The notes under the pieces are model-generated. The model saw nothing but the letters and a program-made list of their open reading frames with translations, searched no databases and was not told the DNA's origin. The position numbers and the translations under genes were made by a program. Shown here piece after piece: positions 1 to 30,721 of a stretch of DNA of 30,721 nucleotides (positions are counted from its first letter, which is position 1; each line of letters starts with the position of its first letter). The stretch is from the IMG/VR virus record IMGVR_UViG_3300044724_001191, positions 1 through 30,721 of that record. One strand, 5' to 3'. Source of the DNA: a virus. Its lineage: Duplodnaviria > Caudoviricetes.

Positions 1-44
1 GCGGAGAACAACCGTGCTGGACGTCCAGCACGGTTGTTCTCCGC
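1..44. repeat. Perfect 44-bp palindrome at the contig start, probably a fold-back artefact
   Basis: gcggagaacaaccgtgctgg-acgt-ccagcacggttgttctccgc is its own reverse complement. The second copy of this locus (30596 onward) is preceded by different sequence that keeps ORF 30239-30661 open. Confidence 0.9.
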
Positions 45-146
45 TTTGAACATCATATTGTAAATGCGTTGAGTGCTTTTTTTCATTACTTCTTTTTAGG
101 AGTCTTAGATAAGAAAGTAGCAAGGCCGTTAGAGCTTTCTTTAACT
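21..146. repeat. Terminal direct repeat copy 1 (126 bp, circular assembly overlap)
   Basis: Identical to 30596-30721. Confidence 0.95.
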
Positions 147-574
147 ACCTCTTTGTACTTTGACACAAAGTCATCGTACAATTCTTGTGCGCCCTCTGCC
201 ATTTGCTTAATGTCCTCGTAATTGTACAACAATTCGGAGGGGTCTACACCTAAATCTTCAGCACCAGTTTCTAACTTTTCAATAAGAGCAAGCATATTAG
301 AGCCAGCCTCTTCTAAATAAGTAGCACTACCATTTACAACGGCATTGTCTACCTCTATTGAAAGGTTACTTTGAAAATCGGCAATCTCATCTAGAATCTC
401 ATCAAAACGCTCATTGGCATAGTAAGAAGCCTCTTGGTAAGCCTCTTCAAGGGAGTTTGCCTCTGATTCAATATCGTCCACTACGGACAATTTGAGCTTG
501 CGAGCTTTAGAAAGCTTGGTATTGGCTTGCTTGCCGAAAAGCTTAGCAAGCACAACCTTTTTAGTATTTGTCAT
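86..574 (-). CDS. Acidic helical protein, head-module paralog 2 (putative capsid-internal cargo)
   Basis: 162 aa; basic leader ending RKLKLS, acidic body with AEDLGVDP. Its stop overlaps the ATG of paralog 3 (TAATG) across the circular junction. Confidence 0.7.
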   Translation of the reverse strand: MTNTKKVVLAKLFGKQANTKLSKARKLKLSVVDDIESEANSLEEAYQEASYYANERFDEILDEIADFQSNLSIEVDNAVVNGSATYLEEAGSNMLALIEKLETGAEDLGVDPSELLYNYEDIKQMAEGAQELYDDFVSKYKEVVKESSNGLATFLSKTPKKK

Positions 575-575
575 C

Positions 576-1016
576 TTATTTGATATATTGCTTGAGGTCG
601 TAAATCACACTTTCAGCCTCTGTACGAGCATCAGCCATAGCACCATTCAAAATGTCTGAAAGCGCATTGTAAGTGTCATTGTCTTCGGGGCTAATTCCTA
701 AATCATCAGCAGCGGAACGATACTGGTCTAGCAAATCACCTACTTGTGTTTCGTAGGATTCAAATGCTTTAACGTAACCTTCCAAATACTCAATAAGCTC
801 TGAACCAGCTTCGTATTTGCTTTCAAAATCTCTAACAAAGTCAATACCGTTATCTACGGCTGCGCCTCCATCATTGATTTCGTCATTAATAGAATCCAAG
901 TAGCTTTCCATCTTATCCATCAACGACAAAGAAATCTTGCGTTGCTTGGAAAGCTTTTGAGCCTTAGCAGCCTCCGTAGAGAAAAGTTTGTTGAATACTA
1001 CCTTCTTGGTATTCAT
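576..1016 (-). CDS. Acidic helical protein, head-module paralog 1 (putative capsid-internal cargo)
   Basis: 146 aa; starts MNTKKVVFNKLF, leader ending RKISLS, ADDLGISP motif; directly after the scaffold gene. Confidence 0.7.
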   Translation of the reverse strand: MNTKKVVFNKLFSTEAAKAQKLSKQRKISLSLMDKMESYLDSINDEINDGGAAVDNGIDFVRDFESKYEAGSELIEYLEGYVKAFESYETQVGDLLDQYRSAADDLGISPEDNDTYNALSDILNGAMADARTEAESVIYDLKQYIK

Positions 1017-1017
1017 C

Positions 1018-1596
1018 TTACTTGAAGTTGTTCATTTTAGCCATTACACGGTCGATGGTGCGAGATGCACGGTTAGCAGCCAAGCTAACGGGAGCCTTTT
1101 CCTCCTTTTTAGCTGGATTGTGCTTGATAGGGCGAGCAGCAGCTTGCTTGCTCATTTTCTCTTTGTACTTACCCATCTCTTTTTTCATCTCTTCCACTTC
1201 CGCTTGGATTTCTTCAATCACGGGAGCAACGGCTTCAACTACGGCAGCGACTACTTCCTCCATAGGAGCAGCAACTTCTTCGGGAACGTCAACGGCAATC
1301 TCTTCTTCAGCTTCGATAGCTACCTCAGCTACCTCTTCCTCAGCTTCTGCACCAGCAGACTTCACCTCAGAAATAACTCCCTCTTCAGCGACATAGAGAA
1401 TAGAACCGTCTTCCATTGTGTACTCGCCAACGGGCAAGGGGATACGCTCCTCTTCCGTTACGATAAATACTTCGTTGCCAGCTTCAAACGCCTCAGCCTC
1501 CAAGACTGTGCCGTTATCTAAAGTGGCTTGAGCCAACTTGACACGCTTTGCGGACAACTCAGCTAGGATGTTTTTCAAAAGGATATTTGCTTTCAT
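1018..1596 (-). CDS. Putative capsid scaffolding protein
   Basis: 192 aa, very Glu/Ala/Val-rich with a coiled coil and basic C-terminus; between the protease and major capsid genes in circular order. Confidence 0.7.
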   Translation of the reverse strand: MKANILLKNILAELSAKRVKLAQATLDNGTVLEAEAFEAGNEVFIVTEEERIPLPVGEYTMEDGSILYVAEEGVISEVKSAGAEAEEEVAEVAIEAEEEIAVDVPEEVAAPMEEVVAAVVEAVAPVIEEIQAEVEEMKKEMGKYKEKMSKQAAARPIKHNPAKKEEKAPVSLAANRASRTIDRVMAKMNNFK

Positions 1597-1601
1597 AACT
1601 A

Positions 1602-1625
1602 ATTAATTGATTTCTTTTATTTTGT
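1602..1625 (-). promoter_or_regulatory. Putative late promoter (ACAA-N14-ATTAAT)
   Basis: Same spacing as other copies; 1591-1606 is identical over 16 nt to 2399-2414. Confidence 0.45.
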
Positions 1626-1632
1626 TACATTT

Positions 1633-1779
1633 TTAATCGGGCAGTTTTACTATTACACCTATCCCTTGCGCCCAAAGGCTACCATCGCAGCACTTTCTAG
1701 AGTAGGTGTTTGAGTCTTTACAGTAGCAGCCACGACCCTTTCCTTTTGGGCTAGTGCGACTTGGAGTTTTATTATTCAT
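1633..1779 (-). CDS. Small Cys-rich protein (48 aa), not in the ORF track
   Basis: MNNKTPSRTSPKGKGRGCYCKDSNTYSRKCCDGSLWAQGIGVIVKLPD; fills the protease-scaffold gap and overlaps the upstream stop. Confidence 0.7.
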   Translation of the reverse strand: MNNKTPSRTSPKGKGRGCYCKDSNTYSRKCCDGSLWAQGIGVIVKLPD

Positions 1780-2404
1780 AATCCTTCAGCATTTTAGCTA
1801 CCTCGTACAAAAATTCCATAGCTTCTTGGTGGGTCATATTCTCCACCTCATCTAGCAAGTCCTCGTTTGCCAAATTCATTTTAGCCATCTTCACCTTATC
1901 AGCAAAATAGCCCTCGATAGAAAACCCTTTAACGGCTCCCGTCTTTACAAAGTTATTCCACACCTCTTCGTTATTGACCTTGACGGATACCATCCACGTA
2001 CCTACGGGCATATTCAAACCATATAGGCGGGATTTGTCTTTGTCAGCATCCTCGATAATCCAGCTTTCCACCACGCTTAGTCCGTGTAGCTCTGCTTCGT
2101 GTTCTAAGGTGCTATTGTTTTGGTTGCCTCGCATCAAAAACAGTTCAGAGGCTCTACGGATAGTACCCTTTGAAAAGTACACGTAAAACTCTTCCCCGTC
2201 TTGGTGGCGGTAGATGGTCTTATTGGGAATAAGTGCTGGCCCAATCAAAATGCGTTTGTCTTCGCTTTGCGTGGCAAACTCTACTTTCTGTTGGTTTTTG
2301 AGGGCTACAAAGTTTTCCTCAATAGCTGGGCTTTCTACAATAGAAATGGCATCTATGCCGTTAAGCATTGCCGTTTCGTCTAGTACGAGTTCAATGATTT
2401 TCAT
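1772..2404 (-). CDS. Putative prohead maturation protease, XkdF-like
   Basis: Motifs RILIGPALIPN, TLEH, VVESWI, PVGTWMV and VKGFSIEG; position in the head module. Confidence 0.8.
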   Translation of the reverse strand: MKIIELVLDETAMLNGIDAISIVESPAIEENFVALKNQQKVEFATQSEDKRILIGPALIPNKTIYRHQDGEEFYVYFSKGTIRRASELFLMRGNQNNSTLEHEAELHGLSVVESWIIEDADKDKSRLYGLNMPVGTWMVSVKVNNEEVWNNFVKTGAVKGFSIEGYFADKVKMAKMNLANEDLLDEVENMTHQEAMEFLYEVAKMLKDYE

Positions 2405-2409
2405 AACTA

Positions 2410-2433
2410 ATTAACCAAAGGTTGCGGTTTTGA
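2410..2433 (-). promoter_or_regulatory. Putative late promoter (TCAA-N14-GTTAAT)
   Basis: Immediately upstream of the protease ATG; matches the recurring motif. Confidence 0.45.
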
Positions 2434-4507
2434 TTCTTTTTCTTTCCATTTCTTGTGAGCTGGTAATATCACCTCCCACTACATAGGCACGGAGGGGGTT
2501 AGCAAACTGACCCGCAATGCCTTGCAATAGTTGGTTGGTATTACTCTGTCCCACGATGTTAAACGAGGGGGCTACTTGAGGTACTGTTGGTGCTTTGGGG
2601 GCTGCGCCTCCAGCTGCCTTACCTTCGTTAAACTGCTGAGCCGATATAGTGGCGATTTGCGTGGCTCCAGTTGTAGCAATCAAAGCAGCCTTTACCCAGT
2701 TAGCACCCGTGAGTTGGTCTTGTGGCACATTGAGCTGCCCCATAATGCCTCCAGCCGTGTTGATAATGGCTTGGACTATCTGCAAAGACTTGTTACGCTC
2801 AAATGCACGTTTCGCTGCTGCCTTATCATTCTCGTCATACAACTGATTTAAGTCCATCAAATTTTTAATAGTGGCATTGGCAGACTCTAAAACAATGTCT
2901 TTAATTTGGTTTTGGTAGTCCTTGCGCTTGGCTATGGCTTCGTCATCAAATTTCTTTTGAGTCTCTGCCTTTTCTTTTTCATAGAGGTCTTGGAGGGCCA
3001 GCAACGCCTCATAGTTTCCGTTCTCTGCTTCCATCAAACGGGCATACTTGAGTTCTAAGGCTTCCAGCTCCTTAGCCTCACCGTCTTCCATTAACTCTAG
3101 GCGTAGGTCTTCAAGCTTATCTAGGCGGTCAAACTCGTTTTGCGTGGCCTCTTCGTTAATCTTTTCAATGTTATCGTTGTGCTGCTCTTGGGCTTGCTCA
3201 GCAATAGCTCTATATTTTTCCCTAATAGCATTGATAAGCTCTTGGTTGCCCTCAGCTGCTGCAATTTCTTGTTTGCGCTGGAGGTCTAAACGCTTGGCTT
3301 CGTTTATAAACCTACGGTTTTCTCTTGCCGTAGCATCCTCAGTAGAATTTTCCCAAATCTGCCTTCTGATTTCTGCGGTATCTTGCTCAATCTTCGCTAG
3401 AGCCTCCGCGTGTTTCTTGGCATCTTCTTCGGCTTTTCTGTAAGCCTCTTGTTGTTTTTCTCTACGGTCTAAACGATAGCCCGCTGCTTTGTTTTCTAGC
3501 TCACGGATACCCGCCTCTTGTTCGGCTATAAGGGCATCAGTTTCTGCGGTTGCCTCTTCAGCGGTTCCTACCACGAAGTCCGCAGCATCCTCAATCATAT
3601 CGTCAATGGCCCCAGCCATATTAGAACGCCCAATTCCTAGAAGGTCTCGCGCCCATCCAGGAAGGGCGTTTACCATACGGTCTAAGGCTCTTAGAACTGT
3701 TCTAGGAACAAAAAGTAGGAACTCAAGCATCCCCTTAACGAATGCCTTTTGCTTTTCGTAAGATTCTAGCTCTGCCTTTCTTTTTAGTTTGGTGGCAGCA
3801 AGCTCGGCTTTTGAGGCTTTAATTACCTCTTCCGTTTGAGCTTCCTTGAGCTTTTGTATTTCCTCTTCGGATTTCCCTTGCTCACGCAGTATGTTCTCGC
3901 TTGCATCAATAGCTTCTAGTGATGCTTGCTGGGCTTCCTTAGCTTTAGTTGCTGACGCTAAGGCTTTGTCTGCTGCCTTGTTGTACCCAAACGCGGATTT
4001 CTTAATAGAGTCCCAGTTTTCCGCTATCGACCCAATAGCGACTACCGCAAGGCCAATACCCGTTGCTGCTAGTGCGCCCTTGAGGGCCTTTGCTCCAAGA
4101 GTGCCAGCTTTAAAAGATGCTTGAAGGGCAGTACCAAAAGACTTAACTCCCTTGACAATGCCACTCCAAGAAATAGAAGCAATCCAAGCTTTGCTCTTGG
4201 CAATGACATTAACTAATTCGGTCTTTATGACTTTATAGGCTTTACCAGCCTTTTTACCCATCTCAATGTAGCCACCAGTAGCACGGTCAATGTTACGGAC
4301 TACTTCCTCCTTTGCGCGAGCTGATTCCCTTTCAGAGGCAGCAGCTTCCTTAGAGCCTCTTGTTGCCTCCTTATTGGCATCCGCTAAGGCTTCCTCTAGC
4401 TCTTTGGCTTTTTCTTTCGATTCCTCTAGCTCGTGCTTAAGTTCCTCTACGGATTTGACGGCCTCGTCCGTGTTCGCCTTTACCTCAAATTCTCTTATCG
4501 TGGCCAT
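2411..4507 (-). CDS. Tail tape measure protein
   Basis: 698 aa, long Ala/Glu/Lys coiled coils, hydrophobic Gly/Ala segment LAATGIGLAVVAIGSI, C-terminal LRAYVVGGDIT. Confidence 0.85.
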   Translation of the reverse strand: MATIREFEVKANTDEAVKSVEELKHELEESKEKAKELEEALADANKEATRGSKEAAASERESARAKEEVVRNIDRATGGYIEMGKKAGKAYKVIKTELVNVIAKSKAWIASISWSGIVKGVKSFGTALQASFKAGTLGAKALKGALAATGIGLAVVAIGSIAENWDSIKKSAFGYNKAADKALASATKAKEAQQASLEAIDASENILREQGKSEEEIQKLKEAQTEEVIKASKAELAATKLKRKAELESYEKQKAFVKGMLEFLLFVPRTVLRALDRMVNALPGWARDLLGIGRSNMAGAIDDMIEDAADFVVGTAEEATAETDALIAEQEAGIRELENKAAGYRLDRREKQQEAYRKAEEDAKKHAEALAKIEQDTAEIRRQIWENSTEDATARENRRFINEAKRLDLQRKQEIAAAEGNQELINAIREKYRAIAEQAQEQHNDNIEKINEEATQNEFDRLDKLEDLRLELMEDGEAKELEALELKYARLMEAENGNYEALLALQDLYEKEKAETQKKFDDEAIAKRKDYQNQIKDIVLESANATIKNLMDLNQLYDENDKAAAKRAFERNKSLQIVQAIINTAGGIMGQLNVPQDQLTGANWVKAALIATTGATQIATISAQQFNEGKAAGGAAPKAPTVPQVAPSFNIVGQSNTNQLLQGIAGQFANPLRAYVVGGDITSSQEMERKRIKTATFG

Positions 4508-4650
4508 TCTCGCTTAATCTTTTTAAATGTCTCTTTAAAATTGGTGGGCAAGTGGTATTTACCCAATGCCGTTTGTATCTCTTCGCAGTTATTTTGGTAC
4601 TCCGTGTTTTGGAGCATCTCTATTATGTAACTCAATAAGTTCCCTTTCAT
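4495..4650 (-). CDS. Small hypothetical protein (51 aa), not in the ORF track
   Basis: MKGNLLSYIIEMLQNTEYQNNCEEIQTALGKYHLPTNFKETFKKIKREWPR; coupled to the upstream gene by TAATG and overlaps the tape-measure start. Confidence 0.65.
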   Translation of the reverse strand: MKGNLLSYIIEMLQNTEYQNNCEEIQTALGKYHLPTNFKETFKKIKREWPR

Positions 4651-6779
4651 TACAAAACATTTAATAGTTGGAAGGTGGTCTTACCCGTAGTCATATTGAC
4701 GTTAGCACTATTGACAATCCATTTTTGGTTGTTCCAAATAATCTTGTTTTTAAGGTCTAAGCCTACAATCTTTCCAAGCGGTAGGACTGCATCTACATTT
4801 ACAATGCGTCTTTTAGAGTTGTATAGGTCTTCAATGTAATCGCTCCAATAGGTTTGATATAAACTTCTTCCTACAGAGGTTAGATAGTATGGGTCGATGT
4901 CGCTACCCCACGTAAGGGTGTAGGCATTTCCAGTTCCCGTGCTTGTGCTAGAAGTGTTAGCGTACCATACCTCGTTGACTTGGGTTTCTGTATCGGTCTC
5001 ATCTACAAATGAGATGGGGTTTGCGCTAATGTCAAGCGAGAACTCACCGTAAATCAAAATGGGCTTACCTACATATTTCTGAAAACGGTTATCTGCGCTA
5101 GTGTCGGGTTCTACCTTTTGTGATTTGTATGCGAGGATGTTTGTAAGCGTTCCAGCATCTATATCGGTAAGGCGTTCAAACAATGGGCATTCAAACGGTA
5201 GGTCAATTTTAAAATCAGAGCCATCCCAATTAAAGGTGGCATTGAGGTCTCCGTATCCTAGTATGTTGGTTTTTTTATACTGGTATCCTAAAATCTGTTC
5301 CGTGTCTTGGTACTTAAATTCTATTTCTCTAAATAACGGTGGGCGGTTGATTCCTACCTCGTCTACGTTTATATATGAAGTAAGGTCTACATCTGTTCCG
5401 TCATCATACCACCCATCTAGCGTTTGGAGGTTAAACTCCGTTGCACTATTTGGAGTAATTACTAGGTTGTGCATTTTTACAATCCCAGCCACAAAATCTT
5501 TCACTTTGATTTCGGGCATCAATGGGGACATAACCAGTTGAAAAGAGTAGGATGCCGATAGAGATTGGTCTACCTCAAAGCGTTGCGTAACGGTGGTGGC
5601 ATCGTATGCCGTGTAATCCGTTACTTGATAGTTGAATGTTACTGGACTTTGGGGGCGTATCTTTAGTTGTACCTCATCTCCCGCATAAAATCCATATCCT
5701 TCAAAAACGCTTGTGATACTAGATGCGGGGTGGTTATCTTGAATAGCCGTACCTATAAGCTCACCATTTTGGAAAAGACCTAGCTCGTAATCAGCACCCG
5801 CATTTTGTACCGTTATATCTAAATCATAAATGTCGGTGTCTACTACCGTCCACGTCTCGGTGGTAAGGTTGAACTCTGTTCCTCCTCCCGTATTGCGGTT
5901 GAAGTTTATTAGTTGCCAATTAATAGCGGTAGTAGAGTCGTATAGATACCCCTCAAATCTGTGCGCCCACAAATACAATTTATCAAACGTGGAATCCGTC
6001 ATAAAATCCCCCGTGAAGGATATACCGTATTTATGTGCAATCGCATCAAACAATCGCACAACCTTGATAGCTGGCTTTAACTCATTGTACTTCACCCCGT
6101 GTTGGTGTCCAGCGTGTCCCGTTACAAATTGTATATCATCCTCGTGGCGTGGGTCGCTTGAACTTGATACGTTGTACACCCAATTTCGGATTGGGGACAT
6201 AAGGGGATAGAAAACATCTCCAGCTAATAGAGCCTCTTGGTCAAACCCCGATTGGATAGTAGCACCATTGTAGGTGTGGTCGTAGTCGCTTAGGTCTAAA
6301 TCATACAAAAAGTCCTCACCAAACAAATCAGCAAGGCTCACTAAATCCCCAAAAAAAGAAAGCGAATAGGCGTAAGGTTCGTTGTTTTGTATCTGCACAT
6401 TTTCCATCTGCATAACCCCCGTGCGGAAGGGCAATGAGTTTAATTCAATCTTTGCTGCTGGGCGAAGGCGAAAATCAAAGGAGTTGGTAGTTCGTGTTTT
6501 CTCAATAGCTGAGGGTGCGCTATCTAATAGAGCCAATACATTTGAGTCGTTGGTTTCGCTATACTGTGATGCTACTACGGAGGCATCTACATCCATACGG
6601 TAGTAGTGCTTGAGTATCTCGTTATTGTTTGGTGTAGCGGGAACCGTAAACGATTGCGTAAAGTCCGTAAACACCTTAGAGATGTCTTGGACATTCTGAA
6701 CCGATAGGTTGATGCTTATCTCTTCATCTGAGAAAGTGTCTAGGCGGTAATCGCCAATATATAGGTCTACCTTGTTCAT
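4650..6779 (-). CDS. Minor tail protein (tail-tip hub-like)
   Basis: 709 aa, beta-rich, N-terminal DFTQSFTVPATPNNN; in the tail module. Confidence 0.65.
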   Translation of the reverse strand: MNKVDLYIGDYRLDTFSDEEISINLSVQNVQDISKVFTDFTQSFTVPATPNNNEILKHYYRMDVDASVVASQYSETNDSNVLALLDSAPSAIEKTRTTNSFDFRLRPAAKIELNSLPFRTGVMQMENVQIQNNEPYAYSLSFFGDLVSLADLFGEDFLYDLDLSDYDHTYNGATIQSGFDQEALLAGDVFYPLMSPIRNWVYNVSSSSDPRHEDDIQFVTGHAGHQHGVKYNELKPAIKVVRLFDAIAHKYGISFTGDFMTDSTFDKLYLWAHRFEGYLYDSTTAINWQLINFNRNTGGGTEFNLTTETWTVVDTDIYDLDITVQNAGADYELGLFQNGELIGTAIQDNHPASSITSVFEGYGFYAGDEVQLKIRPQSPVTFNYQVTDYTAYDATTVTQRFEVDQSLSASYSFQLVMSPLMPEIKVKDFVAGIVKMHNLVITPNSATEFNLQTLDGWYDDGTDVDLTSYINVDEVGINRPPLFREIEFKYQDTEQILGYQYKKTNILGYGDLNATFNWDGSDFKIDLPFECPLFERLTDIDAGTLTNILAYKSQKVEPDTSADNRFQKYVGKPILIYGEFSLDISANPISFVDETDTETQVNEVWYANTSSTSTGTGNAYTLTWGSDIDPYYLTSVGRSLYQTYWSDYIEDLYNSKRRIVNVDAVLPLGKIVGLDLKNKIIWNNQKWIVNSANVNMTTGKTTFQLLNVL

Positions 6780-7975
6780 CGTAGCATATTGCGTTGGTCA
6801 AAGGCAATATCAAAGCCTAGCGTGTAGTTTATGTTTTTATCGTTTACCTCCTTTTGGTAAGTTACGTTTCCTCGTTGTGGGAAAGCTCCAACCCATTCCC
6901 CATCTAGCAAGATGGCTACTTGCTCACTCATAAGGATATCCTCTACCACATCGGCATACGCCTCTTCAACCCATCCCGTATTCATTGTAATTGTATTGCG
7001 GGAGTTGATATTGAAATCTTGGTATTTAGCTTCTTGGAGATTGGGGGTGGTGAATCCGTCAACGTAAATACTTCGGTTGTATGTTTGGTTGGTGAAAACC
7101 CCTTGCTCTTGGCTACGCTTAAACATCGTTATGTAATCGCTTGCCCCATATCGGTTGACAAAAGCAATTTGGTATGGGGTATATTTAGGCTCGCAAGTAA
7201 TTTCATATTCTTGTTCCCAAATTTTCGTTCCAGCGGGGTTTTTAAAGTAAAGGGTATAGTTTGTTTGCCCACTACGGTTAAGTGGTCGCATAGAGGCTGA
7301 AAAGCCCGTGTATGCGTTTAAGTTAGCCACCCCCGAAGGAAAGTATAAAAGCTTCGCAGTAGTAGAACCCGAAGAAGGGGATATGCCCGTTGAGACTTGA
7401 ATGTCTACATCTTCAAAATCTCCATTAGCCCATTGGATGCCAAAGTATTTTGTATTAATGCTAGAGTCCCAATAGATAGGTAGGGTCTCGTATCCAGTTT
7501 CACTTACAAAACGCTTACGGCTTACTGCCATAGGAGTTGTGGTATGCTCGGAGTTTTGGGTATACTTACGCCATCCATTAGCTACAAAGTTTTTTGTTCC
7601 CGTTGCCCATACCGCAGTAGTTGGTGCTAACCCATTATCTGAGTACGTCCAATCTCCCGAAACCTCTACATACAATACCTCCCCATTAATTGACTGCTCT
7701 ACGCTTGTGGCATCGTAAGTAGCAAAAGAATGTGAAAACTCGGAACGGATTAAATCGGCTATTTCAAAATTGATAACCTCGTTGATGGAGTAGGACTTGG
7801 AAAGCTGATAGTTAAAACTAAGTGGTTCGTCTCCCAATGCCCCAGCCCAAACCTTAATGTTTAGTCTCATACTGTCTAGTGAGTCATTGGCAAGGGCATT
7901 ATTCTTACCAGTAACAAACAAGGGGCTGCGTGCCATCGATAAGGAGGCGGGGGTAGATACTACGGGTGTACTCAT
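6776..7975 (-). CDS. Minor tail protein (distal-tail-like)
   Basis: 399 aa; C-terminal FVNRYG...ITMNTGWV...ILMSEQV domain; ATGA-coupled to its neighbours. Confidence 0.6.
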   Translation of the reverse strand: MSTPVVSTPASLSMARSPLFVTGKNNALANDSLDSMRLNIKVWAGALGDEPLSFNYQLSKSYSINEVINFEIADLIRSEFSHSFATYDATSVEQSINGEVLYVEVSGDWTYSDNGLAPTTAVWATGTKNFVANGWRKYTQNSEHTTTPMAVSRKRFVSETGYETLPIYWDSSINTKYFGIQWANGDFEDVDIQVSTGISPSSGSTTAKLLYFPSGVANLNAYTGFSASMRPLNRSGQTNYTLYFKNPAGTKIWEQEYEITCEPKYTPYQIAFVNRYGASDYITMFKRSQEQGVFTNQTYNRSIYVDGFTTPNLQEAKYQDFNINSRNTITMNTGWVEEAYADVVEDILMSEQVAILLDGEWVGAFPQRGNVTYQKEVNDKNINYTLGFDIAFDQRNMLR

Positions 7976-8562
7976 TCTTTGACTTCTTTAAGAGATATCA
8001 AGTATTTTTCTATATCTAGCGTTAGGGCTTGTTGCAGCAGTTCGGGTAGCTGCTCATTCATAAGGTTAAATGGGTTGGTGATAAAGTGCGTTTGGTTTAT
8101 ACCCTTGCGCTTTACACTACGGGCAATAACATAGGCCAAGCTTTCGTAGCTCTTTTCTGTAATCTTACCCTTTTTAAATTTTCCTCCTACGTCTCGCAGT
8201 TTGATACGCTTGGTACGCATCCACTCAAAAATGGAATACTGCATACCTACACCCACACTTTCGTTTTTAAAAGAATATGGGCTAGGTTCGGGAGTGTTAT
8301 ACCTTGTACCGCTTACCCCCTTATCGATAAAAGCTCCGTAGTAATCCATAAGAATGCCTATCGTAAGCTCACCGTTTTCCTCCATTAAGGGGGAGGTCTT
8401 TAGACTGTTTCTAAGATTACCGCTAGCATCAATGCGCTTACGCACACTCTTGCCGTCATTTTGGACAATAGTCTGAGTAGCCCCCAACTCTAGTTTAGCT
8501 TGGCGCACTATCTCTTGGGCAGCCTTATTCAAGGCCATTTTCATATTGTCCAGTTTTAGCAT
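7972..8562 (-). CDS. Putative tail completion / neck protein (HK97 gp10-like)
   Basis: Basic protein with ASGNLRNS, YGAFIDKG and IARSVKRKGI motifs. Confidence 0.65.
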   Translation of the reverse strand: MLKLDNMKMALNKAAQEIVRQAKLELGATQTIVQNDGKSVRKRIDASGNLRNSLKTSPLMEENGELTIGILMDYYGAFIDKGVSGTRYNTPEPSPYSFKNESVGVGMQYSIFEWMRTKRIKLRDVGGKFKKGKITEKSYESLAYVIARSVKRKGINQTHFITNPFNLMNEQLPELLQQALTLDIEKYLISLKEVKE

Positions 8563-9038
8563 ACCGAAATCTCCGTGTTAGCCGTTTGGATGTCTACGGT
8601 CATATTCCACCCAGCGAGTTTATTTTCAAAGCGGTCTAGAAATGGGGTGCAAGTAAGTGAGCTGCTATCTTGGATTTGGTAGAGGTCGGTGTTGAGTTGA
8701 CCCTTTACCAGTTCTTGAGCTAGTCCATTTAAAACTACCAACGTACTGTTTAGCACATCTTGAGTATTGTCAATGCCATAGAAGGGGTCTGCCTCGTTTT
8801 GGATATCCCCCTTTGATTCATCTACCACATCCATAACCAAAATGCTTAGGCTAAAGGATACGGTGTTAAGGCTTGACCCTTGAAACGTGGCATCGTTCAC
8901 AATGACGTGGGCTAGTGGGAAGATGCTTTGCTTCTTTAGGTCTACGTCAAAGATGTCCCCAAACGTAACCGAGCTAATGAGCTGGTGGTTGCTTAGGTAG
9001 TCGTTTATTTTCTCAAGGACTAGATATAGGTTTCTCAT
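8556..9038 (-). CDS. Putative tail terminator protein
   Basis: 160 aa acidic protein with IFPLAHV and LAGW motifs; next to the neck gene. Confidence 0.6.
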   Translation of the reverse strand: MRNLYLVLEKINDYLSNHQLISSVTFGDIFDVDLKKQSIFPLAHVIVNDATFQGSSLNTVSFSLSILVMDVVDESKGDIQNEADPFYGIDNTQDVLNSTLVVLNGLAQELVKGQLNTDLYQIQDSSSLTCTPFLDRFENKLAGWNMTVDIQTANTEISVC

Positions 9039-9304
9039 TACTTACGTGTTGCTTTTTCTAATTGCTGACGTTCAACATCTGCTTTTTCTTTTTCGTATGA
9101 TGCGTGGGTGAAAGCAAAGGCGAGGTTAAGATTGCTAATCTCTTCAAACCTTGTAGCATCTCCGTTGGCAAGTGTGTAGAAGAGGTGATACCACCCCCAC
9201 CGTTTAGAAAATCCCCCCAGCGAGGTGAGGTCGCTTCCGTCCTCATTTCCCTCTCCATAGATGCTAGGGTAGCCTTGCACAATTCCGTTCCTAAACGGTA
9301 AATA
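9038..9304 (-). CDS. -1 frameshift extension (T segment) of the putative tail assembly chaperone
   Basis: Open frame YLPFRNGIVQGYPSIYG...WGWYHLFYTLANGD...KATRK entered from the slippery heptamer; its stop is coupled to the next ATG. Confidence 0.7.
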   Translation of the reverse strand, partial: YLPFRNGIVQGYPSIYGEGNEDGSDLTSLGGFSKRWGWYHLFYTLANGDATRFEEISNLNLAFAFTHASYEKEKADVERQQLEKATRK

Positions 9305-9780
9305 AAATTTATAGCACCAAAGGCTACGCTTAGTGGTAGCTCTTTCATTTTGTCTGAATACTTGGACGTGCCTCCGTACTCTTCGATGTTGTATAGGTGT
9401 TTAAACTTGCCTTCGATGGGGCGGTACATAACTGCCATAACCTTGTGCATATTCTGCCAGTCCCCCATATTGTCTTCGATGTCTGTATACTCCCCTAAGC
9501 TGATATCCTCAAGGTTGGGTATAAAACCAAACTCCATCCCATCTAGCTTAATACGGTTTTTGAAGTTTTGATTCTCTGAAATTATCGATGCTAGGTGGTT
9601 TGCTATTTCCGAGATGGCTGACATCTTGAGCATAGACACCTCCTTAAGAGTAATCCCGCACATAATCTCAATAAGCTTGAGTGTGCGAAATTCTTCATCT
9701 CCCTCCATACTCAGCCACTTTTGGTACTGACCTAGAGTGATGTCCTCTAACGAGTCGGGTATGTTTACCTTAATCTTCAC
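9058..9780 (-). CDS. Putative tail assembly chaperone (G segment)
   Basis: 240 aa, GTG start, internal repeat LEDITLGQY / LEDISLGEY, contains an in-frame slippery site. Confidence 0.7.
   Translation of the reverse strand: MKIKVNIPDSLEDITLGQYQKWLSMEGDEEFRTLKLIEIMCGITLKEVSMLKMSAISEIANHLASIISENQNFKNRIKLDGMEFGFIPNLEDISLGEYTDIEDNMGDWQNMHKVMAVMYRPIEGKFKHLYNIEEYGGTSKYSDKMKELPLSVAFGAINFIYRLGTELCKATLASMEREMRTEATSPRWGDFLNGGGGITSSTHLPTEMLQGLKRLAILTSPLLSPTHHTKKKKQMLNVSN
9304..9310 (-). promoter_or_regulatory. -1 programmed frameshift slippery site A AAT TTT
   Basis: Canonical X XXY YYZ heptamer in the correct phase (ATA AAT TTT = I-N-F). Confidence 0.7.
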
Positions 9781-9784
9781 GGCT

Positions 9785-9809
9785 AAATAACCTTAGTTCT
9801 GTGGTTCGT
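9785..9809 (-). promoter_or_regulatory. Putative late promoter (ACGA-N14-GTTATTT)
   Basis: Immediately upstream of the tail operon start at 9780. Confidence 0.5.
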
Positions 9810-10218
9810 ATTCCAGCCAAACCTTTTTTAGTTCGTCAATGAGTTGCTTCCATCTTTTAGGGGAGCAAGTGCAAGGCTTGTAAGGCTTGTGGTTGAAGAT
9901 GCGTGCGTGAATGGTAGCTATTTGGTCTTGGGCTACGGGGGTCAGCTCGTTAGTGGCGGTGGCGTAGTATTCCGTTAGCCAGTCGTACTCTTCTTTGTTT
10001 AGGCACTCCACACGGCTATACTGGAGTAGCTTGTTTAGCTTTTCCTTTCTTGCCTCACATCCACAATCGATGCCCGTCTTTTCAGCAAACCAATCTACGG
10101 CTGCCTTTATTCCCGTTGCGGTAGTGATTTGCTCTATGGTATCACCAAGCCCTTTCGCCCGCTTCCTTGTACGCTTCGTAGGAGTCTTTGCAGTTTTCAC
10201 GGATTCTTTCTTTTCCAT
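9793..10218 (-). CDS. Hypothetical Cys-containing protein
   Basis: 141 aa with GLGDT...DCGC..RKEKLN and CTC motifs; overlaps the sigma gene 3' end by 77 nt. Confidence 0.7.
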   Translation of the reverse strand: MEKKESVKTAKTPTKRTRKRAKGLGDTIEQITTATGIKAAVDWFAEKTGIDCGCEARKEKLNKLLQYSRVECLNKEEYDWLTEYYATATNELTPVAQDQIATIHARIFNHKPYKPCTCSPKRWKQLIDELKKVWLEYEPQN

Positions 10219-10672
10219 TTTTGATAGTGTTAAAAATTGAACTAAGGGATATTTTGGTTTCCTTAGACAAGTCCCTTATACTCATCTCGGTTTGCATATA
10301 GACGGTAAAAAGTTTTTCATCATACCAATGCCAGCTTTTGACTTCATCCCATATCTTATCTGATAGCTCCATAAGCTCCACCTCTTGGCTGGGGTAATAC
10401 TGCCCGTGTGAGTCTTTGGGGGCTTGGTCTATAAATTCTATTCTCTTTTTTGCTTTTGTGTAATTAACCCACAAATTGCGAAGGGTTACGTAGACAAAAA
10501 AAGTATTGACTTCATCCCCGTACATTATCTTTTCGGGTTCTACCGAGTAGTGGTGCAGACGCAAGTACATCTCTTGTACTATGTCTTCGCATAGGTGTTC
10601 GGGGCATCCAAAGCTGCGTACCATACGTACCCAGTCTTTATGTTTAGTGGCAAGTAGGTCAAGCAGTTCCAT
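10142..10672 (-). CDS. Phage RNA polymerase sigma factor (sigma70/ECF-like)
   Basis: Region 2 motif CEDIVQEMYLRL and region 4 HTH MSIRDLSKETKISLSSIFNTIK; likely ATG start at 10672. Confidence 0.85.
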   Translation of the reverse strand: MELLDLLATKHKDWVRMVRSFGCPEHLCEDIVQEMYLRLHHYSVEPEKIMYGDEVNTFFVYVTLRNLWVNYTKAKKRIEFIDQAPKDSHGQYYPSQEVELMELSDKIWDEVKSWHWYDEKLFTVYMQTEMSIRDLSKETKISLSSIFNTIKNGKERIRENCKDSYEAYKEAGERAW

Positions 10673-10697
10673 AGTGATAAATATACCGCTTTGCAAC

Positions 10698-10730
10698 AAA
10701 AAAAGAGCCACCCCAAAAAAGGATGGCTCT
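10698..10730 (-). terminator. Intrinsic terminator downstream of terL
   Basis: AGAGCCATCC-loop-GGGTGGCTCT followed by a T run on the minus strand. Confidence 0.8.
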
Positions 10731-10776
10731 GCCGTGCTAAATGTTCAACCAAAACTCACTAATAGCGCAGCACGGC
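10731..10776 (-). ncRNA. Candidate antisense stem-loop RNA 1 (terL 3' UTR)
   Basis: 8-bp stem GCCGUGCU/AGCACGGC; loop contains UUAGUGAGUUUUGGUU, complementary to the leader at 14866-14883. Confidence 0.55.
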
Positions 10777-11934
10777 TTATCGTATAGCGTATCGCCCGTA
10801 GTTGGGGCGGGAAAGTCGGTTAAAGGTAGCGTATCTCGTTGCATCCACCAAATGGTTGAAAGCATCGATAGGACGGTTTAGGAGGTTTCCGTTTTTATCC
10901 TCTTGCCATTTATAGTTTTGCAGTTCCTTCGTTAGGTTATGGCTACCCTTGACGATGTGCAGCTTATGGCGTTTGAGGATGTCTATGCCAGCCATTACGG
11001 AGTCAGCACCTTTGGCGGTGGGTTTCACATTCCATCCCATCCTATGCAGTTCCTCAATACTCTTTGGTTCTGCTGAGTCTGCCCATATCTCATCGTACCT
11101 AGTCATTCCCATTTCCGTTAGCTTTTGGCTAATGTCTGAGTTGGTTAGGTTTGTGTGGTATAGCTTTTCCTCTAGGTATAGACTATCCCCGTCCTTGTAC
11201 ACCTTAACGATTGCAGTAGGGTCATTGGTAAAACCAAAGTCTAGCCCATAGGCTACCACTTGCCCTTTGGGTTCGTCTGCCATAGCAAACTGAAAAATGG
11301 TAGCCCTTGATATACCACGCTCACCCAAGCCATAGATTCTCCAGTAATCCTCATCCGTACCTTTTAGCCTTTCTATTTCGTCTACTATGGTTTGGGATAG
11401 GAAGGGGTTATCCTTGTAGGTGGACTGAATGTATGTTACATCATCCCGTGTTAGGAGTCTGTCATAAATCCAATGGAACGAATCCGAAGGGTTGTAGTCA
11501 ATGTAGATTTTGTCCGTTGTTCTAACAAGGAGCTGGAAAAAGTCCTCCCACGTTAATTCGTTGGCTTCGTTGCAGAAAAGGAAATCACGCCTAGCACCCC
11601 TTTTCTTTTGTGGTTGGTCAAGGCTAATGAACTCAAAGAGGTTTCCGTTTAGGTTGTAGGTGTAGTCGCTTTTGTTATGGTTCTTTTCATCGTAGATTCC
11701 TAGATTGTTTAGTATCTCTAAGAAATCCCGATAGGCGGTCATTTTAAGCGATGGGAGCGACTTTCTAACTATCGAGTATACCTTACCCCTTGTTTGGTAA
11801 GATTTGACAATAAGAAGCTGCAAGAGGGAGTAGGTCTTACCGCTACGAGTTCCCCCTTGATTGATTATTATTTTGGTATCGGCATCCCAGTTTTTTTCAA
11901 AGACGGGGCCGTAGTTAATCTCTAGGCTTGACAA
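10777..11934 (-). CDS. terL: Terminase large subunit (PBSX/SPP1-like)
   Basis: Walker A QGGTRSGKT, Walker B region FCNEANE, nuclease motifs GLDFGFTNDP, ADSAEP and NHLVDATRY. Confidence 0.95.
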   Translation of the reverse strand: MSSLEINYGPVFEKNWDADTKIIINQGGTRSGKTYSLLQLLIVKSYQTRGKVYSIVRKSLPSLKMTAYRDFLEILNNLGIYDEKNHNKSDYTYNLNGNLFEFISLDQPQKKRGARRDFLFCNEANELTWEDFFQLLVRTTDKIYIDYNPSDSFHWIYDRLLTRDDVTYIQSTYKDNPFLSQTIVDEIERLKGTDEDYWRIYGLGERGISRATIFQFAMADEPKGQVVAYGLDFGFTNDPTAIVKVYKDGDSLYLEEKLYHTNLTNSDISQKLTEMGMTRYDEIWADSAEPKSIEELHRMGWNVKPTAKGADSVMAGIDILKRHKLHIVKGSHNLTKELQNYKWQEDKNGNLLNRPIDAFNHLVDATRYATFNRLSRPNYGRYAIR

Positions 11935-12217
11935 AGTTCAGTTTGATTTCTGTTATGCCCTCTTCTGTTTCTATCTTATTCTCCACCCGTGCCAACTTTG
12001 GAGTGGTGTACTCTGCCATCTTGTTAAGAATGTCTAGCGCAGCCTTTGGGTCTTCCTCTGCTACCTCAGAAAGCCACACAGTCATATTCTCTAAATTGTC
12101 CTCTAGGAGTTTTTGAAATGCCTCCCGAACTTTGTTTGTGGTTTTGTTGGGAGTGCCTTTGGGTCTACCTCCTTCGTGTCCAGCTACAAACTTTCCAGTA
12201 TTATCTCTATCAGCCAT
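11915..12217 (-). CDS. terS: Putative terminase small subunit
   Basis: GKFVAG..GGRPKGTPNK N-terminus; directly upstream of and overlapping terL; likely start at 12217. Confidence 0.7.
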   Translation of the reverse strand: MADRDNTGKFVAGHEGGRPKGTPNKTTNKVREAFQKLLEDNLENMTVWLSEVAEEDPKAALDILNKMAEYTTPKLARVENKIETEEGITEIKLNFVKPRD

Positions 12218-12230
12218 ATTTCTCCATTGT

Positions 12231-12482
12231 TTATGGAAATAACTTCCTTTCGTGAATGTGTTTAAGCCACTCCTTGTGATGCTTGACATCTCCGTAGCGG
12301 ACGTGGCAATCTCTACATAGAGCCATTAGGTTTTCAATCGTATCTCGCTCGTTACTTCCTCCCATCCCTCTGGCTTCTATATGGTGAATGTCTACCGCTT
12401 GTTTGTTGCACACCTCGCAAGGTATCCAATCGGTGGTATCATACCCCATCCCTTGCAAATATACTTTGGTATGCTTCTTCAT
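12231..12482 (-). CDS. HNH endonuclease (terminase-associated)
   Basis: CEVC...DIHHI...NLMALCRDCH. Confidence 0.9.
   Translation of the reverse strand: MKKHTKVYLQGMGYDTTDWIPCEVCNKQAVDIHHIEARGMGGSNERDTIENLMALCRDCHVRYGDVKHHKEWLKHIHERKLFP
12237..12261 (-). promoter_or_regulatory. Putative late promoter (ACAC-N14-GTTATTT)
   Basis: About 20 nt upstream of the terS ATG. Confidence 0.45.
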
Positions 12483-12631
12483 AAATCCAATTCGTTCTTG
12501 CTTACAAAGCTAACGCCCCACCATAGCCATCCGATGCTGATGCATCCATCACAGAGGTGAGAGTCGTAGGTGATGGATAGGTGAGGTAGCAGATGAACGC
12601 TACCTATGTACTTAAAAGTTTCAATAGTCAT
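12479..12631 (-). CDS. Small hypothetical protein (50 aa), not in the ORF track
   Basis: MTIETFKYIGSVHLLPHLSITYDSHLCDGCISIGWLWWGVSFVSKNELDL; ATGA overlaps at both ends. Confidence 0.7.
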   Translation of the reverse strand: MTIETFKYIGSVHLLPHLSITYDSHLCDGCISIGWLWWGVSFVSKNELDL

Positions 12632-13026
12632 AATAAGGTTGTAGATTTTATTAGTATTCCTAGTGAGGTATTGTTATCGCCTCCCTTTACTCCTTTCCTA
12701 AATGCTTTATTTCGGCATAAATCCTTAAGGCGGGAGGTTTCGATTAGTATAGCGTATAGAATGTCTTCTTTTTGTATTTGCTCTTGGTAACTCTTTAACC
12801 TTTGTCCATATTCAGAAGCAGCAATGAGCATCCAGTAATCTGCTTTTGTTGTAGCAATGCCCGAAGGTTTGTTTCTTGATTGGTACTCAATGTAAAAATT
12901 ACCAGTTCGATAACATCCAAAATCAAATTTGACCTCAATGGTTCGGCTAGATAAGAGTTTACCTATTAGCATTTCTCCAAGTTGCCCAAGCTCAAGGTCG
13001 TATTTAAAATCGTTGTTATAGTTCAT
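12628..13026 (-). CDS. PD-(D/E)XK restriction-endonuclease-fold protein
   Basis: G..GE...IEVKFD...TGNFYIEY...SGIATTKADYW. Confidence 0.65.
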   Translation of the reverse strand: MNYNNDFKYDLELGQLGEMLIGKLLSSRTIEVKFDFGCYRTGNFYIEYQSRNKPSGIATTKADYWMLIAASEYGQRLKSYQEQIQKEDILYAILIETSRLKDLCRNKAFRKGVKGGDNNTSLGILIKSTTLL

Positions 13027-13171
13027 ACACTTTTATATTTCTGTGGTCTTGGCTTCTTTGTAGTTCTCTGCCATACTTACCAGCTTCCACTTCGTGCCTA
13101 AAGGCTTTTTGAAGTCCTACCAGCCAAGTGTTATCGGCTACCAATTTGTCGTATTGTACAACGTACCTCAT
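13016..13171 (-). CDS. Small hypothetical protein (51 aa), paralog B, not in the ORF track
   Basis: MRYVVQYDKLVADNTWLVGLQKAFRHEVEAGKYGRELQRSQDHRNIKVYEL. Confidence 0.7.
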   Translation of the reverse strand: MRYVVQYDKLVADNTWLVGLQKAFRHEVEAGKYGRELQRSQDHRNIKVYEL

Positions 13172-13175
13172 CAAC

Positions 13176-13343
13176 TTATGGGACGGGCTGGATTCCTATA
13201 TTTCGTACTGACAAATTCCAGTTTATCTTTTTTACAAAGTCTTTTGCCTCTTCCCTTGTTTCAAAGTCTTTTTGGCGTTGAACCCATTTAGCTGCTAGGC
13301 TTGTGGTTTGGTCAAAGTAGATGTAGTGGACTCGGTACTTCAT
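13176..13343 (-). CDS. Small hypothetical protein (55 aa), paralog A, not in the ORF track
   Basis: MKYRVHYIYFDQTTSLAAKWVQRQKDFETREEAKDFVKKINWNLSVRNIGIQPVP; ATG lies in the 26-bp repeat. Confidence 0.7.
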   Translation of the reverse strand: MKYRVHYIYFDQTTSLAAKWVQRQKDFETREEAKDFVKKINWNLSVRNIGIQPVP

Positions 13344-13364
13344 TGCTCTTTGGTGTTAAAGGTT
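13339..13364 (-). repeat. 26-bp cassette-boundary direct repeat, downstream copy
   Basis: Minus strand AACCTTTAACACCAAAGAGCAATGAA; 25/26 identical to 13578-13603. Confidence 0.9.
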
Positions 13365-13582
13365 TCATCAAAGTATTCTTCAGCAGTCCATCTTGACTCA
13401 ACTGCTCCGTGTTGTGCATCACTAAAGGCGTTGCAGATGATTTCTTTCTCTTTCTTAAGTAGTTCCTCTGCTAATCGTTTAGCGTTTCTTACGCCTCCAC
13501 GATACATTGCATCCTCTAATGAGGTTAACTTTGCTTCTAATTCATTGAGTTGCTCAATCAACTCTTGCATTGGGGTTTTCAT
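13340..13582 (-). CDS. Hypothetical protein (80 aa) bounded by direct repeats
   Basis: MKTPMQELIE...KEKEIICNAF...EEYFDETFNTKEQ; start and stop codons both lie inside the repeats. Confidence 0.8.
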   Translation of the reverse strand: MKTPMQELIEQLNELEAKLTSLEDAMYRGGVRNAKRLAEELLKKEKEIICNAFSDAQHGAVESRWTAEEYFDETFNTKEQ

Positions 13583-13603
13583 TTCTCTTTGGTGTTAAAG
13601 GTT
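13578..13603 (-). repeat. 26-bp cassette-boundary direct repeat, upstream copy
   Basis: Minus strand AACCTTTAACACCAAAGAGAAATGAA. Confidence 0.9.
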
Positions 13604-13665
13604 ATTGCATATTGCGATATGCGATATTTTACACTTTATGGTGTTTTTATCTTACACTTTGAAAA

Positions 13666-13726
13666 GGGTTGGAGGGGGCGGGGAAAAGTCAAAACCAAAT
13701 AACAAATGAATAGCCCCCTCCTTCCC
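13666..13726 (-). ncRNA. Candidate antisense stem-loop RNA 2
   Basis: 9-bp stem GGAGGGGGC/GCCCCCUCC with a 33-nt loop containing UUCAUUUGUUAUUUGGUUUU; begins just after the stop at 13729. Confidence 0.5.
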
Positions 13727-13728
13727 AA

Positions 13729-13854
13729 TTATTGCGCCATTTGGCGGTCAAGCCATCTTCGGTACATATTCGCAGCTACGGCTATTCTCTGGGGGTAGTA
13801 GGGATACGCTTTGCGTAGCCTTGCCATTGCGATACGGATAAAATCGTCTTTCAT
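13729..13854 (-). CDS. Small basic protein (41 aa), not in the ORF track
   Basis: MKDDFIRIAMARLRKAYPYYPQRIAVAANMYRRWLDRQMAQ; ATGA-coupled to the exonuclease gene. Confidence 0.7.
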   Translation of the reverse strand: MKDDFIRIAMARLRKAYPYYPQRIAVAANMYRRWLDRQMAQ

Positions 13855-14630
13855 TTTAGTATGCCTCTTAGTGTGTAACCATCTAGGTCGTTGTGCATCT
13901 CAAAAAAGTGTTTGTAGTTTTTAACACCCTCTTTGAGTTTTTGGTATCCCTTGTTTAGAAACGAGTCCTCGATATCAAATATCCCAATGTCGTAGGAGTC
14001 TTTGTCAATGACTATAAATTGCATCTTGGGGGCATCGAACATAGTGGTGTAGATAAATGCTTGGGTGTCGTAGCCAAATTTCTCTGCGCTCCATTCAAAC
14101 TTATCTATCTCCCTTGTGGTTTTGATGTCTCCAATATAGCCATACCTCTTATCGTATATGTCTGCCTTCGCTCTAAAAGCATAGCCCTCTAGCATTGCTA
14201 CTTGGGGTACTTCAAATTCAGAACCGCTAAGTACGTTTAGCACTTGCTCGTTTCTTAGTGCAGCATCTACAATACGCATATTGTCATCGTGTTCCTTTGC
14301 CGTGAGGGTTATTTTATTACTCTTGGCATTGCTTTCCTTATAGGCTTTAGCTACTCGGCTTTGCACATTGACTACCTCAAACCTTTCCTCAAAAAGGTGA
14401 GGCTCTAAAATCATCGTGTGTACAAATGAGCCTATTTGTAGTGCGCTGGAGTTTTGTTCTCTACCTCCCCTAATTATGGCGTTGTAGCTTTTAGGGGACT
14501 TCTGCAATAGCTTGATAGCTGAAGAGCTTAGGGCATTCTTACCCAAGTGTCCATAGTAGAAATCATCATCTACCATTTTCTCCAGTAGGGCGTTTTTATC
14601 CCATTGCTCACCATTTAATAGAGTAATCAT
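13851..14630 (-). CDS. RecE/exonuclease VIII-like PD-(D/E)XK nuclease (DUF3799-like)
   Basis: LSSSAIK..SP, GSFVHTMILEP, KAD...DIKTT, YDTQAFIY motifs. Confidence 0.85.
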   Translation of the reverse strand: MITLLNGEQWDKNALLEKMVDDDFYYGHLGKNALSSSAIKLLQKSPKSYNAIIRGGREQNSSALQIGSFVHTMILEPHLFEERFEVVNVQSRVAKAYKESNAKSNKITLTAKEHDDNMRIVDAALRNEQVLNVLSGSEFEVPQVAMLEGYAFRAKADIYDKRYGYIGDIKTTREIDKFEWSAEKFGYDTQAFIYTTMFDAPKMQFIVIDKDSYDIGIFDIEDSFLNKGYQKLKEGVKNYKHFFEMHNDLDGYTLRGILK

Positions 14631-14758
14631 CGGTCAAGGTCGTTATAGTCCTCGTAGTCGCAGTCATTACAGATACCGTGATAGTTTAATACCGCATAGC
14701 AGTAGTCGCATCTATCGGGTGCATCATAAGGGTCGATAGCCCCAAACTCAGAACACAT
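14627..14758 (-). CDS. Small acidic zinc-ribbon protein (43 aa), not in the ORF track
   Basis: MCSEFGAIDPYDAPDRCDYCYAVLNYHGICNDCDYEDYNDLDR; two CxxC motifs; ATGA-coupled downstream. Confidence 0.65.
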   Translation of the reverse strand: MCSEFGAIDPYDAPDRCDYCYAVLNYHGICNDCDYEDYNDLDR

Positions 14759-14864
14759 AGGTCAAAGCTTTAAGAATTACAAAAGGGGTTAGGAGGGTAA
14801 GAATTACCCAAGCGATACCAAAGGCATAAGCCTTGTAGTCATCTAGAGATTTTGGTTTTTTCAC
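14748..14864 (-). CDS. Small membrane protein (38 aa), first gene after a host-type promoter, not in the ORF track
   Basis: GTG start; MKKPKSLDDYKAYAFGIAWVILTLLTPFVILKALTYVF has one hydrophobic segment. Confidence 0.6.
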   Translation of the reverse strand: MKKPKSLDDYKAYAFGIAWVILTLLTPFVILKALTYVF

Positions 14865-14887
14865 TTTAGTGAGTGTTTTGGTTTACT

Positions 14888-14918
14888 CAAATATACACAC
14901 TTTCTACAATAAAGCAAA
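14888..14918 (-). promoter_or_regulatory. Bacteroidota primary-sigma promoter (TTTG-N19-TATATTTG)
   Basis: Exact -33 TTTG and -7 TAnnTTTG consensus, intergenic, just after a terminator. Confidence 0.8.
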
Positions 14919-14925
14919 TATGTTC

Positions 14926-14951
14926 AAAAAAAAAGAGGGCTACTTGCCCTC
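14926..14951 (-). terminator. Intrinsic terminator
   Basis: GAGGGC-AAGTA-GCCCTC followed by a long T run. Confidence 0.8.
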
Positions 14952-15077
14952 CCTCCATTGTGTGTAGCAAACCGCCAGCCGTTGCTCTTGGTCGGGGAAC
15001 TCCCCCGCTAGGTCGCTCATACATCTACTTATGAACTCTTGTTGGTCTTCGTTTGCTTGTGGTTTAGGAATTGGCAT
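14940..15077 (-). CDS. Small hypothetical protein (45 aa), not in the ORF track
   Basis: MPIPKPQANEDQQEFISRCMSDLAGEFPDQEQRLAVCYTQWREGK; overlaps the upstream gene and ends in the terminator. Confidence 0.75.
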   Translation of the reverse strand: MPIPKPQANEDQQEFISRCMSDLAGEFPDQEQRLAVCYTQWREGK

Positions 15078-15555
15078 ATCTCAGTAGTTTAAATGATTTC
15101 AATTCTTTTAGGTCTTCTAAGGTGAGCTTTGTTAGCACGTCTTGCCTACCGTCTCTTTGGTATAAGTTTCGGTGGGCTTTGTCTTTGGTAACAAATTCAG
15201 TACCCACGTTCTCTATACACCATTCCAAAAGCTCTTGCCTTCTGATTACTATAAAACCTCCCTCTTCGGCAATGTCAAAAGCTATAAACTCAGCTAGGCC
15301 ATTTAGCCAACCTTCGTCTCCCCTTACGTTTTTAAACTCTACCCAAATGGTTTGGGGGTGGCGGTTACCCTTTACATCCACCCCGTACCATTCTGCATCG
15401 CTTCGCTTTACCCAGTAATCAATATGTGAGTATATGTCCTCTTGGGCGGTGGCTTTCTTTACCTCATAGCGTAGAGAAAGGCAAGCATCCACAAACCTTT
15501 GTTCAGCAAGGTCTCCTTGTTGCCTAGAGTAGTTTCTGCGTTCCTTGCTGACCAT
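15064..15555 (-). CDS. PD-(D/E)XK nuclease-fold protein
   Basis: GDLAEQRF...HIDYWV...VDVKG...WVEFKNVRG..GWL. Confidence 0.65.
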   Translation of the reverse strand: MVSKERRNYSRQQGDLAEQRFVDACLSLRYEVKKATAQEDIYSHIDYWVKRSDAEWYGVDVKGNRHPQTIWVEFKNVRGDEGWLNGLAEFIAFDIAEEGGFIVIRRQELLEWCIENVGTEFVTKDKAHRNLYQRDGRQDVLTKLTLEDLKELKSFKLLRYANS

Positions 15556-15559
15556 TTTA

Positions 15560-15925
15560 TTACAGTTGCTTTAGATGCTCTTCCAATAGAGATAACTTGA
15601 TTTTAATTTCTTGTATCGCCTCCCTTAGGTCTTTGGAAGTTATAAGGGGGATGTTAATCTTTTCCTTGTAGGCAGTTCGTGTGGCTTGGTACACATCCTT
15701 GTAGTATGACAAATCCATATCTCGGTAGTGTGTCTGCCAGTAGTGGCAAATGGTACTGTGCTTTCTACCTATGCTTCTTCCTAGCTCCACCGTTGTATAG
15801 TTATTACGAAGGGCGTTTACTACCGCCTTGCGTGCTAGGTTATTCATCATTGTCCTATCCTTGCTCTTTAGGTCTACCTCAAAAGAGGTTTCTATTTCGT
15901 GTAAGACTTCCGTTAAAATGCTCAT
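15560..15925 (-). CDS. DnaA C-terminal (domain IV)-like HTH protein
   Basis: ARKAVVNALR...TTVELGRSIGRKHSTICHY resembles the DnaA signature IG..FGGRDHTTV.H. Confidence 0.7.
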   Translation of the reverse strand: MSILTEVLHEIETSFEVDLKSKDRTMMNNLARKAVVNALRNNYTTVELGRSIGRKHSTICHYWQTHYRDMDLSYYKDVYQATRTAYKEKINIPLITSKDLREAIQEIKIKLSLLEEHLKQL

Positions 15926-16221
15926 TTGTAATATCCGTTTTGGTTAAGTGTGGTAAATTTAATCTTTTCTTCCCTAAGGGCATTGTCTAGGTATTCACCG
16001 CTTACCTCGAACTTCTTTTGGTTTCTGATATTCTCCAGTACATAGTAGCGATAGTGAATATGTTTTGGGTCTCGGCTTTCATCGCACCACTTCATCCACC
16101 CAAGCTCTGTGCATTTCTTACAGAACGTCCATTGGTATTGAATGACCCTAAATACATCTTTTGTATCCTTGTTCAGTAGGAGGTCTCCCTCCCGTGTTTG
16201 GGCTATTGGCTTTGGGCGCAT
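15922..16221 (-). CDS. Hypothetical protein (99 aa)
   Basis: Overlaps both neighbours; contains CKKC. Confidence 0.6.
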   Translation of the reverse strand: MRPKPIAQTREGDLLLNKDTKDVFRVIQYQWTFCKKCTELGWMKWCDESRDPKHIHYRYYVLENIRNQKKFEVSGEYLDNALREEKIKFTTLNQNGYYK

Positions 16222-16514
16222 CTATCGAGTGCTTTTTGTAGATTCTCTACCATTTCTTTTAGCTGGGTAATCTCATAGGATTGCTTGGCGTTTTCTAGTC
16301 TCGCCTCGTTCACTTGCTTATTGATTTGCCTTTCGTACTGAATAAAGTAATCCAAGCACGTATTGACGTTGGATAGGTCTAGAATCCAATCCGTCAAGCT
16401 ATCCCGTAAATGGTCATTGCCTTGCGATAGGTTGTACAAACCCTCTTGTACTGCGTGCATTTGGATTTGGTGGCTGCGTATTATCAGCTCATTCATACTG
16501 CTAGAAAGGGACAT
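16203..16514 (-). CDS. Hypothetical coiled-coil protein
   Basis: Follows the helicase; C-terminal heptad pattern. Confidence 0.65.
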   Translation of the reverse strand: MSLSSSMNELIIRSHQIQMHAVQEGLYNLSQGNDHLRDSLTDWILDLSNVNTCLDYFIQYERQINKQVNEARLENAKQSYEITQLKEMVENLQKALDRCAQSQ

Positions 16515-17427
16515 TTGCTTCTACTTTATGTCGGTGGTACATTAAATTCTTACTTCCAATGCTAAAGCCTACATTGTTCCTTTCCGAGCGTATGCGAATA
16601 GGTTCGTGCAGAGGTGTTGGCCTACCGCCCGTTTCAATGTCTTTGACTTTACGTACGTGAATATCGGTAAAAATCCAGTCTTGAGGATGCTGCGAGTACC
16701 TATGAATAATTGCTACACAGTCAGCACGGTTTTGAAACTTACCCCCACCTTCAATATCTGAGGCCATAGGGGGCATTGGATGCCCTTCGTATTCGTGGCC
16801 TTTTGGGTGGGTTCTGCGCAGAGCCTCCGTTGCTGGATGCGTGTTTAGAATGGTTGTTACATCATTCTTTTTGCAGAAGATTCTTATACGGCTAGTAGCC
16901 TCGTAGTGGTATTCGTGGGTGCTTACTTTCCCCAATGACTTTTGGTTAATGGTAAGGGAGTTATAGGGGTCTATAAGCAACCCATCGTAAGGCTCTTCAT
17001 CGTATAGCTCTTGGCAAGTGTCTAGTAGGCTGAAGATATCGTAAAGCACATCCGTTCTAATAAATCGGAAATGTCCTAGTACATAGGCGTGTGCATCGTA
17101 AAACTCCGCATCTGTGCTTTCCTTAATAATCTTCCCTAGCTTAAACTCGATAAGCTTACGTTGTAGACTGCCCACTTCGTTTTCCGAACTGAACACCATC
17201 CACTTAGTACCGTTCCTTTGTGTGTGCAAAAGCATAAGAAACATTATGCTATGGGTCTTACCTACGTTTGCGTGTCCACTAACTACGACAAACTCATTTC
17301 GTTTGAATCTTAGGTAGTCATCAATTTCGGTATGACCAAATTTGCTTGCCTCTTTGATTTTCCCATTGCGTGCTTTGTCTAGATAGTCTAGAGCATCTTG
17401 GGAAGTGTAAAGGGCGGGGTGTTGCAT
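16501..17427 (-). CDS. SF4 DnaB/T7 gp4-like replicative helicase (no primase domain)
   Basis: Walker A GHANVGKT, FSSEN, Walker B LLIDPYN, DIEGGGKFQNRAD, HVRKVK. Confidence 0.85.
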   Translation of the reverse strand: MQHPALYTSQDALDYLDKARNGKIKEASKFGHTEIDDYLRFKRNEFVVVSGHANVGKTHSIMFLMLLHTQRNGTKWMVFSSENEVGSLQRKLIEFKLGKIIKESTDAEFYDAHAYVLGHFRFIRTDVLYDIFSLLDTCQELYDEEPYDGLLIDPYNSLTINQKSLGKVSTHEYHYEATSRIRIFCKKNDVTTILNTHPATEALRRTHPKGHEYEGHPMPPMASDIEGGGKFQNRADCVAIIHRYSQHPQDWIFTDIHVRKVKDIETGGRPTPLHEPIRIRSERNNVGFSIGSKNLMYHRHKVEANVPF

Positions 17428-17444
17428 AGGGTACAAGGATAATT

Positions 17445-17469
17445 AAAAAACCCCTTCGTTAAAAGGGGC
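17445..17469 (-). terminator. Intrinsic terminator after the ssb-like gene
   Basis: GCCCCTT-TTAACG-AAGGGGT followed by a T run. Confidence 0.75.
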
Positions 17470-17475
17470 TTGTTA

Positions 17476-17910
17476 TTAAAATGGACTTTCTTCGCTGAAG
17501 TGGTCTTGGTGGCTACGTCCCTTTGGAGCTTCGCCAGTTACTACCCATAGGTATTCCTCTACAAAGCTAGGGATAGACTTGATGTCCATCTTGCCAGCAG
17601 CAATAAGGTCTACCGCACCCTTGAATACTACGCTACGAGCAATCTGTTGGCTTTGGTCTTTGCCAGCAGGCTTAGGGGTGTACTGCTTCTGTGCAGAATA
17701 TCCCGTGCTTGGTGTTCCAGCATATTCGGGCTTCTGAAGCTTAAGCGTTCCTTTGTCATTGATTTCGTGAGCTACTTCGTCTCCGATACCAAAGCGCAGA
17801 GATTCTGTCTTTGCAAATACGGTTCCCGTTACTCCATTGTCTAGGCTGACCTCAAATTTGAAAAGGTCTCGCCAGTTGCCCGAAGGCTGAATGCTTGTGA
17901 TTTTAGCCAT
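17476..17910 (-). CDS. Putative single-stranded DNA-binding protein
   Basis: Beta-rich OB-like N-terminus and acidic C-terminal tail ending FSEESPF; likely start at 17910. Confidence 0.65.
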   Translation of the reverse strand: MAKITSIQPSGNWRDLFKFEVSLDNGVTGTVFAKTESLRFGIGDEVAHEINDKGTLKLQKPEYAGTPSTGYSAQKQYTPKPAGKDQSQQIARSVVFKGAVDLIAAGKMDIKSIPSFVEEYLWVVTGEAPKGRSHQDHFSEESPF

Positions 17911-18091
17911 TAGTGAAAAGTTTAGAGTTAATAAAATCCATCGTGTCTTGCTGGGCTTGGCTGAATAGCTCAGCATCGTTTAGAGCTGCATCACGCAAAT
18001 ACTCCAAAGTCTTTACCCTATCCTCTAGGGCTTTAATTCGTGCATCCTTGTAAGCTACAAGTTGCTGCCATTGTACTTCTGATAGTGCCAT
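17903..18091 (-). CDS. Hypothetical coiled-coil protein (62 aa)
   Basis: MALSEVQWQQLVAYKDARIKALEDRV...; first gene after a host-type promoter. Confidence 0.7.
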   Translation of the reverse strand: MALSEVQWQQLVAYKDARIKALEDRVKTLEYLRDAALNDAELFSQAQQDTMDFINSKLFTNG

Positions 18092-18112
18092 TATTTTAGT
18101 TTTGGTTACACC

Positions 18113-18142
18113 CAAAGGTAAACAAAAAAACTAAACGGCAAA
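18113..18142 (-). promoter_or_regulatory. Bacteroidota primary-sigma promoter (TTTG-N18-TACCTTTG)
   Basis: Exact -7 TAnnTTTG with upstream TTTG in an intergenic gap. Confidence 0.75.
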
Positions 18143-18147
18143 GTTTT

Positions 18148-18543
18148 CTACACAAAAATTTCTCTTAGCTCAATTACGCAGCTTGTTTTCTCTAGGGATT
18201 TGTCTACCTCCATTCTGATTTTTTGGAAGTATTTAGGGGAGTCATCCTCTAGCCCTCCCCATTTGTTGAAGGCATCTACCACAAACTTTACTGCCATTAT
18301 GCAGTTATCTAAGTCCATTCGGTAGTTGCACCGTAGGCGCACCTCCAAGCCCTCATAAGTTACTTTATCGTATTGGTCTAGCTGGGATACTATCTCAGCG
18401 TTAAGCTCATCCTTGAGCCTTTTTCTGAATGTCCAATGTTTACTGGAGTAGAATTGGTTTAGGCTTGGGATTTTAGTCAGCCGTATTTGGATTGTCCCAC
18501 CCGCAACGCTCCGCAAAGTGTTTGTCGATTCTTGCGATTTCAT
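18148..18543 (-). CDS. rusA: RusA-like Holliday junction resolvase
   Basis: PSLN...DLDN...K...DA......DDS catalytic pattern; start codon uncertain. Confidence 0.8.
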   Translation of the reverse strand: MKSQESTNTLRSVAGGTIQIRLTKIPSLNQFYSSKHWTFRKRLKDELNAEIVSQLDQYDKVTYEGLEVRLRCNYRMDLDNCIMAVKFVVDAFNKWGGLEDDSPKYFQKIRMEVDKSLEKTSCVIELREIFV

Positions 18544-18685
18544 CCAATATCATTTTTTCCTTGAGCTTAGCCTCTTGCCTAGCCTCTTTGGTATTAGCGC
18601 AGTTAGCGAAGTTGCTTGCTGCTTGAGCCAAAAGGTAATCAATTTTTCTCTTCTTGGATTTGTTGGTATAGTATTGCCATTCCAT
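18473..18685 (-). CDS. Hypothetical basic protein (70 aa)
   Basis: MEWQYYTNKSKKRKIDYLLA...; likely ATG start at 18685. Confidence 0.65.
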   Translation of the reverse strand: MEWQYYTNKSKKRKIDYLLAQAASNFANCANTKEARQEAKLKEKMILDEIARIDKHFAERCGWDNPNTAD

Positions 18686-18950
18686 CGGTTGAGGTTTTTG
18701 CGGAGCTTGTGTGGTTTTCAAAGTATTTGAAGTGTTGAGCTTTAGACCTTAGGTGATTCAATTCAGTTTGGAGGTGTACGATAGCTTTCTCTATGTCTTC
18801 CTCCTTTGGGTTGTTGGGCTTATGTCCAGCCCTAAGCAAGTAAGCAATGGCTACGCCTAGATTGTAACTATCCTCTTGAAAGTCTAGCACTACATCCATA
18901 GCCTCTATGCCTTTGTACTTGCCAATGTAGTATTTAGGGGTCTTGCTCAT
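18639..18950 (-). CDS. DUF3310 / SaV-like protein (T7 gp1.7-related)
   Basis: PKYY...IEAMDV...YNLGVAIAYLLRAGHK...EDIEKAIVHL. Confidence 0.8.
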   Translation of the reverse strand: MSKTPKYYIGKYKGIEAMDVVLDFQEDSYNLGVAIAYLLRAGHKPNNPKEEDIEKAIVHLQTELNHLRSKAQHFKYFENHTSSAKTSTDGMAILYQQIQEEKN

Positions 18951-19068
18951 AGTGGTCTCCGTTATTTCCGTTCTGCAAGATAGCACGCATTCTCCGTTCT
19001 GCTACTAACTCTTCTTCATCTGTGTAGTCTTCGTAATCATCCCAATACAAAAACCTAAACTTACCCAT
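18934..19068 (-). CDS. Small acidic protein (44 aa), not in the ORF track
   Basis: MGKFRFLYWDDYEDYTDEEELVAERRMRAILQNGNNGDHYEQDP. Confidence 0.55.
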   Translation of the reverse strand: MGKFRFLYWDDYEDYTDEEELVAERRMRAILQNGNNGDHYEQDP

Positions 19069-19253
19069 ACTTACTCTTAGTTTACTTAGTTACTTACTAA
19101 CTTACTTACTTAGGTACTAAGTTACTTACTTACTAAGTAATATATACTAAGTAATACTAAGTAACCAAATAACTAAGTATCTTACCCCCCTTATATTCCC
19201 CCCTTTCTTAAATCTTGCTTCTAAGGGCTTTTCTCAATGCAAGATGGGTAAGT
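19059..19253. other. Putative replication origin (TTAC/ACTAAGT repeat tract)
   Basis: Largest non-coding region; AT-rich ACTT/TTAC tandem units on the left, ACTAAGTA units on the right, C-runs, and a flanking 10-bp inverted repeat; precedes the replication genes. Confidence 0.55.
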
Positions 19254-19299
19254 ACACCACCTAAGGGGTATACATAGCTTAAAACGGCTGTAAATAGCC

Positions 19300-19728
19300 T
19301 TAAAACAGCTTTTTGATTAGTTGTTCAGCAAACTGTTTTAGGATAACTAAAATGCATAGGATAGCAATCGACCATCCAAGCAACCCCTCCCAGCTCCATT
19401 TTTTCTTTTTAGGTTCGGGAGCAATGGTATTGTGAATCCTTACAGTTTCAATGCGTACCGTATCGCTTGGACACTCCGCACTCACATACACCCTTTCACC
19501 CTCTAGGTACTTTACCTCGACCTTTACTCGGTCTTGATAGATTACCGTGTCCTTCTGAATCGTTAGGGTGTCGTGCAGTATTCTTTCTTGGGTTACTACA
19601 ACCGTGTCCTTTACAACTACACTCTGTTGGATACTTTTCGCACCACCGCATCCACTAACTACCGCAAGAATCGCAATCGGGATTATCAATAGAGCAAGTC
19701 GGGTTAATGGGAATTTCTTCCAAGTCAT
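19300..19728 (-). CDS. Putative unimolecular spanin (u-spanin)
   Basis: Lipoprotein signal MTWKKF...AVVSG-C, beta-rich middle, C-terminal transmembrane helix; follows the endolysin. Confidence 0.75.
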   Translation of the reverse strand: MTWKKFPLTRLALLIIPIAILAVVSGCGGAKSIQQSVVVKDTVVVTQERILHDTLTIQKDTVIYQDRVKVEVKYLEGERVYVSAECPSDTVRIETVRIHNTIAPEPKKKKWSWEGLLGWSIAILCILVILKQFAEQLIKKLF

Positions 19729-19768
19729 TGAGCCAATCATCAAAAGGGGAGGTATTTGGTTCGTCCAT
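19655..19768 (-). CDS. Overprinted 37-aa acidic CxxC peptide resembling the RNR alpha C-terminal tail, not in the ORF track
   Basis: MDEPNTSPFDDWLNDLEEIPINPTCSIDNPDCDSCGS; ATG preceded by AAAAAAATAA. Confidence 0.6.
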   Translation of the reverse strand: MDEPNTSPFDDWLNDLEEIPINPTCSIDNPDCDSCGS

Positions 19769-20162
19769 TTATTTTTTTTGCTTTTAAAACTTGTTTGCGG
19801 TGTCTTGGGGAGTAGGAAACGTGAACCCAGCTTGGAGCATCATCTGTGCCAAACTCCCAAATCAGTTGGTCAAAGTCGGTATTGTCCTTAATCCAATTAA
19901 AAAGAACGTCATTGCCTCCCTTGAACTTTAGGTCAGCAGCTTGAGCAAAACAATGTTGACTGCTTGAACTTCCCCCAATAGCCTTGTTGACTTCGGGTGA
20001 GCGATAGCCACTTGTTACTTGAATAGCTCCTAAAGCATCTCTTGCGGGTTGTAAGACATTATCTGCAAGGGCTTGTAGGTTTTCCTTCAAATGGTCGGGA
20101 AGTGCGTTAGGAAGCCCCGTATTCGTTTTTGTCAGTTCCGCTAAAGTGAAGTTCTTTGTCAT
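19740..20162 (-). CDS. Endolysin, peptidase M15A family
   Basis: VTSGYRS...SQH...AAD...WVHVS zinc-binding motif. Confidence 0.9.
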   Translation of the reverse strand: MTKNFTLAELTKTNTGLPNALPDHLKENLQALADNVLQPARDALGAIQVTSGYRSPEVNKAIGGSSSSQHCFAQAADLKFKGGNDVLFNWIKDNTDFDQLIWEFGTDDAPSWVHVSYSPRHRKQVLKAKKINGRTKYLPF

Positions 20163-20287
20163 CGGCCTTGCCCCTTGTAGGGTTTCTTGTAGCTTTTGCT
20201 TTTCTTGTTGGAGCTTTCTTGCTTGGAGTGTTTTCTTCGTTTCTTGCTCTTACTGATGTAAGAGGTAGCCGTTTGCATTTTAGCCAC
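20159..20287 (-). CDS. Very basic small protein (42 aa), not in the ORF track
   Basis: MAKMQTATSYISKSKKRRKHSKQESSNKKSKSYKKPYKGQGR; ATGA-coupled to the endolysin. Confidence 0.7.
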   Translation of the reverse strand: MAKMQTATSYISKSKKRRKHSKQESSNKKSKSYKKPYKGQGR

Positions 20288-20438
20288 GATGATTCTTTTT
20301 AAGTTCTACAATCTTGAAAACGGTGTAGACGATAGAAGCCACCAACAAAACAATTTTGAGGACAGCCTCCACATCGGAAAAGGATACTGCCATTGAACCG
20401 CCATTGACAATAGCTAACTTGACATCTTCTGTTTTCAT
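20280..20438 (-). CDS. Putative holin/antiholin (52 aa), not in the ORF track
   Basis: MKTEDVKLAIVNGGSMAVSFSDVEAVLKIVLLVASIVYTVFKIVELKKNHRG; transmembrane segment and basic tail; ATGA-coupled. Confidence 0.65.
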   Translation of the reverse strand: MKTEDVKLAIVNGGSMAVSFSDVEAVLKIVLLVASIVYTVFKIVELKKNHRG

Positions 20439-20653
20439 TTCTTTGCGAACTTATCCAATGAGGTAAAACCAAAGCAACCAAGAGTCAATACCAAAACGGC
20501 ATTAACAAGGCCATCGCTTGGGGCGATGTCTTGGTGCGTGAACGAATTGGCTACCATAGTACCCAACAAAACGATAGAGCCAAGCAAAGCAATGAAACGC
20601 TTACTGCTCACCTCATCCCCTACGGATAGGAGTTTAGTTATCCAAGTTTTCAT
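20435..20653 (-). CDS. Putative holin (two transmembrane segments)
   Basis: SSKRFIALLG...; two hydrophobic helices and a basic C-terminus; upstream of the endolysin. Confidence 0.7.
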   Translation of the reverse strand: MKTWITKLLSVGDEVSSKRFIALLGSIVLLGTMVANSFTHQDIAPSDGLVNAVLVLTLGCFGFTSLDKFAKK

Positions 20654-20991
20654 TCGGGTTGATGGTCAGCAATGTACTGACGTGCTTCGTTAATCTCAAA
20701 CATAGTCCATCCAAGCTTTTGGATTTTAGCCACATCGCCATTAATCCAAGAGGCCAACATCTCAATGATGTAGAAGGTATCGGTATCTAACACCTCAACC
20801 GCAGCCCCGTATTGGGGGGCGTAGTGCGAAGCCATCTCACTCCAAGTAGGGTGGATGGTCTTTGCAATGGGAGGGTCTTCGGGATTGGGTGCGGGTTCAT
20901 ATTCCGTCCAATCGTAGGTGGTTAGTGTTGCGGGTAGGGCATCGTTCATCTTGGATGCGGGTACGCGAAGGAATAGGTTTCCGTGTGCCAT
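20650..20991 (-). CDS. Small partner of the LamG fibre protein (possible chaperone)
   Basis: 113 aa, coupled to 20991-22862 by TAATG. Confidence 0.5.
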   Translation of the reverse strand: MAHGNLFLRVPASKMNDALPATLTTYDWTEYEPAPNPEDPPIAKTIHPTWSEMASHYAPQYGAAVEVLDTDTFYIIEMLASWINGDVAKIQKLGWTMFEINEARQYIADHQPE

Positions 20992-22862
20992 TATAGTCCG
21001 AATTTAGATTTGTCAGCGTTGTAATTTCTTGCTACCTCCGTAGCCGTTAAAGCGCGATTATAGATGCGCGGTTGGGCGATTGGGCCAAAGAAAGTATTTG
21101 TACCTCCAACGGCTTGCCCTAACCAACGGCCAATAGATATATTTTTGTCGGTCGTTTGCGGTGTTTTTGTGAAGGCTTGGGTATTTTCCTCAACTCCGTT
21201 TATATATATTCTCCTTGTTGCCCCGTCATAAGTAGCCACAACGTGATACCAGTTTTTTATAGATTTACCAGCCGAAGAATATAAGCTATTCCACGTGTTA
21301 TCCGTTGCTCCAATACCAAAATTGAATTGAGTCGCTCGATACTCAAGAGCATAACATTCATATGGTTGGGCGCTACTAATGAATTTACCAATCAATTCGC
21401 GACCGCTTGCATTACCTTCTTCCGTTGGATAACACCAAACCTCTAAAGATAAATTCGTAGTAAGGTCAAGGCTTTCATTATCGTGAACCTCACCCCACGA
21501 AGCACCATCAAGATTGAGGGCATAGGCATTGCGGGGGTTTTCAAACGCATTGACACCCGTGATGTCCTTGTTTGCCGTCAACCCTTGAGGGAGGAGGACT
21601 GGGGAGGTTTGGGCGGTTGCGAGGGTTGGGATGTAAGAGCCAACGCTGGAGGCTTGTTCAAACTGCCATCCCCAAGCAAGGATATTTTCACCCGTTGCAA
21701 GGCCATTAAATCCACCGATACTAATGTCCGTACCTACGGAAGCATCGGCAGTTGAAACAATACTAAAGCGTTGCCATTCGGTAGTAACGGTGATATTTTT
21801 ATACTTACCTCCATCGCCTTCAGATTCGGGGAATCCAGCACTACCCAAAGCAATAGTAATAGAAAGATTGCTTCCCGTTGCACTTTTAAGCCAAACGCTC
21901 ATAGCATAAGTCGTTCCGCTTGTTACGGCTATATTTTCAAGGACGGCACTATCTGTGCCACTTGGGGTAAGCAAAGAGGCGTTTTGGGTTCCATCGGGGC
22001 TTACAGCATACGCTTCCGTTACAGATATATTTCTGCGAGTATATCCAGCAAAATTGTAATCTTCCGAAGAAGGCAAAAGGTTCGTCCCCTTATTCCACGA
22101 CACCAATGCCGTCTGCGCTACGGGCGCACCGATACCATACACCCAAGTCGCACCATTGATAGTTCCGTGATTGCCATTGCCCGAACCATCATAGGCCGTT
22201 GTTCCCGCACCCTCCATCATTGGAAGCCATAGTTTCAATGCGCTATCGGCTACGCCATCGGGTACAATCTTTTCGGGGTTGAGATATAGGTCGGATACTT
22301 GACCAGCAGTAAGGGCGGTGTTGAAGATTTTAACACCACTAACTCCACCGTTTAAAAATCCAATTGAAGTGTTAGTATATGTACCTATTTTAACTGTTGG
22401 AAAAGTGCTATAAGAAAGATTGCTGGTGTAGGATGTATCACTTGCTACCAATTCACCATTGGCGTACACATACGCCCCTACGCCTTGTTCAATGACATAC
22501 ACTAAATGAATCCATTGATTGTTGAAGGTGATTGAATCATCCCAAGTAAAACTGTTTCCGTTGCGATAAAAAATCAATCTACTTGCTCCACCGCTTTTGT
22601 AAATCATCCAACCGTTGCTGGAGTTCCATTGAGATATGGGAGAACGACCGCTTCCGTCCGTCATATTGTCAATACGGCAATACATAGCAACAGAAAGGGT
22701 TTGAAGATTGCCCAAGTCTTGCCCAGTAGTTACTTCGTCATTCACCCCATCAAAATCCAACGCCTTACCCGAATAGAGGGAGGCTCGGTTGTAGCCCTTT
22801 GGAGATAGGTCTTTAGCTCTTGGGTTTAAGGGCTTGTTTGTTTTGCTAATCGTTACGCTCAT
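20991..22862 (-). CDS. Receptor-binding / tail fibre protein with two LamG (ConA-like) domains and a CBM-like domain
   Basis: ALDFDGVND...WIHLV...IFNTALT; WYHVVATYDG...RIYNRALT; central NLLPSSED...QFEQ module. Confidence 0.8.
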   Translation of the reverse strand: MSVTISKTNKPLNPRAKDLSPKGYNRASLYSGKALDFDGVNDEVTTGQDLGNLQTLSVAMYCRIDNMTDGSGRSPISQWNSSNGWMIYKSGGASRLIFYRNGNSFTWDDSITFNNQWIHLVYVIEQGVGAYVYANGELVASDTSYTSNLSYSTFPTVKIGTYTNTSIGFLNGGVSGVKIFNTALTAGQVSDLYLNPEKIVPDGVADSALKLWLPMMEGAGTTAYDGSGNGNHGTINGATWVYGIGAPVAQTALVSWNKGTNLLPSSEDYNFAGYTRRNISVTEAYAVSPDGTQNASLLTPSGTDSAVLENIAVTSGTTYAMSVWLKSATGSNLSITIALGSAGFPESEGDGGKYKNITVTTEWQRFSIVSTADASVGTDISIGGFNGLATGENILAWGWQFEQASSVGSYIPTLATAQTSPVLLPQGLTANKDITGVNAFENPRNAYALNLDGASWGEVHDNESLDLTTNLSLEVWCYPTEEGNASGRELIGKFISSAQPYECYALEYRATQFNFGIGATDNTWNSLYSSAGKSIKNWYHVVATYDGATRRIYINGVEENTQAFTKTPQTTDKNISIGRWLGQAVGGTNTFFGPIAQPRIYNRALTATEVARNYNADKSKFGL

Positions 22863-23221
22863 TCTTCAATAGGGTTACAGTATTCGGGGTAAAGGGCGCA
22901 GTATTCAGCCGTATAAGCAGCCTCCCATCCAGCGAAGATGTGGATACCACAAGGCTTAACCCATACAATAGAAGCCTCCCAAGAGGGAAGCTGGTCGTTT
23001 GTCCAAATAACATCCACACAGATATTGGGGTTTAGAATCTCACAGACGGGGTTGCCTTCGGCATCCTCGCCCCATTTATCGCATAGGTTGCCGATATAGT
23101 GTACAGCTACCACCTTCGAGGGGTCGTAGGATACGTTGCCCTCCGAATCGGTGATTTCAATCTCGGCCTTTGCCGTCTCCCAAGCCGTTGGGTTTTTAAA
23201 CTCGTATTTTAAGAATCTCAT
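22859..23221 (-). CDS. Small partner of the fibre protein (possible chaperone)
   Basis: 120 aa, ATGA-coupled, ends HIFAGW. Confidence 0.55.
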   Translation of the reverse strand: MRFLKYEFKNPTAWETAKAEIEITDSEGNVSYDPSKVVAVHYIGNLCDKWGEDAEGNPVCEILNPNICVDVIWTNDQLPSWEASIVWVKPCGIHIFAGWEAAYTAEYCALYPEYCNPIEE

Positions 23222-25065
23222 AATGCAGTCAAGTTTGCAAGGTCAGCGTTAGATAGGCGGGTCTTGAATAGGAGGGCTTGGCTAATGCTACCGCCCATTT
23301 GATATGTGGATGCTCCGTTTTCCCTTGTTCCTAAATAAACTAAAGAAGGGGATACGGGAACAGCAGCACTTGTGTCAGTATGTACTTGTGTTCCGTTTAT
23401 ATAAATAACATAGTCGTTTAATTTATATCCTACGGCTACTTTTGCGCCATCGGTTAGCGTACCGCTTCCAGTATACGCAACCTGTACTGCACCGCCACTT
23501 GATGCATAAACGGCTAAATTGTCTTGTAAAGTATTATGAATGATTATAATGTAATTGTTTAAAGAACCATCGCTAATAGACAAAATTCTTCCGTTGTTTT
23601 CTTCTGGGAATTTTCCAATCTCCACAAACATAGTCCCCTCCGTTTGCCCGATTAGGGAACTTATCCCCGTCTTGCTACAAGAGTCAGCCAAGCGCGTTAC
23701 CGTAGTACCGTACGAAGGGAGGTAGGATGTGGGGTAGCTTCCAGCTTCCCATTGTGCGCCATAAGCATAAGTGCTTAAACCATTACCAGCAAAAGAAGGC
23801 ACATCGTTTGTATTATCGTCCTCAAGGATTCTAATTTGAAACGCTCCGTTTGAACCAGTAGCTGTAGCATCGGCAGTTACAATACAACGATACCAACCAT
23901 TGCCGTAATCCTCAATAGAAGCATCTGCGCTCGTTATACCGCCACCACTTGAACCTTTTGTACCATTTAGCACATCAAAGTTTTGCCAATTTGTAGTCCC
24001 GAATGGAGTACCACCAAATTGCAAACGAACATATTGAGCATCATTGTATTTTAAGAATAGACTCATAGTATAGTCCGTTCCGCTTGTTACGCTGAAGGTG
24101 TTATCAGTTAATTGGTGCTGACCGCTTGTAGTGTTGTTTGTAATTGTTGAGGCGTTTACTACGCCCTCTGGTGATGTTGTACTATTTGTCGTTACACTTA
24201 CATTTGTTACAATCGGCTTGTTAGCAAGATATTCGCTATTTGGGTCAGCATTCGTTCTGCTCGGTTCCAAGAGAAGACTTGGGCAATCCCCCGAATAGTC
24301 AAGGCGGGGAACATCCGCAACGCTTGAGGCGGTAACACCCGCAAACTCACTCATTGCCGTTGTAGTGGTTTCAATGTAGTCCGTAGCTACTAACCCTTGC
24401 TCAAGCTGGGCATCTTGGATGTAGATGTTACCGCTTGTTCCACTTACATCATTATTATTATCTGCTGGATAGATTCTAACTCCGTTAATACTGCCTACTT
24501 CAAAAGTAATAGAACAACGATGCCATCCACCTCCAACACTTTCAATGTTGGAATCAATAGTAAAGAAATCTGCCGTTCCTACTACACCATTAGCAAGGTC
24601 AAACCAAGTAGAAGGGGTTGAAGTTCCACCATCAGCAATTAAGCGAATCCAATTTAATGTACCCGCCTTTGCATAAACGCTAAAGGTCTGCACACCGCTT
24701 TGGCTAATTGCTTGGCGAATGTAGCCAAGTGCAGCCGTCTTGTCAATTTTCCAAGCCGTAGTTCCTCCATCATATCCAGCTTGTCCTCCCGTTTCAGTAG
24801 AATTTGAATTTGCCCAAGTCGTGTCAAACGAATTACTCTGTAAGAGGCTATTTGTACGCACCTTCTCCACCAACCCGTTGGCATCTACCCTTGTGGCGTT
24901 ACTGTTACGGGTGAAGGTTAGGTTGGCACTCCCTTGAGGGTCGTTGCCATCGTAGTTGCCCGTTTCATCCGAGAACTTATTCGGTAGGGGCTTTTGCACC
25001 AACACCTCCCCATCCTTAATAGCGGAGGGGATTAAAATTAATGAAGCATCGTCTCTTAAACTCAT
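23218..25065 (-). CDS. Receptor-binding / tail fibre protein
   Basis: FTRNSNATRVDANG N-terminus, two repeated CBM-like modules (GWHRC / GWYRC, AQLEQG / AQWEAG) and a C-terminal ConA-like domain. Confidence 0.8.
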   Translation of the reverse strand: MSLRDDASLILIPSAIKDGEVLVQKPLPNKFSDETGNYDGNDPQGSANLTFTRNSNATRVDANGLVEKVRTNSLLQSNSFDTTWANSNSTETGGQAGYDGGTTAWKIDKTAALGYIRQAISQSGVQTFSVYAKAGTLNWIRLIADGGTSTPSTWFDLANGVVGTADFFTIDSNIESVGGGWHRCSITFEVGSINGVRIYPADNNNDVSGTSGNIYIQDAQLEQGLVATDYIETTTTAMSEFAGVTASSVADVPRLDYSGDCPSLLLEPSRTNADPNSEYLANKPIVTNVSVTTNSTTSPEGVVNASTITNNTTSGQHQLTDNTFSVTSGTDYTMSLFLKYNDAQYVRLQFGGTPFGTTNWQNFDVLNGTKGSSGGGITSADASIEDYGNGWYRCIVTADATATGSNGAFQIRILEDDNTNDVPSFAGNGLSTYAYGAQWEAGSYPTSYLPSYGTTVTRLADSCSKTGISSLIGQTEGTMFVEIGKFPEENNGRILSISDGSLNNYIIIIHNTLQDNLAVYASSGGAVQVAYTGSGTLTDGAKVAVGYKLNDYVIYINGTQVHTDTSAAVPVSPSLVYLGTRENGASTYQMGGSISQALLFKTRLSNADLANLTAL

Positions 25066-25913
25066 AACTGTGCAAGTGCGTTTAGTGCGTTATTTACGCA
25101 AGTTGTTCCTTCAATTACTGCCCCTTGATTACGGGCGTAGCCGTACCAATCAAATACCTCCGTACTATCTAAAGAATACCACGCCTTCAATCCGCTAATC
25201 TCTGCGGTGTTTAGGTCTTGGTACTGCTTCCACATCACCGAATTGATTTCATCACTTGTAAGGGCGCGATTCCAAATGGCTACATTGGCGAGGTTGCCTA
25301 AAAGTTTTAAAGCAGTACCTCCATATCTACCTATAAAAAAGCTACCACTAAAATCTATTGGCCCAGCAGAAGCGGAAGTGTCTTCCGAACCATTAAAATA
25401 AAATGTTCCCGTATTTCCACTTACGCGAATTGCAACATTTGTCCATTCTCCCGTGAATGGGTTTATGCTTGAGGTCATCGTCTTTGTACCAAAAGAACCA
25501 CGAACCTCCCAACGCAACAAGCTTGCATTTGAATAAGCCAATGCGTAATTGGTTGTGTCTCCGTCTGTGCCAAATGCAAAAGCAGTTCCGCTTGTGGCAT
25601 TTATCCAAAAAGATATTGTGTAGTCGCTTGTGCTACCGTTTAAAGGTCTTGGAGCTTCAATATAATCACTCGTTCCGTTGAATACTGCCGAGCCGTTGGA
25701 GGGGCTTGTTATTCCGCTTATTGCTCCCATCTCACTTGTGTAATTGTCAAAGTTCGGGGCAAGGCATAGCTCATCACCCCCAACAATGTAGTTAGTCGTA
25801 AACTCGTCAACAAGCGGTTGGTCAGCGACACCAACTTGCTGGAGGTATAAACCCCACGCTGCGGTATCACCAACGCTGCTATCCCAATAAATACTTCCCC
25901 AACCATTATACAT
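25062..25913 (-). CDS. LamG-domain virion protein
   Basis: SAVFNGTSDYI...TISFWIN...IWNRALT. Confidence 0.75.
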   Translation of the reverse strand: MYNGWGSIYWDSSVGDTAAWGLYLQQVGVADQPLVDEFTTNYIVGGDELCLAPNFDNYTSEMGAISGITSPSNGSAVFNGTSDYIEAPRPLNGSTSDYTISFWINATSGTAFAFGTDGDTTNYALAYSNASLLRWEVRGSFGTKTMTSSINPFTGEWTNVAIRVSGNTGTFYFNGSEDTSASAGPIDFSGSFFIGRYGGTALKLLGNLANVAIWNRALTSDEINSVMWKQYQDLNTAEISGLKAWYSLDSTEVFDWYGYARNQGAVIEGTTCVNNALNALAQL

Positions 25914-25978
25914 TTTTCTTCGTTTTTAGAAATAACTCTAGTTTTTTCATATTGTACTCTTTAGGCTTGTAAGCTTTC

Positions 25979-26482
25979 TTACAGTACCCAGCTTGAGAAA
26001 TAGGAATCTTTGTCGGGGTAGACATCCTCGTTATTGTTTGTATAGTATTCTGGAAACTTCGTAGAGGCGTGAAAGCTCATATAGTCAATAAATCTCCGTG
26101 TGTAGTAGTCGGCAATCTTCTGCTCCTTAGCAATTAGAAAATCTACCTCTTCCTTATCTACGTTGTTGGAGTTTTCGCTGCTATGCTTGTAGACCCCCTT
26201 GTTTGCAATCGTATAGGCTGCAAAGGGTAGGTATTCTACCATAGCAAAGTGGATAAGCATAGGTTGGACGTAGGTATTAACTAAGCTTAAGTAGTCCCCA
26301 CCTAGCGTACCCGCAATGATATCGTTTGAAATCTTGTTATACAGTTCCGTACCCAAGTAATTTTGGATATGGATTTCTTGGGCAATCTTGATAAACTGAA
26401 TAAATTTATCCGTGTCTACATTACCACTCATAGCGGTGTTGCGTACAATGTCTTCCCTTTTTACAAATAGTGCAGTTGCCAT
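25979..26482 (-). CDS. Putative head-tail adaptor
   Basis: Helical 167-aa protein (AQEIHIQNYLGTELY) directly downstream of the portal. Confidence 0.65.
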   Translation of the reverse strand: MATALFVKREDIVRNTAMSGNVDTDKFIQFIKIAQEIHIQNYLGTELYNKISNDIIAGTLGGDYLSLVNTYVQPMLIHFAMVEYLPFAAYTIANKGVYKHSSENSNNVDKEEVDFLIAKEQKIADYYTRRFIDYMSFHASTKFPEYYTNNNEDVYPDKDSYFSSWVL

Positions 26483-26483
26483 A

Positions 26484-28235
26484 TTATTTCAGCCAAGCTG
26501 GTGGGTTTAAATATCCATAATCTTGCATATCTCTTGGAGCCATAGCTACTTCCGTTGGGTTTTGCTCTATACGAGCTTCGGAACGTAAGCTAGGGTCAAG
26601 GGCAGTAATCATAGCCCGTGCCTCATTAACAGAAATACGTTTGTTGCTCTTGCGTAAGTACGTTTGGCGTACCCAGTAGTGCTGACAGAATGGCCCTCCC
26701 TTATAGAACCAAATAGAGTAGTAGTCAGAACCATTTGGGCCAAAGCCTTCGTTTGAGCCTTCAGCATCTAAAATGTCCTCCATTCGGTAAACCCTATTTG
26801 CTCGCTCCATCATAGAACAGAAATCACGGCTCTTACCACTCGCTTGACCCGTACTTGCGTACTTATAGCGCACCTTGATGATGCTAGTGTCTTGCTCGGA
26901 GGTCTCGTTAGGGCTAGAAGAGATAACGCTAGCGAAATTCCATAGGGCGTTATGCACATCTTCCTTATCGTAATCTACGGGGCGTTCATCTATAAGCTCC
27001 CAATCATCGTCCATATCCTCACCCATAGCAATTAGCTTTTCCGCAATGCGGATTTTAAGCTCTTCCTCTTGCTTGCTAAATTTCTTTTGGTCTTTGACCT
27101 TTACTCCAGTTTCCTCTTCAATGACTTCGGCATCTCCTACCTTCATCTTGCTAAATTCAAGCGGACGGAGGGTCTTAAAGTAGAGGTTTAGGGTGATATC
27201 GTTGTATGCCAAAATTTCGTTTAGAGCATCGATAATAACTTCTTGCATAGGTTCTATCACCGTGTTCTCAAAAAGGGCTGAGGCGGTCTCTAATTCGTTT
27301 GCATTGTTGCCCAATCCGCTATTGTCCTTAATACCTAAAAGCATAGGGGAGGTAACACGGTGGGCAATCATTAGCTTACGCATTGACTCATCTGCCAAGA
27401 ACTGATATTGGTCAGAGGCATCGGAAAGCTGCACGGGTTCAATAGTAGCTGCAAGCTCCTTACTATCGTTAAATGCCAAGATAAAGCGACCAGCGTTTGA
27501 GCTACCGCTAAATTTCTCAGCAATACGGGCTTCAATGATGTTTCGCTCTTCCTCCGTTGGAACTCCGTTATTCATATTTAGGAGCATTGACGGGGCGAGG
27601 CCGTTTTGAATGTTGTTGATGTGGTAGTTGGCTACCTCTTCTTCTAGCTCGGCATACTGCAAGCCTCCTTGATAATCAACGGGTGAGTAATAGTAGTATC
27701 CAGCACGATAAGGTTTGACGTAGATAATCTCAATAGCCTCTTCACTATATCCAAAAGCGGGAATACGCATAGGAACCTCCTTGCGGGATGCTACTTCGCT
27801 CCAATCCTTTGCGTAGTAGTAAGCCTCTACCTCACCTTCATCGTTGCATTTCTCAGCACGTAGGGTTTCAATAGGTAAGTGGTCTACTTGTACGATGGTG
27901 CTACGGTCTTGGGAGTAGATTACTTGGATAGCGCATTGGCCCATCATCTTGTAATCGCTCAAAAGCCTACGCAAACAGTTCTTTGAAAACAAAGCCTTCA
28001 TTTGGGCGTACTCATCGGGCTTTCTATTGCTATCGGTAGCATCAATACCACGTCCGTACAAAAGCTCTACAATGCCGTTAATAATAGCGTTGTTGGTAGC
28101 AGAGCCGTTGTACCTATCAATGAGGTATTGGAAGTAGGAATTGTCCTCCCCATACTCTACCCATTCTTTGTTTTGCACCTCTTTGACTACGGGTGCGGTG
28201 TAAGAGCTGAGATTAACTACTCGGATATTGCTCAT
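26484..28235 (-). CDS. Portal protein with a C-terminal extension
   Basis: YGEDN.YF...NGLAPS...FSGSSNAG...AHRVTSPMLLGI portal core in about the first 360 aa; extra domain with SRDFC and KGGPFCQHYW. Confidence 0.85.
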   Translation of the reverse strand: MSNIRVVNLSSYTAPVVKEVQNKEWVEYGEDNSYFQYLIDRYNGSATNNAIINGIVELLYGRGIDATDSNRKPDEYAQMKALFSKNCLRRLLSDYKMMGQCAIQVIYSQDRSTIVQVDHLPIETLRAEKCNDEGEVEAYYYAKDWSEVASRKEVPMRIPAFGYSEEAIEIIYVKPYRAGYYYYSPVDYQGGLQYAELEEEVANYHINNIQNGLAPSMLLNMNNGVPTEEERNIIEARIAEKFSGSSNAGRFILAFNDSKELAATIEPVQLSDASDQYQFLADESMRKLMIAHRVTSPMLLGIKDNSGLGNNANELETASALFENTVIEPMQEVIIDALNEILAYNDITLNLYFKTLRPLEFSKMKVGDAEVIEEETGVKVKDQKKFSKQEEELKIRIAEKLIAMGEDMDDDWELIDERPVDYDKEDVHNALWNFASVISSSPNETSEQDTSIIKVRYKYASTGQASGKSRDFCSMMERANRVYRMEDILDAEGSNEGFGPNGSDYYSIWFYKGGPFCQHYWVRQTYLRKSNKRISVNEARAMITALDPSLRSEARIEQNPTEVAMAPRDMQDYGYLNPPAWLK

Positions 28236-28570
28236 AATACAATAAATTCGTTGTTGTAACTGTTTTCGGTTACATATTCATTTTCATTCACCGTGTATTG
28301 CTTTAGGTCGGTTTGTGAAGTGCAATATACTCTACCTCGATAGATTGTAGTGCTAGATAAAATCACCTCAAACACATAAAACGTACCCTCTTCCACATCG
28401 TAAATGCTAGAAAGGGTCATATACCCATCCGAATTTGTAACCGTAGGGGTAATGGTAGTGGTGGTGTTTGTGGTCTCATCTCTAAAGCTTATGGTAATAC
28501 CACTCGTAGCGTAAGCACGAGGTACTACCACGATGTCTTGAGATGTGCCAATAGGTCTTAGAATGTGCAT
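28232..28570 (-). CDS. Hypothetical beta-rich virion protein
   Basis: 112 aa, Thr-rich, ATGA-coupled to the portal. Confidence 0.6.
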   Translation of the reverse strand: MHILRPIGTSQDIVVVPRAYATSGITISFRDETTNTTTTITPTVTNSDGYMTLSSIYDVEEGTFYVFEVILSSTTIYRGRVYCTSQTDLKQYTVNENEYVTENSYNNEFIVL

Positions 28571-28586
28571 ATCTTAAATTCTGCCT

Positions 28587-28611
28587 AAATAACTACCTTT
28601 TTGCTTTTTGT
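28587..28611 (-). promoter_or_regulatory. Putative late promoter (ACAA-N14-GTTATTT)
   Basis: Intergenic, between a terminator and the portal operon start. Confidence 0.55.
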
Positions 28612-28620
28612 TATTTCTTT

Positions 28621-28648
28621 AAAAAAAGAAAGCCACCCGAAGGTGGCT
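28621..28648 (-). terminator. Intrinsic terminator with a cUUCGg tetraloop
   Basis: AGCCACC-TTCG-GGTGGCT followed by TTCTTTTTTT. Confidence 0.9.
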
Positions 28649-28670
28649 CCCTAAAAGATATGTAAGCTCC

Positions 28671-29222
28671 TTAAGAGTTCGTGCCTACAACGATAGTTGC
28701 AGTAGCAGAAGTCAAGCCAGCAAATGGGTCAGCAGCAGTAGCACCATCAACGATGCTAGCCATACGCTTTTCACCAGCAGTCAAGCTTAAAGTGTAGCCC
28801 GAAAGGTCTCCCATAGCAGAACCAGTTACGGCAGTACCGCCAGTAACCTCAGCTCCGTGTTCAGCACCTACCAACAACACGTTTCCGTTGTAGTCTTCTA
28901 CAAAGATGTGAGGACGGCCATAGGCAATCAACTTCAATTCTTTGTTATCCTCCTTGCTCAACTTGGTGAGGGTAAGGTTAAGCACTTGCTCAAAGAAGGT
29001 AGTACCGTTCTCACGGCTAACATTAAAGTTTTGCTCCAAAGAGTTTGCACCTTTTACATCATACTGATAGGCAGAGAATGTGCCAGTAGCATCTGTAAGT
29101 TCATCATCAGTTCCGAAGGTCAAAGTTCCCAAATCACCGAAGTCTACAAACCAAACTCGGTTAATGCCACCAACGACATCTTTACACGGAACCTTACGAC
29201 CTTGAGTTAAATCACACGCCAT
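28671..29222 (-). CDS. Putative major tail tube protein
   Basis: 183 aa beta-rich protein (GTTFFEQVLNLTL, GYTLSLTAGE); follows the capsid gene and has its own terminator. Confidence 0.7.
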   Translation of the reverse strand: MACDLTQGRKVPCKDVVGGINRVWFVDFGDLGTLTFGTDDELTDATGTFSAYQYDVKGANSLEQNFNVSRENGTTFFEQVLNLTLTKLSKEDNKELKLIAYGRPHIFVEDYNGNVLLVGAEHGAEVTGGTAVTGSAMGDLSGYTLSLTAGEKRMASIVDGATAADPFAGLTSATATIVVGTNS

Positions 29223-29236
29223 TTTTTCTAGGAATT

Positions 29237-29270
29237 AAAAAAGGGGGCGGGGTAGAACCCTCACCCCCTT
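29237..29270 (-). terminator. Intrinsic terminator after the major capsid gene
   Basis: AAGGGGGTGAGGG-loop-CCCCGCCCCCTT followed by a T run. Confidence 0.8.
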
Positions 29271-29292
29271 GAGGTTAATCAATTACGATAAA

Positions 29293-30219
29293 TTAAGCGT
29301 AAAGTACAACTTCAGAACCGATACCGTACTGGATACCAGCAGTAAAGCGCATAATTACACGTACGTTTTGTGAGCCGTCCAAGTCGCTCATATCGAGCAA
29401 CTTAACCTCGTTATGGTCGCTCAACAAACCAGTACCGAAGTACAAGTTAGAAGACTGAGCAGCAACCATCTTATTAGAAGGCATACCATTAACCATAGCA
29501 ACACGGATTCCGTCAAAGTACAAATCGCCTTGACCGTACCACATAGTGCCTTTGTTATCAACACCGTTAGCACCCAAGCCAGAAGTACCGAATCCACCCA
29601 AAGCACGGACGTAAGCCTTTGCTACGTTTTGTGGAACGTAGATGGTCAAATCTTCCTTGCCATAAAGAGCAGAAGGAACGGCATCAGCAACCTTACCTAA
29701 TTCAGCGATTACGTTAGAAGCATCAACGGTAGTAGCCGTAACGTCTACAACGTCTCCGTCAGCAGCAAACAAAGTGGTGAAACCATCGAACTGACCAGCA
29801 GTAGCGTTAGTGCCTTGCCAAATGTTAGTTTCGATACGCTGAGCTACTTTCTCGGCAACGTGAGCCATCAAGAAGTCAGAGAATGAAGGGGGCAAATTGT
29901 CATAAACAGAGTAGCCCATCTGAACAGCCTCCCAGTCAGAACGGAAATCCTTTTTGCACAACTCCAAGTTCACTTGGAACTCTTCGGGCTGAAGGATACG
30001 CTCGGTCAAAGTAACCGTAGAAGTGTCAGAGAAATCACAAGTGGCATCCTTAACGATATCGTCAGTAGCCAATTTTTTGATTACCTCTTTGTACTTTACG
30101 TTAGGCTTGATTTCAATCAAACCATTGTCAAGGGTCGTGCCACTCAAAAGAGCAGCAGCGATGTACTTACCCGCAAATTCGCCAGCGTAAGTAGTAGTAA
30201 TAGAAGTGGTCGTAGCCAT
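29293..30219 (-). CDS. Major capsid protein
   Basis: 308 aa, MATTTSITTTYAGEFAGKYI..., HK97-like QFDG motif; ends the head module before a terminator. Confidence 0.85.
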   Translation of the reverse strand: MATTTSITTTYAGEFAGKYIAAALLSGTTLDNGLIEIKPNVKYKEVIKKLATDDIVKDATCDFSDTSTVTLTERILQPEEFQVNLELCKKDFRSDWEAVQMGYSVYDNLPPSFSDFLMAHVAEKVAQRIETNIWQGTNATAGQFDGFTTLFAADGDVVDVTATTVDASNVIAELGKVADAVPSALYGKEDLTIYVPQNVAKAYVRALGGFGTSGLGANGVDNKGTMWYGQGDLYFDGIRVAMVNGMPSNKMVAAQSSNLYFGTGLLSDHNEVKLLDMSDLDGSQNVRVIMRFTAGIQYGIGSEVVLYA

Positions 30220-30238
30220 TTTTTTTCTATCTTATTTA

Positions 30239-30661
30239 TTAAACAAATTTTTCAGCTCTATTGAGCAAGTCATTAAGTTTCGCTAGAATGTTCTCGCCTT
30301 GACGGGCAGCGTTACTCACGGCTTCCCAGTTAGGATTGTCTTGGTAATCGATTCCCAGCTCTTCGGCAGCACTTTGAAAATCTGCTTGCACTCTAAGGCC
30401 TTCGTCTACCGTCTCTTCGATTTGGTCTAGCATATTCTGTGCGTTCTGCACCTCTTGTTCTAGTACGCTTGCAGCGTTCTCAATGATACTCAAAGTATCG
30501 TCAAGGTCAGCCTCTACATTTAAAGCCTCACTAGTAAGGCTATCCAGTCGCTCACGCACATCCTCTAGGTCTCCGCTAAGAGACAAAGCAATTTTACGTC
30601 CAGCACGGTTGTTCTCCGCTTTGAACATCATATTGTAAATGCGTTGAGTGCTTTTTTTCAT
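30239..30661 (-). CDS. Acidic helical protein, head-module paralog 3 (putative capsid-internal cargo)
   Basis: 140 aa; leader ending RKIALS, AEELGIDY motif; immediately before the capsid gene. Confidence 0.7.
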   Translation of the reverse strand: MKKSTQRIYNMMFKAENNRAGRKIALSLSGDLEDVRERLDSLTSEALNVEADLDDTLSIIENAASVLEQEVQNAQNMLDQIEETVDEGLRVQADFQSAAEELGIDYQDNPNWEAVSNAARQGENILAKLNDLLNRAEKFV

Positions 30662-30721
30662 TACTTCTTTTTAGGAGTCTTAGATAAGAAAGTAGCAAGG
30701 CCGTTAGAGCTTTCTTTAACT
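30596..30721. repeat. Terminal direct repeat copy 2 (126 bp)
   Basis: Identical to 21-146. Confidence 0.95.

Follow-up and report, generated by a model that had tools for sequence, protein, structure and literature searches.

CarZ and OppZ of Vibrio cholerae are described in PMC7398697 as autoregulatory small RNAs derived from 3′ untranslated regions (3′ UTRs). In the icaR message of Staphylococcus aureus, a motif in the 3′ UTR base-pairs with the region where translation of that message starts (PMC3868564), and the c4 antisense RNA of phages P1 and P7 acts near the ribosome-binding site of a message of its own phage (PMC12197685). GibS, a small RNA of Bacteroides thetaiotaomicron, is described as repressing at start regions without a Shine-Dalgarno sequence or Hfq, and the same source reports no obvious Hfq or ProQ in Bacteroides and a host group that lacks Hfq (PMC7366714).

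Here we describe a stem-loop, hairpin A, which lies behind the terminase large subunit gene (terL) of a single contig of 30,721 nucleotides from an uncultured phage (the window, that is, the whole stretch of DNA analysed) and whose loop is antisense to leaders of early genes. As with CarZ and OppZ, its position is between the stop codon of the last gene and an intrinsic terminator. The property that defines those two RNAs, pairing with the start of their own operon, is predicted here for the leader behind promoter P1, and both read-through from P1 and a late promoter are possible sources of the RNA. In departure from what PMC7398697 describes, hairpin A is encoded by a phage, carries its seed in a large loop and offers this one loop to the leaders of two operons; its guide has altered along with the targets from clade to clade, and the module has shifted among three sites. 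RNAs of the CarZ/OppZ type are also Hfq-dependent, are cleaved out by an endonuclease as stable RNAs and repress in a way demonstrated with compensatory mutants, whereas the group of the inferred phage host is reported to be without Hfq (PMC7366714). The icaR motif pairs with a Shine-Dalgarno sequence (PMC3868564), but the leaders considered here have none, the loop also matches a second transcript, and 4.1 kb must be bridged. With GibS, hairpin A shares a long single-stranded seed over start regions devoid of a Shine-Dalgarno sequence, and the inferred host belongs to the same phylum; GibS, unlike hairpin A, is presented in PMC7366714 as a host metabolic small RNA that has a promoter of its own and a seed in an unstructured 5′ part.

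The likeness to c4, as described in PMC12197685, consists in loop-displayed, imperfect complements to a message of the phage itself and in sequence differences that set specificity between relatives. The differences are that hairpin A is a single hairpin within a 3′ UTR, that the window has no Rfam match at the gathering score (nor, between 10500 and 15200, any up to an E-value of 5), that there is no sign of lysogeny genes among the proteins scanned, and that the predicted targets are two early leaders, before genes of 38 and 62 amino acids, in place of an antirepressor message; no antirepressor was found among the 19 proteins scanned in PHROGs, the 62-aa protein and other open reading frames (ORFs) lying outside that scan. 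Loop-displayed complements to the phage's own message, which characterize c4 and presumably also the CI RNA of phage P4, named beside it here as a comparable phage antisense RNA, are found by prediction and by covariation. The antitoxin of a type I toxin-antitoxin system has one dedicated target, which encodes a small hydrophobic toxin. This identity was considered and rejected: the first gene behind P1 does encode a small hydrophobic protein, but the loop fits the leader behind a second promoter, P2, equally well, and relatives have other first genes behind matching leaders. In its modelled action hairpin A is like CarZ and c4, yet it fits no Rfam family. In the literature searched, which covered the supplement of PMC10690425 in part, we met no account of phage hairpins whose loops are antisense to leaders shared by early genes. 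None of six loop motifs occurs in six supplementary files of that paper; three further files, including two large archives that perhaps hold alignments, lay outside the search, and it is possible that the hairpin is already catalogued in these archives as an unannotated candidate RNA.

Hairpin A and the leaders of two predicted early promoters

Every long ORF of the window is on the minus strand, and the PHROGs scan of 19 proteins named a terminase large subunit, HNH, exonuclease VIII, helicase, RusA and endolysin. The terL gene (10777..11922; PHROG 2, E 1e-40) ends in a TAA codon (10779-10777) that stands directly before the stem of hairpin A (10731..10776). The arms of the hairpin (10776-10769 and 10738-10731; this and all genes and elements given below are on the minus strand) form an 8-bp GC-rich stem around a 30-nt loop (10768-10739), hereafter loop A, and an intrinsic terminator abuts it (10698..10730, with its stem at 10730-10704 followed by a U run), which marks the predicted 3′ end of the RNA. 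An earlier note on this DNA had read such a layout of stem, loop of roughly 30 nt and terminator right behind the terL stop, and all of its elements are present. Hairpin and terminator together fold at -36.5 kcal/mol (z -4.4; 1 of 200 shuffles equally stable), and in the prediction the loop is partly closed by two weak 4-bp hairpins, whose opening takes 3.8-4.9 kcal/mol. Of the sequence words, 7% were present in one metatranscriptome run, the contigs of which derive from relatives; three of these contigs end at 10768-10769, and contigs show neither RNA ends nor levels. Summed contig depth is high near hairpin A and near a second hairpin described below, in contigs of one study that likewise do not give RNA levels.

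The gene that follows the terminator (10142..10672) is sigma-factor-like, with a weak Sigma70_r2 match below the cut-off and homologues that a source names as sigma24/sigma-70 family. It comes next after the terminator in nine of the ten relatives with hairpin A, the tenth contig ending within the loop. This gene is found behind terL in the window's clade and, in other relatives, upstream among the early genes.

A -7 box of the form TAnnTTTG accompanied by TTG at -33 occurs at only two coding-strand sites among 11 boxes, 14895 (P1) and 18120 (P2). This combination is the Bacteroidota promoter type, and the G-5 spacing reported for it in PMC6847099 places the predicted transcription starts at 14883 (P1) and 18108 (P2). 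From the promoter type, the phage host is probably a member of the Bacteroidota; the nearest genome matches of terL, among four loci, include a Bacteroidales bin (55%) and a Flavobacterium contig (45%), and no close prophage or isolate was found in the terL genome search or with the exonuclease, which reaches at most 31% in GenBank phages. The P1 element (14865..14895) comprises the -7 box (14895-14888) and a leader of about 19 nt, followed by a gene with a GTG start (14748..14864) for a hydrophobic protein of 38 amino acids, which has no assigned function and no match in PHROG or Pfam. The P2 element (18085..18120) comprises the -7 box (18120-18113), the leader and the ATG (18091) of the 62-aa gene. 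Read directly, neither leader contains a Shine-Dalgarno sequence.

The loop segment 10762-10747 pairs with the P1 leader at 14883-14866 over 16 nt with one 2-nt bulge, GTG standing at 14864, and the core motif AACCAAAAC recurs at 18107, 15945 and 14883; both had been proposed in the earlier note and hold. A fourth copy, absent from that note, lies within a coding region at 2125, and the four sense copies observed compare with 0.6 expected. Predicted duplexes of loop A reach -22.7 kcal/mol with the P1 leader, where they span +1 into the GUG, and -21.8 kcal/mol with the P2 leader, where the same seed is followed by the 5′ part of the loop lying over the AUG, so that the pairing is wider than first described. 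None of 1000 dinucleotide shuffles of the P1 target paired as strongly, nor did any of 1000 for P2, and shuffling of the loop gave equal strength once in 1000 for P1, never in 1000 for P2 and never in 3000 for the summed energy. When position was disregarded, 9 of 200 shuffled loops aligned equally well somewhere in the window; since this best match is only marginal, the evidential force comes from where the matches lie. In an accessibility-aware ranking of 52 gene starts (mean net energy -5.5, sd 3.7), the first gene of P1 (-15.9), the first gene of P2 (-15.5) and an ssb-like gene (-15.0) took ranks 1 to 3; two of the start coordinates used were off by 1 and 3 nt, with their windows still including the sites. 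A genome-wide window scan placed the ssb site first and P1 second. Targets did not stand out from noise when the entire loop was simply scanned for duplexes along complete loci; accessibility and start-site windows were needed.

The idea that the loop is directed against the phage's own early messages is thus upheld by rank (1 and 2 of 52), by shuffles (at most 1 in 1000 pairing as well) and by the conservation and covariation described below. The same is not true of the DnaA-like gene that had been named as a further target: the AACCAAAAC copy before this gene (15925..15945), which has a weak DnaA-type helix-turn-helix match, lies inside an upstream ORF, pairs at -17.4 kcal/mol with 5 of 1000 target shuffles as strong, and ranks 7 of 52, and is a weak candidate. 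The start region of the ssb-like gene (17899..17935; ATG at 17910), a label that reflects position and sequence in a gene without a family match, was considered as a third target and rejected, its strong pairing in the window (-21.0) being lost in the closest relative, L015 (-14.4).

Candidate guides and leaders in related phages

Among 80 terL loci, 73 show the stop codon; hairpin A follows in 10 of the 73, 61 continue straight into the next structural gene, and 2 have an inserted promoter and gene. An exact 15-mer scan of viral contigs with the loop returned 117 stretches, nearly all of them chance coding matches, and the true hairpins were all from the window's clade. In all six aligned copies of hairpin A the stem and the pairing segment are unchanged while the flanks vary; with the stem invariant, these six sequences contain no compensatory stem changes. 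Loop A pairs at -22.7 to -23.6 kcal/mol with leaders of its own class, at -20.2 with the nearest class and at -7.6 to -12.2 with ten other leaders. Eleven distinct leaders of the clade (four P1 and seven P2 variants) pair at -21.0 to -24.4, a conservation that is partly built in, as the search pattern for this set required an AACCAAA seed. The changes among these leaders fall in bulges or yield G-U pairs at four loop positions, a pattern that points to recognition between RNAs and not at the DNA level. In sequences that show the P1 leader together with the end of terL, hairpin A accompanies the window's leader class in the window and in L017, and end-to-end overlaps of 100% identity add two joined pairs (L200 with L013, L203 with L012); it is absent from 21 rows (11 types, repeats merged by eye) that have other leaders and a visible terL end. 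L204, which has the window's leader class, joins terS/terL-side DNA of genomes without hairpin A, and may be an exception to the link.

Similar stem-loops occur in relatives at three sites, after terL, behind the exonuclease gene (site B) and after ssb (site C). Long loops closed by GC-rich stems were searched for on the coding strand of 86 sequences, which gave 94 distinct hairpins with loops biased in orientation (TGGTT in 16 of the 94, AACCA in 4). Most of them lie at site B, a hypervariable position behind the exonuclease gene and a small ORF, where zero to two modules with differing arms and loops are present and near-identical modules recur in different genome backgrounds; loops similar to loop A, set in another stem, are found in L213, L214 and L292. 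In genomes without the window's leader class, site-B loops fit their own P1 leader better than permuted leaders (p 0.004 for 8 units with a unique leader and loop; p 0.0007 for 15 units), with clear exceptions in L008/L293 and L240, whose loops, like those of the window, L204 and L284, fit other classes better than their own P1 leader. Site B of the close relatives L046, L048, L050 and L209-L212 has no hairpin. At the same site, L199 (~6910-6950) and L206 (~6180-6220) carry another type of hairpin, whose loop is without the TTGGTT seed and pairs with none of the leaders tested.

The window's own site-B hairpin, hairpin B (13671..13721), has a 9-bp stem and a 33-nt loop behind the exonuclease gene and a small ORF. 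It fits the leader class of L062 and L219, and its loop is identical to that of L062, where it pairs with that genome's own leader at -18.8 kcal/mol. Against relatives' leaders it reaches -18.8 and -19.4, versus -11 with the window's P1 and P2, and it has no strong target of its own among the 52 gene starts (best net energy -10.3). AAAGTGTAA motifs recur at 13660-13595 and 13370-13340, together with a leader (ACCTTTAACACCAAAGAG..ATG) that is likewise repeated, before small variable genes; in relatives this repeat fronts many exchangeable gene cassettes.

Relatives with the ssb site were collected via the helicase (best 80 of 595). The hairpin at this site lies between the ssb stop and its terminator, a layout like that of hairpin A. 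Three clades have three motifs, each common to the early leaders of its clade (in the distant clades the motif is found alike in the P1, P2 and helicase leaders), and each clade's loop is complementary to its motif. Among loci with a promoter-linked motif, the own motif is present in antisense within 170 nt before the helicase in 10 of 12, 4 of 4 and 22 of 22, that is, in 36 of 38 ssb-site loci, and a foreign clade's motif in none of the 38; these counts are from the best 80 of 595 relatives and are inflated by near-copies. In L340 and L345, a tRNA-like 3′ end stands just before the helicase, where clade mates have the anti-leader hairpin. In seven loci (L320, L325, L339, L343, L350, L352 and L356), the interval just before the helicase that runs from the upstream stop codon to the terminator contains a U/G-rich segment; it has no clear stem and may be an unstructured form of the same guide.

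With one genome from each of six leader classes, the best partner was the own P1 leader in six of six cases (mean -18.8 versus -8.5 kcal/mol; 1 of 720 permutations), and a nine-genome permutation test of own leaders gave 4 of 362,880, the genomes of both tests having been hand-picked after the matches were seen. In a helicase tree of 23 rows each class has a branch of its own, in most cases well supported, which indicates that guide and target changed together several times. Because the stems are out of register, both in a set of 13 ssb-site hairpins for which RNAalifold gave no consensus and in a mixed alignment of hairpins A and B, we make no formal claim of stem covariation; the hairpins of relatives directly show arms that differ in sequence, each with a partner arm to match. 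The checks of conservation and loop/leader covariation put forward in the earlier note therefore came out favourably, through the fit to own leaders across classes. On comparative sequence evidence, which supports it strongly, the complementarity of loop and leaders is real and selected.

A predicted antisense switch and its alternatives

We consider it likely that hairpin A is an antisense RNA that pairs with both early leaders, blocks their translation and so switches early expression down; antisense occlusion of the start regions of early messages would be the simplest account of the data. The 3′ part of loop A is predicted to seed on AACCAAAA, shared by the leaders, at +1, after which the rest of the P1 leader, up to the GUG, would be bound by the middle of the loop and the start codon of P2 by its 5′ part, the segments being separated by variable bulges. 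The stem would display the loop and the terminator would provide a stable 3′ end, either for the full-length transcript or for a 3′ fragment processed from it. Action in trans would be required for P2, as its leader is on another transcript. Adenines at -3 and -6 promote initiation in Flavobacterium (PMC6847099), and the predicted duplexes include these positions or border on them. Behind P1, the stop codon of many genes overlaps a neighbour's start codon, so that blocking the first gene could be polar. The promoters, the start sites, the RNA itself, its action in trans, repression and timing enter this model as predictions.

With regard to timing, a AGTTATTT motif at the HNH-terS boundary (12236..12244), present at 43 of 74 distinct HNH gene ends and found before three structural genes as well as before terS, may be a late promoter, perhaps serving the sigma-like product of the gene that follows the terminator, in which case hairpin A would be a late brake. 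Late expression, as the earlier note had it, is plausible. Read-through from the targeted P1 operon is equally possible, since a scan found no strong terminator between P1 and terL/hairpin A, and negative feedback from the operon's own 3′ end, as in CarZ, is as likely as a late brake; sites B and C, which hold the equivalent hairpins in relatives, lie in early transcripts. An (A/G)GTTATTT motif, likewise a putative late promoter, occurs at 28594, 25937, 12244 and 9792, before terS and structural genes, and in L004 and L076 after the terminator of an inserted cassette.

To our knowledge, little is known of how small phages without an obvious repressor shut off early genes transcribed by the host polymerase, and we know of very few base-pairing RNAs with described targets in Bacteroidota or their phages. 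If the antisense model is right, one loop that serves all early leaders, is re-fitted in each clade and can be moved between sites would constitute a compact, protein-free switch, and would provide an explanation of why leader motifs differ by clade in these phages. Natural compensatory variants of it are already in hand, and the guide-leader pairs would be ready orthogonal gene control for hosts without Shine-Dalgarno sequences or Hfq.

A possible elaboration, to which we assign a low probability, is that the guides are modular and exchangeable, one acting as a master off-switch on the phage's own early leaders and extras such as hairpin B targeting co-infecting relatives. Hairpin B of the window would be either a passenger made redundant by hairpin A or an RNA that acts on co-infecting relatives, and action on relatives suits it better than it suits hairpin A. 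If such a division of roles exists, leader and loop would form an RNA-encoded compatibility code in phage-phage competition, driving rapid divergence of early leaders.

It is unlikely that hairpin A works only in cis, with the 3′ end of the message folding onto its own 5′ leader to limit translation or lifetime and no separate small RNA. Hairpin A does end the unit that starts at P1, with no strong terminator found between, the ssb-site hairpin ends a short P2 operon about 600 nt from its matching leader, and icaR is a precedent (PMC3868564); but the 4.1 kb to be spanned in the window, the equal fit of loop A to the P2 leader of a different transcript, start codon included, and the distant clades, where just one of the three leaders with the motif is in cis, all speak against it. 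Still less probable is that the hairpins serve as exchangeable antisense cassettes directed chiefly against early messages of co-infecting relatives, in exclusion or competition, with self-pairing secondary. The presence of zero to two hairpins at site B, the near-identical modules across genome backgrounds and the preference of hairpin B, and alike of those of L204 and L284, for relatives' leaders would suit such a role, but hairpin A and the ssb-site hairpins match their own genomes, and most mismatched site-B modules occur in genomes whose own leader is covered by hairpin A, as redundant passengers remaining after recombination would be expected to do.

That a phage protein, for example the product of the helix-turn-helix gene, instead uses AACCAAAAC as its DNA operator, and that the copy behind terL is an inverted DNA site, seems very improbable: AACCAAAAC overlaps both predicted transcription starts and just precedes the helix-turn-helix gene, but the match runs past the core with variable spacing and G-U-only changes, the extra copy is antisense and enclosed in a stem in every clade, and it is set against a terminator. 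The loop could also be a functionless inverted copy of the leader or a chance match of a U/G-rich loop to A/C-rich leaders, in keeping with the marginal position-free match and the 61 of 73 terL loci that continue without a hairpin, but this is just as improbable in view of the failure of composition-preserving shuffles of both partners, the fit of one loop to two different leaders, the matched loops kept in 36 of 38 distant loci (best 80 of 595 relatives) and the pairing segment unchanged in six of six aligned copies amid varying flanks.

Other features of the window

Between the lysis and early genes, at 19000-19290, lies a long non-coding AT-rich stretch with many TACTTAG/AGTAAG repeats, possibly a replication origin. 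Three similar small acidic genes with like N-termini (86-574, 576-1016 and 30239-30661) lie between scaffold-like and capsid-like genes, and their products are probably coiled-coil proteins.

Follow-up and report, generated by a model that had tools for sequence, protein, structure and literature searches.

A conserved overprinted phage gene predicted to encode a free copy of the ribonucleotide reductase redox tail

Can a stretch of phage DNA that already encodes the end of an endolysin and the signal peptide of a spanin also carry a third gene, and what might the product of such a gene do? The 30,721-nucleotide stretch of caudoviral DNA analysed here (the window) raises this question because its first-pass annotation claimed that a third reading frame crosses the junction of these two lysis genes, that the frame is preceded by an A-rich leader, and that its peptide resembles the redox tail of ribonucleotide reductase (RNR) in a genome that has no RNR of its own.

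Three reading frames at the endolysin–spanin junction

The third-frame open reading frame (ORF) is present on the minus strand at 19655..19768 (stop codon included), where it starts with ATG, ends with TAG and encodes 37 amino acids, given in the ORF list of the window as MDEPNTSPFDDWLNDLEEIPINPTCSIDNPDCDSCGS. The leader at 19769..19786 (minus strand) is also as described: 14 of the 18 nucleotides directly 5′ of the ATG are A, compared with a mean of 0.40 before 36 long ORFs, and a TAA in the frame of the small ORF abuts the ATG. The A-richness of this leader is not kept in the alignment of relatives. Promoter and terminator scans gave no more than the shuffle expectation, and a blastn search of the cassette against GenBank phages gave no match.

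The endolysin, the small ORF and the spanin occupy three different frames, all of which are in use. The endolysin (19740..20162, minus strand) is a Peptidase_M15_3 protein of 140 aa that was recognized by Pfam (E = 1.3e-16) and as PHROG 894, endolysin (E = 1.7e-35); its last 29 nt are shared with the small ORF. The first 89 nt of a 147-aa ORF at 19300..19743 (minus strand) are shared as well. This ORF had no Pfam or PHROG match, and we infer from its features and position that it is a u-spanin: it adjoins the endolysin and has both a lipoprotein signal, with the lipobox VVSGC (Cys32), and a C-terminal anchor, in which WEGLLGW is followed by a hydrophobic stretch. Translation and alignment place its signal peptide and lipobox (residues 1–32; 19648..19743, minus strand) over the small gene. 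Upstream of the endolysin, two small membrane-protein ORFs (20280..20653, minus strand), one of 72 aa with two hydrophobic stretches and one of 52 aa with a single stretch, are candidate holins on the basis of these segments and their position; neither matched a family in the Pfam scan.

Relatives of the cassette were collected with the spanin rather than the small ORF as bait, which yielded 89 loci from viral and metagenome contigs, some of them present in both collections. A frame interrupted in homologous lysis cassettes would have spoken against the earlier proposal. Instead, the small ORF was intact in 75 of the 77 sources that cover the site (window included), down to about 50% spanin identity, and among the covering sources we counted 47 distinct DNA versions. 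The intact ORFs end ...C[DT]SCGS exactly at the spanin lipobox, and the ATG was kept in every one of the 75. Both exceptions (L066 and L068) are weak partial spanin matches for which the spanin start was extrapolated. Eight more loci are cut by contig ends and contain the tail as far as the sequence reaches, and a further five begin downstream of the small-ORF site. Loci with a different gene upstream (for example L006, L017, L038, L082, L085 and L088) have a 32-aa version of the ORF that starts at its own ATG just 5′ of S/T-D-F-E-x-W.

The variation among these relatives follows the codon phase of the small ORF, which answers the first-pass question as to which frame is conserved. Entropy summed by codon position was 19.4/13.9/32.6 in the small frame. 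In the overlapped part of the spanin (residues 1–29) the corresponding values were 0.33/0.91/0.60, with the peak at the second position, and in residues 30–147 they took the ordinary form of 0.73/0.40/1.17; the codon-phase pattern changes at the stop codon of the small ORF. Crude parsimony counts on a tree that relates 45 distinct sequences by the part of the spanin outside the overlap gave dN/dS values for the core (F9–S37) of 0.30 in the small frame, 1.28 in the spanin frame and 4.07 in the third frame, and for the tail (C25–S37) of 0.12, 2.65 and 3.45, respectively, all of these being approximate counts from related sequences in a doubly coding region. Over the first ten codons the endolysin frame was the better conserved one (0.49 versus 0.71 for the small frame), so residues 2–8 look like a leader imposed by the end of the endolysin. 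One relative illustrates the pattern at the level of single codons: a change from TGC TCT to TGT AGT keeps Cys-Ser in the small frame and turns spanin Ala-Leu into Val-Val.

An open frame of this size is weak evidence for a gene. The window contains 111 ATG-initiated ORFs of at least 37 aa in six frames, 52 of which are 37–59 aa long. When spanin codons were shuffled synonymously in 37 sequences (10 others, with a stop codon in the inferred spanin frame, were left out), the small frame was open in 60% of the shuffles, and we therefore rejected the open frame itself as evidence. The three-Cys pattern was kept in only 3.3% of the same shuffles, and the motif C-x(6,7)-C-x2-CGS-stop occurs a single time in the six-frame translation of the window. 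The number of ORFs and the frequency with which the frame stays open would suit the view that the ORF has no function, its conservation following from the constraint that acts on both overlapped regions, the end of the endolysin and the signal peptide of the spanin. However, that view is already contradicted by the second-position peak in the spanin, by the dN/dS values, by the rarity of the three-Cys pattern and by homologues that are free-standing and have no overlap at all (see below), and we give it almost no credence. It is not the ORF alone that exceeds chance but its conservation, the way in which variation follows codon phase and the likeness to RNR tails. Taken together, the comparisons of aligned sequences indicate that the 37-aa ORF is a real conserved gene under selection in its own frame rather than a chance ORF.

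Likeness to the C-terminal tail of class I RNR

Over its last 13 residues (C25–S37, CSIDNPDCDSCGS; 19658..19696, minus strand) the peptide matches class I RNR large subunits at their very end. At their extreme C-termini the peptide and the RNR alpha tail share the three-cysteine arrangement C-[SGN]-[IVL]-D-[ND]-P-[DE](x)-C-x-x-C, and they have the Bacteroidota-type GS end in common. All three cysteines and the GS end were invariant in an alignment of 40 sequences. As in the tail of NrdA, the cysteine pair stands at the very end of a disordered C-terminus. When the peptide was searched against all PDB sequences with phmmer, the one match was to residues 946–962 of the 963 residues of 5im3_A (APVPQACSIDNPDCEAC), a ribonucleoside-diphosphate reductase, with an E value of 0.4 that improved to 0.016 with the 40-sequence profile of the peptide. 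NrdA proteins of Flavobacteriales end in ...CSIDNPDDCEACGS, and also in ...EEALACSIDNPDDCEACGS and similar sequences, and the tail of the peptide is nearly identical to these. A search of the PDB with this Flavobacteriales tail matched the last residues of an 888-aa RNR large subunit (1zyz_A, which ends in SKVIACAIDNPEACEMCS plus one residue) and of a 792-aa one (3hnc_A, residues 774–792), which we take to be yeast and human R1, respectively.

In bacterial genomes the DNA pattern for CSIDNP[DE]C[DE]xC is present in an estimated 2100 stretches. Among the 120 matches listed, 119 lie at the very end of NrdA-type ORFs that are either long or truncated at a contig edge, and the listed loci with enough upstream sequence contain the RNR motif KTTYYLR. 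The sampled NrdA proteins of Proteobacteria and several other phyla end in ...CEACQ, and those of Bacteroidota in ...CEACGS, ...CGA or ...CSA. A Cyclobacteriaceae protein (L135) and two viral ones (L249 and L239) combine an ATP-cone with the RNR barrel (E ≤ 1e-205, down to 3.7e-217) and end in ...DNPDCEACGS; other members of the peptide family (P0037 in the comparison with L135) share up to 14 consecutive identical residues with this Cyclobacteriaceae NrdA. The NCBIfam NrdA model also matches 6 of 74 family members, with a best E value of 4.6e-4. Unlike NrdA, the peptides have no ATP-cone, barrel or active site; they are stand-alone proteins of 32–103 aa with an extra acidic-aromatic helix. 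The 37-aa peptide had no Pfam match at E ≤ 0.01, and hence no Ribonuc_red_lgC catalytic barrel.

These alignments indicate that the tail is a copy of the NrdA tail of the Bacteroidota type. The part of the first-pass proposal that concerned likeness to the RNR redox tail is backed by the matches to PDB and NrdA ends, by the conserved frame, by purifying selection and by a wide family of mini-proteins; the effects that it attached to this likeness stand as readings of unequal probability, which are weighed further below.

The remainder of the peptide is dominated by a conserved acidic-aromatic segment, PFDDWLNDLE (residues 8–17; 19718..19747, minus strand), which is the sole predicted helix. 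AlphaFold2, run on the 40-sequence alignment, placed a helix at residues 8–17 and coil elsewhere, including residues 18–37 (mean pLDDT 68.6), a model consistent with a flexible tail preceded by a short helix for docking. A single short helix and the lack of a Pfam Thioredoxin or Glutaredoxin match set the peptide apart from the thioredoxin fold. It also differs from Rz1-type o-spanins, as it is acidic and has neither a hydrophobic N-terminus nor a lipobox. We also considered the N-terminal motif as a copy of the NrdB tail and rejected this idea, since the beta tails compared, which end in ...GFTFDADF, ...SFDEDF or ...DDAFADLNF, resemble it only loosely, and the EDDF motif upstream in the Q-type peptides (see below) aligns instead with the C-terminal region of NrdA itself.

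Free tail peptides in phages and Flavobacteriales

A profile of 40 peptide sequences, searched against 1.84 billion representatives at E ≤ 1e-3, found 94 proteins. Ninety of these were small clusters of 32–103 aa, with the end of the match at the C-terminus in 87, and the other four were long proteins that match the N-terminal part of the profile only. The family consensus is F-[DE]-x-[WF]-[LIV]-x-[DE]-L-E...QP..C-[SN]-I-[DE]-N-P-[DE](D)-C-[DE]-x-C-G-S. We define the family as proteins of 32–103 aa that end in C-x(6,7)-C-x2-C-[GS][SA], with a parallel Q-ended set that ends in C-x6-C-x2-C-Q; the window peptide belongs to the former. Members have F-x-x-[WF]-[LIV]-x-[DE]-L in common, 8–15 residues before the first cysteine (FDDWLNDL, residues 9–16, in the window), and some have an additional N-terminal CxCx5-6CxC cluster. 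No consistent Pfam family and no PHROG family fits the set, all source names read "hypothetical protein", and the ESM Atlas returned only clusters of about 40 aa. A search for longer homologous proteins returned one protein of 155 aa.

In viral contigs the DNA pattern for DNP[DE]CExCGS-stop was estimated to occur in 320 stretches. The 120 matches listed comprise 110 small ORFs, 6 NrdA proteins of 815–820 aa and 4 ORFs cut by contig ends. Flanking sequence was available for 71 small-ORF loci, which are not independent of each other, and in most of these no neighbour overlaps the gene. An endolysin of the Amidase_2 or Peptidase_M15_3 type adjoins it in 28 of the 71, and at least 42 of the 71 have a lysis-type neighbour, the label holin-like resting on Pfam matches below cut-off (E = 1e-4 and 3e-4). 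A few copies adjoin PhoH or a protein with a DnaA-type helix-turn-helix, and at six loci the end of the small gene is overlapped by a different lipoprotein. Of the relatives checked, most stand alone as genes of uncultured phages, and their neighbours are often endolysins, which belong to two unrelated families. Since this spanin has a far narrower distribution than the small gene, which is mostly free-standing, the small gene is probably the older of the two and the spanin signal peptide was probably overprinted on it. In a tblastn search of GenBank phages, three family members matched nothing except the annotated nrdA in two Acinetobacter phage records, and no cultured carrier phage was found.

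The corresponding pattern for ...CQ-stop gave 36 loci in viral contigs, 23 of NrdA type and 13 that are not NrdA. The latter consist of three kinds of mini-protein and one kind of 127–161 aa. Two of the mini-protein kinds align over about 25 residues with the NrdA C-termini of Moraxellaceae and Pseudomonadales, and the alignment takes in the EDDF motif upstream of the cysteines; the Q-type peptides therefore copy more than the cysteine motif. Their neighbours are DnaB helicase, DUF3127, DNA methylase and, once, a CHAP hydrolase. By alignment, the free peptides carry the tail type of the matching NrdA group, with a GS or a Q end.

The genome of the window had been said to encode no RNR, and we found no RNR large subunit in the record (30.7 kb, about 95% complete) and no RNR, thioredoxin or glutaredoxin Pfam domain among the 53 ORFs scanned. 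The same holds for the large subunit more widely: PF02867 was detected in none of the 16 phage records that carry a tail peptide (the window, ten GS-type and five Q-type; eight at least 90% complete and eight less than 90%). Conversely, in the five phage records with NrdA, all of them fragments, the only tail is that of NrdA itself. Among five long carrier records, glutaredoxin was over cut-off in none and thioredoxin in one. The absence of RNR may equal the base rate for phages of 20–95 kb, and the pattern is suggestive at most.

Copies of the small gene are not confined to phages. One cluster of 40-aa proteins lies on chromosome-sized contigs of Schleiferiaceae and Cryomorphaceae. The small-protein profile matched the ends of 729–904-aa frames in 34 of 121 Flavobacteriales genomes sampled and in five of five phage NrdA records. 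Eight of the 121 genomes have a stand-alone copy (E about 1e-18) in addition to the tail-bearing NrdA, and 26 more have the NrdA-end match alone (one match is doubtful). Four of the eight chromosomal copies lie upstream of pyrG, the gene for CTP synthase, and are oriented divergently to holA, which encodes DNA polymerase III delta, and the other four adjoin genes for TonB-dependent receptors, one of these being also beside holA. In the seven genomes compared, the small protein has the spacing C-x6-C and the resident NrdA has C-x7-C, so the small protein did not arise recently as a copy of the resident nrdA.

Possible roles and precedents

We propose that the 37-aa product is a diffusible spare NrdA tail that relays electrons from thioredoxin to NrdA with a net benefit to host RNR, a reading to which we assign a probability of roughly 0.4. 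Re-reduction can limit the turnover of class Ia RNR. As described in PMC9669993 and PMC4078304, the native RNR tail is a disordered arm with two cysteines; it returns the active site to its reduced state and receives its own electrons from thioredoxin or glutaredoxin. In the proposed mechanism the peptide would be translated in the infected cell, where it would meet thioredoxin and host NrdA. The acidic-aromatic helix before the tail could serve as a docking element, the free tail would take electrons from host thioredoxin and would likely hand them in trans to the active site of host NrdA, and dNTP synthesis would thereby be sustained for a phage without RNR, the net effect on RNR being support rather than inhibition. 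We favour a spare tail since the carriers are without RNR of their own and all redox cysteines are kept, since the neighbours of the Q-type and cellular copies include replication and nucleotide genes, and since the re-reduction step can be limiting.

The main counter-argument is the position of the gene. At least 42 of the 71 GS-type loci lie in lysis cassettes, and late genes fit poorly with a helper of replication; this place would better suit a late brake on RNR or a redox timer of lysis, so that both are live rivals. In addition, the native tail is tethered and hence at high local concentration, and a free peptide may compete with it rather than help. It is conceivable, and we put it forward more tentatively than the spare tail, that phages and some streamlined marine Flavobacteriales use only the mobile arm of RNR as a diffusible micro-protein matched to the NrdA type of the host (GS or Q), which would rewire the relay from thioredoxin to RNR and, in lysis cassettes, may also signal how much reducing power is left and so time lysis.

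A competitive brake on host RNR is unlikely in our estimation but has several points in its favour. In this case the free tail would block the docking site or soak up reductant late in infection. A peptide so similar to the native tail should be its competitor, and the gene accompanies late lysis genes at the loci counted above. There is also a precedent in Sml1, a small disordered protein of yeast that, according to PMC6382339 (citing Zhang 2007), blocks R1 regeneration by acting on the regeneration of the active site by the R1 tail. Sml1, Hug1 and Spd1 resemble the peptide in being small and largely disordered and are its closest counterparts in concept, although sequence relation is not among the likenesses; they are eukaryotic inhibitors without a CxxC tail. 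Against a brake, none of the 16 carrier records has its own RNR, so these phages would starve their own replication. Moreover, the Q-type members are located in replication modules, and all redox cysteines are retained, with no dead-end variant seen in the alignments.

Less probable still is that the peptide acts as a redox read-out or thioredoxin decoy. Its tail would then be kept reduced by host thioredoxin and, on becoming oxidised once reducing power is exhausted, would free or activate the holin or the endolysin and so time lysis. Whether the endolysin is of the Amidase_2 or the Peptidase_M15_3 family, the GS-type gene is found next to it, with a lipoprotein or holin-like gene on the other side, and in the window its sequence is physically interwoven with those of the two lysis genes. 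However, the cellular members (pyrG/holA) and the Q-type members (DnaB, methylase) lie outside lysis contexts, the partner is putative, and the holin-like label comes from Pfam matches below cut-off.

Amidase_2 and Peptidase_M15_3 endolysins are zinc enzymes, and the peptide could bind metal as a zinc chaperone or cysteine-switch inhibitor of the neighbouring endolysin. The three invariant cysteines and the extra N-terminal CxCx5-6CxC of some members would agree with this. Such a role would leave unexplained the residue-for-residue copying of NrdA, including the host-type-specific ends, as well as the members in non-lysis contexts, and we regard it as very improbable. We find it harder yet to believe that the tail is a C-terminal extension of the endolysin made by a +1 ribosomal slip on the TTTT before the endolysin TGA: CTTTTGATGA is invariant in four aligned sequences and a slip there would enter the small frame, but three frames constrain this stretch anyway, the small ORF keeps its own ATG wherever it is intact, the variants that follow a different gene likewise begin at an ATG of their own, and the relatives checked mostly stand alone. 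An extension by frameshifting upstream of the small ATG was rejected, as the in-frame TAA lies directly before that ATG.

Several known systems share single features with this gene. Rz/Rz1 are embedded, overlapping lysis genes, and the window likewise has an out-of-frame gene that overlaps a spanin gene in a lysis cassette. Unlike Rz1, the product in the window is no spanin subunit, and the overlap is limited to the spanin signal peptide and the last codons of the endolysin. Phage T4 NrdC and NrdH represent phage thioredoxins and glutaredoxins that feed RNR, thioredoxin-fold reductants that act upstream of the tail. Like these, the peptide would be a phage-encoded part of the RNR electron supply; it differs in that it copies the tail itself and in that the sampled carriers, as described above, have no RNR and in one of five cases a thioredoxin over cut-off. 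Synthetic and antiviral peptides that copy the C-terminus of RNR beta block the association of alpha and beta. As proposed for the phage peptide, they are free copies of a subunit tail that act on RNR, but these peptidomimetics are man-made and the beta tail is the one copied. A search of the literature by titles and abstracts found no description of a free RNR-tail peptide.

The locus also bears on gene finding, as conserved overprinted genes can lie concealed in regions that encode signal peptides and escape both gene callers and annotators. If the peptide is active on RNR, the gene would be the first example found in nature that supplies nothing but an enzyme's flexible tail so as to act on that enzyme in trans, and RNR enzymology would gain a natural experiment on whether the tail can function when detached. 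For the phage, it would mean cheap control of the rate-limiting step in DNA-precursor synthesis, at a cost of 37 codons and, in this genome, of no additional length. For the abundant marine Flavobacteriales, it would mean a previously unrecognised regulator of RNR.

Sequences in and around the lysis cassette

Three reading frames meet on the minus strand at positions 19738-19747, where the sequence CTTTTGATGA contains the stop codon of the endolysin gene, the start codons of the spanin gene and, within the small gene that encodes the tail peptide, codons 9-10. The spanin start codons within this sequence are TTG ATG, with ATGA constituting a start-stop overlap with the endolysin gene. We found that CTTTTGATGA was invariant across four aligned sequences. 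In principle, the TTTT preceding the endolysin TGA would allow a +1 slip into the small-gene frame.

Inspection of the region upstream of the endolysin gene revealed an extremely basic, K/R/S-rich 42-aa ORF (20159-20287, minus strand) that links the 52-aa membrane ORF to the start of the endolysin gene. This ORF is kept in the related loci L001 (936-1064) and L003 (948-1076), and its product has the opposite charge to the tail peptide, which is very acidic. On the other side of the cassette, the gap separating it from the next gene block is occupied by short tandem repeats (19076-19164) consisting of TTAC x13, CTTAGTTA x8 and ATACTAAGTA x2. Translations of the relatives L067 and L089 suggest that they contain similar repeats.

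Chromosomal copies and NrdA in Flavobacteriales

In four of the eight genomes with a chromosomal copy of the small gene (L333, L334, L335 and L339), that gene is flanked by pyrG, downstream on the same strand, and by a divergent holA. We also compared NrdA with the small protein at the CSIDDP motif, an N-to-D variant (loci L337, L335, L338 and L348-L350). Both proteins carry CSIDDP in genomes G033 and G092, whereas in G101 it is present in the small protein only. These sequences may reflect co-variation, in genomes too few and too closely related to judge. In a Cryomorphaceae assembly (L330; G001:C2:140267-144844), a single TAG interrupts NrdA, whose tail (KIACSIDNPDECIACGS) is found in another frame; both are probably assembly errors in this polished long-read contig.

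Tails on larger and cysteine-rich proteins

Four viral contigs (L360, L362, L373 and L386) encode proteins of 127-161 aa that end in a Q-type NrdA tail (...DEPLGEACRLDNPECESCQ). These proteins gave no match in Pfam, and the tail is apparently grafted onto a larger polypeptide. In some tail mini-proteins (P0012, P0034, P0075, P0082, P0085 and P0087; loci L217, L238, L275, L304, L315 and L369), cysteines are clustered at the N-terminus (CxCx5-6CxC or CxxC...CxxC), an arrangement reminiscent of the zinc finger and cysteine pair that have been reported at the C-termini of class II RNRs (PMC5704485; PMC9669993).
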